From Enterobacterales bacterium (GTDB taxonomy: Bacteria > Pseudomonadota > Gammaproteobacteria > Enterobacterales > GCA-002770795): 62,679 nt of DNA. Below are positions 1 through 62,679 of this stretch, piece by piece; positions within the stretch are counted from its first letter, which is position 1, and the number at the start of each line of letters is the position of its first letter. Position numbers and translations under genes: made by a program. Location: NCBI GenBank assembly GCA_041556195.1, contig JBFFIY010000005.1:1-62679 (forward strand), in the 5' to 3' direction. Below the pieces are notes generated by a model. It saw nothing but the letters and a program-made list of their open reading frames with translations. It ran no database searches and was not told the origin of the DNA.

Positions 1-141
1 GCAAGTTGTTAAATGTGCTCGTAGCTGTTCAGGTTGCCTCTAAAATGAGCCAGATCGAGGCAAAAAATGTGAGTATACTCGATTATTTGACCATTTTTGA
101 ACGATGAGATGGCTCATTTTAGAGGTAAGCTGAATAGTTAC
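1..141. repeat. Family-A structured intergenic repeat, copy 1 (may extend left of the window)
   Basis: About 85% identical to 28026-28166. A 16-bp perfect stem (37-52 cctctaaaatgagcca pairs with 110-125 tggctcattttagagg) flanks a conserved core, caaaaaatgtgaNtatactcgattatttgaccatttttgaacg. The GCTGAATAGTTAC end lies 22 nt from the stop of the minus-strand gene 163-951. Confidence 0.8.
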
Positions 142-162
142 AAAGAAATTAACTTACACGGC

Positions 163-951
163 TCACCTTGCACGCTTTAAATTGCTTTTATTAAAATCAC
201 TATCTTTTAAATCCATGCCAAACTTAAAATTGCTAAGTAACAACGTTGTTGATTTACCACGCTGATGATTTACCATGTCCATGGTTAATGCTCGCCAATA
301 TTTGCCCAGGTATTGTTCATGATTAGAAAACACAAGAGTTTTTAACAGGGATTTTTTTCGGTCATAGAATTCCGTTTTTCTGAAAATATAATCTTTTTTA
401 TCAACCCAGACGATCTGTTTCGTATATCCACTATGTTTATACAGAGGAACGAGTTCTACCACAAAAGTATCAAAATTTTCAACTTTTTCGTCTCTAAGGT
501 ATTTAAATGAATATTTCTCAACTTCGAAAGAAGAAATATCTTCATAAGAAAATTCGCTTCCCATAAAAGGACCCGACTTATTACTGGAAGAAATTCTTTT
601 TACACGTTTTAATGCAGGGAGAAATATCCATTGCTCATCAGCTTTCAAAGCATGGGAGTAAGTTAAAAAGGCCGTTCCTTTTACATCCTTTGGTTCATCG
701 AATATGGTTAAACCTTTATCACCATCATTTTCGACTTCAAGACTTTTAATGCGAATTTTTCGAATGGTTTCTTCACCACGTTTATTACGCAGCACCATTT
801 TCATTTGAGATTGACTTGTTTTCCAACCTGTATTCCTTTTATCTACTTCTATAATAATTGCTTCGCCTTTTCCTTCTGCCGTTTCTGCATATACTGAAGA
901 TATAGGCACAATAGATAAAGTGGCAAGTATTATCAAAAATAATTTATTCAT
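163..951 (-). CDS. LolA-like outer-membrane lipoprotein-sorting family protein (periplasmic partner of the adjacent RND/MMPL exporter)
   Basis: 262 aa with an N-terminal signal peptide (MNKLFLIILATLSIVPISSVYA). The sequence is typical of the LolA-like family usually encoded next to COG1033 exporters. Its start overlaps the upstream gene stop by 4 nt. Confidence 0.8.
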   Translation of the reverse strand: MNKLFLIILATLSIVPISSVYAETAEGKGEAIIIEVDKRNTGWKTSQSQMKMVLRNKRGEETIRKIRIKSLEVENDGDKGLTIFDEPKDVKGTAFLTYSHALKADEQWIFLPALKRVKRISSSNKSGPFMGSEFSYEDISSFEVEKYSFKYLRDEKVENFDTFVVELVPLYKHSGYTKQIVWVDKKDYIFRKTEFYDRKKSLLKTLVFSNHEQYLGKYWRALTMDMVNHQRGKSTTLLLSNFKFGMDLKDSDFNKSNLKRAR

Positions 952-3233
952 CGTTTATCACCTGCAAATCTGATTAATAATGGCGGTAAAAATAGAAAAT
1001 CTACTGCAAGAGCAATGGCTATAGTGACAGCAGTCAAGATCCCCATATCACTATTTATAGCAAAATCGGACTGATACAAAACCGTAAACCCGGCTACCAA
1101 AATAAGTGTTGTTACCCACAGAGCAACACCTACGTGACTGAAAGAATAACGTACAGCCTGGTAGCTATTAAAACCTTTTTCTCTGATAGCTCGTAAATAC
1201 TTACTAAGGAAATGTACTGTATCGTCAACCACAATACCCAATGTCATACTGGTTACAACTGCTAATGACATACCCACGTTGCCAACAAACAGTCCCCAAA
1301 GTCCAAAAGCCATCATCGCAGGAAACATATTCGTAAGCAATGATATGAATCCTAATTTTACCGATCGCAATGCAACAGCCAAAATGAGGGAAATCAATAC
1401 GAGTGCTACAAATGTGCCAAGTAACATTGAACGAACATTTCTTTTACCAATATTGGAAAACATCAAACTTGGACTTGCCGCTTTAAAGGTAAGATGCTGT
1501 GCATTCTCTGTAAGCCATTTTGACATATCTTTTTCCATTTGTAGTACTTCATTACTACTCATATTTGAAAAAGTGACTGTCAATTTTGTAGATACCTTGT
1601 CCAAAGTAATTTGATTATTCAAATCTAATCCATAAGGCAGACTCATTTCATAAAGCAGTAAGTATTGAGCTGCCAGTTCCTGATTCTCAGGCAATTTATA
1701 CCAATCAGGGTCATCTGCGTGCATATTTTTATTGAGTCGCTTAAAAATATCGATAACCGAGTTAACATGGCTAATTTTTTCGTGTTTTCTTAACCAGTCG
1801 GAGAAGGTTTCAACATCCTTTAAAAAGAGAGGGTTGGCAATGCCACCCTCTTCTTTAGATGCCAGCGAATAAGATACATTGGTAATACCCGACAGATTAT
1901 CATTAACAAAGTCTGTGTCAGCCCTAAATGTGACGTTTGTAGAAAAATACTTCACGTACTGATCATTTAATTCATTTTTCGGGATCATCGCGGTACTTAC
2001 TGCAATAACCACTAAAACACTCCAAAAAAGTTTTGTTTTATGTTTGATAACCCATTCTGACAAATGATCCATGAAAACAGTACCTTCATCAGCCTGACGC
2101 ATTTTTACCCGAATAGGTAAACAAACAACAAAGGCCGGTAAAAAAGTAACTGAAGTGAACCAGGCGAACGCCACACCAAAACTCACGATATTTCCTAAAT
2201 CGTGAAAAGGTGGTACATCACTGAAGTTCATAGTCAAAAAACCGACAATAGTGGTCGCGGAGGTTAAGAAAACAGGTTGAAAGTTAACCCTTAGGCTCTC
2301 TTTCATTGCAGCGACCTTATCCAATCCCTGACGCAGATAATGGATGTAGCTAATCATAAGGTGAATGGTATCGGCAACTGCCATCGTCAAAATAATAGTA
2401 GGGGCTAAAGCTGAGGGTCCCGTTAAATACCACCCAAGCCAACCCGCTATTCCCATACCCGCCACAATAGACATAACAATGACAAAAAAACTGCCGAGGA
2501 TAGGCCCGGTAGTTCTCAGCAGGAGAAGCATGCTTATCAATACCACTGCAAACATGATTGGTACCAGTGTTTCAAAATCATGTTTCGAAGATTCACCGAA
2601 AGAATTATTCATCATTAACATGCCTGTAAGATAAATCTTCAGATCTGGATATTTTTCGATATATTTAATACGTAATCTTCTGACCTGTTCGGTGATCTCT
2701 GGAACTTCAGTTAAAGATTCCCCAGGCATATCAAAAGTTACATTAACAGCGGTTACCCTGCCATCCGGAGAAATCATCCTATGCACTAACAGCGGTTCAT
2801 TTATTGCAGTTTGACGAATACGCTGTAGTTCATCCAAGGGTAAATCAGCAGCCGATTCATATAAATTGGCTACCAACAAGTCATCATCTTCGGCAATGGT
2901 ATGTTGATAATTGCTCAGAGAATCAACTCGAATACTATAGGGTAGTAACCAACTTTCTTCGGTCATCTCTTCCACTGCAGCAAGTGTGTCTGGTGTAAAA
3001 ACATCACCATCATCAGGAGCAATGACTATAAATACATTGTCTTCTTTATTATAGGTATCTTGCATCCATTCGAAATTTTCCAACTGTGGATTGCTCTCAC
3101 TGAAAAAGACGCGGTAATCCGTTTTAAAGGTTAGAAACTGAGCACCATAACCTAAAGCAGCAATCAATATTGGCATTAACAATATAATTAGCCAACGAAA
3201 CCGTATAACTATATCCGCCCAAGATTTTATCAT
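948..3233 (-). CDS. MMPL/RND-superfamily exporter (COG1033-type, two 6-TM sterol-sensing-like bundles)
   Basis: 761 aa with duplicated TM bundles and large periplasmic loops. Motifs such as GIVVDDTVHFL and AVADTIHLM are typical of this family. Confidence 0.85.
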   Translation of the reverse strand: MIKSWADIVIRFRWLIILLMPILIAALGYGAQFLTFKTDYRVFFSESNPQLENFEWMQDTYNKEDNVFIVIAPDDGDVFTPDTLAAVEEMTEESWLLPYSIRVDSLSNYQHTIAEDDDLLVANLYESAADLPLDELQRIRQTAINEPLLVHRMISPDGRVTAVNVTFDMPGESLTEVPEITEQVRRLRIKYIEKYPDLKIYLTGMLMMNNSFGESSKHDFETLVPIMFAVVLISMLLLLRTTGPILGSFFVIVMSIVAGMGIAGWLGWYLTGPSALAPTIILTMAVADTIHLMISYIHYLRQGLDKVAAMKESLRVNFQPVFLTSATTIVGFLTMNFSDVPPFHDLGNIVSFGVAFAWFTSVTFLPAFVVCLPIRVKMRQADEGTVFMDHLSEWVIKHKTKLFWSVLVVIAVSTAMIPKNELNDQYVKYFSTNVTFRADTDFVNDNLSGITNVSYSLASKEEGGIANPLFLKDVETFSDWLRKHEKISHVNSVIDIFKRLNKNMHADDPDWYKLPENQELAAQYLLLYEMSLPYGLDLNNQITLDKVSTKLTVTFSNMSSNEVLQMEKDMSKWLTENAQHLTFKAASPSLMFSNIGKRNVRSMLLGTFVALVLISLILAVALRSVKLGFISLLTNMFPAMMAFGLWGLFVGNVGMSLAVVTSMTLGIVVDDTVHFLSKYLRAIREKGFNSYQAVRYSFSHVGVALWVTTLILVAGFTVLYQSDFAINSDMGILTAVTIAIALAVDFLFLPPLLIRFAGDKR

Positions 3234-3372
3234 TTACATTCCCTACGCAAAATTTTTGATAAGAATTGCGTCATTTGACCCATCAGGCCGATAGTGTAAT
3301 ACTATCCCATTACAAACAACAAGTTTTATTTTTGAACAACATTGTTCCACTGGAGAAACAATCATATTTGAT

Positions 3373-4305
3373 TTGAACCTAGCAGCTATATACTCAAAAG
3401 TAGTTGAAACTCATAGTATAACCAAGGCAGCTTTAGCACTTGGTATTCCAAAAGCCACTGTCAGCCGGAAACTAGCTGCTTTAGAGGATGAATTAGGAGT
3501 TCGACTGATCCAGAGAACTACAAGACGCTTGAATCTAACAGATACTGGTAGACAATATTACCGCCGTTGCCAAGACGCACTAGCTGCTATTCATGAGGCA
3601 AACCTGGAGGCAAGTCAAACCCAGGAAGCACCATCTGGAGTATTAAAACTTAGTGCACCGGTTGTTTTTGGTGATCAGTTTCTTTCTGATCCCATCGTTA
3701 AATTTATGCAACTTTACCCCAAAATTGATCTCAAGGTAGATCTTACAGATAGATTAATCGATCTGGTAGAAGAAGACATCGATTTAACTTTTAGAGTAGG
3801 AAAACTTGCAGACTCCAGCTACATAACCAGAAAACTTGGTACCACATCTCAAGTAGTTGTCGCCAGTGAAAGTTATCTTGAACAGTATGGAGTACCTGAA
3901 AAACCTAACAACCTGACAAATCATCAAATTATTGGCTACAGTGAAAATCTTGGTAAAAAGAATCTGGAATTTAAAGGCCCAGGTGGTTCTGTCAATTTTC
4001 ATACCTCGCCAACATTAATCGTTAATAATATTAATATTATGAAAGATGCCTGTAGCCAGGGACTAGGCATCACTATTCTACCAGTATTTCTAGCATTAGA
4101 CTTTCTAAGAGAAGGAAAGTTAAAAATTATCCTGCCAGAATGGCAATTTCAATTTGGAGATCTCTATTTACTCTACCCGTCTAAAAAACACCTGGCCGCA
4201 AAGGTAAGAGTCTTTATCGACTTTATTGTTGAAGCCTATTCATCTGAGCAGCCCTGGTTGCCCTCTACTGAAGAATTGCAGCAGTATGTATACCAACAAA
4301 AATAA
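3373..4305 (+). CDS. LysR-family transcriptional regulator
   Basis: 310 aa with an N-terminal wHTH (ITKAALALGIPKATVSRKLAALEDELGVRLIQRTTRRLNLTDTG) and a C-terminal LysR substrate-binding domain. TTG start. Divergent from the RND gene. Confidence 0.9.
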   Translation: MNLAAIYSKVVETHSITKAALALGIPKATVSRKLAALEDELGVRLIQRTTRRLNLTDTGRQYYRRCQDALAAIHEANLEASQTQEAPSGVLKLSAPVVFGDQFLSDPIVKFMQLYPKIDLKVDLTDRLIDLVEEDIDLTFRVGKLADSSYITRKLGTTSQVVVASESYLEQYGVPEKPNNLTNHQIIGYSENLGKKNLEFKGPGGSVNFHTSPTLIVNNINIMKDACSQGLGITILPVFLALDFLREGKLKIILPEWQFQFGDLYLLYPSKKHLAAKVRVFIDFIVEAYSSEQPWLPSTEELQQYVYQQK

Positions 4306-4494
4306 TTCCGAAAATAAGACGGGTTAATAACTTTCTTATGGAGTCTATATGCCCGTGATACCTGGAAATCCCACAATTCCAAATATCACGGTTATATAAA
4401 AAGCTAGAAATAACAGTATTAACTTTAGCCATTGCTAAGATTCAATGCTATATTGCCAAAATCACTTTTTTCGGCTAACAACTGTGTTCCTAAA

Positions 4495-5553
4495 ATGGAA
4501 AATTCCAAAAATGATAAAAGCGATCTACTAGAAAAGCTCAAAATTGATCGACAAAACCTACCTGAACCTACACAGGTTTCGTTAAAAAAAAGCATTATTA
4601 TTGCAATAATTTCTTTTGGTTTAGGGAGTGTTTTTACTTTCTATTTCCTAATACCAACTCCTGCCGCATCCGATATGCCTATTCCTCAAATAGAAGCAAT
4701 TCAACCTGAGTTAAACGCTCCATTAGAAACAACCTCTAAAGAAACCCAGATTGATAGCAAACTTAGAGAAACTCCAGCTACAACCACCATACTGAATGCT
4801 TCGGGCTATATCACAGCTCGTCGAATGGCCACTGTATCCTCAGAAGTTATGGGACTCATTAAAGAAGTGAGAGTTGAAGAAGGTAAGGCGGTTGAAGAAG
4901 GACAAATACTGGCTAAACTGGATGATACTCTGGCACAGGTTAATTTAAATCTATCCATAGCCCAGTTGGAGACTCTTCAGGCAAAGAAAAAAAGTGCTGA
5001 GTCCTCTTTAGCAGAATCACAGCGTCAGTTTAAGCGAATAATGAACAATGCATATTCCAGTGAAGCTGAAAAAACCCAGTCAAAAACAAACATAGAAACC
5101 TTACAAGCCAACCTTGTCGCTGCCACAGCAAATATTAAAGTCGCCAAATTGGAAATTCTACGACAACGGGAATTACTAGCAGATCATACTATTCGTGCAC
5201 CCTTTTCAGGTGTGGTAACCATGAAAAATGCCCAGCCTGGTGAAATAGTCGCTCCCAGTTCCGCTGGTGGTGGTTTTACTCGAACAGGCATTTGTACTAT
5301 CGTTGATATGAGGTCGCTTGAAATAGAAGTCGATGTTAACGAATCTTTTATAGGCAGGGTTTATTCCGGTCAAAAAGTTGAAGCTAATCTGGATGCTTAT
5401 TCTGATTGGACTATTCCCGCAACGGTAATAGCCATAATACCAACTGCTGACAGAGCTAAAGCAACGGTACGTGTAAGAATTCAAATTAATATCAAAGATA
5501 AGAAAATTTTGCCAGAAATGGGTGTGAAAGTTGCCTTTCTTAAATCCCTCTAA
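4495..5553 (+). CDS. HlyD/MacA-family periplasmic adaptor subunit
   Basis: N-terminal TM anchor, coiled-coil region and beta-barrel motifs (IRAPFSGVV, ATVRVRI). The ORF track opens at a TTG at 4432. I prefer the ATG at 4495 (MENSKND...), so the start is uncertain. Confidence 0.85.
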   Translation: MENSKNDKSDLLEKLKIDRQNLPEPTQVSLKKSIIIAIISFGLGSVFTFYFLIPTPAASDMPIPQIEAIQPELNAPLETTSKETQIDSKLRETPATTTILNASGYITARRMATVSSEVMGLIKEVRVEEGKAVEEGQILAKLDDTLAQVNLNLSIAQLETLQAKKKSAESSLAESQRQFKRIMNNAYSSEAEKTQSKTNIETLQANLVAATANIKVAKLEILRQRELLADHTIRAPFSGVVTMKNAQPGEIVAPSSAGGGFTRTGICTIVDMRSLEIEVDVNESFIGRVYSGQKVEANLDAYSDWTIPATVIAIIPTADRAKATVRVRIQINIKDKKILPEMGVKVAFLKSL

Positions 5554-5562
5554 GGAATCATT

Positions 5563-6258
5563 ATGACTCAAGATAAATTATTTGAACTCAACAATGTTTG
5601 TAAACAATTTGTTAAAGGCAAAGAAGCCATATCCATCTTTGAGAATTTAAATATCACCATAAAAAAAGGTGATTTCCTCGCAATCATGGGACCATCTGGT
5701 TCAGGCAAAACCACATTATTAAATTTACTAGGAGGTGTCGATCAACCTACATCAGGTGAAATCAAATTTGATGATGATCGCATTGACCAATTAAGTGAAG
5801 GCCAGTTGGCCAAATGGCGTTCAAACAATGTGGGATTTATCTTCCAGTTTTATAACCTGATGCCTATGCTCAATGCTGCACGCAATGTGGAATTGCCTCT
5901 CCTTTTAACCCAGTTAAACCGCTCACAACGCCAACAAAGTATTAATACGGCATTGGAGCTTGTGGGTTTGGCAGATAGAGCCAAGCACATGCCTGGAGAG
6001 TTATCTGGGGGACAACAACAACGAGTTGCTATCGCGCGTGCTTTTGTGTCTGATCCTAAACTTTTACTTTGTGATGAACCAACAGGAGATTTGGATCGAC
6101 AAACAGCTGATGAAATTCTGGAAATGCTACAATTATTAAATCGTAAATTTGGAAAGACGGTCATTATGGTCACGCATGATCCAGCGGCGGCAAAATTTGC
6201 CAATAAGACGTTACATCTGGATAAGGGTCAGTTCGTGGAAAAGGAACTGATGGCATGA
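5563..6258 (+). CDS. ABC transporter ATP-binding protein (MacB/LolD-type)
   Basis: Walker A GPSGSGKTT, signature LSGGQQQRVAIARA, Walker B LLLCDEPTGDLD and an H-loop VTHD. Confidence 0.95.
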   Translation: MTQDKLFELNNVCKQFVKGKEAISIFENLNITIKKGDFLAIMGPSGSGKTTLLNLLGGVDQPTSGEIKFDDDRIDQLSEGQLAKWRSNNVGFIFQFYNLMPMLNAARNVELPLLLTQLNRSQRQQSINTALELVGLADRAKHMPGELSGGQQQRVAIARAFVSDPKLLLCDEPTGDLDRQTADEILEMLQLLNRKFGKTVIMVTHDPAAAKFANKTLHLDKGQFVEKELMA

Positions 6259-7412
6259 ACGATTTATTTTTGATTTATAAAAACTTAACCAGAAAAAAGT
6301 TAAGATTATTTCTCACAAGTTTTGCTATTTTTATCGCTTTTTTGATCTTTGGCGCAGTATCTGCTTTAAAAGGTTCTTTAGATTCTGGCATTGAAATGTC
6401 CGCAGATAATCGACTCGTCGTCGTTCACAAAATCAATTTTACGGTTTCCCTGCCTTACGCTTATGTCAATAAAGTAAAACAAATAGAAGGTGTAAAAGAT
6501 GTAACTCATGCCAACTGGTTTGGTGGCTATTATCAAGAACCTTCAAATCAAATCGTTGCTCTGGCCGTAGATCCCGCTAGCTACTTTGATGTTTACAGTG
6601 AATTGATCATAGCTCCCCAACAAAAAGCACAATGGCTTAAGAACCAGACTGGCATGTTGATAGGAGAACGTTTAGCCAAGGTTTATGGATGGAAAGTAGG
6701 CGATCGAATTCCTATTTCTTCCAATATCTTCTCTCATAATGATGGAGGCCATACCTGGGATTTTGTTGTAGATGGTATTTTTAGTGCCGAAGAAGTCCAA
6801 ACAGATACAGGCTATTTAGTTTTTCATTATAAATATTTTAAGGAAACACAAACTTTTGGAGGAGATAATGTAGGATGGCTGGTATTAACAACAAAATCGT
6901 CTTCAATCAATGAAAAAGTGGCCAAAGCCATTGACAAAGAATTTGCTAATTCACAAGCTGAAACAGAAACCAGCACTGAAAAAGCCTTTAATAAGGCATT
7001 TCTTGAACAATTAGGTAATATAGGTCTCATCATTTTTTCTGTCGTGTTTATGGCATTTTTTACCATTTTAGTGGTTGTAGGAAACACCATGGTACTGGCC
7101 GTTCGAGAACGTACCAATGAAATTGCAGTATTAAAAACTCTGGGGTTTACTTCAATGAGAATTTTTAAAATGATTTTAGCAGAGTCCTTATTACTAGCCT
7201 TTTTAGGAGGGTTAACCGGACTTGGGGTTTCTTATATTGTCATCAAGGGGGTATCGGAACAACTAGCACGCTTTTTGCCCAACATGGTATTAACAACGGA
7301 TATTGTGTTGCAAGCCCTATTCTACATGTTAGCACTTGGACTCATATCGGGTATTATTCCAGCGGTCAATGCGTTACGGCTAAACATTGTTTCAGCATTT
7401 AATCGGGGTTAA
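6255..7412 (+). CDS. ABC transporter permease (FtsX/MacB-type)
   Basis: 385 aa with an N-terminal TM, a periplasmic domain and a C-terminal FtsX 3-TM bundle. There is a 4-nt overlap with the ATPase gene. Confidence 0.9.
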   Translation: MNDLFLIYKNLTRKKLRLFLTSFAIFIAFLIFGAVSALKGSLDSGIEMSADNRLVVVHKINFTVSLPYAYVNKVKQIEGVKDVTHANWFGGYYQEPSNQIVALAVDPASYFDVYSELIIAPQQKAQWLKNQTGMLIGERLAKVYGWKVGDRIPISSNIFSHNDGGHTWDFVVDGIFSAEEVQTDTGYLVFHYKYFKETQTFGGDNVGWLVLTTKSSSINEKVAKAIDKEFANSQAETETSTEKAFNKAFLEQLGNIGLIIFSVVFMAFFTILVVVGNTMVLAVRERTNEIAVLKTLGFTSMRIFKMILAESLLLAFLGGLTGLGVSYIVIKGVSEQLARFLPNMVLTTDIVLQALFYMLALGLISGIIPAVNALRLNIVSAFNRG

Positions 7413-7417
7413 TCGTT

Positions 7418-8617
7418 ATGGAATTAAATATGGGTACTATTCTATCTCAAACAATAGCCGTGATCATAATGAACATTCGCAGCCTGCCTCGGCGAATTTG
7501 GATGTCAGCCGCTATGGTATTAGCAAGTGCTGTGGTCGTTGCTATTCTTTTGGCTTTTTTAGCAATGGCAAAGGGCTTTGAGACAACGTTAGAAAGCGCT
7601 GGTTCTGATGATTTGGCTATTTTTTTGCGAGATGGTTCATCCGCAGAATTAAACAGTGTGATAAGCAAGGAGCAAGTTTCATTAATCGAAACTGCACCAG
7701 GCATAGTCAAGGATTCTGAGGGTTCTTTATTATCAGCAGAGCTCTATGTCATAGTTGATGGCATAAAAAAATCCTCCCAAACAGAAGCCAATATTCCATT
7801 AAGAGGTATCGATCAAAGAGGTATCACCATGCGAAAAGGATTCCAGCTTACCAAAGGTCGAATGTTTGCTACTGGCACAAATGAAATAATTGTTGGAAAT
7901 GGCATAATTCGTGAGTTCGATGGGTTTGATCTGGGACAAGAGATCCATTTTGGAAAAAACACATGGACAATAGTTGGCATATTTTCAACAGGCGGTAATG
8001 TATTTGAAAGTGAACTATGGGCAGATGTAAAAGTTATACAGAACTTTTATCGACGAGGTAGTAGTGTGCAAACTATCCGAGCTAGAATTGAGTCCATTGA
8101 TAGCATAGAATCGATCAAAGCCTTTATAAAAAATGAAGCAAGGCTAAACCTTGAGGTTCAAACTGAGAGTGATTATTTTTCAACTCAGAGTAAAAGTCTA
8201 AATTATATGGCCATTTTTGGAAAAGTTATCAGCTCAATCATGGCACTGGGTGCATTAGCAGGAGCACTTAACACAATGTATACCTCTGTAGCAGATCGTT
8301 CCAAAGAAATCGCTACTTTACGAATTATTGGATTTAGTAATATTTCAGCTTTCTTTGGTACTTTATTCGAAGCACTAACACTTTCAGCATTTGGTGGTTT
8401 ATTAGGTGCTTTTATCGCATTTTTAATCTTCGATGGAATGAATGCTTCTACTTTAGGCGGTAATTTCACTCAAGTCGTTTTTAGTTTTAAATTTTCCAAT
8501 GATCTTTTAGTTCAAGGTATTCTTATGGCATTACTTATAGGTCTGATTAGTGGTGTTTTTCCTGCATGGCGTGCAGCAAGAATGCCTGTCCTTCTTGCAT
8601 TTAGCAATCAACATTAA
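7418..8617 (+). CDS. ABC transporter permease (FtsX/MacB-type), second permease
   Basis: 399 aa with the same architecture as 6255-7412 (ATLRIIGFS..., C-terminal PAWRAARM). An alternative ATG lies at 7430. Confidence 0.9.
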   Translation: MELNMGTILSQTIAVIIMNIRSLPRRIWMSAAMVLASAVVVAILLAFLAMAKGFETTLESAGSDDLAIFLRDGSSAELNSVISKEQVSLIETAPGIVKDSEGSLLSAELYVIVDGIKKSSQTEANIPLRGIDQRGITMRKGFQLTKGRMFATGTNEIIVGNGIIREFDGFDLGQEIHFGKNTWTIVGIFSTGGNVFESELWADVKVIQNFYRRGSSVQTIRARIESIDSIESIKAFIKNEARLNLEVQTESDYFSTQSKSLNYMAIFGKVISSIMALGALAGALNTMYTSVADRSKEIATLRIIGFSNISAFFGTLFEALTLSAFGGLLGAFIAFLIFDGMNASTLGGNFTQVVFSFKFSNDLLVQGILMALLIGLISGVFPAWRAARMPVLLAFSNQH

Positions 8618-8730
8618 CCAGGATAAAAGTATCGTTAAATTTGTCTACAAAACTCTCAAACTAAGGCTATTATTAAAAAAAGAATTAAAATCATCGAATT
8701 TCCTAAATTCAACTATAAAGGAACCTAGTT

Positions 8731-9411
8731 ATGAAAAGACATGAGTTATTTTCCACAGACAAAATTTTATTAATGTTATGTAATTCTGTGACAGATGTTT
8801 TAAATACTGCCAGTGGTAGTGGTATTACTTATTCCCCAATGGTTCAAAAGATCAATAAAACCAGCCTTAGCCCAGATTTAGGTTGTTTTGTCCTGTTTGA
8901 TGGTGGCTTCTCAGGTCTGGTGATCACGAACTTTACTGCGGCAGCGGCTATTGAAATTTATCAAAATTATATGCTACAAATGGGCATGCCTGCTAATGAA
9001 CTATCTGTAAATCATACTTCCGATGATGTGGGTAATGTGATGGGAGAGCTCATGAACCAAATACTCGGAAATTTTGTAAACAAAATACGAACCCAATTAC
9101 AAACTTCCATTTCACAAAATCAACCTAAAATGCTTACTATTAATAAACAAGTCATGGTGTCTATTGGCACCACATTAGATCGGCCTCAGATGCGCAAGGT
9201 TTCTTTTTCGACTCGAAACAATCATATTTTCTATCTTGAACTGGCTATGGATAAAACAGAATTTCTTCAATTAGGTGATATTGAAGAAGAGGAAGAATTT
9301 GATCCTGATACAATTATTAGTAATATTGCAAAACAGTCTAAAATAAAAGGAAGCACTGAAAAACCAACTTCCGATCCAAACGATGATTTAATGAATGAAC
9401 TAGATATCTAA
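8731..9411 (+). CDS. Uncharacterised CheX/CheC-fold-like protein (DUF3334-like) with an acidic C-terminal tail
   Basis: 226 aa, soluble. The family assignment is from memory of gammaproteobacterial DUF3334 sequences. No che genes are nearby. Confidence 0.6.
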   Translation: MKRHELFSTDKILLMLCNSVTDVLNTASGSGITYSPMVQKINKTSLSPDLGCFVLFDGGFSGLVITNFTAAAAIEIYQNYMLQMGMPANELSVNHTSDDVGNVMGELMNQILGNFVNKIRTQLQTSISQNQPKMLTINKQVMVSIGTTLDRPQMRKVSFSTRNNHIFYLELAMDKTEFLQLGDIEEEEEFDPDTIISNIAKQSKIKGSTEKPTSDPNDDLMNELDI

Positions 9412-9472
9412 CAAATTGTTGCGTTCCAGTTAACCTATCCGAACTGAGGTTAAATAGAGTATAATTTTTCAA

Positions 9473-10054
9473 ATGAAAAATAAATTTTATTTCACTAAAA
9501 AACAATGGCAAGTTATCAATATTTTGATTTTCATTGGTTTATTTGTCTCTGCGGTTATATTAGTCGATCTCCGTTCTAATTTTAATTTGGTTTACCTTAG
9601 ACAGGTGATAGAACAAAACGGGGTTATTGGATTGTTGTTTTTTATAGCACTGTTTGTCATAGGAAATTTCATACAAATTCCTGGCATGGTTTTTCTTGCA
9701 GCAGCCGTTGTCACATTAGGAAAAACAGCTGGTGGCCTTGTAACATATGGTGCTGCTGTTACTTCTTGTGTAGTTGTTTTTTTAATTATCAGAGCTATTG
9801 GAGGTGATGCGCTTAGACAGCTTGAGACCAAATGGGCCAATAAAGTCTTTCATCAGCTTGATAACAGCCCTGTTAGAAGTACTTTTATCCTACGAACAGT
9901 ATTTCAAACCTTTACCGTACTAAGTTATGCTTTTGCTCTCTCAGGTATAAAGTTCAAACATCATCTTATTGGAACTATACTCGCTCTACCTCTTCCTATT
10001 TTTCTTTATACGTTATTTTTTGATTATCTGGCCAAAACGGCTGGTATTATCTAA
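9473..10054 (+). CDS. VTT-domain (TVP38/TMEM64/DedA-type) membrane protein
   Basis: 193 aa with 5-6 TM segments. It has the IQIPGMVFLAAAVVTLGKTAGGLVTYGAA...IRAIGGD pattern typical of the VTT domain. Confidence 0.65.
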   Translation: MKNKFYFTKKQWQVINILIFIGLFVSAVILVDLRSNFNLVYLRQVIEQNGVIGLLFFIALFVIGNFIQIPGMVFLAAAVVTLGKTAGGLVTYGAAVTSCVVVFLIIRAIGGDALRQLETKWANKVFHQLDNSPVRSTFILRTVFQTFTVLSYAFALSGIKFKHHLIGTILALPLPIFLYTLFFDYLAKTAGII

Positions 10055-10186
10055 CCTGGACTTTGAATGACTGCCTGTTAAAATTTTTCTATACAAAAAT
10101 ATGATGAAGCTCTTTTGTAACTTAAAGCCAATACAACAAATTTCATTTAGAACACTATCAACAAACAGTCATAACCAGGAAAAATT

Positions 10187-10930
10187 TTATAGTTCAGCAT
10201 TAATTTGCTTTATAGTTTCCTCAGTTGTCCTAACGGCGTGAGCAATCATTCGAATGTTAGTCATCGCGGCTTTATATCCATCAAGACCAGGAAGCTGTGC
10301 TGCCGCAGTAGCATCTGATACCACTTGCACTTCAAATCCTTGCTCAATAAACTCACGCATATGTGCTTCGGTACACAAATTAGCAGACATACCAGCGAGT
10401 ATAACTTTGTCTATACCTCTCTTTCGAAGTTGCAAAATCATGTCATTAGTTTCCGGGCCATATACTTTGTGTGGACTAGATACAATCGTTTTACCGTTAT
10501 TGATGTACTTCTTGTAGATATTGAGCCAATCTGCTCCTGAATTTTCAAAACTTTCAGTTGTTAATGCACCTTTACGGTCGAACATACCCATACCATGCAT
10601 GGCTTTCTCAAGAGCTCCGCCATGCTCCCACTGATGGTCATGTGAATAGTAATAATGTGGAGAAACAAATACTGTTAATCCTTTTTTGTCTGCTATTTTG
10701 AATAATTTTTCTATGTTTTCTACAGTTTTATTTTCCGTTACACTCTTACCAACGAGTCCCCAGGTGACACCCTTGGGGCTGAGAAAATCATTTTGTGGAT
10801 CGGTTATAACAATAGCTGTATTGCCCTTTGTAAGTTTTACACCTGGATCAGGCAGGTCAGCCTTAGCAAGTTCTATTGAAGCCCCAACTACAATGGCCGC
10901 TACTATCAAATTTTTAGTGATATTAAACAT
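10187..10930 (-). CDS. Secreted isochorismatase-family cysteine hydrolase
   Basis: 247 aa with a signal peptide. It has the ITDPQNDF motif and a catalytic-Cys context, VILAGMSANLCTE. Confidence 0.85.
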   Translation of the reverse strand: MFNITKNLIVAAIVVGASIELAKADLPDPGVKLTKGNTAIVITDPQNDFLSPKGVTWGLVGKSVTENKTVENIEKLFKIADKKGLTVFVSPHYYYSHDHQWEHGGALEKAMHGMGMFDRKGALTTESFENSGADWLNIYKKYINNGKTIVSSPHKVYGPETNDMILQLRKRGIDKVILAGMSANLCTEAHMREFIEQGFEVQVVSDATAAAQLPGLDGYKAAMTNIRMIAHAVRTTEETIKQINAEL

Positions 10931-11081
10931 ATATATTTCTCCTGATAAGTGATAATTTAATCAGGGTGTATTATCACTGGTAGGAGTAAATATGTTAATG
11001 TCAGGTTATTCCGATTATTTGTCCATCTGTGTAAATTATTGACTTTTTTTATCCCTAATATAATAAAAAGGTAAAAGTAAA

Positions 11082-11996
11082 ATGGATGTTTTAGGTGATA
11101 TTCTAAGAGTAATTAAGCTAAAGGGTAGTGTATATTTTAATGCATGCTTTTGTGCTCCCTGGGGAATAGAGATGCAGAACAGTAATCGTGCTTCATTCCA
11201 CTTAGTAGTAGATGGAGAAGCATGGCTTAGAACAGGCTCTCTAGTCAAACCAATTAAACTGACTACGGGTGATGTAGTTCTTTTTCCAAAAGGAACAGCT
11301 CACTCTATCTCAGATAAACCAGATTCAGATTGCATAAAAGGAGCAAAGGTTGTAGAGGCATACAAAAACGGAAATTTTTTATTCGATGGTGAAAACGAAA
11401 AAATTAACTTTATATGCGGTTATACTGAATTTGATAATTCCCAGTCTCATTCGTTTTTAACCAATCTTCCAGAATTAATTCATATCTCATCAGAACTAAG
11501 AACACAATTTTTTTGGTTGGATTGCATACTGAAACAAATCATTATTGAAACACAACATCCTAAGCCAGGAAGCGACGTTTTGGTAGATAAATTCACCGAG
11601 ATACTCTATATCCAAATTCTGAGAGCCTATGCAGAACAAAACAACACTGAACAAAGTTATCTCTCGGCATTAATGGATGATCAACTCTCTCAATCATTAT
11701 CACTGATCCATAATAACCCCGAACAAGATTGGACCGCAGAACGCCTGGCCACTGAAGTTGGAATGTCTCGTTCAGCCTTTTATTCAAGGTTTAATGACTA
11801 TATTGGTATGCCGCCAATGCAATACCTGTTTGAGTGGAGGATGATGCAAGCAAGAAATAAAATAGAAAACACAAAAAAAACAATCGCCGAAATCTCCGAG
11901 GAACTTGGCTACGCTTCAAATAGTTCTTTTCAAAAAGCTTTTAAACGGTTTTATACGTTTACTCCAGCATCATTAAGAAAATTTCCTATTAACTAA
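11082..11996 (+). CDS. AraC-family transcriptional regulator (N-terminal cupin domain)
   Basis: 304 aa with a C-terminal double HTH (ERLATEVGMSRSAFYSRF...ISEELGYASNSSFQKAFKRFY). Divergent from the hydrolase gene. Confidence 0.9.
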   Translation: MDVLGDILRVIKLKGSVYFNACFCAPWGIEMQNSNRASFHLVVDGEAWLRTGSLVKPIKLTTGDVVLFPKGTAHSISDKPDSDCIKGAKVVEAYKNGNFLFDGENEKINFICGYTEFDNSQSHSFLTNLPELIHISSELRTQFFWLDCILKQIIIETQHPKPGSDVLVDKFTEILYIQILRAYAEQNNTEQSYLSALMDDQLSQSLSLIHNNPEQDWTAERLATEVGMSRSAFYSRFNDYIGMPPMQYLFEWRMMQARNKIENTKKTIAEISEELGYASNSSFQKAFKRFYTFTPASLRKFPIN

Positions 11997-12027
11997 CCTC
12001 AGTTCTGGATAAGAGAAAAAAAATTTA

Positions 12028-12366
12028 TTTACCACGAAGAACAGAGCCTGCCCCGTAAGCGCAGCGAGTACTATGGGTGCGAAGTTTTATAAGAAATTGA
12101 AAACAACTTTGAATCAAACAGATTAAAATAATAATTTTTCACAATAATCTGACATTCATCATCTAACTTTAGGAATTAACTTTTTAGGTTTTTTTAGCAC
12201 ATTTTTGAATGAAATTTAAAACTTTCACTCTTAAAAGTTGAGTTTTTTGATCATTTTTACAAAAAACAGTCTTTATTTAAATTATTTTTAACAGCTGATG
12301 AAAGTCGGAATAATTGTCAGTATATTTTCTTTTTCTTCGTGTACTTCGTGCCCTACGTGGTGAAAA
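12028..12366. mobile_element. Family-C MITE-like element with inverted TTTACCACGAAG / CTTCGTG-repeat termini
   Basis: The left end is tttaccacgaagaacag. The right end is cttcgtgtacttcgtgccctacgtggtgaaaa, which is the reverse complement of the left-end type. The interior is AT-rich and non-coding. A related solo terminus lies at 39550-39589. Confidence 0.55.
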
Positions 12367-12410
12367 TCTCTTAAACAGAATTCAGATTAGCTTGACTAAA
12401 TCGAAGGCAA

Positions 12411-12446
12411 AAAAATACCGCTGATGTTAAAGCGGCATTTTTTAAT
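12411..12446 (-). terminator. Candidate bidirectional rho-independent terminator downstream of the DUF885 gene
   Basis: aaaaaataccgct-gatgttaa-agcggcatttttt is a short GC stem flanked by an A-run and a T-run. The stem has only about 6 bp. Confidence 0.4.
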
Positions 12447-12462
12447 ATTGAAAACAGTTACT

Positions 12463-14313
12463 TTAGGATTTTGATATCACCCACTGCTCAACCAAAACTT
12501 CAAGAGTATTTAATGGGACTGGGCCATTTTTTAAAACTACATCATGAAATTCTCGAATGTCGAATTTATCAGAAAGTGCCTTTTTAGCTTTGGCTCTGAG
12601 TGATAAAATTTTCAACATGCCCACTTTATAGGCAGTTGCTTGTGAAGGGGCAACTATATGGCGTTCTACCATTTTAATCGCATCTCCTTTTGGATTAGGA
12701 GTATTTGTTAGGTAATACTCAATGCCCTGTTCCCTGTTCCATTTTTTAACATGGATCCCGGTATCCACCACTAATCGGCAAGCACGCCATAGTTCCATGG
12801 ATAATCGTCCAAAATCTGAATAAGGATCCTGGTAAAAACCTATTTCTTTTGGTAAAAATTCTGTATATAAACCCCAACCTTCTGAATAAGCCGTATATCG
12901 TCCATATTTTCTAAACTTTGGGATCCCTTCAAGTTCAGTGGCAATAGCCGATTGCATGTGATGACCGGGTATTCCTTCATGAAAGGCTAGAGCTTCCATT
13001 TGATAAGTGGGCATGTCCGACATTTTATAAAGGTTGGCATAATAAACGCCTGGACGTGAACCATCTGGTGAAGGTCTCTGATAAAAAGCTTTACCTGCTG
13101 ATTTTTCACGAAAAGCCTCTACAGCTCTTACAACCATATCTGCTTTAGGTTTTATGATAAAAAGCTCATCCAACCTGGCTTTCATTTTTTCCACAATAGC
13201 CGTTGCCTGTTCCAGGTATTTTTTCCTGCCCTGTTCTGTTTCCGGCAAATAAAACTGGGGATCTTTGCGCATAAATTCGAAGAACTCTGGCAATGTACCT
13301 TCAAACTTTACTGTCTTCATGATAGCTCGCATTTCTGCATGAATTCGTTCAACTTCTGACAGGCCCAGTTTATGAATTTCTTCAGCACTCATTTGTGTAG
13401 TGGTAGTTTTCTCAAGTGCTGAGTTATAAAAATTACTTCCATCAGGAAATTTCCATGCACCAGCATCATCATTAGCTATTTTTTCTAATTGTTTAGCTTT
13501 GCTAATTAAAGCCTTGAAAGCAGGTTTAACGCTTTTAATTAATGCCTCACTTGCACGTTTGATTAAATCTTCTTTGATTGACTTTTCCACTTCAAGTGCT
13601 GCCACTTTTTTCTTGAAATCAGCAAAAAGCGTGCTGTCTTTTTTACTTGAGTCAAACGGCTGGCCTTTAATGATGTTTTCACTGTCATTAATAACATAGG
13701 GGTATACAAACCTGGGTGCGATAATATTTTTTTTAGCTCGCAATTCTAAATTTTCAACAACCTGATTAAACACTTCATGCATTTTTGATAATCTTGATAT
13801 ATAAGATTCAGCATCATCAACACTACTCACGCGATGGATATTAATCAGCATAGAGGGAAGATTAGATTGAACGCCAAACATCTGATTGACAGGATAATTG
13901 TGGAACCGATATTTAAAGGTTTTCACTTCATCATTGACACTTTTTACAAAGAGATCATAACTGATTTTACTTTGTCTATTCAGTAAATCACGGTCCACTT
14001 CTTTTTGTAGTTTAACAAGCTGGCCTTTTCTTATTTCAAGATCCGCTTTTGCTTTAGCGTCACTTAAATCATCCCATTCACCGTAATTTGTTTTGATGCC
14101 AAGGTAACTTTGAAATACTGGTTTACGCATCAGCATTTCCATAAAAAAGCTTTCAAATAACTTATTGGCTTTTTCTGATTCAATTTGTTGTTTTTTTTCT
14201 ATCTCATGAAGAGTTGAAAATTTTTCATTCTGGTTATGAGCAAGTGTAATCGTTGACAGTCCCAAAGATAGAACCATTAAGATAAATAAATACATTTTAA
14301 AGATTAACTTCAT
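12463..14313 (-). CDS. DUF885-family (metallopeptidase-like) secreted protein
   Basis: 616 aa with a signal peptide. It has the HEGIPGHHMQ motif characteristic of DUF885. Confidence 0.85.
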   Translation of the reverse strand: MKLIFKMYLFILMVLSLGLSTITLAHNQNEKFSTLHEIEKKQQIESEKANKLFESFFMEMLMRKPVFQSYLGIKTNYGEWDDLSDAKAKADLEIRKGQLVKLQKEVDRDLLNRQSKISYDLFVKSVNDEVKTFKYRFHNYPVNQMFGVQSNLPSMLINIHRVSSVDDAESYISRLSKMHEVFNQVVENLELRAKKNIIAPRFVYPYVINDSENIIKGQPFDSSKKDSTLFADFKKKVAALEVEKSIKEDLIKRASEALIKSVKPAFKALISKAKQLEKIANDDAGAWKFPDGSNFYNSALEKTTTTQMSAEEIHKLGLSEVERIHAEMRAIMKTVKFEGTLPEFFEFMRKDPQFYLPETEQGRKKYLEQATAIVEKMKARLDELFIIKPKADMVVRAVEAFREKSAGKAFYQRPSPDGSRPGVYYANLYKMSDMPTYQMEALAFHEGIPGHHMQSAIATELEGIPKFRKYGRYTAYSEGWGLYTEFLPKEIGFYQDPYSDFGRLSMELWRACRLVVDTGIHVKKWNREQGIEYYLTNTPNPKGDAIKMVERHIVAPSQATAYKVGMLKILSLRAKAKKALSDKFDIREFHDVVLKNGPVPLNTLEVLVEQWVISKS

Positions 14314-14340
14314 ACAAACTCCTTAGATACTAATAGTAAA

Positions 14341-15855
14341 TCAAATTAAATCAGATGATTTCTCAAACAATGTTTCAATTTCAGACTTTGGTTTTTTAGT
14401 AATAAGACTCACACCAATAATTGAAATTAGAGAGAATATAAATGCAGGGAACATTTCATAGAGATCAAAAATACCACCCTGCATTTGTTTCCACAGAATC
14501 ACAACCACGGCTCCAACAATAATACCCGCAATAGCACCCGAGAGAGTCATACGTTTCCATAAAACAGATAAAATAACTAATGGACCAAATGCACTACCCA
14601 AACCTGCCCATGCATATGAAACCAGTGACAATACAGATGCATTGGGATCTGACGCGATTATAATCGCAATCAAAGCCAATGCCAGAACTGACAGGCGACC
14701 CACCCAGATCAATTCATTTTGAGAAGCTGTTTTTCTAACAAAGTTTCGATAAAAGTCTTCTGTTATGGCACTGGAACAAACTAACAGTTGGGAATCAATT
14801 GTACTCATTACAGCAGCCAAAATAGCGGCAAGTAACACACCTGATACCCAGGGATTAAATAAAACCTGTGTAAGCAAAATAAATACGGCTTCGCTATTAG
14901 TTTGAAGCTGTTCTAAACCTGCTTCGGGGTGAATTTGAAAATAAGCAATACCTACCAGTCCAGTCGTGATAGAACCAACTAAACTGGCCACCATCCAGCT
15001 CATGGCTATTCTTCTGGCTTTCGGAACTTCAGAAACCGAACTAATTGCCATAAATCTTGCCAGGATGTGAGGTTGACCAACATAACCAAATCCCCAGGCT
15101 AAAAGAGATAATCCTCCTATAAGGGTTAAACCCGAAAAGGGCTCAATAGGATTATTAGCTTTAATTCCAGAACTCAGTAATTGCTGATGCGTATTATCAA
15201 TAATTGACAGGGTTTCTGACCAGCCACCTAATTCATATATGGCTGCAATTGGTGCAATGACTAATGCCAGTAACATTAACAACCCCTGAACAAAATCTGT
15301 CCAACTAACCGCAAGAAATCCACCAAGGAATGTGTATGAGACGATAACAATAGCACCTATCCACAATGCCATTTGATAGTTCATATGAAAGCTGGATTCA
15401 AATAAAGTGGCACCAGCAACTAATCCCGATGCTGTATAAAAGGTAAAAAATATCAGGATTACCGTAGCAGACAAGATTCTTATTGATTTGCTATTGTCAG
15501 CAAAGCGATTTTCGAAATAATCAGGCAAGGTAAGTGAATCTCCAAATTTTTCAGTAAAGACTCTTAATCTTGGCGCTATAAATTTCCAATTCAAATAGGC
15601 TCCCAAGACTAAACCAAAACCAATTATACCTTCACTCATTCCTTTTAAATAAATTGCCCCGGGTAAACCGAGTAGTAACCAACCACTCATATCTGAGGCA
15701 CCGGCACTTAAAGCGGTTACTGAAGCACTAAGACGTCTTCCCCCCAGGATATAATCAGAAAGATTTTTTGTTAAACGCCAGGCAACAATGCCAATGCTCA
15801 ACATAGCAACAAGATAAAGAATAAAGGTAATTAATGTGGGTAAAGGTATATTCAT
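14341..15855 (-). CDS. putP: Sodium/proline symporter
   Basis: 504 aa SSS-family protein with about 13 TM segments. The N-terminal and central regions are typical of PutP (GGRRLSASVTALSAGASDMSGWLLLGLPG). Confidence 0.9.
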   Translation of the reverse strand: MNIPLPTLITFILYLVAMLSIGIVAWRLTKNLSDYILGGRRLSASVTALSAGASDMSGWLLLGLPGAIYLKGMSEGIIGFGLVLGAYLNWKFIAPRLRVFTEKFGDSLTLPDYFENRFADNSKSIRILSATVILIFFTFYTASGLVAGATLFESSFHMNYQMALWIGAIVIVSYTFLGGFLAVSWTDFVQGLLMLLALVIAPIAAIYELGGWSETLSIIDNTHQQLLSSGIKANNPIEPFSGLTLIGGLSLLAWGFGYVGQPHILARFMAISSVSEVPKARRIAMSWMVASLVGSITTGLVGIAYFQIHPEAGLEQLQTNSEAVFILLTQVLFNPWVSGVLLAAILAAVMSTIDSQLLVCSSAITEDFYRNFVRKTASQNELIWVGRLSVLALALIAIIIASDPNASVLSLVSYAWAGLGSAFGPLVILSVLWKRMTLSGAIAGIIVGAVVVILWKQMQGGIFDLYEMFPAFIFSLISIIGVSLITKKPKSEIETLFEKSSDLI

Positions 15856-15920
15856 ATTTTTTATTTATTTTTTATTTATTTTGTTTTTATCTCGAAACTC
15901 GAAACTCGAACCTGCTTTTT

Positions 15921-17501
15921 CTATTTCTTAAAATAATTAGCAAGAAACTCATCGAAATCTATTTGGGGCTCTTCTTCCATCTGTATTTGTTTCTGCAAAG
16001 ATGAAGTTGCTTCTTTTTTAAATAGTTTTTGTTCTTGTTCAGTTAACCCTTGCTCTAAAAACTGTTCTTTCTGAGAGAGAGATAAACTCTGCACAACTTC
16101 ATAATAACTACCTTGCTGCTGGATCTGCTCCATGAACTTTCCTGAAAGAGTGAGTTCAGGTTTCTCAAAACATTGTTCCCAATATTTAACATTAGAACTA
16201 TACCTTTTTGTATTCCAGCAACTATCAAATAAATTTGCAACTTCCGACATTTTTTGAGAAAAATCTAATCCGATTTGAGAAAGCTGCATGGCTCGATTAT
16301 CTTTTAATAAAAGTAATCCGGGTTCTCGTCCTTCGTTAACAGTCCGTCTTAAATTTTCAGAAATTTCTGCTTGTTCACGACAACTAATCTCAGGGCTATC
16401 CATAAGCAAACAGGTAACCAGGAAACAATCTAACCATTGAATTTGTTCGTTGGTCATGCCTACTGGCGAGAATGGATTGATATCAAGACTGCGTATTTCA
16501 ATATATTCTACACCACCCTGCGATAAAGTTTTAGCGGGACGTTCTCCTGATATTGCTACACGTTTAGGACGAATATTGGAATAGTATTCATTTTCAATTT
16601 GCAAAAGATTGGCATTAAGCTGTTTATATTTAATTTGCTCAGAACCAGCTTCGATTACTTTGACCCCAAGTTTTTCATAAAGAGGTTCAGGCGTATTGAT
16701 CGCGTGTTCCAGTCCAGCAACATATTCGTCCAGGCTGTTATAACTGATATTGAGTTTAGATTGAGCATTATTGGAATAACCCATATCTCCCATTCTTAAG
16801 GATGTCGCCTTTGGCCCATAAGAAGTACCCGTAGATAATTTTTTCAACTTGGTTTTTTTGCCATTTAAAAAACAGTTACATACCGCTGGAGAAGCTCCAA
16901 ATAGAAAAGGTAACATCCAACTAAAACGATGATAATTACGGATCAAACCCATATATTTTTTTGAAATATATGTTTGAAGTTCTCCTGGCTCGTCATCCCA
17001 ACTTTGAAGTTGTTTCCAGAATTCTTGAGGTATGGAAAAATTATAATGTAAGCCTGAAATAGTCTGCATTAAACGGCCATAGCGGTGCCCCAGCCCTACC
17101 CGATAAATATATTTCATACGCCCACTGTTTGATGTTCCATAATATGCAATCGGTATGTTTTTTTCAGGATCAAGCATGCATGGCATAGAAGCATTCCATA
17201 AATAGTCGTCACCAATATTTTGGTAAATAAAACGGTGAATACTGTCTAAACACTTTAATGGTTCTGTAGGATCTTCGCTGGGAGGTGTAATTAATTCAAG
17301 AAGAACTTCAGAGTAATCTGTCGTGATATATTTGTGTGTGAGAGTGGAGCCCAATGCCTCAGGATGGCTTTGAGTACTAAGAAAACCATTTGTGCCTACT
17401 CTGAGACTTTCTTTTTCTAAACCACGCTTAATACCACGAAGTAGCAGTGGTATATGTGCAGATGATAATTTATTGATCAGCTCTTCAAAGTGTTGACTCA
17501 A
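15921..17501 (-). CDS. gshA: Glutamate--cysteine ligase
   Basis: 526 aa, collinear with enterobacterial GshA (GIKRGLEKESLRV, YMRIWNFSIP-like region, EYIEIRSLDINPF). TTG start codon. Confidence 0.95.
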   Translation of the reverse strand: MSQHFEELINKLSSAHIPLLLRGIKRGLEKESLRVGTNGFLSTQSHPEALGSTLTHKYITTDYSEVLLELITPPSEDPTEPLKCLDSIHRFIYQNIGDDYLWNASMPCMLDPEKNIPIAYYGTSNSGRMKYIYRVGLGHRYGRLMQTISGLHYNFSIPQEFWKQLQSWDDEPGELQTYISKKYMGLIRNYHRFSWMLPFLFGASPAVCNCFLNGKKTKLKKLSTGTSYGPKATSLRMGDMGYSNNAQSKLNISYNSLDEYVAGLEHAINTPEPLYEKLGVKVIEAGSEQIKYKQLNANLLQIENEYYSNIRPKRVAISGERPAKTLSQGGVEYIEIRSLDINPFSPVGMTNEQIQWLDCFLVTCLLMDSPEISCREQAEISENLRRTVNEGREPGLLLLKDNRAMQLSQIGLDFSQKMSEVANLFDSCWNTKRYSSNVKYWEQCFEKPELTLSGKFMEQIQQQGSYYEVVQSLSLSQKEQFLEQGLTEQEQKLFKKEATSSLQKQIQMEEEPQIDFDEFLANYFKK

Positions 17502-17519
17502 ATCTTACTCCTAAAATAT

Positions 17520-20500
17520 TTAATCTAACCAAACTCTTGCATTTCTAAACATTCTCATCCAAGGCCCATATTCTCCCCACTGCTCTGGTGCCCATGAATT
17601 CTGAACGGTACGATAAACCCGTTCCGGATGAGGCATCATAATGGTAACACGCCCATCATCGTTTGTTAGACCCGCAATTGCAAATGGTGAACCATTGGGA
17701 TTAGCAGGATAGTTCATAGTCGCTTTACCTTCTGTATCAACATAACGTAACGATACCAGACCACTTTCATTGCTTTTTTCTGCGATAGTTTCAGACTGAA
17801 ATTCAGCTCTACCCTCACCGTGAGCAATAGCCACGGGGATCTGGGTTCCCGCCATACCCTGTAATAAAATAGAGGGTGATTGTGGAATTTCTACCATCGC
17901 CACTCTACCCTCGAATTGTTCTGAACGATTACGTACAAAATGTGGCCAATGTGCCGCACCGGGAATTAAACCTCCCAGATTCGACATCATCTGACAACCA
18001 TTACAAACTCCCAGAGCAAAGCTATCTTCACGTTGGAAAAATGCTTCAAACTCATCTCTTGTTTTTGCATGATATAAAATAGATTTTGCCCAGCCCTCAC
18101 CAGCACCTAATACATCACCGTAGGAGAATCCACCACAGGCAACAAGTCCATGGAATTCATCAAGTGAAACCCGCTGTTCGATGATATCACTCATGTGAAC
18201 ATCAACCGATTCAAAACCAGCCTGATGAAAAGCCGCAGCCATTTCAACCTGTCCGTTAACTCCCTGCTCTCTTAAAATCGCTACAGATGGCCTTACTCCA
18301 GTATTAATAAAGGGTGCTGAAATATCTTCATTAGCATCAAAGGTTATTTTAGGAGACATACCCGACTCATCAAGGGATTGACGAGTCTGATGTTCTTCTT
18401 TAGCACATTCAGGATTATCCCTTAGACTTTGCATACGAAAGCTGGTTTCACTCCATAGCTGTCTCAAATGAGCACGAGAGCTTTGATAAATCACCTCGCC
18501 GTCATTAGCAATGACCAATTGATTATCATCACGCAAACAGCCTATTTTATAAGCATGATCATTCAGTTTAAATTGTAATAACCTTTTCTCCAATTCAACC
18601 CTGTCCTGACTACGTATTTGAATAACGGCGCCTAATTCTTCATTAAAGAGTATAGATAGAACATCTGCCTCAGTGGATATGGCATCAAGGTTTAATTCAA
18701 CACCCGTAGCTCCAGCAAAACTCATTTCAGTGATTGTCGCTAACAAACCACCATCAGAACGATCATGATAGGCTAATAACTTGTCATCATGATTCATTGA
18801 TTGGATCAGTTCAAAAAATGCTTTCAATTTACTGGCATCAACCACATCTGCCACTTCATCACCTAATTGAGCATAAACCTGTGTCAGTGCAGTGGCTCCT
18901 AATCGATTATTTCCTTCACCCAAATCAATAAGCCATAATTCAGTATCGCCCTTATCGGTTCTAAGTTGTGGTGTCAGGCTTTTTCTGGCATCAGTGACAG
19001 GAGCAAAGGCAGTGATGATCAGAGACAAAGGAGAGGTCACTGATTTATTTTGACTCGTTTCAGAGCCTTTTGTTTCTGACCACTGGGTACGCATTGACAT
19101 TGAATCTTTACCCACGGGAATACAAATACCAAGTTTTGGACAAAGATCCATACCAACAGCCTCAACTGCAGCATAGAGGTTTGCATCTTCACCTTCAGCT
19201 TCGGCTGCCGCCATCCAATTGGCTGATAGTTTGATATCTGAAATTTTATTGATTTTGGCTGCGGCAATATTGGTGACAGCTTCAGCTACGGCCATTCTGG
19301 CGGCTGCAGCAGAATCAAGTAAAGCTGCCGGAGTACGTTCTCCCATTGACATAGCTTCACCTTTAAAGCTATCTAAAGATGAGGTTGTTACTGCACAATC
19401 AGCTACCGGAACCTGCCATGGACCAACCATTTGGTCACGTGCAACCAAACCGGTAATTGTTCTGTCTCCTATAGAAATCAAAAATGTTTTATCTGCGACA
19501 CTTGGTAGTTGTAAAACACGCTCTATGGCTTCTTTAAGGTTAATATTACTGAGATTGAGTTTTTTAGAAGAAATCTGTCTGGATTTAACATCACGATGCA
19601 TTTTGGGCGACTTACCAAAAAGTACATCCATTGGGATATCTACAGGTTTTTGTGTGTCAGAACTATTTAAGCTATCAGACAGCACAAGTTGTTGCTTTTC
19701 AGTGGCTTCACCTAATACCGCATAAGGACAACGTTCTCTACCGCAAATTTTTTCAAAAACCTCAAGTTCTTCAGGTGATACAGCCAACATATAACGCTCT
19801 TGAGATTCATTACACCAGATCTCAACCGGAGACATACCAGGCTCATCATTGGGTACTCGTCTTAATTCGAAACTGCCACCAAAGCCATTATCATGGATCA
19901 ATTCAGGCACGGCATTGGATAACCCTCCTGCTCCAACATCATGAATAAAAGCAATAGGATTGTGTTCGCCCATAGCCCAACAACGGTCAATCACTTCCTG
20001 ACAACGTCTTTCCATCTCAGGGTTTTCACGTTGCACAGACGCAAAATCCAAATCTTCATGACTGGAACCGGATGCCATAGAAGAAGCTGCACCGCCTCCT
20101 AATCCAATCAACATGGCTGGACCACCTAATACAATCACCTTATAACCATGCTGGATACTTCCTTTTTGAACATGTCCGTCTCGAATATTACCTAATCCAC
20201 CCGCAATCATTATGGGTTTATGATAACCTCGGACCTCTGCTCCATACCCTAAGTCAACTTCTTGTTCATAGGTTCTAAAATATCCGCACAAATTTGGTCG
20301 TCCAAATTCGTTATTAAACGCTGCTCCACCAATCGGGCCTTCAAGCATAATGTCTAAAGCAGAAACAATTCGATCGGGCTTGCCCGCATCAAATTCCCAG
20401 GCATGGATATATTCAGGAATATGTAAGTTGGAAACAGTGAAACCTGTTAAACCCGCTTTTGGTTTGGAACCCTTACCAGTGGCACCTTCGTCGCGAATTT

Positions 20501-21488
20501 CTCCGCCTGAGCCTGTAGCAGCACCAGGATACGGAGAAATAGCTGTGGGGTGATTGTGTGTCTCGACCTTCATCAGGATATGTATTGGTTCTTGATGAAA
20601 CTCATACACCTGACTATCCGGTTCAGGAAAAAATCTTCCGGCTTCATAACCTTCCATAACGGCAGCATTATCACTATAAGCGGAAAGCACCCCGGCTGGA
20701 TTTAGTGCATGGGTATTACGAATCATATTAAACAGAGAAATATCCTTCTCTTTATCATCTATTGTCCAACTCGCATTAAAAATTTTATGGCGACAGTGTT
20801 CAGAATTTGCCTGAGCAAACATCATTAACTCAACATCTGTGGGATTACGTTTTAAATCAAGGAAACGTTCCAGTAGATAATCTATTTCATCATTAGCAAG
20901 AGCAAGACCCAATGTTGTGTTAGCTTCAACCAATGCATCTCGGCCATTAGCCATGACTTCAACCTGTATCAATGGTTTAGGAGCATGAACTTCAAATAAG
21001 ACACCGGCCTGATCAGTGCTTTCAAGTACAGATTCCGTCATTCTGTCGTGTAACAATGTGGCTACTTGAGCAAACTCTGAAGAATTTAATTCATTTGAAG
21101 TGCTTTGCTGCTCAGTTAAAACAGAGTAAACAATGCCTCGCTCAATTCGCTCAACTTTATTCAGACCACAATTATGTGCAATATCGGTAGCCTTGGTTGA
21201 CCAGGGAGATATAGTGCCCGGTCGTGGAACAACTAACAACGATTGTTCAGTGAATTCACCTTTGTCATTGTTAAAAACTGCTCTTTTAGGGCCATATATG
21301 AGTATGGTATCCAGAACTTCTTTTTCCAACTGGGATAACTTGAACTCAGGCTCCTGCTCATTCAGCTGAATAAAATGCACATATTCGGCATAAAGTTCTG
21401 AAATTTTAGGGGAAATTTGTTGGCAATCGGCCAAAAGTTTTTGTTGCCGAAAATCAGATAGAGCAGGTGCACCAGGCAATATAAGCAT
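17520..21488 (-). CDS. purL: Phosphoribosylformylglycinamidine synthase (single-chain large PurL)
   Basis: 1322 aa. Has the N-terminal [14 protein letters not shown], the FGAM synthase core and a C-terminal glutaminase with GVCNGCQMM and the HPE triad. Confidence 0.97.
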
Positions 21489-21551
21489 GAAGATCTCACA
21501 TGAGTTTAAGAGAGTAATTCAAGAAGCAGGATCATACTGCAAACGACGGCT

Positions 21552-22076
21552 TTATTCATCCTTAAATTGTTTGATTTCAGAGGTTATTTTTTGACTCAAA
21601 GCATTAGGAATAGGGAAAGATAAATTGTATTGAGCTATCTTCCATTGTCCATCAATTAATTCCAGCACACCCGATCCTCTACATTGCCCATATTTATCAT
21701 TATGTAGACTCTCGACAAACCAGACTGTATCCTGCCTGGAAGAGAAGTGTATTTCTCGTTTAAGCGGTTCGTATTCCCACCCCTTACCCTGATTAAAATA
21801 AGGCATGGCATATTGCTTAAAAGCCTCTACATTCCAGATCTCATCGGGATCGGTTCCAATAAACTGTCCATCTTGAGCAAACAAAGAAAAATAAAGTTTT
21901 CCATTAGCATTTTTAGCGGCTAAATGAAATTGATCTAATAGATCAGCAACCTGCTGTTTTAACAGTGCGTTATTTATTTCTTCAACTGGTTCCAGATCTG
22001 CAGCTTTGCTCGCCCCTGTTGAAGCAGATAATAAGGAAATTATTAATAATACATAAATAACAGGAGTTTTAAGCAT
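21552..22076 (-). CDS. Secreted NTF2/SnoaL-like fold protein
   Basis: 174 aa with a signal peptide. Its start ATG overlaps the ggt stop (TAATG). Confidence 0.65.
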   Translation of the reverse strand: MLKTPVIYVLLIISLLSASTGASKAADLEPVEEINNALLKQQVADLLDQFHLAAKNANGKLYFSLFAQDGQFIGTDPDEIWNVEAFKQYAMPYFNQGKGWEYEPLKREIHFSSRQDTVWFVESLHNDKYGQCRGSGVLELIDGQWKIAQYNLSFPIPNALSQKITSEIKQFKDE

Positions 22077-23863
22077 TAGTGTTTTTCTGCATCATCTATT
22101 TTTTTTGCGGCAATAGCCGCCCCTCCAGAACGTCTGTTATCACTTGAACCAAACTGAAACTGGCCATCAACAGAAATTGATTGGGTGCTACCCAAGGTTC
22201 TACCAGCCTTAATTTTATATCCCATCTCAGTCAATTTATCGATAGTATCACTACTGATCCCCGGTTCCATATAGATCTGATCTGGAAACCACTGATGATG
22301 AAATCTCGGCCAGGCAGTTGCAGCAGCGATATTCATCTTAAAATCTAACATATTGACAATGGTTTCCAGTACCACTGTAATTATAGTACTTCCACCTGGT
22401 GAGCCTGTGGCCAAAAATGGTTTGCCATCTTTAAAAACCAATGTGGGAGTCATTGAACTAAGAGGACGTTTTCCTGGTTTAATGGCATTAGCATCTCCTC
22501 CTAATAACCCATAAGCATTTGGCACACCGGGTTTAGCAGAAAAGTCATCCATTTCATTATTCAGCATCACACCGGTATCTTCAATCATATGTCCATTACC
22601 GTAACTGAAATTCAGAGTATAGGTATTACTGACCATATTACCTTCAGTATCAACTACTGAGAATTGAGTCGTTTGCGGGCTTTCATAAGGCATGGGATTT
22701 CCAGGTTTAACATCACTCGATTTCCTTGCGTGATTTTTGGGAATTTTTTCAACAAGCTGTTTGGCATAAACCTTACTTGTCAAGCCTTTAACTGGCACTT
22801 TGAAAAAGTCTGGATCGCCAAGATATTCACTTCTATCAGCATAGGCTGAACGCATAGCTTCGACCATAACCTGAATAGTTTTGGCTCTGTTAGGCCCCCA
22901 TTCACTCAGAGGATAGTTTTCTAACATGTTCAACATTTGAATGAGGTGGACACCACCAGAACTTGGTGGTGGCATGGTGGCAATTTGATAACCTCGATAA
23001 TCACCCAACAAAACCTCTCTTTCTAAAGCTTTATAATTTTTCAAGTCATCCATTGAGATCAAACCACCATGTTCAGCTATACCAGCAACCAATTTCTGAG
23101 CGATATCGCCCTGATAAAACCCTGCGCTTCCTTTCTTTGCAATTATACTCAGTGTTTTGGCCAGGGCTGGACGTTTCATGATTTCCCCTGCCTGATAATT
23201 TTCTTTGTTCGTTTTAAAAAGTACTTTTGTGGTGACCTCACATCTTTGTAATCGTTCAGCTCTCGAACGGATAGAATTTGATAACGCCCAGGAAACTGGA
23301 AAACCTTCTCTGGCTATTTTAATGGCTGGTTTTAAAACTTGCTGAAGAGATAATTTCCCATATTTTTGTTGTGCATAAACAAGTCCAGCGACTGTTCCAG
23401 GAACGGCCGTCCCTTTAGCTGTATTACGTATAGCATGTTTATTAACAGTTCCATCCTGATTAAGGTACATATCTGTACTTGCTTTTGCTGGCGCAGTTTC
23501 TCGATAATCCAAAGCAATATTTTTTTTGTTGTTAGCTAAATGAATTAACATAAACCCCCCACCAGCAATGTTTCCAGCTTTTGGCAATGTCACTGCCAAA
23601 GCAAAACCTGTAGCAACCGCAGCATCAACCGCATTACCTCCCTGAGAAAGAATATCAGCACCAATTTGACTGGCCAGTTCATCCTCAGAGACCACCATGC
23701 CATGTTGTGCATTGATTGGATGAAATGGCCATTTATAGTCAATGATAGGTGTTGCAGCACTTAAACTGGTACTGATACTAAGACCTGCTATGCCTACACT
23801 AAGACTTAAAAAACAAGCTGAAGATATAATGCCGAATAATCTGGTTAATTTAAATTTGTACAT
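22076..23863 (-). CDS. ggt: Gamma-glutamyltransferase
   Basis: 595 aa with a signal peptide. The autoprocessing-site context is PQTTQFSVVD and the C-terminal motif is GSPGGSTII. Confidence 0.95.
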   Translation of the reverse strand: MYKFKLTRLFGIISSACFLSLSVGIAGLSISTSLSAATPIIDYKWPFHPINAQHGMVVSEDELASQIGADILSQGGNAVDAAVATGFALAVTLPKAGNIAGGGFMLIHLANNKKNIALDYRETAPAKASTDMYLNQDGTVNKHAIRNTAKGTAVPGTVAGLVYAQQKYGKLSLQQVLKPAIKIAREGFPVSWALSNSIRSRAERLQRCEVTTKVLFKTNKENYQAGEIMKRPALAKTLSIIAKKGSAGFYQGDIAQKLVAGIAEHGGLISMDDLKNYKALEREVLLGDYRGYQIATMPPPSSGGVHLIQMLNMLENYPLSEWGPNRAKTIQVMVEAMRSAYADRSEYLGDPDFFKVPVKGLTSKVYAKQLVEKIPKNHARKSSDVKPGNPMPYESPQTTQFSVVDTEGNMVSNTYTLNFSYGNGHMIEDTGVMLNNEMDDFSAKPGVPNAYGLLGGDANAIKPGKRPLSSMTPTLVFKDGKPFLATGSPGGSTIITVVLETIVNMLDFKMNIAAATAWPRFHHQWFPDQIYMEPGISSDTIDKLTEMGYKIKAGRTLGSTQSISVDGQFQFGSSDNRRSGGAAIAAKKIDDAEKH

Positions 23864-23923
23864 TCTTTAATTTCCAATTTAATTTTTGAATTTAATATTT
23901 TGTCTTAAGAGTCAAAAAGCTTA

Positions 23924-26900
23924 TCATTTATCGAGTGTAAATGACGAACTCAATTTCACCTGTTCACTTTTAATAAAATCAAGCATATTATATCGAGCCT
24001 CCCTGATATTGAACTGGTTTACCCATCTATTGGCAGAACGAATAACAACCCAACCACTACCTGAATATTGTTCTATTAATTTTAAACCTACAGATGAAAA
24101 TTCTAACAATTTATTCCAATCAAATTCCAGAGGATTACCTGAAACAAAAGGAAATTCAGTCGCAGCCAACGAACAAGAGATAGAGAATTGTTCCTGCTTA
24201 GAAGGCCCATAATCTTTTTCAGATAGTAATTTGGTTAATCTTTCACATAAAACGTCTATATCTGCTGATTTATTACACTGAGCTAGAATAAGAAAATTAT
24301 CATCATCCCACCTTGCCAGTTCATCAGGGCTAACACCTGATTTTTTGAGAACTTTAGCAACTTGTCTGCTAACTGAACTGACAAGGTACTGTCCACCATC
24401 TTGTCTTAACTTGTCAATTTCATCAATTTTCACAAAAATAAAAGCCAGCTTTGGAAGGTGTGAATCGTCAAATGATGATTTTTCTCCAGTATCAACCAGA
24501 TAATTAGTTAATAACTGGCGAATGATTTTCTCAATTGAAAGTGTGACAAATTCTTTTGTATGCAATCCTGTCTGCCCATCCAGTAGATGAAGCTGACCAA
24601 ATTGTTTTTTAAATTCAGAAAATTCTTTATGTGATAAATCTATATGTTGTATTAATTTTGAGTTTTCCTGTTTTTTGAACTCTATTTTTTTTTGTAATTC
24701 TATAATTTGTGTTTTTTTTGTTTCCCGGGAATTTAACAAATGCAATTTCTCATGTTTCCACACTTGTTTTTTTCTATTCAAATAGAGCACTAATAAAAGA
24801 ACCATAAAAACCATAACTGAGCTGAACAAATAATCCATCCATTTGATTTGTCTGGTTATTTTGATTGTGATCTTTTTAGAATTTTTTATTTTCGGAGAAA
24901 TTAAGCTTTTTGATTCAATTTCAATTAGATATTCACCTGCTGGCAAATCATTTATTGTAAAAATATTTCCTTCGCTCCACTCATACCACTGCTCTGACAT
25001 TTCAGGAACTCTAATCCTTGTCAAGGTTGATTTCCCCTGAGCCAGGTCAAGCACATCAAACTTCATTCTAACCAGATGGGTGTTACCAGGAATGGTGTAA
25101 CTATCATTATCAGACGGAATCAAGCTCAGTCTTTTTCCATCAGCCCATAATCCGGAAAGCTCTATAAAAGGCGTAAATTCGGCAAAAGAAAAATTATTTG
25201 CTCTAAAACGATGAAAGCCATTTACCCCCCCAAGATATAAGTATCCATTACTACCTGACAAGGATGATCCCGGGTTAAACTCTTGTAAGTGTAACCCCAT
25301 GTTTTTTGACAAAGCCAAAACTTCTTCAGTTGCAGGATTAAATCTTATCAATCCCTGATTTCCACCCATCCAGATTTGCCCTTTTTTATCACTAACAAGT
25401 GCATAAACAGGTTTATTCTTAAGTTGTTTAACATGATTATACTGTTTAACAACCCACTTGCCATTTATCCGAGAAACTCGATTAAGCCCGGAGGCGGTAC
25501 CCACCCATAAATTTCCAGAAGAGTCTTCTGACAATGCATTGACATCATCATTTGTTAATGCATTGTCTTCTGAATGAGTCGTTAGACTTTCCAATTTATT
25601 TGTTTGCTCATTCACCCCGACTAAACCCGCATCACCACCTATCCATAATGTACCATCCAGGGTTTGAGAAATAGCTGAAACTCGGGCAGAAACATTTCTC
25701 ATTTTTTGAGGTGTAAATTCTGGTTTGGTGATAAGTCTATTCGTTTGTGTATCAAACAACTCAACACCCGCATGGGTTGCAAGCCAAAGCCTTCCCATTC
25801 GGTCCTGGTAAAGATCATAAATATAATCACGAGAAGATTGTAATGAAAACTCACTATGTTTTTGTGAATTTCTAGAAAAGTGTTGAATTTTTCCTTTATC
25901 ATTTAATCGATAAAGCCCTTTACCTCCAGTTGCTATCCAAACCTGTTGCAATTGATCCACATACACATCTTCGACAATATCAGTCGCTATCTTAATAGGT
26001 GTATCAATTGAAATCTGCTCAATGATTTTTCCATTTTTTGATAATTTAAACACGCCATTCCCGCGAGTAGACACCCAAATATTATTTTGATTATCTTCAC
26101 TTATTCCAGTGACATCAGCAGGTGTAAAGTTTTCAAATTTTAACTGAGCTATTTGCACCTGATTAAGCCAATGTTGAATATTTTGTGACTGAGGATGGCG
26201 TACACTAAGACCGGCTCCAAAAGAACCAATCCATAATAATTTCTGTTGGTCGACAAAAAGATTCCTTAATCTATTGGAGGGTAATGCAGTTTTTGATAGA
26301 GGCTGAGCACGATAATTCGTCCAATCCCCCCTGGTAACTGAAAAAAACCATAACCCTGAATTACTACTTAACCAAAAACCACCTGCTGAATAAACCATGT
26401 CATAAACATTTGTTACAACATTATGTGCAGGTGATGGTATTTTTATTAAATCCCTGGTTTCACTGTTAAAACGCCACAAGCCATCTAAACGATACAGCCA
26501 CAAAACTCCATCAATAAATTCAATATTTACTACTTCTTCTTCAATCCAGTTTTGAGCATTGTCATGAGTAAATAATTGAGGTTTATTTTCTAAAATATTT
26601 AGAGAATAAAGACCACGTAAAGTAGCGATCCATAACTTATTCTGATTATCTATTGCCAGATCGTTGATGTGTCCAAAAGGTGATGGTTCTAATTTTATTC
26701 GAACGGCTTTTTTATCAGGTTCTTTGCGCCATAACCCTTTATGGGTGGCAATCCATAAAACACCATTTTTATCTTGTATAAATTTTGTGGCAAGTTTAAA
26801 GTTTTCTGCAGGTTGGTTTTCTTCTAAAACGATTGGATTAAATTGCATTTTAGTATCAAAGTAGCCTAATCCAGCTATGGTACTTACCCAGACATTACCT

Positions 26901-27244
26901 GACGAATCCGTAAACAATGATGTAATATAATTATCCTGTATAGAGTGTTTCTCCGTTTCACTATCATTTTTTTCCTTTTCGCTATAAAAGTGTGTGAAGT
27001 TCACACCATTATATTTATTCAATCCAAACTGGGTGCCAACCCATAAATATCCCTTCTGATCTTGAGTGATAGCAGTCACAACACTGTGGGAAAGTCCTTG
27101 CTCATACCCCAGACGTTTTACATTCAGATTGCTGTTTACGCTCGCAATCTGAACGTTTGCTGAACATAAAGGAATACAAAAGCCGTTAATGGTCACAATT
27201 AACAGGTAGAATAAGCTTTTTAGACTGTAAATTTTTATCTTCAA
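23924..27244 (-). CDS. Periplasmic beta-propeller (two-component-regulator-propeller/Y_Y_Y) sensor with a cytoplasmic degenerate GGDEF-like domain
   Basis: 1106 aa with many GLxxF/WIGT propeller repeats, one TM (FSSVMVFMVLLLVLYL) and a coiled coil. A GGDEF-fold domain follows in which RxGGDEF is replaced by RWDDDNF. TTG start. Confidence 0.8.
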   Translation of the reverse strand: MKIKIYSLKSLFYLLIVTINGFCIPLCSANVQIASVNSNLNVKRLGYEQGLSHSVVTAITQDQKGYLWVGTQFGLNKYNGVNFTHFYSEKEKNDSETEKHSIQDNYITSLFTDSSGNVWVSTIAGLGYFDTKMQFNPIVLEENQPAENFKLATKFIQDKNGVLWIATHKGLWRKEPDKKAVRIKLEPSPFGHINDLAIDNQNKLWIATLRGLYSLNILENKPQLFTHDNAQNWIEEEVVNIEFIDGVLWLYRLDGLWRFNSETRDLIKIPSPAHNVVTNVYDMVYSAGGFWLSSNSGLWFFSVTRGDWTNYRAQPLSKTALPSNRLRNLFVDQQKLLWIGSFGAGLSVRHPQSQNIQHWLNQVQIAQLKFENFTPADVTGISEDNQNNIWVSTRGNGVFKLSKNGKIIEQISIDTPIKIATDIVEDVYVDQLQQVWIATGGKGLYRLNDKGKIQHFSRNSQKHSEFSLQSSRDYIYDLYQDRMGRLWLATHAGVELFDTQTNRLITKPEFTPQKMRNVSARVSAISQTLDGTLWIGGDAGLVGVNEQTNKLESLTTHSEDNALTNDDVNALSEDSSGNLWVGTASGLNRVSRINGKWVVKQYNHVKQLKNKPVYALVSDKKGQIWMGGNQGLIRFNPATEEVLALSKNMGLHLQEFNPGSSLSGSNGYLYLGGVNGFHRFRANNFSFAEFTPFIELSGLWADGKRLSLIPSDNDSYTIPGNTHLVRMKFDVLDLAQGKSTLTRIRVPEMSEQWYEWSEGNIFTINDLPAGEYLIEIESKSLISPKIKNSKKITIKITRQIKWMDYLFSSVMVFMVLLLVLYLNRKKQVWKHEKLHLLNSRETKKTQIIELQKKIEFKKQENSKLIQHIDLSHKEFSEFKKQFGQLHLLDGQTGLHTKEFVTLSIEKIIRQLLTNYLVDTGEKSSFDDSHLPKLAFIFVKIDEIDKLRQDGGQYLVSSVSRQVAKVLKKSGVSPDELARWDDDNFLILAQCNKSADIDVLCERLTKLLSEKDYGPSKQEQFSISCSLAATEFPFVSGNPLEFDWNKLLEFSSVGLKLIEQYSGSGWVVIRSANRWVNQFNIREARYNMLDFIKSEQVKLSSSFTLDK

Positions 27245-27398
27245 AAAACAGGTGTTCCCTTTTACCCGAGGATCCGCCCTAGGATTCTATATTTAATTTG
27301 GATTAATCATAACCAATAAATCACATAAAATCAGTTAAAAGCGATCAATGATGACCACTTTTTAGATGAGGTCGCTTGAAAATCGTTTAAGTTGGAAT

Positions 27399-27959
27399 CT
27401 AAGTTGGATGTTTGATTCTTACTGGGGTAGTTTTTTCTGGACATATGCCAATCTTATCTTTGTAGAATAGAGCCAATTTATCCATATCTTTGTCAATATC
27501 ACCGGTCAATTCAACAACAGGCCCAAGCCCTATTGTTCTGCTTGGAGCATCAATATAGACAAGAAGTAATGGAACTTGAGCTTTGATAGCAATATGATAA
27601 AACCCTGAACGCCAGTAATCCTTTAATGAACGGGTGCCTTCTGGTGAAAGTGCTAACCACATTCTGTTGGTCTTTGAAAAGGAATTTACAGCTTGGCTAA
27701 CAATATTTTCTTTGGTGTTCCTTTTTACAGGTATACCGCCAAAGAAACGAAAAAACCAAGCTGAATACCAGTTGAATAAGCTAGCTTTACCGAAATATGA
27801 AAGTTTTAAGTCCATGGCAACTTTGGTCAAAATGCCTAGAACAAAATCCCAATTAGATGTATGCGGGGCAACAATAACGATACATTTATCTAATTCAGGT
27901 ACCTCTCCCTGGCAATTCCACCCCAATAATTTTAATATCCAATATGCCAGTTTACTCAT
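27399..27959 (-). CDS. Lysophospholipid (1-acyl-sn-glycerol-3-phosphate) acyltransferase family protein
   Basis: 186 aa with the HX4D motif (HTSNWD) and a downstream SPEGTRS motif. Confidence 0.8.
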   Translation of the reverse strand: MSKLAYWILKLLGWNCQGEVPELDKCIVIVAPHTSNWDFVLGILTKVAMDLKLSYFGKASLFNWYSAWFFRFFGGIPVKRNTKENIVSQAVNSFSKTNRMWLALSPEGTRSLKDYWRSGFYHIAIKAQVPLLLVYIDAPSRTIGLGPVVELTGDIDKDMDKLALFYKDKIGICPEKTTPVRIKHPT

Positions 27960-28025
27960 TAAGTCCCCGTGGGTTTTCAGGTTTAGGTTCTATATATTCA
28001 GAGGTTCATCTTTTACAACTACTCA

Positions 28026-28166
28026 GCAAGTTATCAAATTGATCTGGATCTGTTCAGGTTGCCCCTAAAATTTGTCAGTTCAAGACAAAAAATGTGATTA
28101 TACTCGATTATTTGACCATTTTTGAACGCAGAAATGGCATATTTTAGGGGTAAGCTGAATAGATAC
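28026..28166. repeat. Family-A structured intergenic repeat, copy 2
   Basis: Aligns end to end with 1-141. The stem is cccctaaaat / attttagggg. The GCTGAATAGATAC end lies 2 nt from the purF stop. Confidence 0.85.
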
Positions 28167-28168
28167 AC

Positions 28169-29689
28169 CTATTCAGTGTTATATAAATCAAGCCCTTCCG
28201 CAGGCTCAGTAGAAGCTTGTAATTTTTGTTTTTTAGAATCATCGTTCCTCAAAGCTTCTATGGAATCAAGATAAGCTTGATCAATATCTCCTGTAATGTA
28301 GTCACCATCAAAAACACTGGTATCAAATCGAGTAATATTCTGATTACCTTCAGTGGCGGTTTCTATCAAATCTTTCAAATCCTGATAGATAAGTCCATCT
28401 GAACCAATAGCTTCAGCTATCTCTGGTATATCTCTGCCATGTGCAATCAATTCAGAAGCTGAAGGCATATCTATGCCATAGACGTTAGGAAACCTTACAG
28501 GTGGTGCTGCACTAGCGAAATAAACTTTTTTTGCACCGGCTTGTCGTGCCATGGCTATAATTTGTTCGCTGGTCGTTCCTCGAACAATGGAGTCATCTAC
28601 TAATAATACATTTTTATCTTTAAATTCCAGATCAATAGCATTAAGTTTTTGTCTGACTGACTTACGTCGCATTTTTTGACCAGGCATGATAAAAGTTCGG
28701 CCAATATATCGATTTTTAACAAAGCCTTGCCGAAACTTAATACCTAATCGACTCGCTAGTTCAATTGCTGCAGTCGTGGAAGTGTCAGGTATAGGGATCA
28801 CCACATCAATATCATGTTCAGACCATTCTTTAAGTATTTTATCAGCTAATTTTTCTCCCATACGCATACGAGAACGGTAAACAGAAATATTATCCATAAA
28901 AGAATCAGGGCGTGCGAGATAAACGAACTCGAAAATACAGGGGGAATACACTGTATCCTCTACGCAACGTTTAGAATGAACGGTACCATCAAATTCAACA
29001 TAAATAGCCTCACCAGGCAACACATCTCTGATCAACTCAAAACCTAACGCATCAAGCCCTACACTCTCAGAGGCAAACATATACTCTACGCCCTTCTCTG
29101 TTTCACGTTTGCCAAATACAACAGGGCGAATACCAAATTTATCTCGCATACATAACATGCCATGACCATTTATTAATGCAATAGCGGCAAATGCACCTCT
29201 GCAACGATTATGTACCTGGATCACAGCATTAAAGACATCATCTTCAGTTAAGTGTTTATTGATACTCTGCTGAAGTTCATGAGCCAGAATATTAAGTAAG
29301 ACTTCAGAATCAGAATTGGTATTCAGGTGACGTTTATCTGCTTGAAACAGTTTTTTTTTCAAGTAGTTCGCATTGGTTAAATTTCCATTATGCGCTAAAA
29401 CGATACCGTATGGTGAATTAACATAGATGGGTTGGGCTTCAGCAGAGCTACTTGAACCTGCGGTTGGGTAACGAACATGGCCGATACCGCTATTTCCCTG
29501 AAGCCCTAACATATGGCGGGTTTTAAACACATCTCGCACTAAACCATTAGATTTGCGTAAATGAAGTCTGTCACCATCAAAGGTTACAATGCCTGCAGCA
29601 TCTTGCCCCCTATGTTGTAAAACCGTTAATGCATCGTATATTCGTTGATTGACTGCATCGTGCCCAACGATACCTACAATACCACACAT
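28169..29689 (-). CDS. purF: Amidophosphoribosyltransferase
   Basis: 506 aa. Has an N-terminal MCGIVGI Ntn-glutaminase and a PRPP-binding motif, [13 protein letters not shown]. Confidence 0.97.
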
Positions 29690-29812
29690 AGATAAACCCT
29701 CAATTCAGTAACAATTTACAACGATATCCAGACCACCTTAAAACATTTATTCAGAATAAATACAATAATTCAGTGTTCAGGTAATGAGCCAATATATACA
29801 GGAGGCGGAATT

Positions 29813-30376
29813 CTAGTGTTTTAATGGATCAAACTCAACTACTTCTGCTTTTAAACCTTCAGATTTTTTTATCTGTTCCACAACCTGAATGGCTTGTTTT
29901 TCATACAGCATAGGCCCTACAAGCACTCGAATCATATTTCGTCCTGCTCTTTTAAATTTTTCTCGCCCAATATATGCCTTCAATCCCTGGCTTTTTAACT
30001 TACTCACCAATTTAGTGGCGTTAGCTTGCTCTGCAAAACTTGCAACCTGAACCACAAAGTTATTGGACTTAGTAATAAAAGACGTTGAATTTTTGGTGAT
30101 TAAAGATTTATCATCAACTACTTTGCTCTTACTTTCCGTTTTATTGGCTAAAAAGGAAGACTTCTCAGACTTGTTTGTAGGGTTTTGTACTTTAGCCTGT
30201 TCTTCAAGTGCAATAGCTAATTCCATTAATTCAGAGTTTTGCTCTGGTTCATTGATGAAATTTTCATCAAACTGTTGAGATTTTTTTCCATCAAAAATAA
30301 CAGGCAGAAACAGTACCGCTAATGCGATCAACACTATTGCACCTATCAACCTTTGCTTAAAACCTGATTGAGTCAA
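29813..30376 (-). CDS. dedD: SPOR-domain cell-division protein (DedD-like)
   Basis: 187 aa with an N-terminal TM and a C-terminal SPOR domain (FVVQVASFAEQANATKLVSKLK...). Sits in the conserved position between folC and purF. Confidence 0.75.
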   Translation of the reverse strand: MTQSGFKQRLIGAIVLIALAVLFLPVIFDGKKSQQFDENFINEPEQNSELMELAIALEEQAKVQNPTNKSEKSSFLANKTESKSKVVDDKSLITKNSTSFITKSNNFVVQVASFAEQANATKLVSKLKSQGLKAYIGREKFKRAGRNMIRVLVGPMLYEKQAIQVVEQIKKSEGLKAEVVEFDPLKH

Positions 30377-31722
30377 ATTTTTCTCCTACGTGCCAGGTAT
30401 TTTTCAGCAAGTTCAACTGTAATAAAAGAACCGAATACGACAATACTACCCCATCCATTGCCATCCTCCAAAGCACTATCTAACGCTTTTTCGATTGAAG
30501 GGTAGCAAGAAACCATCGTTCCCCTGGTCAGGAGCTGATTGAGTTCAGTTGAAGTGGCACCACGTGAAGAAGGTAAATCGGCCAAATACCAATCCACATG
30601 TAATTTGTCCAAAGGTGCTAAAATATTCGTTTTGATTTTATCCTTTAACATGCCACAAACCAGACGCACAGGTTGTTTTAACGTTAAAATTCTTTTCTGA
30701 AGCTCTTCGATGGCTTGTAAATTATGGGAAACATCGAGATAAACTTGCCCAAATTGTGGCATAGCTTGAAAGCGCCCCGGTAGGAAAAGTTGCTTTGATG
30801 CCTTCTCAACCATAGCTGAATCGATTTTAAAATTTAAGAACTGTTGACTGATAAAGCAGGCACTTGCCAAGTTATAAGGATGTACTGAAGTAGGACAGTC
30901 AAAAGTTAACTCTTCGTTATTCTGAGTGGTTCTACACAGGCAATATTTAAAAAGATTGGCTTTTGATGTTTTTTCGTGAGATTTAAGAGCTTGAATAGAA
31001 AAATGCTTCCCTATTTTGTATAAATTAGCCTTAAGTTCTTCAACCTGCTGGTATGCTTTGTCGGGAAAATCAAAGTCTCCAAATACGATAGGAGTATCTT
31101 TTCGGGCTATTGATACTTTTTCATAAGCAATCTCATCTATGGTTTCACCCAGCCAATCAGTATGATCCAATGAAATGGAGCTGATCAGGCAAGCATCAGG
31201 CTGGAGTATATTTGTCGCATCCAGGCGTCCGCCTAATCCCACTTCATAAAGAGAGATTTCAGGCTTAAAATAATCTTCAATCCACATCGCTGCCAGAGTA
31301 GTAAATTCAAAAAATGTCAGGGGCGTTTCTTCAAATTCTGCGGTTTTCTGATCCTGATTCAATTTAACTGAAAAAAATCTGGCATTTTCTACTGCATTGA
31401 ATGCTTTAATGAGTAACAAATCTTCAACAGGTTTCCCCATATATCGTATTCTTTCATTAAAGCTATGAATGTGAGGAGAGGTATAACTAAAAGTTGAGCA
31501 TTTTTGCAGTAGACTGAATTGTTCGAGGATAGCGATACTGGTGCCTTTTCCATTGCTTCCAGCAACCAAAATGACTTTTCCTGTTGCTGTTCCTTTAGTC
31601 GCAGGTAATGCTAAGCGAGTAGCCACTACTGACATTCTATCTAAACCCAGTTCAATAGTGGATGGATGTTGAGCTTCTATATAATCCGTCCATTGTGCAA
31701 GGCTGTTGCCAGAAAATCTCAT
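30373..31722 (-). CDS. folC: Bifunctional folylpolyglutamate synthase / dihydrofolate synthase
   Basis: 449 aa, Mur-ligase family. Has the P-loop VAGSNGKGTS and shows synteny with accD. Confidence 0.9.
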   Translation of the reverse strand: MRFSGNSLAQWTDYIEAQHPSTIELGLDRMSVVATRLALPATKGTATGKVILVAGSNGKGTSIAILEQFSLLQKCSTFSYTSPHIHSFNERIRYMGKPVEDLLLIKAFNAVENARFFSVKLNQDQKTAEFEETPLTFFEFTTLAAMWIEDYFKPEISLYEVGLGGRLDATNILQPDACLISSISLDHTDWLGETIDEIAYEKVSIARKDTPIVFGDFDFPDKAYQQVEELKANLYKIGKHFSIQALKSHEKTSKANLFKYCLCRTTQNNEELTFDCPTSVHPYNLASACFISQQFLNFKIDSAMVEKASKQLFLPGRFQAMPQFGQVYLDVSHNLQAIEELQKRILTLKQPVRLVCGMLKDKIKTNILAPLDKLHVDWYLADLPSSRGATSTELNQLLTRGTMVSCYPSIEKALDSALEDGNGWGSIVVFGSFITVELAEKYLARRRKI

Positions 31723-31781
31723 ATCTGCTTGTTGTCAGGTAATAATAGTTGGGTTAGGGTTAGTGTTAATTTTGTAACGTT

Positions 31782-32654
31782 TTAGGAGGCTTTCTCAATA
31801 CTGGGCAACCCTAACATTTTGGCAGTCAACCTTGAGATAGTTGTGCGCATATCCTTTCGCTCAACAATCATGTCTATGGCCCCTTTCTCTAGCAGAAATT
31901 CACTTCTCTGAAAGCCTTCTGGCAATGTTTCTCTCACTGTTTGCTCTATAACCCTTGGTCCCGCAAAGCCAATAAGAGCCTTGGGCTCTGCTATATTCAC
32001 ATCGCCAAGCATAGCCAAACTCGCAGAAACACCTCCCATAGTAGGATCAGTTAGAACTGAAATATAAGGAAGTCCAGCATCAGATAGTTTACCTAAAGCA
32101 GCTGAAGTTTTGGCCATCTGCATTAAAGAAAATAATGCCTCTTGCATACGAGCACCGCCACTGGCAGAAAAACAAACCAGAGGACATTTATCCTTTATAG
32201 CTTCATTAACTGACATGACAAATTTCTCGCCAACGACCGAAGCCATAGAACCGCCCATAAAACTAAACTCAAAGGCGCAAACCACCATAGGCACGTTTTC
32301 AACTATTCCTTTACCAGCAACCAATGCATCTTTTTCGCCCGTCGATTTTTGTGCTGCGCTGATCCGATCTTTATATTTTTTGGAATCTTTGAATTTGAGT
32401 TGATCAACAGGTTCTAATTCAGCACCAATTTCTGACCAGATTGCATCATCAAAAAAATGTTCTAATCGTTGCCTGGCAGCAATTCTCATGTGATGCCCAC
32501 ATTTACCACAAACAGATAAAGTACGACTTAATTCAGTTCGATAAAGCACTGATTGACATTCTGAGCATTTCACCCAGACACCTTCCGGCACTGATTTTTT
32601 ACGATTGGAGCCTGGTGTATTTCTTCCGGGTAATAAACGTTCTAACCAACTCAT
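31782..32654 (-). CDS. accD: Acetyl-CoA carboxylase carboxyltransferase beta subunit
   Basis: 290 aa with an N-terminal Cys4 zinc finger (CSECQSV...CGKCGHH) and a carboxyltransferase domain. Confidence 0.97.
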
Positions 32655-32818
32655 AAACTCTGCTTACCTATTAAATTTAGCATCAAAAGTATTTTCTTTG
32701 TACCTACCTGCAATTTTGAAAGGATAACCTTTTTAAATCAAGTAATTAATCAGTGTTCATACCAGTAAATTACAAAAATTTAAAGATTTCTTCCACTCAA
32801 CTAAAATATATACCCGTT

Positions 32819-33631
32819 CTACCAAAACCAGGGGTTATCACTTAGTTCGGGGATTTGATATATCTCTGGATATTTCACACTCATTAAATACAACCCTGTA
32901 GCTGGGGCGGTTGCAGGAGCGCTGGTTCGATCTTTCTTTGCTAAAAGATATTCTACCCAGTGTGGTTGATAGTGTCCTTCACCTATTGCTAATAAGATCC
33001 CTACAATGTTTCTGACCATATGATATAAAAAAGCATTGGCAGTAATATCCACCACTACAAAATCCCCATATCTATTAACCTCCAGGGAACTAATGTTTCT
33101 CCAACAAGATTTGGATTGACAATTTGCTGCTCTTACCGAGGTAAAATCCTGTTCCCCTAAAAAGTAAGGACAGGCCAACTTCATCGGCTCAACCTCAATG
33201 GGATAGGAATGGCGCGTCACCCTGTTAGCCAGTAACGCACTGCGTGATTTTTTGTTATGAATAATATATCGATAACTGCGACTCCTGGCTGAGAACCTGG
33301 CATGGAAGTCATCTACCACTTGTTTTGCCCAGGAGATAGAAATGGAATCAGGTAAATGTGAATCCCCCCCCAAAACCCAGGCTTTATCTGGTCTCACTGC
33401 ATTTGTTTCAAAATGAACTACCTGCCCTTTTCCATGAACGCCCTTATCAGTGCGGCCTGCACAAACAGTTGAGATGGGTTCAGAGGCAACAATGGATAAG
33501 GCTTTTTCCAGGGCTTCTTGAATACTTTTGGAGTGTTTTTGTCTTTGCCAACCAGAAAAATCTTGCCCTGAATACTCAACACCTAACGCAATTTTTTTAG
33601 TGTTTTCAACAGCATTTAACTGTTTTGACAT
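32819..33631 (-). CDS. truA: tRNA pseudouridine(38-40) synthase
   Basis: Has the catalytic RTDKGVHG motif. The ORF track opens at 33730, but the first 33 residues look like read-through. I place the start at the internal Met (MSKQLN...), which gives about 270 aa, the usual TruA length. Confidence 0.9.
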   Translation of the reverse strand: MSKQLNAVENTKKIALGVEYSGQDFSGWQRQKHSKSIQEALEKALSIVASEPISTVCAGRTDKGVHGKGQVVHFETNAVRPDKAWVLGGDSHLPDSISISWAKQVVDDFHARFSARSRSYRYIIHNKKSRSALLANRVTRHSYPIEVEPMKLACPYFLGEQDFTSVRAANCQSKSCWRNISSLEVNRYGDFVVVDITANAFLYHMVRNIVGILLAIGEGHYQPHWVEYLLAKKDRTSAPATAPATGLYLMSVKYPEIYQIPELSDNPWFW

Positions 33632-33753
33632 ACCAATTTTCCTAAATGCTAGAAGACTATACCCAAAACTGGCTAAAAGCCATCCAAAACTAAAAACGCC
33701 TGGCATTGAACCAGGCGTTAAACTCACCATTAGAACTTTATTATCTGCCAGAA

Positions 33754-36315
33754 TTAATCCAACTGAGACATTAACTCATTAGCTTCCGTCACTTGTTCTT
33801 CATTACCTTCTGTCAAAACCTCCTGTAATATTTCTCTTGCACCATCAAAATCTTCCATATCAATATAGGCTCTCGCAAGATCAAGTTTTGTCGAAGCTTC
33901 ATCAACGTCGCCTAGTTCCAGAGCGCCGTCATCAATTTCTGTGCTCTCATCTAACTGGCTATCAAGTTCATCTACAGAAATATACTCAGCCTCTTCTTCA
34001 ATAGACTCATCCAGATCTTCTTCAAAAGTCGCACCTACGTCTTCAGAAATTTCATCTGTCTGGACTGATGTTTCTGTATCAAGTAGTTCCTCTTCTAACG
34101 ATACTTCATCATCAGCTGCTTCATCAATATCTAAATCAAAATCAAGTATTTCTTCTTCTGTTTCTTCTTCTTCACCATGTAAATCTAAAGCATCATCAAG
34201 CGCGTCCAGGTCCAGGGTAGCTTCACTGGAATCATCCACGCCTTCGTCTTCTTCCGGGAAAACCAACTCATCTTCTTCCGTATCCCCATCAAATGATAAA
34301 TCTCCAAATATATCTTCAGTAGATGGAATTGAATCTAAATCATCACTTTCTTGAGGCCAGGCTTTTTGTTCCAATTCTTTAACTTGTTCGGCCACACTTG
34401 AATCTGTAGAAACTTCGGCCAAAGCTTCTTTTTGTGCTTTAAAATCACTCAAAGACTGAGTTTCAGCTAAACATTCCATCAATTTCAAACGAAGATCTAC
34501 CCGCTCAGGATCTTGATCTACAGCATCTTGAAGCAACTTAATCGCTTGATCATATTTACCATAGGCAATATAGACATCCGTTTCACCCAGAGGATCAGCT
34601 ACTTCTTCTTCGGTTGGCTCAGCTTCCAAATCATCAATATCAGATTCAGGAATGTAATCTTCTTCATCCTCTTCATCTAACTCGGCAGCAAAAATATCAT
34701 CAGCCACTTCAGGCAATTCTTCTTCATTTAAACCTTCATTAACAGGAACAGACAAACTTGTTTGATAAGACTCCTCAGACATACCCCTTCTTCTTATCCA
34801 GAAAAAGATAATAAAGAACACCACAACAACTCCAGAGCCTATTGCAATAAGTGTTGTACTGCCCATTGCCATTATCTTATCCATAAAAGATTCCTGGACT
34901 ACAGGCTTAGTGACATCAGGTGTTACAGGAGGCGTTTTGATACTCTCTGGAGTTGTGGTTAAAGCAGAGTCTTCTGCTACTGTAGTGTCTTCATTGGTGC
35001 TAGTGTCTTGTGAAACAAGCTCTTCTGAAACAGTGTCTTGAGTACCTGCAGTATCCTCTGTTGTTTCAGTATCGACTGTAGCCCTATCGTCAACGTCTTC
35101 ACTATCCGACAAATCTTCCACAACTCCTTCATCTTGCTCCAGCTCATTGATGGATTCAAGCTCAGTTACCGGTTCAGAAGTTGTTGTTGAGGGTTCTTGC
35201 AAAGCACTCAATTCTGCATTTTTCAATGCTAATAGCCGTTCCGTTTTAGCAAGTCGATCTGCTAAGGATTTATTTTCTTCTTCCAGAGTTGTAACCGTTT
35301 CAGATAAAGTGGTAACAGCTTCAGATTCAAGTGCTGCAACTGCAGCAGCATCATCAGCTGAAGTAGAAGGTGATGCAAGTTTAAGTCTATCACTACTCGT
35401 CGGAGTAGAACTCTCTACACTTGAACTTCCAGAAGAATAATCAGCAGTATCAACAACAGCTGAGGGTCGACTTCCTGCACCACGGCCAGAAAATTGCTGA
35501 TTTTGGCTAGCTATTTCAAGCAAAGCCTGTTGTTGACTAATTGAACCTATTGATTGCTCATCCGGGATCTGTAGAACAACGCCTCTTTTTAACCTGTTCA
35601 TATTATTTTTCATGAATGCATCAGGATTTGCAGCATAAATGGCAACCATACGTTGTTGCATGGAAAATGAAGTATTACCGGTTTTTTTTCGAGCTACCCG
35701 CCAAAGGCTATCTCCAGATTTAACCAAATATTCACCAACAGTACCTGATACCGAATAACTTGGCACTTCATAACTTGAGGTTTTATCAGCAGGAGCTTGT
35801 ACACTCGTTATTTGGCTTGAAGAAGTTGGGGTTGTTGCTGTTGAAGCAGCAATTGGGTCCTCACTAAAAACTGGCGGGTCAAGCAATATGGTATACTCTC
35901 TTTGTATACGTCCATTAGGCCAACGTACTTCTACCAGGAAGTCCAAAAAAGGTTCTTTCACAGCTGATTTTGTGGATACTTCCAGTATTACTTCACCATT
36001 TTTTCTAAACACAGGTTTAAATTTCAACTGGTTAAGGAAAAAATAATATTCCACACCCGCAGTTTCAAAGGCTGCTTGCTTAGCCAATGATGCCTTAATT
36101 TCATGTTCTGATAATGTATCAGCAGAAATAAGGGCAACTTCCGCTCGTAATGGTTCATTAAGATGTGATTTAAGGCTGATCTCACCCAAGCCCAAAGCAA
36201 ATACAGAACTCTGCAACCCAAGAAGGCAACCACCTATCAACAAAGGAGACGCTTTAGCTAACATATCAAATCCTTTCTTTGTTATTTTCTTCATTATCTT
36301 CTTTTCAGTTTTCAA
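33754..36315 (-). CDS. FimV/HubP-family polar landmark protein (LysM peptidoglycan-binding, TM, highly acidic cytoplasmic region, C-terminal TPR-like motif)
   Basis: 853 aa with a LysM (YLVKSGDSLWRVARK), a single TM (LIAIGSGVVVVFFIIFFWI) and long D/E-rich tracts. The conserved C-terminus is KLDLARAYIDMEDFDGAREILQEV. Sits in the conserved position between asd-like and truA. TTG start. Confidence 0.85.
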   Translation of the reverse strand: MKTEKKIMKKITKKGFDMLAKASPLLIGGCLLGLQSSVFALGLGEISLKSHLNEPLRAEVALISADTLSEHEIKASLAKQAAFETAGVEYYFFLNQLKFKPVFRKNGEVILEVSTKSAVKEPFLDFLVEVRWPNGRIQREYTILLDPPVFSEDPIAASTATTPTSSSQITSVQAPADKTSSYEVPSYSVSGTVGEYLVKSGDSLWRVARKKTGNTSFSMQQRMVAIYAANPDAFMKNNMNRLKRGVVLQIPDEQSIGSISQQQALLEIASQNQQFSGRGAGSRPSAVVDTADYSSGSSSVESSTPTSSDRLKLASPSTSADDAAAVAALESEAVTTLSETVTTLEEENKSLADRLAKTERLLALKNAELSALQEPSTTTSEPVTELESINELEQDEGVVEDLSDSEDVDDRATVDTETTEDTAGTQDTVSEELVSQDTSTNEDTTVAEDSALTTTPESIKTPPVTPDVTKPVVQESFMDKIMAMGSTTLIAIGSGVVVVFFIIFFWIRRRGMSEESYQTSLSVPVNEGLNEEELPEVADDIFAAELDEEDEEDYIPESDIDDLEAEPTEEEVADPLGETDVYIAYGKYDQAIKLLQDAVDQDPERVDLRLKLMECLAETQSLSDFKAQKEALAEVSTDSSVAEQVKELEQKAWPQESDDLDSIPSTEDIFGDLSFDGDTEEDELVFPEEDEGVDDSSEATLDLDALDDALDLHGEEEETEEEILDFDLDIDEAADDEVSLEEELLDTETSVQTDEISEDVGATFEEDLDESIEEEAEYISVDELDSQLDESTEIDDGALELGDVDEASTKLDLARAYIDMEDFDGAREILQEVLTEGNEEQVTEANELMSQLD

Positions 36316-36397
36316 TAAATTGGTGTTTACATACAGGAGTCAAGTAATTACATAAGACTTCTGAGGGAGTTTCCCACCTTATTGAGGTAACTATAGC

Positions 36398-37423
36398 TTA
36401 CAAATACATTTTTACCAATAGTTCGGCTATTTGAACTGCATTTAATGCAGCACCTTTACGAATATTATCACTGACCACCCAAAAATTGATTCCTGTGGAG
36501 CTTGAAAGGTCTTCTCGTATACGACTGACAAATACCGAATCCTTTCCAACACAGTCAATAGCAGGCGTCGCAGAGATAAGCCGGCCTGGTTCATCTATTA
36601 ACTCAACACCCTCAGCATTTTCCAATAATTCCCTCGCTTGCTGAGCATCAATAGGTGAAGTTGTTCTTAGGTGAATAGCCTCTGCATGGCCAAAAAACAC
36701 CGGGACTCTTACTGCAGTTGGATTGATCTGAATATCCGCATCACCCAGAATTTTTTGAGTCTCCCACACCATTTTCATTTCTTCACGTGTATAACCATTG
36801 TCTTGAAGTTGATCGATTTCAGGGATCACGTTAAAAGCCATCTGTCTTCCATAAAGATCATCTTCCAGAGCTTGACCACTCATTAGTTTGATTGTCTGAT
36901 CCGCAAGAGCACCAATAGCTTTTCTGCCCATTCCTGAAACTGATTGATAGGTCGAAACATTAATATGTTCGATCCCAACAGCATCGTAAACAGGTTTAAT
37001 CGCTACTAACATCTGGATAGTTGAGCAGTTAGGGTTCGCTATGATATTTCTTTCCCTAAATCCTTCCAGAGCAGATGGATTAACTTCCGGGATCACCAGA
37101 GGCACATCCGGCTCATATCTATAAACACTTGAGTTATCTATGACTATGGCGCCATGACGTGCAGCCAAAGGTGCATATTGTTCGGAAATAGAACCGCCAG
37201 CTGAAAACAGGGCAAAATCAACCCCTTCAAAATCGAAGCTATCCAAAGATTGTACAGTGATACTCTCTGAACCAAATTTTATGGATTTACCTTCACTGTT
37301 TTCACTCGCCAGTGGAATTAATTCTGAAACTGGGAATTTTCTTTCCGCCAGGATCTCAATCATGGTTTCACCCACCAGACCCGTGGCTCCCACTACAGCA
37401 ACCCTAAACCCTCTCTCGGACAT
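36398..37423 (-). CDS. Aspartate-semialdehyde dehydrogenase family protein (short Asd2/Usg-type)
   Basis: 341 aa with a Rossmann motif VAVVGATGLVG and an active-site NPNCSTI. Its position next to the fimV-like gene matches pseudomonads. Confidence 0.85.
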   Translation of the reverse strand: MSERGFRVAVVGATGLVGETMIEILAERKFPVSELIPLASENSEGKSIKFGSESITVQSLDSFDFEGVDFALFSAGGSISEQYAPLAARHGAIVIDNSSVYRYEPDVPLVIPEVNPSALEGFRERNIIANPNCSTIQMLVAIKPVYDAVGIEHINVSTYQSVSGMGRKAIGALADQTIKLMSGQALEDDLYGRQMAFNVIPEIDQLQDNGYTREEMKMVWETQKILGDADIQINPTAVRVPVFFGHAEAIHLRTTSPIDAQQARELLENAEGVELIDEPGRLISATPAIDCVGKDSVFVSRIREDLSSSTGINFWVVSDNIRKGAALNAVQIAELLVKMYL

Positions 37424-37484
37424 GCATTTTTCCTACTCTATTTAATGTAATTGAATTAGTGTAATTGAAAAAATTGAAATTAAT

Positions 37485-37715
37485 TAACCTCAACTCGGGA
37501 TAAGGTAGGTCATATAATCACATTAAACAGTTAAATATCAATAAATTATATCAGTTGATATTTTGTATATGTTGATTAATTGGCTCAATATTGGTTTTTT
37601 TGTGCCTGGCAAGGCAAGTTCACGAACAAATAGCTGGCTATTTTGAGTGAACTTAACGCAGAAAGGCGCAAAAATAACTGTATTGAGAGGCCTAGCCTAT
37701 CCCGAGTTGAGGTTA
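37485..37715. mobile_element. Family-B MITE-like element (231 bp) with about 27-bp terminal inverted repeats, TAACCTCAACTCGGGATAAG...
   Basis: The left end taacctcaactcgggataaggtaggtc pairs with the right end ggcctagcctatcccgagttgaggtta. The interior is non-coding and has a nested IR, aagttcac...gtgaactt. A short variant lies at 53582-53672. Confidence 0.7.
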
Positions 37716-37876
37716 TTTATATTTTACTAGAGACGAGACAATACTGCATCAACCTTTTACAAAGTTGTGAACTTTGTCATATTTGATGAGAAAGAAAAAA
37801 GAGTAATAGTAAATAAGGGGAGATAGCTAAAGAAAAAAGTAATGATGAACAGTTTGTTATTTAACCTACTAACCGA

Positions 37877-38065
37877 TTAACCGACATCTTGAGCTCGGCC
37901 AGTTATGGTTAATCTGATCTGACGTTTATTCTTTTTATTCTGGCGATCCTCTACGTAAGAACCTACACTTGAACGTAAATCAGGCACCACTAAATAGCGC
38001 TGTGTTGATGAAAAATCTTTTCTTTCAACAGAATCTCGGCTATCCCCATCCTGTTGAACGGGCAA
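37877..38065 (-). CDS. Questionable small ORF (62 aa from TTG; the frame stays open about 30 codons further upstream without an ATG, GTG or TTG)
   Basis: It is the only ORF in a 520-bp gap. An AAGGAG lies upstream, but only an ATT or CTG codon follows it in frame. I recognise no family. Confidence 0.2.
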   Translation of the reverse strand: MPVQQDGDSRDSVERKDFSSTQRYLVVPDLRSSVGSYVEDRQNKKNKRQIRLTITGRAQDVG

Positions 38066-38235
38066 TGTTTGAGTCCAGGTTATTGTTTCTTCTTGACCAA
38101 CTGAGTCTATAGGGGGTGCAATGATATGAGTTTTATTCTTAATAAAAAGCTCCTTGGGTTCATAGAGTATCAGGGTATATCGTAATAATAGTCTAAATTA
38201 GCAGCAGATGTCACCTAAATCTAAAATTAATTGGT

Positions 38236-39510
38236 TTATTTTAGATTTTCACCTTCATAACAAAAACCTAACTGACCAAGAAATTGACATTGATTTTGCT
38301 CCATAACCCCTCTCACAATCCAATGTCTAAACTCTTTCCTTATAGGGTAATTCTTTCTTAACTTATCAAATTTCGAAGGTATCGAGTCACCACTGATAGC
38401 ACAAAGATTTCTACAATCTTCCTCAATTGGATAAGCTTTCAATATTAAAGCCGTTATATTTTCAAAAAAATCTTTTTCAGGATCCCAATCCAATTTCAGA
38501 TCCTCAGAATCATGCAACTGAGTGCTTTTAAATGAAGCCCCCTTTTTCTCATCATCAATGGCCTTGTTTAGACAGACTTCGGTTAGAGTACTTTCTTTGA
38601 GGCTAGCATTATTTGGGTACATACTATTTATATAGGTTTCAAAGGCCCTGAGCAGCATTTTAGTTCCCATTACTTTGCCATCCTGGCTATAACCCGCAAT
38701 ATGAGGAGTTGAAATTTCACACAAATCTCTAAGCTCAAGGGAAAGATCTGGTTCTGATTCCCAAACATCTAGTACCGCTTTGATTTTTCGCTGAAAAATA
38801 GCCTGATATAAAGCCTTATTATCAACCACTGCGCCTCGACTGGTATTAATCAGTAAGCATCCCTGTTTTAAGCGACTGAGTTGTACAGGATCCATCAAAT
38901 GATAAGTTGGGTATTTGCCATCTGTGGTTAAAGGCACATGTAAAGAAATAACATCAGAGTTGATCACCTCACCCCAGGAGACAAATTCTGGATAAGGCAT
39001 CTCATTATTTTGCCCCAGATTTCCACTTAATAATTCGCTTTGTTCCGCCACAAAAGGATCGTAACAAAATGTTTCAATGCCTAATTTGCAGGCTAATTGA
39101 TAAAGCTTTTTGCCAACATTTCCAAACCCCACAATACCTAACCGTTGCTGATCCTGAATAAGAGACTTAAGTCGCTGAGTTTGAGCTAAAGCCGCTATAA
39201 CATATTCCGCTACAGAATTGGCATTGCAGCCAGGAGCACTAGCAAACTGAATATTCGCCTCAGAAAGATAATCACAATCGATATGATCTATGCCGATTGT
39301 GGCGGTACCAACAAATTGAATGGGTGTACCTTCCAACAGTTGCCTGTTGACTTGAGTAACCGAACGGACAAGCAACACATCAGTCTCATGCAACATTTCA
39401 TGAGTAATATCTCGCCCTTCAAACAAAGTGACGGAGCCATACGGAGAAAATAACTCCGTTACTAATGGAATATTAGCATCAGCTACAATATTGAATTGGG
39501 ATTTTTTCAT
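38236..39510 (-). CDS. pdxB: 4-phosphoerythronate dehydrogenase
   Basis: 424 aa. Has a D-2-hydroxyacid dehydrogenase core (GIVGFGNVGK, HIAGYS) plus a PdxB-type C-terminal dimerisation domain. Confidence 0.9.
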   Translation of the reverse strand: MKKSQFNIVADANIPLVTELFSPYGSVTLFEGRDITHEMLHETDVLLVRSVTQVNRQLLEGTPIQFVGTATIGIDHIDCDYLSEANIQFASAPGCNANSVAEYVIAALAQTQRLKSLIQDQQRLGIVGFGNVGKKLYQLACKLGIETFCYDPFVAEQSELLSGNLGQNNEMPYPEFVSWGEVINSDVISLHVPLTTDGKYPTYHLMDPVQLSRLKQGCLLINTSRGAVVDNKALYQAIFQRKIKAVLDVWESEPDLSLELRDLCEISTPHIAGYSQDGKVMGTKMLLRAFETYINSMYPNNASLKESTLTEVCLNKAIDDEKKGASFKSTQLHDSEDLKLDWDPEKDFFENITALILKAYPIEEDCRNLCAISGDSIPSKFDKLRKNYPIRKEFRHWIVRGVMEQNQCQFLGQLGFCYEGENLK

Positions 39511-39549
39511 AAAACATGAGCAATTTAATTAAAGGATAGTCTTGGATAA

Positions 39550-39589
39550 TTTACCACGAAGTACACGAAGAACACGAAGATAAAATGAC
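39550..39589. repeat. Solo family-C terminus (tttaccacgaagtacacgaagaacacgaag)
   Basis: Matches the termini of 12028-12366. Contains a 9-bp-phased CACGAAG repeat. Lies in the pdxB / RDD-gene divergent intergenic region. Confidence 0.6.
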
Positions 39590-39652
39590 TGTTGAAAGAA
39601 CAATCTTGTTATAATCGAAGCATTGCCAATCCATAACCCCAGAAAATAGCTT

Positions 39653-40129
39653 GTGAAAAAAGATAGCCTGAAAGTTTCTGATGAGAAAAATGAAACTAAT
39701 GTTGAATACTGCGAAGCTGGATTTTGGCGTAGAGTCATGGCATTGCTCTACGATATTCTTATTCTGGTATCACTGATCTTGGTGGCAGGCGTCATTGGTG
39801 TTGCTGTTGTTATGGCTTTTTTATCCAAAGAAGCCCTCGAATCCGGTGTTTTATATGGAAATATCTGGTTTCGACTGTTTCTGATCTCCGTCTGGTTTGG
39901 TTACTATGGCCTTTCCTGGACGAGAGGCGGGCAAACTCTGGGCATGAAACCCTGGCGACTCTACTCGGTAAAAACAAACGGAAAACCCATGAGCTGGAAA
40001 GACAGTGGTTTGCGGTTTATCTCGGGATTATTTGGTTTAGGTCTATTGATGGTGCCATTTCATCCAAGAAAGAAAGCTTTGCAGGACTTATTTTCTCATA
40101 CTACAACTGCTTATAGAGTTAAGAAATGA
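39653..40129 (+). CDS. RDD-family membrane protein
   Basis: 158 aa. Has the RRVMALLYD motif, three TM segments and TLGMKPWRL. Confidence 0.8.
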   Translation: MKKDSLKVSDEKNETNVEYCEAGFWRRVMALLYDILILVSLILVAGVIGVAVVMAFLSKEALESGVLYGNIWFRLFLISVWFGYYGLSWTRGGQTLGMKPWRLYSVKTNGKPMSWKDSGLRFISGLFGLGLLMVPFHPRKKALQDLFSHTTTAYRVKK

Positions 40130-40132
40130 CCC

Positions 40133-41203
40133 TTAACGGATCCGGCTCAATCGCCACCATGCGATTGCAAAGAACGTAAGAAGAGGCAATAAAGCCCCTA
40201 TTAAAGGCGGCATTTGATATACAACGGCAACATTTCCCAATGTTTCGTTGATAACGTAGAACCCTAAGCCCAGCAGGACACCTCCAAGTATTCTAGTTCC
40301 CATGGCTACATGTCGAACCGAACCAAATACAAAACTTGCGCCTAAAAATAACATCACGACAATAACAAACGGCTGTAGAACTGATCGCCAAAAAGCCAGG
40401 CGATATTTACTTGAATCTAATTTGTTATCTTCAAGATAACTGGAAAAAATCCAGAGTTCTATCAATCCTAAACCTGCAGGCGTCGAGCCTACTACCCCGA
40501 TATTTTCAGGATTTAGTTGAGACTTCCACTGTTGCTGCTTCAACTGTTTACTTTCCACTTTTCCTGGTAAAAATTCGCTAATAGAAATGTCGTTTAAAAT
40601 CCAATATCCACGTTGTTGATATTGGCCTGAATTCGCTTTAGTAATGGCTTTTAATTTGAAGTTTTGATCAAAACTATAGCGTTCAAAATTTTCAATACGA
40701 CCATCTGGAGTCGCTCTACCAATATGAATAAAATCATCGCTATCACGCGCCCACACACCACTTTTTGAGCGGATCACCTGTCCACCACTAATCGCCAGAG
40801 AATGTTGTTTCTGCGCATATTGAGTACTAATTGGTGAGATGACTTCACCTAATAAAATAACGGCAATCATCAACGGCATAACAGCCATTAAAACGGCGGC
40901 CAATATTTGTTTAACACTAACACCTGATGCTCTGATAACCAGTAATTCATTGGTACCAGCCAGAAAACCCAAACCTGATATTGCGCCAATTAAGGTAGCC
41001 ATAGGGAAGAAATTGTATATGGTAGAGGGGGCATTTAATGCTAGATTAAATAGCGCATGATACATTTGATAATGACCTCTACCAATATTTGGTAGGTCAT
41101 CGATCAATAAAAAAACCATGCGCAAAATGGTGAGAAAAACCAAACTGGTCACAATGGATTTTAGAACCACTATTCCAATATAGCGGTCAATCAGTTTTAT
41201 CAT
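40133..41203 (-). CDS. lptG: LPS export ABC transporter permease LptG
   Basis: 356 aa, collinear with E. coli LptG (IDRYIG..., C-terminal PPLIGALLP). Confidence 0.93.
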   Translation of the reverse strand: MIKLIDRYIGIVVLKSIVTSLVFLTILRMVFLLIDDLPNIGRGHYQMYHALFNLALNAPSTIYNFFPMATLIGAISGLGFLAGTNELLVIRASGVSVKQILAAVLMAVMPLMIAVILLGEVISPISTQYAQKQHSLAISGGQVIRSKSGVWARDSDDFIHIGRATPDGRIENFERYSFDQNFKLKAITKANSGQYQQRGYWILNDISISEFLPGKVESKQLKQQQWKSQLNPENIGVVGSTPAGLGLIELWIFSSYLEDNKLDSSKYRLAFWRSVLQPFVIVVMLFLGASFVFGSVRHVAMGTRILGGVLLGLGFYVINETLGNVAVVYQMPPLIGALLPLLTFFAIAWWRLSRIR

Positions 41204-41224
41204 AGCCAGTATTTAACCATTGAG

Positions 41225-42295
41225 TTAGTTTTGTTTTTTAGATGGCAACCAATCCAATAGCCATCCAGCAATTAATAACATCAGCAAATGAACCCACCAT
41301 ATGCCTAACAGTGAAGAGATCCTGCCATTTTCTAACCAGTTTTTCGACACTATCATTAGCACCAGATAAAAGATATACAATAACAATCCCGGTGCCATTT
41401 TAGCGAACTTGCCTTGCCTCGGTCGAACCCGAGCCAAAGGTATCGCAATAATGAGTAATATAAAAGCAGATATACCCATTGATATTCGCCATTGAAACTC
41501 AGCCAGCGATGGACCATCGGTGCGTTTGATAAGCTCCGAGGTTGATAATGCACCGAGTTTTCGCTCTTTTCTGGCAATATCGCTATCTGTTAAACGGGTA
41601 AAATATTCGCCAAATCTTAAAACAGTAAAGTCAGATTGCCCCGGTTTTCCCTGAAAGCGACTGCCTTCTTCTAACAGCAGAAAACGTTCATCTTTTTGCT
41701 GCCGAATAACTTTACCGCGACTAGCCGCAATAATGCGTACATCATCTTCATTTTCAGATTCTTTCTGCGCCAGGAAAATATTTTCCAGTTCTCCATTTCT
41801 TTTTTGGGTTTGAATATAAACAATACTTTTTCCATCACCTGATTCTTGAAATCGTCCTGGCTGCAACAAGGCAACATCTGCCTGTGCAGCTTGTTGATCT
41901 AATAAGCGATATTGTTGTTCTCCTGCCCAGGGCGTTATCCATAAAGATGAACCAATAGCGAGCACCGATAATATTATGGCGGGTTTAAGTAATGCCTTCA
42001 CCAGACTCATCTGCCCTACTCCACAGGCACGCATGACGGTTATTTCTTGATCAATATACATACGGCTTAAAGCAATCAAAGTGCCCAAAAATAAGGCTAG
42101 CGGTAACAACAGTCCTATAATTCTTGGTATTTGTAAAAGCAACAATTGTCCAACCAAACCAGTAGCCAACTGGCCAGAAGCCGCATCTCTCAAGTAATAG
42201 ATGAATCTTTGCAAAGTAAAGATTAATATCAATACCAGCAAGATACCCATGGCAGTTTTTACTACTTCCGAGCGTAGATAACGTGAAAGAATCAT
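41225..42295 (-). CDS. lptF: LPS export ABC transporter permease LptF
   Basis: 356 aa, collinear with E. coli LptF (SRYL..., EITVMRACG, FQWRIS, PRQGKF). Divergent from pepA, as in enterics. Confidence 0.93.
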   Translation of the reverse strand: MILSRYLRSEVVKTAMGILLVLILIFTLQRFIYYLRDAASGQLATGLVGQLLLLQIPRIIGLLLPLALFLGTLIALSRMYIDQEITVMRACGVGQMSLVKALLKPAIILSVLAIGSSLWITPWAGEQQYRLLDQQAAQADVALLQPGRFQESGDGKSIVYIQTQKRNGELENIFLAQKESENEDDVRIIAASRGKVIRQQKDERFLLLEEGSRFQGKPGQSDFTVLRFGEYFTRLTDSDIARKERKLGALSTSELIKRTDGPSLAEFQWRISMGISAFILLIIAIPLARVRPRQGKFAKMAPGLLLYIFYLVLMIVSKNWLENGRISSLLGIWWVHLLMLLIAGWLLDWLPSKKQN

Positions 42296-42384
42296 ACCTT
42301 TTGGAAATTCTCCTAAAGCTCCATACCCCCTTAAAACACGAGGTTAGAGCAAAAAACACTCAATTTTAATTGCTTTTTTTATCG

Positions 42385-42419
42385 TTTTTTACCACTTTTG
42401 GTGTAAAAGTGGTAAAAAA
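42385..42419. promoter_or_regulatory. Perfect 15-bp inverted repeat with a 5-nt loop in the lptF/pepA divergent control region
   Basis: ttttttaccactttt-ggtgt-aaaagtggtaaaaaa. No gene ends here, so a terminator role is not expected. Confidence 0.4.
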
Positions 42420-42633
42420 GCAAAATAACACTGTATTAACTGATTCTTTGAGTTACACTAATCATCCTTAGAGTTTGTGCTTTCCCAACTAATGAGCCAG
42501 ACTTTAATTTTTGTAATTATAGCTACTAGAATAAAAACTATCAGTTTTTTCTCGACTCTGTCTTGAGAATTTTCACCTGAAAACGGTTGGACTGCGTTCT
42601 TAAATTAAAGTATCCCCAAATTTGGAGTTATTG

Positions 42634-44133
42634 ATGGAATTTAGTATAAAAAGCGGCAGTGTAGAAAAACAACGTACTGCATGCCTGGTCATTGGGGTTT
42701 ATGAATCCAGAAAGTTGACCCATGTCGGTGAACAAGTTGATGCTATTTCTGATGGCTATATAGGCAATCTTCTGCGAAGGGGAGACATGGAGGGTAAATT
42801 AAAGCAGATTTTATTGTTACATCATGTCCCTAATACCCTGGCAGATCGAGTTTTACTGATAGGTTGTGGTAAAGAAAGAGAACTCACTGAAACCCAATAT
42901 CAGACCATCATCAAAAAAGTTGTCACCACACTCAATGAAACCGGCTCGATGGATGCCACCTGTTATCTCACCGAACTCAAAGTAAAAGGTCGAGATACCT
43001 ACTGGAAAATACGCCTGGCTGTTGAAACCGCTCATCAAAGCCTTTATACCTTCGATCGTTTTAAAAGCCAGAAAAGTGAGGCTAGACGTCCCTTACGGCG
43101 ATTTGTTTTTAATGTTGCAAGCCGTAAAGAACTGCCAACTGGTGAAAAAGCAGTTGTAGATGGAAACGCTATTGCCTCAGGGTGCTCAGAAACTAAAAAC
43201 CTTGCTAATTCTCCTGGTAATTTCTGCACACCAGCTTACCTTGCTATTCGTGCTGGTGAATTATCTGATGAATTCGAGAAAATTCGAACCACCATTATTA
43301 GTGAAAAAGAACTGGAAGAAATGGGTGCCGGAGCATTTATATCTGTATCCAGGGGATCTGATATTGAAGGTAATTTCACCATTATGGAATATGATGGTGG
43401 AACACAAGGTTCCAAACCCGTTGTTCTGATCGGAAAAGGTATCACCTTTGATACGGGAGGTATTTCGCTAAAACCTGGTGCAAACATGGATGAAATGAAG
43501 TATGACATGGGAGGAGCCGCCAGCGTATTTGGCACCATGCGTGCAATCGCTGAAATGAATTTACCCTTAAATGTTGTAGCAATTATCGCCACTGCTGAAA
43601 ATATGCCGAGTGGAAAAGCTACCCGACCCGGCGATATTGTCACTACCCTTTCAGGTCAAACTGTAGAAATTCTTAATACTGATGCAGAAGGTCGACTAGT
43701 ACTTTGTGATGCCATCACCTATGCTGAAAAATATGACCCCGATGTTGTTATTGATATTGCGACACTAACGGGCGCTGTGATTATTGCACTTGGCCACCAT
43801 ACTTCTGGTTTATTTAGTAATCATAACCCTCTCGCCCACGAATTATTAACAGCCAGTGAAAAATCTAATGATAAAGCGTGGCGGTTACCACTTTGGGATG
43901 AATATGCCGACCAGTTAGACAGCAATTTCGCTGATTTTAGTAATCTTGGTGGCCGCCCCGCTGCTTCAATAACTGCAGGATTGTTTTTATCCAAATTTGC
44001 CCGTAAATACCACTGGGCTCACTTGGACATAGCCGGAACGGCCTGGAAGAGTGGTAAAGCCAAGGGAGCGACTGGAAGACCTGTTCCTTTGCTAACTCAA
44101 TTTCTTATGGATAAAGCAGCCAAAACAAGCTAG
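42634..44133 (+). CDS. pepA: Leucyl aminopeptidase
   Basis: M17 family. The N-terminus MEFSIKSGS matches E. coli PepA. Has the NTDAEGRL motif. The ORF track opens 12 nt earlier at a TTG. Confidence 0.95.
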
Positions 44134-44198
44134 CAAAATATTGAATAGAATTGATTCTTTCTACAGTTAAATTAACCGCTTAAATTCGGGGCATTCTT

Positions 44199-44675
44199 AT
44201 GCATAGCCCATCCAGGAACCTGACAATTACTTTTTTTAACCAACAAGCTGAATCAACAAACAGCTTGTTGGTTAAATTGGTCACTGATAAATACCGTCAG
44301 GGACAAAGGGTTTTTGTTCTTTGCCAGGATAAAAAACAGATGATGGAACTAGATGAAGTTTTATGGCAACTTGATCCTGATAGCTTTTTAGCTCATGCTA
44401 CAATTGACGAACCTGCTTCTAACAAAGCCCCCATCGTTCTTGCTAACTCAGAACCTGATGATCAACCATTTAAAGATAATCAACTTTCTAAAATTGGTCG
44501 ATTTGCCTGTTGGTTTAATTTAACAGAACAAGCCTTATCACCAATACCTGCTACATCAGAAGTCATCGAATTTGTACCGATAGATGAAGCCGCCAAACAA
44601 TTGGCTCGTGATCGCTTCAAAACCTATTGCCAATTGGGCATTAAACCCTCATTTAATGATTTATCTGCTGTATAA
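44199..44675 (+). CDS. holC: DNA polymerase III chi subunit
   Basis: 158 aa with a chi-like sequence (RVFVLCQDKKQMMELDEVLW, EFVPIDEAAKQLARDRFKTY). Shows pepA-holC-valS synteny. Confidence 0.85.
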   Translation: MHSPSRNLTITFFNQQAESTNSLLVKLVTDKYRQGQRVFVLCQDKKQMMELDEVLWQLDPDSFLAHATIDEPASNKAPIVLANSEPDDQPFKDNQLSKIGRFACWFNLTEQALSPIPATSEVIEFVPIDEAAKQLARDRFKTYCQLGIKPSFNDLSAV

Positions 44676-44815
44676 TGTGTACTTATATAATAAAGGCCTT
44701 TCCATTATATGGGATACTCAATTTACCTTTAGTTTTCTGGTACTCTTTGAATGGCTAGGTACTTTCAAATACAAGTTAGAACTGTATTTTATTTCCTTAA
44801 TTCGGCCTTCACCTT

Positions 44816-45340
44816 ATGAAGAATGATTCTAACAATTCAAAACCAGGAATAACTAATTCTTCAACTGCAATTGAACAGTTCAAGCACATTAAGCAAGTAT
44901 TGGAAAGCTCTTCCAGTTCCAATAAAACTAAATCGAATACAGTGTTGAATGAAGCCGGAGATATTCCGTTATTAGATGAAATTATACAAACCAGTAACGA
45001 CTCTGGTGAATATGCCGATATCCCAGTTTTGGCCGATCTTATTAGCCAACCAAATGTTGAATTAAATTTGTTAGCCACACAAAGTTGGCAGGCATACAAT
45101 AGTCTCTTGCTGCAATGGTCAAATGACCTTCCTGAACCGATGAGATCATTATCGCAACAATTTTTAACAGGATTTGCCTCTAAACTTGAATCTAATTGGG
45201 AAGCCCTTTTTAACCAATTAGTCAGAGAGCAAAGCTCTGACTTTGTAAAAGAGCAAAAAGAACAATCAATAGAACAGACAACAAAAAATTGGCATCAATT
45301 ACTTAAATATCTCACTAATAACGATTCATCTTACAAATAA
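44816..45340 (+). CDS. Hypothetical protein (S/N/Q-rich, no recognised domain)
   Basis: 174-aa ORF filling the holC-valS gap. The composition is coding-like. I recognise no family. Confidence 0.5.
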
Positions 45341-45353
45341 AGAATTAGGAACA

Positions 45354-48188
45354 ATGGATAAAACATACCAACCCGAAAAACTTGAGCAAAGCTGTTACCA
45401 AAACTGGGAACAAAAAGGTTATTTTAAACCAACAGGTGAAGGCAATCCATATTGCATTATGATCCCGCCACCAAATGTAACCGGCAGTCTTCATATGGGG
45501 CATGCTTTTCAAGATACCATTATGGACACTCTCATTCGTTACCACCGCATGAAAGGTGATAATACCCTATGGCAGGTTGGAACAGATCACGCAGGCATTG
45601 CCACACAAATGGTGGTTGAACGATTATTGGCTGCTGAAGGAAAAAGCCGTAAGGACATGAGTCGAGAACAGTTTCTCAAACGCGTCTGGGAATGGAAAGC
45701 TGAATCAGGCGGAACTATCACTGAACAATTACGCCGTATGGGCTCAAGTATCGACTGGAGCCGTGAAAGGTTCACCATGGATGAAGGACTCTCTGAAGCT
45801 GTACACGAAGTTTTTGTACGATTGTATGAAGAAGAACTGATTTATCGAGGTAAACGACTGGTCAATTGGGATCCTAAACTACACACAGCAATCTCCGATC
45901 TTGAAGTAGAGAGCATAGATAAAAAAGGCTTCATGTGGCACTTTCGCTATCCATTAGCTGATGGGGCGCTTACCTCGGAAGGCAAAAATTATATTGTGGT
46001 AGCCACCACCCGGCCAGAAACCATGTTGGGTGATAGCGCCGTAGCGGTTAATCCTGATGATGATCGTTATCAGGCACTTATTGGTAAAGAAATTATTCTA
46101 CCTCTGGTTAACCGTCGCATACCTATTATTAAAGATCATTATGTCGATGCAGAGTTTGGAACAGGCTGTGTAAAGATCACCCCTGCTCATGATTTTAATG
46201 ATTATGAAGTTGGAAAAAGAAACAATTTACCCATGTTCAACATACTCTCAACAGATGCCTCTATTTTGGTAGAAGCCGAAGTTTATAACGCCGATGGCAC
46301 TCCAAATACTCAATTAAACAATCATTTGCCTGAAAATTATCAAGGGTTAGATAGATTCAAAGCAAGAACACAGATCATAGAAGAATTTAAGTCTTTAGAT
46401 CTGCTTGAAAAAGTAGATGATCACGCACTTAAAGTTCCTTACGGTGATCGCTCTGGTGTAGCCATTGAGCCACTACTTACCGATCAGTGGTATGTTGCTA
46501 TAGAGTCTTTAGCCAAACCTGCGATTGAAGCCGTTGAAAATGGCTCCATCGAATTTGTTCCTAAACAATGGGAAAACACCTATTTTGCCTGGATGAAAGA
46601 TATCAAAGACTGGTGTATTTCAAGACAACTCTGGTGGGGACATCGTATTCCAGCCTGGTATGATCCCCAGGGTAAAGTTTATGTGGGTCGATGCGAAGAT
46701 GAAGTTCGAAAAAAGCACGGTCTTTCACCGGATGTAAACCTGTCTCAAGATGAAGATGTACTCGATACCTGGTTTAGTTCCGCCCTTTGGACTTTTTCGA
46801 CCTTAGGCTGGCCGGAACAGACTAAAGAACTCAAAACTTTTCATCCTACTGAGGTGTTAGTTACAGGGTTCGACATTATCTTTTTCTGGGTTGCCCGAAT
46901 GATTATGATGACCTTAAAATTCACTGGCGAAGTTCCTTTCAAAAAAGTCTATATTCACGGATTAGTGAGGGATGCTGAAGGACAAAAAATGTCCAAATCT
47001 AAAGGCAATGTTTTAGATCCTTTGAATATTATTGATGGTATTGAATTAGAAGATCTGGTAACTCAAAGAACCCAGGGATTAATGCAACCTAAACTTGCAG
47101 AAAAGATTGAAAAGCAGACCAGAAAACATTTCCCTGATGGTATTAATGCCTATGGTACAGACGCTCTGAGATTTACCTTCATGTCTCTGGCAACCACCGG
47201 GCGTGATATCCAGTTTGATATCAGCAGACTGGAGGGATATAGAAACTTTTGTAATAAAATCTGGAACGCGGCACGTTATGTTCGAATGAATACCGAGGAA
47301 CATGCCAATGATTTAAATGATGGAGCGATGGAACTCAGTGTCGCCGATCGCTGGATACTTTCCAGGCTTAATCATTGTATTTCAGAGTACCAACAACATA
47401 TTGAAAATTTCCGTTTTGATTTGGCCGCTCAAGCACTCTATGATTTTACCTGGCATCAATACTGTGACTGGTACCTGGAGTTAAGTAAACCTGTACTTTA
47501 TGACAAAAATGCCACAGAAGCAGCCTTACGTGGCACTCGAAATACACTTGTTAATGTGCTTGAGCAATTACTAAGATTACTTCATCCTATGATCCCATTT
47601 ATCACTGAAGAGATCTGGAAATCTGTTGCCCTGTTAAAACAAATTGATGCAGAAAGCATCATGCTTCAACCATTGCCAGAAGTGAATAAGCAAACCGATG
47701 ATAAAATTGCCGAACAAGATATTGAATGGTTACAAGCCATTACTCTTGCGGTTAGAAATATTCGTGGAGAAATGAATATAGCGCCAGGAAAACCTATTCC
47801 TGCACTATTTAGAAATGCAGATCACAATGATTGTAAGCGACTTGAATCTCACAAAAAACTGCTATTTTCTTTGGTTAAATTAATGTCTATTCAAATTCTG
47901 CCTGAAAACGAAAAAGCACCTATGTCAGCGACCGGACTTGCTGGTAAAATGGAAGTATTAATTCCCATGGCAGGACTGATTGATAAAGAAGCAGAACTCA
48001 ACCGACTCAATAAAGAAATCACCAGGATCCAGGGAGATATGAAAAGAACTGAAGGGAAACTTTCAAATGAAAGTTTTGTTGCCAAAGCACCTGTCGCAGT
48101 GGTTGAAAAAGAGAAATCAAAATTGGCCGAGTTTGACGAGGCGTTAACTAAACTTCAACAGCAGCATGATGAGATCTCGATCTTGTAA
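45354..48188 (+). CDS. valS: Valine--tRNA ligase
   Basis: 944 aa with HIGH ([12 protein letters not shown]), KMSKS and a C-terminal coiled coil. Confidence 0.98.
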
Positions 48189-48193
48189 AAATT

Positions 48194-48268
48194 GTAACTA
48201 TTCAGCTAACCTCTAAAATTTGTCAGCTGAACAGTTACAGGCAATTCGATAATTCACTGAATAGTTGC
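48194..48268. repeat. Family-A repeat, truncated or collapsed copy 3 (inverted relative to copies 1 and 2)
   Basis: gtaactattcagctaacctctaaaatttgtcagctgaacagttac is a hairpin, followed by a second cactgaatagttgc end. It starts 6 nt after the valS stop and lies between convergent genes. Confidence 0.7.
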
Positions 48269-48353
48269 AATTATTTTTATTATTCAAAGGCTTACTCTTT
48301 TTAACTTTTTAAAAGGAGTAAGCATGTGTTTACCAGGCATTAGAAATCAGAAA

Positions 48354-48782
48354 TTAAAACGCATCTCCATTAACCACTGTACATTGATGATTGACGCAAC
48401 CAAATAGAGGTTCAGGGATCACCTCACAGGTACTCATTCTTCCACTTTTAATATTCTCTTTACGCTGCATAGCTTGATGAGTTTTGGCCAACTCTAATAA
48501 TTTGTCTTTTTGCGGATTTAACTGACTGTAAACCTCATAGCCAGCAGGCCCGCCACAGGCCCGATGACCAATCTCCAACAAACCACAATCTGACTTGACT
48601 TTGCACTGGTTATCTGACGAAAGTTGTTGGATCTGGTTAAAAACTGCAGCCAGCCTATCCCCCTTAGTATCTATTGAAGCATGTTTACTTTCAATTTTTT
48701 GTTGCTCTCCTGCAACAGAAGGTGTTACTTGTGAACAGCCGAATAACCAGATAAAAGAAATTGCTAACATAATATTTTTCAT
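48354..48782 (-). CDS. Cys-rich lipoprotein, hypothetical
   Basis: 142 aa with a lipobox (LFGC) and six further Cys residues. Confidence 0.6.
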   Translation of the reverse strand: MKNIMLAISFIWLFGCSQVTPSVAGEQQKIESKHASIDTKGDRLAAVFNQIQQLSSDNQCKVKSDCGLLEIGHRACGGPAGYEVYSQLNPQKDKLLELAKTHQAMQRKENIKSGRMSTCEVIPEPLFGCVNHQCTVVNGDAF

Positions 48783-48986
48783 AATTATAACCCTTTGGAG
48801 TGAAAACTCTGATAGCTTACTCTGTCATTGTCGTATACTCGACGAAAGTAGCAGTTTGTGATTTTATTAATATATTATTACTCCGCTAAAAGTTCAATAA
48901 CAATCAAGCTTTGCCAGTTAATTGTTCATCTCAGGCTAAAGTTGACTTAGATCAATTTTATATCTTCTAAAAGCTGATAATTGTTA

Positions 48987-49025
48987 AGATCTTGGTGAGA
49001 TCTTGGTGAGATCTTAGTGAGATCT
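48987..49025. repeat. 11-bp tandem repeat (AGATCTTGGTG x 3.5) carrying four phased GATC/AGATCT sites
   Basis: agatcttggtg agatcttggtg agatcttagtg agatct. It lies 138 bp upstream of the hybrid kinase start and about 205 bp upstream of the divergent lipoprotein gene. Confidence 0.9.
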
Positions 49026-49162
49026 ACACTTTTTTGGGAAAGCTATGATTTAAATATGATAGTTCATTTTCCATAAATGCCTCAAACTTGTTTGTGTATG
49101 CCAGATAAACTTTACGTTTAAAGCAGTAAGACTGTTATCTAAAGTCAACCTGCCTGGCAAGG

Positions 49163-52100
49163 ATGCCTATGAAAAACAACCTTAAAAAATTATCCATTGT
49201 CGGAGCCAGGATGTCCGCTCTGCTTGGGCTTATAGTCTTATTCGGTTGGTATACTCATAATGAAATACTCATACAATTTTCTCCATCTTTTGTTCCCATG
49301 CAATACAACACCGCTCTTGGGTTTTTATTATGTGGTTTAGGTATATTTTTTATTGATAGAAAAAATCATAATATTGGGGTCGCTTGTGGCTCCTTAGTTT
49401 TGTTACTGGGATTGTTAACACTACTAGAGTACATATTGGGTTTAGAATTTGGCATAGATCAGTTTTTGATGGAACACTATCTCGCAGCTAATACATCCCA
49501 CCCCGGCAGAATGCCCGCCAATACAGCACTTTGTTTTTCATTAGCTGGAATTGCCCTGATTCTCGTCAGCATTAATAAAGTCCCTAAAAACCACTCTCTA
49601 TTAATTGGCATTTCAGGTTCCTTAATTCTGGGAATAGCCATTATTGCACTATCCAGTTATATGGTTAGACTTAAAACAGATCACGGATGGAATGAACTAA
49701 CATTCATGGCCATCCATACGGCCCTTGGTTTTATCATTCTTGGTATTACCATTTTAGCAATTGCATGGTTACAAGAGCTAAAAACACTTTCTCACTTACC
49801 TTCCTGGCTTCCTATACTAATTGGTATTGGTGTAATGACCATTATAATCAGCTTATGGCAAGCTCAGGAGTCTCATAAAGCCTATGAAGTTAAGTCCATA
49901 CAAAACCATAACTCTTCAGGTGAGCAGAGTCTCATCAACCAGGCACTGTTAATGGCGGGAATCATTTTCTCATTAGCTATTGCATTAACAACCTATCTGG
50001 CCCAATCGGCAAGAAGTCGCGCACAAGAATTATTATTAGCAAAAGATAAACTTGAATCTGAAATTCATGAACGCAAACGTATTGAACATGCTCTGCGTTT
50101 AAGTGAAGAACAATTTAGATTAGCCATTTCTCTTGCTCCCGCTCCTACCATGCTCCATGCTGAAGATGGTGAAATCATTCAAATAAACAAAATATGGACT
50201 GAAATAACGGGCTACGACCCCAATGACATTCCTACTTTGAAAGATTGGACAGCAAAAGCTTATGGTGAAGAGATGGATAATATGTGTGAATATATTGAAT
50301 CTATCTTTGATCGCAATACAAAAGATCATGATGGTGAGTTTCAGGTACGTACAAAATCAGGGGAATACAGACATTGGGATTTTGCATCAAGCCCCTTAAG
50401 TCAACTCCCTGACGGACGTCGGTTAATCATCAGTATGGCCACGGATATAACCGAACGTAAATTAGCCGAAGAAACCATTCATGAAAATACAGAACGTCTT
50501 AGAGCTATCTATGATCAATCTAACGATGCCATTTTATTATTAGATTTTGAGAACGAAAAAATTATTGATTTTAATCAAATGGCGGTTACTTTACTGGGGT
50601 ACCCACCTAATGAGTTAGTCGGCCTTTCTATTAAAGATATCCATCCCTATGATATGGATAGATTTCAACATTTTGCTTCATCTATCCTGGAGCATGGTAC
50701 AGGTAGCACAGAAGAACTAACTTGTCTTACTAAAGAGAGAAGCTATATTCCTGTCGAAATTTCAGCCTCTCCCATACAAATTAAAGGTAAAGTTTATCTG
50801 CTCGCTCTGGTTCGAGATATTTCAAAACGAAATCAAGTATTACAAGCTCTTCGCGATAGTCAGGAAAACCTGCAAACAATACTTAATTCTTTAGGGGACG
50901 CTGTTATTGCAACAGATACCCATGGCAATGTGACACAAATAAATCCAATAGCACAACATCTTACTGGATGGAGATTAGATGAAGTAAAAGGAAAAAAATT
51001 ATCTCTTGTATTTAAAATCATCAATAGAGAAACACGAAAAATAGTTGAAAGTCCCGTGGATAGAGTACTGCTAACTGGAAAAAGCCTTGAACTAGCCAAC
51101 CATATTATCCTTATTGCTAAAGATGGCACTGAACATCTAATCTCCGATACTGCTGCACTCATTGCTGACGACAAGGGAAATGTATCTGGCGTGGTACTCG
51201 TTTTCAGGGATGTAACTGAACAATATCAGCTTGAAGAAGAATTACTCAAAACAAGAAAGCTTAAATCCGTTGGTGTATTGGCTGGAGGGATAGCTCATAA
51301 TTTCAATAATATCTTCACTGGCTTATTTGGTAATATTGAATTGGCCAAAATGAAGCTTCCAGAAAATCATCCAGTCTACCATCACCTGGAAATAGCCAAC
51401 CAGGAGTTAGATAGAGCTAAAAATCTTACTAACCAACTGCTCACATTTGCTAAAGGTGGAGAACCTCTTTTAGAAGTTATAGATTTTAGCAATCTACTTC
51501 AAGACTCCATTAAGTTTAATTTAACGGGAAGTAGTGTAAAACCACATTTTGATATCTCGGATAATTTGTGGCATATCAAAGCTGACAAAGGACAACTTGC
51601 CCAAGTTCTGGCCAATCTTGTACTCAATACCAAACAGGCTATGACCTCCAGTGGCAATGTCTACATAACGGCCAAAAACGTAGAAAAACATAACGAACTT
51701 TTATCCCATGATTTTTCAGGTAAATATGTCAAATTTATAATTCGAGATGAAGGGTGTGGCATAAAACCAGCCGATTTAGAAAAAATATTTGATCCCTACT
51801 TTACCACCAAAGAAAATGGCAGTGGTCTGGGTCTTGCAACGGTTCATAGCATTATAAAAAAGCACAGTGGCCATATAAGGGTTAATTCCAAATATGGAGT
51901 TGGCACAACTTTTTCGTTTTATCTACCTGCAAACATTCCATCTGACTTGAATTTACCAACCCCCACCAGCAACTCAAAGACAAAGACACCCTTAGTTTCT
52001 GGATATATTCTGGTAATGGATGATGACGACATGGTCAGAGATTTAACCAGCGAAATGCTCATTTCACTTGGTTACAATGTTGATACAGCTATTAATGGAG

Positions 52101-52378
52101 AAGAAGCTATAAATAAATATATTCATTCACAAAAATTAGAAAATCCATTTGACATCATCATCATGGATTTAACCATTCCCGGTGGTATGGGTGGTAAAAA
52201 AGCCATTGAAAAAATTCTTGAAATAAATGATAGGGCAAAAGTGATAGTCTCTAGCGGCTACTCAATTGATCCGGTCATGGCCAACTACCAAAGTTATGGT
52301 TTTAAAGGACGAATTGCAAAGCCTTTTAAAAGAGAGGAAATCAGTCAGGAATTAGCAAGAGTCATAAATCTTGCATAA
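49163..52378 (+). CDS. Hybrid sensor histidine kinase / response regulator (multi-TM N-terminal domain, three PAS domains, HisKA-HATPase, REC)
   Basis: 1071 aa with about 8 N-terminal TM segments and PAS repeats. The H-box is GIAHNFNNIFTG, the G-boxes are DEGCGI and GSGLGLA, and the C-terminal receiver has MDLTIPGGMGG. Confidence 0.9.
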   Translation: MPMKNNLKKLSIVGARMSALLGLIVLFGWYTHNEILIQFSPSFVPMQYNTALGFLLCGLGIFFIDRKNHNIGVACGSLVLLLGLLTLLEYILGLEFGIDQFLMEHYLAANTSHPGRMPANTALCFSLAGIALILVSINKVPKNHSLLIGISGSLILGIAIIALSSYMVRLKTDHGWNELTFMAIHTALGFIILGITILAIAWLQELKTLSHLPSWLPILIGIGVMTIIISLWQAQESHKAYEVKSIQNHNSSGEQSLINQALLMAGIIFSLAIALTTYLAQSARSRAQELLLAKDKLESEIHERKRIEHALRLSEEQFRLAISLAPAPTMLHAEDGEIIQINKIWTEITGYDPNDIPTLKDWTAKAYGEEMDNMCEYIESIFDRNTKDHDGEFQVRTKSGEYRHWDFASSPLSQLPDGRRLIISMATDITERKLAEETIHENTERLRAIYDQSNDAILLLDFENEKIIDFNQMAVTLLGYPPNELVGLSIKDIHPYDMDRFQHFASSILEHGTGSTEELTCLTKERSYIPVEISASPIQIKGKVYLLALVRDISKRNQVLQALRDSQENLQTILNSLGDAVIATDTHGNVTQINPIAQHLTGWRLDEVKGKKLSLVFKIINRETRKIVESPVDRVLLTGKSLELANHIILIAKDGTEHLISDTAALIADDKGNVSGVVLVFRDVTEQYQLEEELLKTRKLKSVGVLAGGIAHNFNNIFTGLFGNIELAKMKLPENHPVYHHLEIANQELDRAKNLTNQLLTFAKGGEPLLEVIDFSNLLQDSIKFNLTGSSVKPHFDISDNLWHIKADKGQLAQVLANLVLNTKQAMTSSGNVYITAKNVEKHNELLSHDFSGKYVKFIIRDEGCGIKPADLEKIFDPYFTTKENGSGLGLATVHSIIKKHSGHIRVNSKYGVGTTFSFYLPANIPSDLNLPTPTSNSKTKTPLVSGYILVMDDDDMVRDLTSEMLISLGYNVDTAINGEEAINKYIHSQKLENPFDIIIMDLTIPGGMGGKKAIEKILEINDRAKVIVSSGYSIDPVMANYQSYGFKGRIAKPFKREEISQELARVINLA

Positions 52379-52472
52379 CATTTCAATATCCCCACTAAAG
52401 CTAAAACCAGAAGTCCTTCTTAACAGTTAAATTAGAATTAAAGCTGTCAAAAAATTATCAAATAAAAAGTTA

Positions 52473-52489
52473 CTTAAGTTTCCCTTAAT
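52473..52489 (+). promoter_or_regulatory. PmrA/BasR-type direct-repeat box (CTTAAG-tttcc-CTTAAT)
   Basis: Hexamer-N5-hexamer direct repeat. A -10-like TAAACT follows 11 nt downstream (52501-52506). Confidence 0.5.
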
Positions 52490-52542
52490 AAACTTTATTC
52501 TAAACTTGAGTAACATCCATTACCGCTGGGAGCTATAAACTA

Positions 52543-52700
52543 GTGAGTTCATTGGCCAAACCTATTAGTGACAACAAGTTTTATCGTGAGTTAACTCACT
52601 GTTTTGAAACGACTTTCCCTGAATTGTCTGAATTTATTAAACGACGATATCAAGAGAAAAACTCATTCCAATTCCGGTCATTTGTTCCAAATGCAATATG
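52543..52700 (+). pseudogene. Decayed 5' fragment paralogous to the thermostable-hemolysin-family gene at 53752
   Basis: A 52-codon GTG ORF (..SDNKFYRELTHCFETTFPELSEFIKRRYQEKNSFQFRSFVPNAI*). It aligns without gaps to residues about 11-54 of the 233-aa protein (HSNKLSCELTHCSQNGFEQISNFISQKYMEVHQAKLTHFLDWQL). 12 of the 34 positions from ELTHC onward are identical. Confidence 0.6.
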
Positions 52701-52763
52701 AAAGACAGATATGGTCTGAAAGAAACTTTAACCGTTGCTAAAAATATTATAACAGGATAAAAA

Positions 52764-53528
52764 ATGTCAACTTTGAAACCTCAAACACCGCCAGCTCAAA
52801 TCTATTTTGTGTGGGAACTCCCGGTCAGAATATTTCATTGGCTTAATGTGCTTTGTATCATTGGGCTTGCGGCTTTGGGTATCGTTTTACTAAACAATAA
52901 AGCGCTTGGAATAAGCTTGGAAGGAAAGATTTTAATAAAAACTATTCATGTTTACATTGGATATTTTTTTATCATTAATCTATTAATGAGATTTGTCTGG
53001 TGTTTTTTCTCAAACAAATATTCCAGTTTATCTGGAATTACACCTTTCACAAAACAGTATTTTTCATCCTTAAAAACATATTTGGTATCCATAAAATCCA
53101 AAGTTCCAAAACAATACCTGGGTCACAATCCCTTAGGAAAGTTAATGATTACCTTTCTTTTTTTTATGCTGTCGCTACAAGCAACCACAGGTTTGATTTT
53201 AGCTGGAACCGATCTCTACATGCCACCTTTTGGTGAAAAAATAGCTGAATTTCTCGTTATTAAAAACACCGATCAAAAACCCGTGCTTAAGTTAGTTAAA
53301 GCAGGCTCTAAAGACAACATTGATCCTACAAAATATAAAGAAATGAGAGCCTACCGAAAACCAGTGATTTCAACTCACGTTTATGGATTTTATATTTTAT
53401 TGGGTGCCATTTTTATCCATATTTTAGCGGTAATTATTGCCAACCGTCGTGAAAATACAGGGTTAATCTCAGCCATATTCACCGGAAAAAAGTCTTTTAC
53501 TTCAAAACCTGTAGATATCGATGATTAA
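52764..53528 (+). CDS. Cytochrome b561 / Ni-Fe-hydrogenase-type b-cytochrome family membrane protein
   Basis: 254 aa with 4 TM segments. His residues sit in conserved positions (RIFHWLN, KTIHVY, GHNPLGK, FIHILAV). Confidence 0.8.
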   Translation: MSTLKPQTPPAQIYFVWELPVRIFHWLNVLCIIGLAALGIVLLNNKALGISLEGKILIKTIHVYIGYFFIINLLMRFVWCFFSNKYSSLSGITPFTKQYFSSLKTYLVSIKSKVPKQYLGHNPLGKLMITFLFFMLSLQATTGLILAGTDLYMPPFGEKIAEFLVIKNTDQKPVLKLVKAGSKDNIDPTKYKEMRAYRKPVISTHVYGFYILLGAIFIHILAVIIANRRENTGLISAIFTGKKSFTSKPVDIDD

Positions 53529-53581
53529 GATCAGTATTCAGCTGATAAAACGACTTCAAGACGCTTTAATTCAAGGCTGAA

Positions 53582-53672
53582 ATTCTAAATAACCTCAACT
53601 CGGGATAAGACAGGTCAACCAATTATATGACTAGATGACCTATTTTATCCCGAGTAATTACAATTATTTAGA
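53582..53672. repeat. Family-B short variant (hairpin element), probably also the terminator of the cytochrome b gene
   Basis: ttctaaataa-cctcaactcgggataagacaggtca...tgacctattttatcccgag...ttatttagaa. It shares the AACCTCAACTCGGGATAAG terminus with 37485-37715. Confidence 0.7.
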
Positions 53673-53674
53673 AA

Positions 53675-53691
53675 CCTTAAGTCAACCTTAA
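53675..53691 (+). promoter_or_regulatory. PmrA/BasR-type direct-repeat box (CTTAAG-tcaac-CTTAAG)
   Basis: Perfect hexamer-N5-hexamer direct repeat. A -10-like TATAGT follows 11 nt downstream (53703-53708). The ATG lies 61 nt downstream. Confidence 0.55.
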
Positions 53692-53751
53692 GTTTGCATC
53701 ATTTATAGTTACTATATCGTAGAGACAATTTAGTGGTTTGGAGTAACTCAG

Positions 53752-54453
53752 ATGCTAACAAAACAACCAGAACATACCCACTCCAACAAGCTAAGTTGTG
53801 AGTTAACTCATTGTTCTCAAAATGGTTTTGAACAAATATCAAATTTCATCAGCCAAAAATACATGGAAGTGCATCAGGCAAAACTTACACATTTTCTTGA
53901 TTGGCAGTTGACTTTAAGTAATGAAACAACATCATTTACAAAAAACAGTTCAGCTCCATTATCAACAGTAGGTTTAGCCAATGCGGCAGATAAAACCCTC
54001 TATCTTGAACAATATCTTGATAGCCCCTTAGAAGAGCATTTATCTGGTTTGTTTCAACGTAAAATTGAACGACATCAAATCATTGAAATTGGCAATATGG
54101 CCTCTATAAAAGGCATGGGCAGGTTGATGGTATTAACCATGATGAAATATATTGAAGTTAACCATATTGATTACATGGTCTTTACCGCCACCCCTGCATT
54201 ACTCACTATCATGTATAAATTGGGGCTTTGTCCCGTTTCGCTGGCATTAGCTGATCCTGATAAACTCACTGACACTGACACCAACTGGGGACATTATTAC
54301 GATGATAAGCCGGTTGTTGTAGCAGGTAAGGCTTCAACGGCATTGGAACAGCTTAAACGTTGTCCAGAAACAAGAGAATTATTCAACCAATTGCCCACGC
54401 CTCCAGTACACATCCAGGGCGTAGCTCAAAATAAAGACGCTCTATTTGCATGA
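53752..54453 (+). CDS. Thermostable-hemolysin (T_hemolysin) family protein, probably an acyltransferase-fold enzyme rather than a toxin
   Basis: 233 aa with family hallmarks LEQYLDSPLEE, IIEIGNMAS, VFTATPAL, LALADPDKL and WGHYYDDKPVVVAG. Confidence 0.85.
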   Translation: MLTKQPEHTHSNKLSCELTHCSQNGFEQISNFISQKYMEVHQAKLTHFLDWQLTLSNETTSFTKNSSAPLSTVGLANAADKTLYLEQYLDSPLEEHLSGLFQRKIERHQIIEIGNMASIKGMGRLMVLTMMKYIEVNHIDYMVFTATPALLTIMYKLGLCPVSLALADPDKLTDTDTNWGHYYDDKPVVVAGKASTALEQLKRCPETRELFNQLPTPPVHIQGVAQNKDALFA

Positions 54454-55916
54454 GTTTGATATTAAAGGCACTGGCTGAGTCTGAACCGTCTAAAATTATC
54501 GTTAATGACGGTGCCACAACCTTAACTGCCAGTAGTCTTAACCAACAAATTTCTATTATGGCTAATTGGTTAAACAAGCAGCAGCTTAGCTCTGTCGCTT
54601 TGCTTGCCGATAATAATTTACTCTGGTTGATAGTAGATTTAGCCTGCCTTAAATTAAATCTGGTATTAATACCCGTTCCCGCTTTTTTTTCTGCTGAACA
54701 ACAAAAACATGTTTTAAACGATTCTGGAGCAGAACTTTTACTAACAGATGGCACTGAACAAACATCAGGCATAGTGAATTTTAACGCAAAAAGATTGAAA
54801 GCAACATCTGTTCCACTCCCAAAGAACTGTGCCAAAATTACATATACTTCAGGAACTACTGGAAACCCTAAAGGTGTTTGCTTAAGCCTGGAACAAATGG
54901 AAGCTGTAGCAAGTTCAATTGCTGATGTCGCTAAAGAAGCCGGGGTTAACACCCATTTATGTCTTTTGCCCCTGGCAGTTTTATTAGAAAATATTGGTGG
55001 GATCTATACGCCTCTATTAGCAGGTATTAAAATTGAATTAAGACCACTATCCCAGCTGGGTTTCACCAACACCGGCTTAAATGATATCAATGTCTTAATT
55101 CAAACTCTGAATGAATGCCAACCAGAAAGCTTTATTTTGGTCCCACAAATGTTGCCAATTTTCATAGAAATAGCGCTTCAAAGCCCCCCCCCGGACAATT
55201 TAAAACTTATTGCTCTAGGTGGAGGTAAAACGGCTACAGAAACATTACAAAAAGCTATCAAACTTGGCCTTCCTATTTACGAAGGATACGGATTATCAGA
55301 ATGTGCTTCCGTGGTAGCAATGAACCGCCCATCATCAAATCGACCAGGTAGCGTTGGAAAAGTTTTGCCTCATGTACAAGTGCAAATTGCTCAGGATGGT
55401 GAAATTTCTATCAACGGAAATAGCATGTTGGGTTATCTGGGCAGTTCTGGTCATGATGGAAAAATCACTACTGGTGATATTGGCCATATGGATAAACAAG
55501 ATTATCTTTATATCGAAGGTCGAAAAAAGAATACCATTATTACAGGAATGGGTAGAAATGTTGCACCCGAATGGGTTGAATCAGAACTGATGGCTAGTGG
55601 GTATTTTGATCAAGTTATGGTTTACGGCGATGAACAAATCGGCATTAATGCACTTTTAGTATTGAATGAATTAGTAGAAAAAAAGCTGGTGGAAAATGAC
55701 TTGGTTGGAATAAAAACAAGCACTGACATTGAAAGAGAACTTAAAACCACGATCAATAAAGTCAACAACAAACTACCGGATTATGCGCGAATTCAATCCT
55801 TTGAATTAAGTTTACCTTTTACAAATAATGAATTGACTCCCAATGGGCGTTTAAGGCGTCAACAAATTTTAAATAACAGGGCTTCTTTTTTAAGGCAAAA
55901 TGAGCTCGCCAACTAA
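54450..55916 (+). CDS. AMP-binding (ANL-superfamily, long-chain acyl-CoA-synthetase-like) adenylating enzyme
   Basis: 488 aa with YTSGTTGNPKGV (A3), GYGLSE (A5), TGDIGHMD (A7), GRKKNTII (A8) and a C-terminal ELTPNGRLRR. There is a 4-nt overlap with the upstream gene. Confidence 0.9.
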   Translation: MSLILKALAESEPSKIIVNDGATTLTASSLNQQISIMANWLNKQQLSSVALLADNNLLWLIVDLACLKLNLVLIPVPAFFSAEQQKHVLNDSGAELLLTDGTEQTSGIVNFNAKRLKATSVPLPKNCAKITYTSGTTGNPKGVCLSLEQMEAVASSIADVAKEAGVNTHLCLLPLAVLLENIGGIYTPLLAGIKIELRPLSQLGFTNTGLNDINVLIQTLNECQPESFILVPQMLPIFIEIALQSPPPDNLKLIALGGGKTATETLQKAIKLGLPIYEGYGLSECASVVAMNRPSSNRPGSVGKVLPHVQVQIAQDGEISINGNSMLGYLGSSGHDGKITTGDIGHMDKQDYLYIEGRKKNTIITGMGRNVAPEWVESELMASGYFDQVMVYGDEQIGINALLVLNELVEKKLVENDLVGIKTSTDIERELKTTINKVNNKLPDYARIQSFELSLPFTNNELTPNGRLRRQQILNNRASFLRQNELAN

Positions 55917-55950
55917 TTAATTAAAAACTGAACCTAAAAAGGAAAAGCTT

Positions 55951-56607
55951 TTGAGTTTCTTTGAAAAAATCATTTCATCGACAATTGATGAAAAAAAATA
56001 CCTTTATAGTGCTCCCCTACTGGTAAATTGCCAGAAGGGTGTTATCACTCTACCCCAGTATGTCACTTTTTTAAGCCAGGCTTATCACCATGTAAAGCAC
56101 ACCGTCCCCTTGCTCATGGCAACAGGTTCTCGATTGACCGATAAATATGAATGGTTAAGGAAAGCCATTGCAGAGTACATAGATGAAGAAATTGGCCATG
56201 AAGAGTGGATATTAAACGATATATCAGCCTGTGGTGCTGATGCGGAATTGGTTCGAAATTCACTCCCGGCACCTGCAACTGAATTTATGGTTTCCTATGC
56301 TTATGATAGCGTTAGCAGGCTAAATCCAGCCAGTTTTTTTGGTATGGTCTATGTGCTTGAAAGTACCAGTGTAGAGTTAGCAACACCGCTTGGACAAATC
56401 ACTCAAGACAGTCTAACTTTGCCTCCAACAGCTATGAGTTATTTGTATAGTCACGGAAGTTTAGATATCAAACACATGGACTTTTTTAAATCTTTAATGA
56501 ATAAAATAGACTCCCCTGATGACCAACAGGCCATAATCCACATGGCCAAAAGAATGTATTTTCTCTATGGCAATATGTTTCGTTCTATCACCGATAATGA
56601 GGTATAA
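55951..56607 (+). CDS. Heme-oxygenase-like di-iron (TenA/PqqC/CADD-type iron-containing redox enzyme) family protein
   Basis: 218 aa, all-helical. Candidate ligand motifs are EEIGHEEW (ExxH), VLES and SLDIKHMD (DxxH). TTG start with AAGGAAAA about 8 nt upstream. Confidence 0.7.
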   Translation: MSFFEKIISSTIDEKKYLYSAPLLVNCQKGVITLPQYVTFLSQAYHHVKHTVPLLMATGSRLTDKYEWLRKAIAEYIDEEIGHEEWILNDISACGADAELVRNSLPAPATEFMVSYAYDSVSRLNPASFFGMVYVLESTSVELATPLGQITQDSLTLPPTAMSYLYSHGSLDIKHMDFFKSLMNKIDSPDDQQAIIHMAKRMYFLYGNMFRSITDNEV

Positions 56608-56610
56608 GCG

Positions 56611-57381
56611 ATGAAATGGATTTTATTAACGGGCGCAACTGGTGGTATCGGACAAGCCATGGCCAAAGCTTTATCTAATAATGGTTACTCCTTGATTTTA
56701 AATGCCCGTGATGAGAAACGTTTAAAATCTGTCATCGCTTCTTTAAAGGGTGAAAATCGAATATTGAATGCAGATATTTCTACCAATGAAGGTAGAAAAA
56801 AAATTGACACTTTTTTAGATGAAAAACAAATTAAATTGGATAAAGTAATTTTTAATGCCGGCATTAATGATTTCTCTCTATTTTCTAATCAAAATTCATC
56901 TGCCATTATCAATCAACTTGAACTTAATTTACTCTCCCCTATTTTATTAACCCAATTATTGATACCACATCTGGCTGAGAAGGCACATTTAGTTTATATC
57001 GGATCAACCTTTGGAGCTATTGGGTTTCCTGGTTACGCCTCATATTGTGCCAGTAAATCAGGTCTTAGAGGATTTGCCCAGGCAATGGGAAGGGAGTTAT
57101 CTGACCAACATATAAACGTAAGCTATTTTGCTCCCAGAGCGACGGATACAGAAATGAACACTGAAAAAGTTGTCTCTATGAATAAAGAGTTAGGCTCTCA
57201 CATGGATAAACCTGAAGTAGTAGCCAATGAATTACTAAAACTCATTAAAAGCCCGGTTCCTGAGAAATTTATAGGGTATCCAGAAAAAATTTTTGCCAGA
57301 CTAAATGGTTTACTCCCCAAATTTGTCGGTAATCAAATTATAAAGAATCTAAATACAATTAAACTATTTGCCTCGAAATAG
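56611..57381 (+). CDS. Short-chain dehydrogenase/reductase (SDR)
   Basis: 256 aa with TGATGGIG, NAG and the Ser...YCASK catalytic motif. Confidence 0.9.
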   Translation: MKWILLTGATGGIGQAMAKALSNNGYSLILNARDEKRLKSVIASLKGENRILNADISTNEGRKKIDTFLDEKQIKLDKVIFNAGINDFSLFSNQNSSAIINQLELNLLSPILLTQLLIPHLAEKAHLVYIGSTFGAIGFPGYASYCASKSGLRGFAQAMGRELSDQHINVSYFAPRATDTEMNTEKVVSMNKELGSHMDKPEVVANELLKLIKSPVPEKFIGYPEKIFARLNGLLPKFVGNQIIKNLNTIKLFASK

Positions 57382-57505
57382 ATTTAGCTGCGAGTTGCGA
57401 CAAAAATGCAGGAGCAATTTTTGAACAGCTTTAGCTGGCCCGTAGGGCGAAAAACAGGGATGTTTTGAGTAATTTCGAGCAAATAACAACAAGTAGGAAA
57501 ATAAA

Positions 57506-58213
57506 ATGACTTTAATCTCAAAAATTAATTTAAGGGTTCTCCGCTGGATACTTTCATTCACGTTACTTAGTATCACGACTATTAGTTCAAGTCTTGTTTT
57601 TGCGGATGGAATAACAACGTCAAAAAACCAAAATCCACAACAGGTTGTCAATCAACTGATGAAACAATGGGCTATTATTAACTATCAAACTGATAAAAAA
57701 CAGCAAGAAAAAGCTTTTAAAACGCTGGTAGAACAGGCACATGAATATTCAGAAAAACTTGAAAATTCTGCTGAAATTAAAATATGGAACGGAATTATCT
57801 TATCAACTTATGCTGGCGCAAAAGGCGGCTTAGGCGCACTCAAATATGTTAAAAAAGCTAAAAAATCTTTAGAAACTGCCCTTAAGCTCAATCCTTCTGC
57901 ATTAAATGGTTCTGCTTATACCAGTTTAGGGAGCCTTTATTATCAAGTACCCGGTTGGCCGATTGGTTTTGGTAGTGATAAAAAAGCTGAAATGTTTTTA
58001 CAACAAGCTTTATCAATCAACCCTGATGGTATCGATCCAAACTATTTTTATGCTGACTTTCTATTTGAAGATGGAAAATATGCTAAAGCCCTACAACATG
58101 CCAATAATGCCTTAAAAGCAGCTGATCGTCTTAATCGACCTATTGCCGACAAAGGTCGAAGAGAAGAATTAGCTAAGCTCGTGAGTAAAATAGAAAAAAA
58201 AATGTCTCGTTAA
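57506..58213 (+). CDS. Secreted tetratricopeptide-repeat protein
   Basis: 235 aa with a signal peptide and TPR-like helices (AEMFLQQALSINPDGIDPNYFYADFLFEDGKYAKALQHANNALK). Confidence 0.75.
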   Translation: MTLISKINLRVLRWILSFTLLSITTISSSLVFADGITTSKNQNPQQVVNQLMKQWAIINYQTDKKQQEKAFKTLVEQAHEYSEKLENSAEIKIWNGIILSTYAGAKGGLGALKYVKKAKKSLETALKLNPSALNGSAYTSLGSLYYQVPGWPIGFGSDKKAEMFLQQALSINPDGIDPNYFYADFLFEDGKYAKALQHANNALKAADRLNRPIADKGRREELAKLVSKIEKKMSR

Positions 58214-58257
58214 TTTATTAGTATAAACTATAAGAAATAATTAAATAGAAAAAACAT

Positions 58258-58950
58258 ATGCGCTTATTATTGGTAGAAGATGATGAATTGCTTGGTGAAG
58301 GTGTTAAAGATGCCTTAATCCGTGCTCAATATGCAGTTGACTGGGTCATGGATGGCGAAGCAGCATTGCATGCTATTGAAGTAGAATCATTTGATCTCAT
58401 TGTACTTGATTTAGGCTTGCCAAAAATTGATGGCCTGACAGTCCTTAAGCAGATGCGCCATAAATCTATTAATACCGCTGTTATCATATTAACCGCTAAA
58501 GATGCACTTGAAGATAGATTGGCTGGACTAGATGCCGGTGCAGATGATTATGTTAATAAACCATTTGAACTGGCCGAGCTTAAAGCTAGAATTAGAGCAA
58601 TAAGCAGGCGCGTTGCAGGTACAGGTAACCCTACGCTTAAAGTGGGCCCATTAACCCTTGATCCTAAATCGGCAGAGGTTACAAAATCCGGTAAACCAGT
58701 TTTGTTATCTCGAAGAGAATACCAATTTTTACACCAACTTATGCAACACTCCAATGAAATACTCTCCAAAGAACGTTTATTTCAAGGAATTTATGATTGG
58801 TCTGATGATGTATCCAGCAATACAGTCGATGTTCACATACATAACCTGAGAAAAAAACTCGGTGAGAACCTAATCAAAAATACTCGCGGTTTAGGTTACT
58901 CGATTGATACGGCAAAGCATACAGAAAAACATACAGGAAACGATTGTTAA
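58258..58950 (+). CDS. OmpR-family response regulator, PmrA/BasR/QseB subgroup
   Basis: 230 aa. Collinear with PmrA/QseB: LLLVEDD, LIVLDLGLPKIDGL, ILTAKD, GADDYVNKPF and VDVHIHNLRKKLG. Confidence 0.9.
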   Translation: MRLLLVEDDELLGEGVKDALIRAQYAVDWVMDGEAALHAIEVESFDLIVLDLGLPKIDGLTVLKQMRHKSINTAVIILTAKDALEDRLAGLDAGADDYVNKPFELAELKARIRAISRRVAGTGNPTLKVGPLTLDPKSAEVTKSGKPVLLSRREYQFLHQLMQHSNEILSKERLFQGIYDWSDDVSSNTVDVHIHNLRKKLGENLIKNTRGLGYSIDTAKHTEKHTGNDC

Positions 58951-60359
58951 TGTTCTCTTTACAGGCAAAACTGAGTTTAGTTATTGGAGGATTCGTTTTA
59001 ATCATCCAACTCCTCACAGCCTCGTTAAGTTATACCCATGCGGCACATGAAATTGAAGAAGTCTATGATGCAGAACTCTCAAGAGTCGCTCGATTAATGA
59101 TGGGACTGATGGGCGAAGAAATGGATGAACGCCTTTCACAACAAATTCAAGAAGCCTTAAATACTTTTGATTCCAGTTTGCTACCCGATAAAGATTTAGG
59201 GATTTTAAGTGTCGAGGAAGAAGGCACACCAGCAGGACATGTTTATGAAAAACTCACACTTTTATCGGTATGGGAAAATAATAAACTTTTATTTTCAACC
59301 CACCCCATCGCTCAAATAGAATCACCTGTAGCAGGTTATGCCTGGTTAGAAATCAATCAGGAACCATGGAGAGGGTTTTCAATAAAAGAGGCAAAACATA
59401 ACAGAATCATACTGGTTGCCCAAGATGGACACATACGAGAAGAAATGGTTAAAGAAGTCGCGTTAGATCCGGAACTGTTTAAATTACTTTTTGGCGTTCC
59501 ATTGGTGGTATTGATTGTTTGGTTCGGAACAGGTTTAGGTCTTCGTTCTCTGCATAAACTCAGTCAACAGGTGTCAGAAAGAAATGCTGACAATCTGATT
59601 GCTGTTGATTTACCCGGCATTCCTAAAGAGTTATCAACTTTGGTTTTTACCCTGAATCAATTTATGGAAGTCTTAGATAAGGTTTTCAAAAGAGAACGGC
59701 GTTTTACCGCCGATGCTGCCCACGAATTAAAAACACCATTGGCAGCTTTGCGTATACATGTCGAAAACTCACTAGAAGCAAAAACAGAACAACAAAGAAA
59801 CAAATCTTTGCGCTCTGTTTTACAAGGCATTGATAGAATGTCGCGTGTCGTGAAACAACTACTCACGTTGTCAAGACTTGAACCCAAGCAATTCTCACAA
59901 TCTAAATTTAAAAAAATATCCCTGAATTTTTGCATGGAAGATATCCTTGATGAAATAAAACGCTCTGCCGAAAAAAAATCCATAAAGCTAGTTGTCTCTG
60001 GTGAGGCGCATATATTTGGCGACAGAGCAAGCCTTGAAACAATGCTCAGGAACCTGTTGGACAATGCCATTCAATACACACCAGAAAATGGAATAGTCTC
60101 TGTTCAGTTTTTACAAGAATCCTGGACAAGCAGACTCATCATTGAAGACTCTGGACCTGGGATCGCTGAAACTGAAAGAGCAAAAGTTTTACAGCGATTT
60201 TATCGCACACCGGGTAGCAAGGGCTCTGGAGTTGGCTTAGGGTTATCGATTATCCATAGAATTGTTCAACTTCACCAGGCGGAACTTACCCTTGAATCCA
60301 GCCAGCTCGGTGGATTAAAGACTGAAATTAAATTTTCCTCATCGGTTAAATCAGAATAA
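58950..60359 (+). CDS. Sensor histidine kinase (QseC/PmrB-like architecture)
   Basis: Two TM segments flank a periplasmic domain of about 150 aa. Has HAMP, the H-box AAHELKTPLAAL, the N-box LLDNAIQYT and the G-box GSGVGLGLSI. I place the start at the ATG overlapping the RR stop (TAATG). The ORF track opens at a TTG at 58944. Confidence 0.9.
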   Translation: MFSLQAKLSLVIGGFVLIIQLLTASLSYTHAAHEIEEVYDAELSRVARLMMGLMGEEMDERLSQQIQEALNTFDSSLLPDKDLGILSVEEEGTPAGHVYEKLTLLSVWENNKLLFSTHPIAQIESPVAGYAWLEINQEPWRGFSIKEAKHNRIILVAQDGHIREEMVKEVALDPELFKLLFGVPLVVLIVWFGTGLGLRSLHKLSQQVSERNADNLIAVDLPGIPKELSTLVFTLNQFMEVLDKVFKRERRFTADAAHELKTPLAALRIHVENSLEAKTEQQRNKSLRSVLQGIDRMSRVVKQLLTLSRLEPKQFSQSKFKKISLNFCMEDILDEIKRSAEKKSIKLVVSGEAHIFGDRASLETMLRNLLDNAIQYTPENGIVSVQFLQESWTSRLIIEDSGPGIAETERAKVLQRFYRTPGSKGSGVGLGLSIIHRIVQLHQAELTLESSQLGGLKTEIKFSSSVKSE

Positions 60360-60362
60360 ATC

Positions 60363-61523
60363 ATGAAAAATATAACCCCCGCACTATTACTCATTATCGG
60401 CTTACCTTTAACAGCAGATGCAGATGAATTTAACTGGGGTTTTGACTTTTATGGAGATCTACGCGCCGGCTATTTTACAATAAATAGAGATGACAGAAAT
60501 GATACCATAAATACTACAGACGAATTCCGCAGCAGAATTCGCCTTGGGCTCAAAAAAGATTTAGGTTATGGCTGGAGTTTTGCCAGTCGATTTGCAGGAC
60601 GTTATAGTACCAAAGAAGGCAATCATGGTTTTACTTTCGACGACCATACATTAAAAACAGATGGGTTGAGCCTTGGTCGTTCAACACTGGATGAAAGTTA
60701 CTTTCTTTATCAATCCAATAAGCAATCAAAAAATCAATGGTCATTACAATTTGGCCGATTCCAGACAAAATATGAACTACCCGGTGTTGCCAAAAAATCT
60801 CTTAGCCGAAATGAAAGCCCGAATACAGACATCACCTGGACAGATGGTATTTCATTTCGTTCTAAAATATTTTCAGACTGGGACTCTAATGTTATTTTGC
60901 AATATAACCCCAAAGATAACCCGACAACCGTTCAACGCGCTCCCCTTGATTTTGAAGAAGCGCCTTTAACCGCTTTCTGGCATATACAAAATAAGAAAAA
61001 ATGGGGACCCATTGTGTATCGTGGTTTTAATATCACCCATATCCCTGATGCACTTCCAACCGTTACTGCACAGGGTAATTTAAACAATCCTGGAAAACTG
61101 GACAACTACACAGCAATAACCGCCGCTGCCGCTGCCAAATGGCCAATTGGAGAGCATGGCATGTCATTTATGTTAGCGTCAGAAATTGGCCTGGCTCTAA
61201 ACCCACCTGAAAACAGCTTAACCAAACTCCCGGCAAATGGAGACAGCGATAGAACAGCTTATCAAGTCACCTTTAATCTCATCAACTTCGCACCGAGCCA
61301 TAGTATTGGACTGGTTTTGGGACAGGCAGACGCAGGTTGGTTAATATCCCCTGACTTCACCCCAAATCAACAGCTAACAGAGCTTCGTTACAAATGGCAA
61401 ATACATAAAAAACTCAAACTTGAGGCCAGATTCAGACAAAGAAAAGATGTGGATTTACAAGTTAATAAGCTCAAAAAACGTGAAGATCAGGATTTTTATT
61501 TCAGATTAACTTATAAGTTTTAG
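60363..61523 (+). CDS. Outer-membrane beta-barrel (porin-like) protein, uncharacterised
   Basis: 386 aa with a signal peptide and alternating beta-strand patterns. It ends in the C-terminal YFRLTYKF signature. It starts 4 nt after the kinase stop. Confidence 0.7.
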   Translation: MKNITPALLLIIGLPLTADADEFNWGFDFYGDLRAGYFTINRDDRNDTINTTDEFRSRIRLGLKKDLGYGWSFASRFAGRYSTKEGNHGFTFDDHTLKTDGLSLGRSTLDESYFLYQSNKQSKNQWSLQFGRFQTKYELPGVAKKSLSRNESPNTDITWTDGISFRSKIFSDWDSNVILQYNPKDNPTTVQRAPLDFEEAPLTAFWHIQNKKKWGPIVYRGFNITHIPDALPTVTAQGNLNNPGKLDNYTAITAAAAAKWPIGEHGMSFMLASEIGLALNPPENSLTKLPANGDSDRTAYQVTFNLINFAPSHSIGLVLGQADAGWLISPDFTPNQQLTELRYKWQIHKKLKLEARFRQRKDVDLQVNKLKKREDQDFYFRLTYKF

Positions 61524-61562
61524 TTCAAACTTGAAATGATAATTTTAGAGACAAGTTTGAAC
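61523..61562 (+). terminator. Stem-loop immediately after the barrel gene (11-bp perfect stem)
   Basis: gttcaaacttg-N18-caagtttgaac overlaps the stop codon. There is no clean U-tract, so intrinsic-terminator status is uncertain. Confidence 0.4.
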
Positions 61563-62145
61563 TTAATCTCACAGCCAGATTGAATCCACAACACATAGCT
61601 ACCACTGGTATTTCTAAAACCAAGGAGCAAAAACGCCATCATAGCCGCCAACCAAAAATTTCGAGTTGGGTTGATTTTCGTGATATATACCCGTAAAGCT
61701 TGTATTAAAACCTCCAGTTGACTACTGGTATATAACGGACATCGAGATTTTAAGTTGTTAGGCTCTAAGTGACCCAAAGCAGTCACTCAGAGCGTTGTTC
61801 CAATGGTCTGCTGTTATCTTAAAGCGGACATTTGCATACATCGGCCTAACAGTAGCTATGCAACAAATTCGACCATGTTAATTTGCGCCGAAAAGTGTTC
61901 CTCCTTATTGCATTGAAATTTGATCCGCTTAAATCAATGTAAGTAATCAGACTAATAAAACATTATTGCGGATTACTTTTATGTGCAAATATTAGTCTAA
62001 ATTGGTGCAATCTTGCGTGTAAATCAACACATTGGTTATTCAATGAAATTTGGGCTAACCGTAATTTTTAGATATTCTTAGCAAAAATACACTTTTGAGG
62101 CTAATTGTACTAATTCAATTGTGATAAAGTATCGGTAAGAATACT

Positions 62146-62493
62146 ATGATCGAGATTATTATGGAAATTGGATTAACCATATCTGGCATTATCTTAGCTG
62201 CACTATTTTATATTCTTCCTTGGCCTAAAGTTAAAGAGTTTTTTACTACCACTAATTTAGATGAATTTTCTAAAGAAACCTCTGTAAGGGAATTATATAA
62301 AGTAGCCATTATTGACGATGAAATAGATAGTTTTCCTGTCGATTTCATAAGAAAAATGGGATTCCAAGTTAATTGCTATGAATCAATCTCTTTTGCTGAC
62401 TCCCTCAAAATCACTAAATATGATGTTGTTTTTTTAGACGTAAAAGGAGTTGTTGAAGAAGATTTAGAAGAAGGTGGAGCAAAATTTAACTAG
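62146..62493 (+). CDS. Membrane-anchored receiver (REC)-like protein, apparently 3'-truncated
   Basis: 115 aa with an N-terminal TM. CheY-like beta1-beta3 follow (KVAIIDDE, MGFQVNCYES, KYDVVFLDVKG). The frame stops about 55 residues short of a complete receiver, exactly where the 33-bp repeat begins. Confidence 0.5.
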   Translation: MIEIIMEIGLTISGIILAALFYILPWPKVKEFFTTTNLDEFSKETSVRELYKVAIIDDEIDSFPVDFIRKMGFQVNCYESISFADSLKITKYDVVFLDVKGVVEEDLEEGGAKFN

Positions 62494-62519
62494 AAGGGAC
62501 AGGCATTTGAAAGGAATCA
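62487..62519. repeat. 33-bp direct repeat, copy 1 (taactagaagggacaggcatttgaaaggaatca)
   Basis: 32/33 identical to 62647-62679. It overlaps the stop codon of the truncated ORF. Confidence 0.85.
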
Positions 62520-62646
62520 CTGTTTTATCTGAACTTCAGTTAAAATCTAAAGGTTACAACGGATTGTAATACCTCATAACAAGCTGTTAAAGCATGACAA
62601 ATTACAGTTGGCTGGTTCCGCTCCGCTTCACATTTTAGCCAACTAC

Positions 62647-62679
62647 TAACTAGAAGGGACAGGCGTTTGAAAGGAATCA
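62647..62679. repeat. 33-bp direct repeat, copy 2 (runs off the window edge)
   Basis: taactagaagggacaggcgtttgaaaggaatca, 160 bp after copy 1. Confidence 0.85.

Follow-up and report, generated by a model that had tools for sequence, protein, structure and literature searches.

Two direct-repeat elements in the stretch of DNA analysed here (62,679 nucleotides, hereafter the window) hold up as PmrA-type boxes on their sequence, and comparison with other genomes links them to a nearby two-component system resembling PmrA/QseB and to the operon to which it belongs. The second box heads a conserved seven-gene cassette whose last two genes are the response regulator and sensor kinase themselves, and the first box seems to be a duplicate of the cassette promoter that was captured in front of a cytochrome b561 gene. 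The explanation as a whole, in which both boxes are activator sites for the response regulator, the second drives the cassette as one unit and the first arose from it by duplication, is one that we consider probable.

Box 1 (CTTAAG-tttcc-CTTAAT) lies at 52473..52489 on the + strand, where the initial annotation had placed it, and is a direct repeat whose period is 11 bp. For box 2 (CTTAAG-tcaac-CTTAAG, + strand) the sequence had been read correctly, but its position is 53676..53692 and not 53675-53691, one base further to the right; it consists of AACCTTAAGT twice, an exact 10-nt repeat with a period of 11 nt. Exactly 11 nt after each box stands a -10-like hexamer on the same strand, as had been described: TAAACT (52501..52506) in the first promoter, P1, and TATAGT (53704..53709) in the second, P2. 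Neither promoter has a -35 element; in P1 no -35-like hexamer lies 16-18 nt 5' of the -10, the site is not scored as a sigma-70 promoter, and the -35 position is occupied by the box. According to the definition of a PmrA-type box taken from PMC3973317 and PMC10570014, both elements have two direct YTTAAK/CTTAAT-like hexamers separated by N5, and in each predicted promoter the box, 11 nt from the -10, takes over or overlaps the site of a -35 element. The start codons assigned to the two boxes were a GTG at 52543, which is indeed 54 nt after box 1, and the ATG at 53752, which is the correct codon but lies 60 rather than 61 nt after box 2. No further intergenic candidate was found in the window, and the earlier statement that there is no third intergenic box of this type holds even when one mismatch is allowed.

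The genes behind box 2 are all encoded on the + strand: a T_hemolysin-family protein (53752..54453; PF12261, 152.1 bits against a cut-off of 27), an AMP-forming acyl-CoA ligase (54450..55916), a heme-oxygenase-like di-iron enzyme of the Haem_oxygenas_2 type (55951..56607, with profile matches to 3DDE, MboA and CADD), a short-chain dehydrogenase/reductase or SDR (56611..57381; NF006565, 299.7 bits against a cut-off of 238), a TPR protein whose hydrophobic N-terminus may be a signal peptide (57506..58213), a response regulator of the OmpR/PhoB family and PmrA/QseB group (58258..58950) that is the candidate box-binding activator, and a QseC/PmrB-like sensor kinase (58944..60359) with a HEIEE motif directly after its first transmembrane segment. 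The positions of the regulator and kinase and their strand, the same as that of the boxes, are as first described. Their depiction as a regulator 4.5 kb away from an orphan operon has to be abandoned, as they form the end of the same cassette and no + strand terminator or promoter was found within 57300-58300, which spans the SDR-TPR and TPR-regulator gaps. The seven genes headed by box 2 may therefore be read as one transcription unit, and the box 2 promoter probably autoregulates the two-component system too. The first gene product was also considered as a hemolysin or pore-forming toxin and this was rejected: its AF2 model (pLDDT 76.8) has an enzyme fold, that of the GNAT family, and the best Foldseek matches of the model were the N-acyl amino acid synthase FeeM (TM 0.61-0.66 on the target) and AHL synthases. 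A search of the PDB gave no sequence relatives. The protein is named here as a predicted GNAT-fold acyltransferase.

The cassette order T_hemolysin-ligase-di-iron enzyme-SDR-TPR-regulator-kinase recurs in GCA_050289245.1, Pseudomonas and Hahella, and the same cassette was seen at about 50 metagenome loci with GC contents of 34-72%; most of the 80 metagenome loci carry the seven genes, and the regulator-kinase pair is joined to the operon in most. The TPR protein is among the conserved members. Full-text literature searches returned no description of this cassette, and a scan of genome contigs with the response regulator returned scattered OmpR-family paralogues of 33-43% identity without synteny. 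The initial annotation had proposed that the box be checked for conservation upstream of orthologous operons. A forward box within 300 nt 5' of the T_hemolysin gene is perfect at 29 of 54 loci and has one mismatch at a further 18 (47/54 in all), against a chance background per equal stretch of 0.004 for a perfect box and 0.017 for one mismatch, or about 0.02 for up to one mismatch. Among 43 non-redundant orthologous promoters, TAnnnT follows the box after exactly 10 nt in 30 (the window has 11 nt) and a TT after each hexamer is also conserved, both being positions that were not used for selecting the boxes. Relatives of the cassette bear extra boxes 5' of genes for an EptA/PmrC-like phosphoethanolamine transferase, an LPS kinase and other proteins. 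A "self-contained" regulon, as first proposed, is therefore unlikely, and these additional genes point to envelope or cation-stress physiology.

The initial annotation had tied box 1 directly to the cytochrome b gene. The box 1 promoter stands, but the start codon that follows it belongs to a 52-aa ORF (52543..52701, + strand, GTG start, with a GGGAG ribosome-binding site at 52528-52532), which would lead the cytochrome b unit, and the link is found in one genome. The gene itself encodes a cytochrome b561-family membrane protein (52764..53528, + strand; PF01292, 97.7 bits against a cut-off of 30.1) whose ATG at 52764 sits 275 nt after the box, and no + strand promoter-like site was found between the two. 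The 52-aa product matches the N-terminus of the window's own T_hemolysin protein (BLASTP, 14/38 identical, E=4e-8), and an NK..ELTHC segment common to both is missing from the T_hemolysin N-termini at the other 49 loci. It is thus a paralogous fragment of that N-terminus, and the two boxes are for this reason not independent. When the promoters are aligned at the boxes, the hexamers match at 11/12 and the -10 at 4/6 positions, and the flanks (18/60, 2/11 and 12/46 matches) are near the 28% expected from composition. This pattern suggests a local duplication of the promoter and about 50 codons, of which only the hexamers and the -10 outlived divergence.

The duplication leaves room for box 1 to be a decaying relic, with the cytochrome b561 gene transcribed independently of the two-component system either by read-through out of the hybrid kinase gene that lies upstream or by a promoter that escaped recognition. 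The ORF is after all a gene fragment, and cytochrome b adjoins the cassette in this genome only among the loci compared, being unlinked to it at every other locus; the sole other locus with a cytochrome b homologue, L062, has a one-mismatch box match upstream that lacks a properly spaced -10. Against this, the hexamers, the N5 spacer, the 11 nt to TAnnnT and the ribosome-binding site have been kept while the flanks were randomised, the fragment has remained open over 52 codons in AT-rich DNA, and no alternative + strand promoter was found. A strong hairpin also closes the unit right before box 2: the long stem-loop at 53598..53655 (+ strand, 29-nt arms) folds at -27.2 kcal/mol (z=-8.0; 0/200 shuffles fold as well). 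It has no U-tract and is a probable transcript end or insulator. We regard the relic as unlikely while allowing it the largest share among the alternatives, and prefer box 1 as a duplicated promoter that now serves the cytochrome gene.

A 14-bp palindrome, GTGAGTTAACTCAC, in the ORF (52586-52599; 13/14 positions kept at 53798-53811) was evaluated as a CRP-core site (GTGA-N6-TCAC) and as the hairpin of an attenuator, and set aside. Folding is weak for both hairpins (-8.3 and -3.5 kcal/mol; z=-0.4 for the second), the palindrome is missing at the other 49 loci, and it falls in the codons for ELTHC, a segment within the first beta-strand of the AF2 model; shared ancestry and codon bias are sufficient to account for it. 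An Rfam scan of 52300-53900 returned nothing meaningful. In P. aeruginosa, cytochrome b561 (yceJ) is a target of the Cpx envelope-stress response, and no description of a link between BqsR and cytochrome b561 was found in the literature searched.

The response regulator has K. pneumoniae PmrA (4S04/4S05) as its best solved relative (E=4e-48, 167 bits). Of the DNA contacts of that protein listed in PMC4660055 (T187, N188, V192, H195, N196 and R210), five are identical in the window's regulator and T187 is replaced by S, and the protein thus has PmrA/BasR-like DNA-reading residues by alignment. Of 40 aligned cassette regulators, 38 retain N188 and 39 retain V192 and likewise R210, with H or N at position 196; the conserved recognition helix, SN[AT]xEVHxH[HN]LRKK, together with R210 corresponds to the residues with which K. 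pneumoniae PmrA reads the TAA bases (PMC4660055, PMC10570014). The earlier designation of the system as PmrA/QseB-type is right as to group and wrong if taken to mean an enterobacterial equivalog, with scores below the NCBIfam cut-offs for PmrA/BasR (NF007928, 241.4 bits against 330), QseB (NF007663, 204.7 against 345) and QseC (NF007664, 235.6 against 475). QseC is nevertheless the best NCBIfam match of the kinase, and many database homologues of the regulator are labelled QseB. The HExxE motif occurs in 11 of 33 cassette kinases within a generally conserved juxtamembrane segment and is a weak hint of metal sensing.

Since several regulators share this class of site (PmrA, BqsR/CarR and Legionella PmrA), the boxes could be functional and yet be read mainly by another PmrA/BqsR-type regulator elsewhere in the genome, of which only 62 kb is visible, with the adjacent system having other targets or engaging in cross-talk. 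Direct repeats of the TTAAG type, 11 bp in period, serve at least three characterised regulators (PMC3973317, PMC4358008, PMC13522522), and boxes are kept at some loci that have no adjacent regulator (among them Mangrovibacter L085, L154 and L103). The association nonetheless favours the adjacent regulator: a box with at most one mismatch is present at 31/32 loci where the regulator is adjacent and at 4/9 where it is not (Fisher p about 1e-3 to 4e-4, values that overstate the evidence because the loci are not phylogenetically independent). The apparent sole exception among the former, L113, has CTTCAG-N5-CTTCAG followed after 10 nt by TAGAGT and a regulator with an altered recognition helix, box and helix having changed together. 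At L158 the regulator-kinase pair is transcribed divergently from the operon, and the region between them has one box facing each way, towards the operon and towards the pair; the joining of the pair to the operon at most loci argues in the same direction. An outside regulator as the principal reader is, in our judgement, doubtful, and the cassette's own regulator is retained as the candidate.

Repression from the boxes is more improbable still. BqsR can repress where its box overlaps promoter elements (PMC13522522), but basal activity should be low because neither promoter has a -35 element, and the fixed distance from box to -10 at 30/43 loci is the geometry of activation by PmrA or PhoB (PMC10570014). 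That the matches are a chance motif in an AT-rich genome of 38% GC, a possible refutation raised at the outset, has next to no probability left: the bare pattern is modestly enriched in the window (four strand-hits at three sites against 0.71 expected, with 1/100 shuffles reaching four, which is weak as sole evidence), but a perfect box followed after 10-11 nt by TAnnnT occurs twice against 0.04 expected, two such architectures were reached in 0/200 dinucleotide-preserving shuffles, and the box stands before orthologous operons even in genomes of 72% GC. Both full-architecture sites are intergenic and oriented toward + strand genes; the third site (55026-55042, minus strand) is inside the ligase coding sequence and has no -10.

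In the proposed mechanism, a phosphorylated dimer of the response regulator (58258-58950) would bind both boxes, each standing where its promoter, which has a -10 hexamer, lacks a -35 element, and because of this placement the regulator would act as an activator, in the manner of PmrA or PhoB. P2 would drive a single unit that begins with the acyltransferase gene, passes through ligase, di-iron enzyme, SDR and TPR protein and ends with the genes for regulator and kinase, and the cassette would be positively autoregulated because these last two genes are included. P1, arising by local duplication of P2 together with ~50 codons from the start of the T_hemolysin gene, would now drive the leader ORF and the cytochrome b561 gene, placing the cytochrome under the same signal. 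As with PmrB, that signal could be envelope stress or a metal cation. A more speculative extension, to which we give a small chance, is that the cassette is a self-contained signal-and-sensor circuit, in which an N-acylated small molecule would be the joint product of ligase, FeeM/LuxI-like acyltransferase, di-iron oxidase and SDR, to be handled by the TPR protein in the envelope and sensed by the kinase, with positive feedback via the box. Were this so, a PmrA-type regulator would be the basis of an autoinducer system resembling quorum sensing, and cytochrome b561 would have been wired into it here by promoter duplication.

The site class and its mechanism are already well known and the novelty lies in the target, a widely distributed and uncharacterised cassette (Pseudomonas, Hahella and many marine and soil Gammaproteobacteria) with its own PmrA-like two-component system and conserved operator. 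It gives a handle on the misnamed "thermostable hemolysin" family of predicted acyltransferases, on the chemistry of the heme-oxygenase-like di-iron enzyme and on the signal of the kinase. The window would also represent a clean natural case of regulon growth via promoter and leader duplication, in which operator and -10 alone appear to have been retained by selection.

The closest known systems include the enterobacterial PmrA/BasR boxes (pbgP/arnB, ugd and pmrCAB of Salmonella, E. coli and Klebsiella), where CTTAAG/xTTAAT hexamers 5 nt apart replace the -35 as they do here (PMC3973317, PMC10570014); box 1 fits the Salmonella form, CTTAAG-N5-xTTAAT (PMC3973317). The Klebsiella pbgP box lies about 3-4 bp nearer to its -10 (PMC10570014), which would be roughly 8 nt compared with 10-11 nt here. 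The main target also differs, being the acyltransferase/ligase/di-iron/SDR/TPR operon instead of arn or ept genes, and the boxes before EptA/PmrC-like and LPS-kinase genes in cassette relatives recall the enterobacterial targets. Box 2 is a perfect match to the TTAAG-N6-TTAAG site of P. aeruginosa BqsR/CarR, whereas the second half of box 1 is TTAAT. The bqs operon regulates itself, and the sites of BqsR overlap that at which polymerase binds (PMC4358008, PMC13522522). The bqsPQRST context differs from that of the cassette, and BqsS senses Fe(II) by RExxE, in contrast to the HEIEE of the window's kinase. BqsR/CarR was represented in the PDB search by a single entry, 8gc6, which scored 98.7 bits against 167 for full-length PmrA, a comparison that is not like for like because 8gc6 is a 123-residue receiver-domain chain. 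E. coli-type QseBC provides the best kinase match (QseC, 235.6 bits), and the pair here has no ygiW-type neighbour.

A Legionella/Coxiella PmrA regulon was suspected from the 38% GC and the TTAA repeats and was rejected because ValS, whose nearest named relatives are from Nitrincola, Aestuariirhabdus, Oceanospirillaceae and Shewanella (66-69%), places the host with the Oceanospirillales, and it is described here as Oceanospirillales-like on that sequence comparison. Legionella PmrA shares this class of site, and there are no icm/dot genes among those annotated in the window. The Legionella LciRS-LciE island also pairs a local two-component system with a conserved element set at a constant distance from the -10 of the neighbouring gene, but its element is an inverted repeat (ATTACAAnnTTGTAAT), its signal is copper and its target is one effector gene. 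FeeM and the CoA-dependent LuxI-type synthases BjaI and RpaI share the GNAT fold of the T_hemolysin model, at an identity to FeeM and AHL synthases of 8-13%, a query-normalised TM of only about 0.5 and under a Pfam label of "thermostable hemolysin"; the ligase adjoining the T_hemolysin gene could supply an acyl-CoA donor.

Two direct repeats of the PmrA type (YTTAAK-N5-YTTAAK) were located on the forward strand by sequence reading and pattern search: box 1 (CTTAAG-tttcc-CTTAAT, 52473-52489) where the initial annotation had placed it, and box 2 (CTTAAG-tcaac-CTTAAG, 53676-53692) shifted rightward by one base from the 53675-53691 it had given. In box 2 the 10-nt unit AACCTTAAGT recurs exactly, with a period of 11 nt. 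As originally noted, a -10 hexamer begins exactly 11 nt past each box on the same strand, TAAACT (52501-52506) in promoter P1 and TATAGT (53704-53709) in promoter P2; P1 then leads through a GGGAG Shine-Dalgarno sequence to a GTG start at 52543, and P2 through GGAG to an ATG start at 53752. No -35-like hexamer was read 16-18 nt from the -10 at either promoter, and neither was among the promoters reported by a sigma-70 scan.

Chance occurrence of the motif had been raised as an objection. The bare pattern is only modestly enriched, 3 sites in the window giving 4 strand-hits where 0.71 were expected, the third site (55026-55042, minus strand) lying within the ligase gene and lacking a -10. The full architecture, a perfect box followed at 10-11 nt by TAnnnT, occurs twice against 0.04 expected, a count reached in 0 of 200 dinucleotide-preserving shuffles, and both sites are intergenic and oriented toward forward-strand genes. 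Allowing one mismatch added no intergenic candidate within the window, in agreement with the earlier reading, which found no third box of this kind in the other intergenic regions.

Gene assignments over 49163-60359, made from Pfam and NCBIfam, place a 52-aa ORF (52543-52701) and a cytochrome b561-family gene (52764-53528) behind box 1. Box 2 precedes a seven-gene cassette encoding a T_hemolysin protein (PF12261, 53752-54453), an AMP-forming ligase (54450-55916), a heme-oxygenase-like di-iron protein (55951-56607), an SDR (56611-57381), a TPR protein (57506-58213), an OmpR-family response regulator (RR, 58258-58950) and a QseC/PmrB-like kinase (58944-60359). The database call of the T_hemolysin protein (P0001, 196 aa) begins at Met38, affecting 53752-53862; a Pfam match from residue 23, a predicted AF2 strand at 14-20 and the paralogous fragment described below support the longer ORF from 53752. 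A hybrid PAS histidine kinase (49163-52378), which combines several PAS domains with HisKA, HATPase and a receiver domain, stops 95 nt upstream of box 1 and is not kept beside the cassette in other loci. A porin-like gene (60363-61523; weak Porin_4 and Porin_5 matches) starts 4 nt past the kinase stop codon and, given this gap, may share the kinase transcript. ValS is 66-69% identical to that of Nitrincola, Aestuariirhabdus, Oceanospirillaceae, Shewanella and Hahella, which identifies the host as an uncultured Oceanospirillales-like gammaproteobacterium and rules out an enterobacterium or a Legionella relative.

The hemolysin-family protein lacks close relatives (31-34% identity at best), and related loci were reached through contigs carrying homologues of RR with 54-57% identity. 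In GCA_050289245.1, the T_hemolysin, ligase, di-iron, SDR and TPR genes are followed directly by the regulator and kinase, and a perfect CTTAAG-tcttc-CTTAAG, the sole perfect match in 20.6 kb, lies 59 nt upstream of the first gene. The seven-gene order also occurs in Hahella, where the promoter reads CTTAAG-ggttc-CTTAAG, 10 nt, TAACTT, and in Pseudomonas. The Pseudomonas site (L167:3664-3700) is degenerate, CTTCAG-actcc-GTTAAG with two mismatches, 10 nt, GATACT, the spacing being retained. In Mangrovibacter the two-component system is missing beside the five biosynthetic genes, yet a box, TTTAAG-tcttt-CTTAAT, is present. Scanning metagenomes with the di-iron protein as query gave 80 further loci, and a tblastn map recovered the cassette in nearly all sufficiently long contigs, usually with the regulator and kinase attached. 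Conservation of the box upstream of orthologous operons, proposed earlier as a check, was borne out: among the 54 loci whose sequence reaches 120 nt or more upstream of the first gene (genomic GC 34% to 72%), a forward box within 300 nt was perfect in 29 and had one mismatch in 18 (47/54 together), against a background of 0.004 and 0.017 per equal stretch. The consensus of 43 non-redundant promoters was CTTAAGnTTnnCTTAAGntT, with TAnnnT exactly 10 nt past the box in 30 of them; neither the TT that follows each hexamer nor this -10 hexamer was part of site selection.

Across these loci, box presence tracks an adjacent regulator, the box being present in 31/32 loci with an adjacent RR vs 4/9 without (Fisher p about 1e-3 to 4e-4, generous values since the loci are related). 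The sole exception (L113:5804-5836) has the variant CTTCAG-gtttc-CTTCAG, 10 nt, TAGAGT, and its regulator has an altered recognition helix, SNTIEVHISAIRRKL, with HISAIRR in place of HIH[HN]LRK; this single case looks like a matched change in box and helix and is a possible natural specificity switch. In another locus (L158:5689-5738) the regulator and kinase genes diverge from the operon, and the common spacer has two boxes facing opposite ways, the one pointing at the regulator being followed by TATAAT. The comparative evidence thus ties the two-component system to the operon as part of it, and not as the separate neighbour first described; we consider the link of box 2 to this system and the cassette highly probable.

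The 52-aa ORF behind box 1 is homologous to the N-terminus of the T_hemolysin protein (14/38 identical, E=4e-8), and the two have in common a lineage-specific NK..ELTHC that no other locus has in its N-terminus. These likenesses indicate that box 1 arose nearby as a second copy of the cassette promoter and about 50 codons, so that the two boxes are paralogous. In a gapless alignment anchored at the boxes, P1 and P2 agree at 11/12 hexamer and 4/6 -10 positions, vs 18/60 in the upstream 60 nt, 2/11 in the 11-nt gap and 12/46 in the 46 nt past the -10, composition alone predicting 28%. That the operator and -10 alone were retained argues for selection on both. The ORF also contains a 14-bp perfect palindrome, GTGAGTTAACTCAC (52586-52599), which is CRP-core-like (GTGA-N6-TCAC) and is missing from other loci. 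It codes for ELTHC, predicted beta-strand 1, forms weak hairpins, and is kept at 13/14 positions at the paralogous place in T_hemolysin (53798-53811), no stretch of the duplicated coding part being better conserved; it may have a role at the DNA level.

The tblastn map showed no cytochrome b561 gene beside the cassette in any other locus. Between box 1 and the ATG at 52764 we found no alternative forward promoter and no convincing terminator, and a stem-loop (53598-53655; 29-nt arms, -27.2 kcal/mol, z=-8, no U-tract), which could be a terminator, insulator or repeat element, closes the unit past the cytochrome b stop, just ahead of box 2. On these grounds the proposed control of the cytochrome b unit by box 1 is plausible and somewhat favoured, as an arrangement private to this genome.

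Several relatives have a second box with a correctly spaced -10 adjoining the cassette. It precedes an EptA/EptB-type phosphoethanolamine transferase in L107 (3910-5639), a Kdo/WaaP-family LPS kinase and methyltransferase in L119 (4093-5627), and, in L141 (401-959), a 175-aa protein rich in Asp and His that has DNDNHDSGS repeats and a hydrophobic N-terminal segment. Those in L107 and L119 are envelope functions of the classic PmrA type and argue for a regulon that extends beyond the cassette, so the claim that it is self-contained is unlikely to hold as a general description.

No PDB entry is related in sequence to the T_hemolysin protein. Its AF2 model (pLDDT 76.8) has a GNAT fold that best matches the N-acyl amino acid synthase FeeM (TM 0.61-0.66 on target) and also AHL synthases, among them the CoA-dependent BjaI and RpaI; the di-iron protein matches 3DDE, MboA and CADD. 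We infer that the ligase would supply acyl-CoA, the GNAT enzyme would move the acyl group onto an amine, and the product would be tailored by the di-iron oxidase and SDR. On this view, the name 'thermostable hemolysin' would refer to hemolysis by a lipid product and not by a protein toxin. This product may be an envelope lipid, in keeping with the EptA-type and LPS-kinase genes that adjoin the cassette in relatives, or else a signal to which the co-encoded kinase responds.

The core of the initial interpretation is right, with four corrections, concerning the place of the two-component system in the operon, the paralogy of the boxes, the regulon and the regulator's identity. In the mechanism we propose, the kinase would phosphorylate RR, a dimer of which would occupy both half-sites in head-to-tail fashion, roughly from -40 to -24, and activate promoters that lack a -35 element, as structurally demonstrated for PmrA (PMC10570014). 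P2 would transcribe the five biosynthetic and envelope genes and, as no forward-strand terminator was found in 57300-58300 (the SDR-TPR and TPR-RR gaps), probably also the regulator and kinase, giving positive autoregulation; P1 would bring cytochrome b561 under the same signal. The box-and-regulator mechanism is already well established, and the new part is the conserved cassette and its operator, of which our literature search found no description; both appear undescribed.

The best NCBIfam models for RR are PmrA (241 bits), RppA and QseB (205 bits), all scoring under their equivalog cut-offs, so that it is a member of the PmrA/QseB group, as first proposed, and an orthologue of neither, including enterobacterial PmrA. 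Its closest solved structure is K. pneumoniae PmrA with its box (4S04/4S05, E=4e-48), in which bases are read by N188, N196 and R210 and contacted hydrophobically by T187, V192 and H195 (PMC4660055, PMC10570014); the corresponding residues here are S187, N188, V192, H195, N196 and R210. As published, the PmrA box consists of a hexamer pair separated by 5 nt in place of the -35 element, and box 1 is identical, letter for letter, to the Salmonella form CTTAAG-N5-xTTAAT (PMC3973317, PMC10570014). Box 2 also matches the P. aeruginosa BqsR/CarR target TTAAG-N6-TTAAG (PMC4358008, PMC13522522), so the site class is common to several regulators, among which sequence alone cannot name the binder. The kinase carries HEIEE (residues 35-39) immediately past TM1, similar to the HExxE motif with which Salmonella PmrB binds iron (PMC4358008), a likeness found in only 11/33 cassette kinases, that of Pseudomonas (HEIAE) included.
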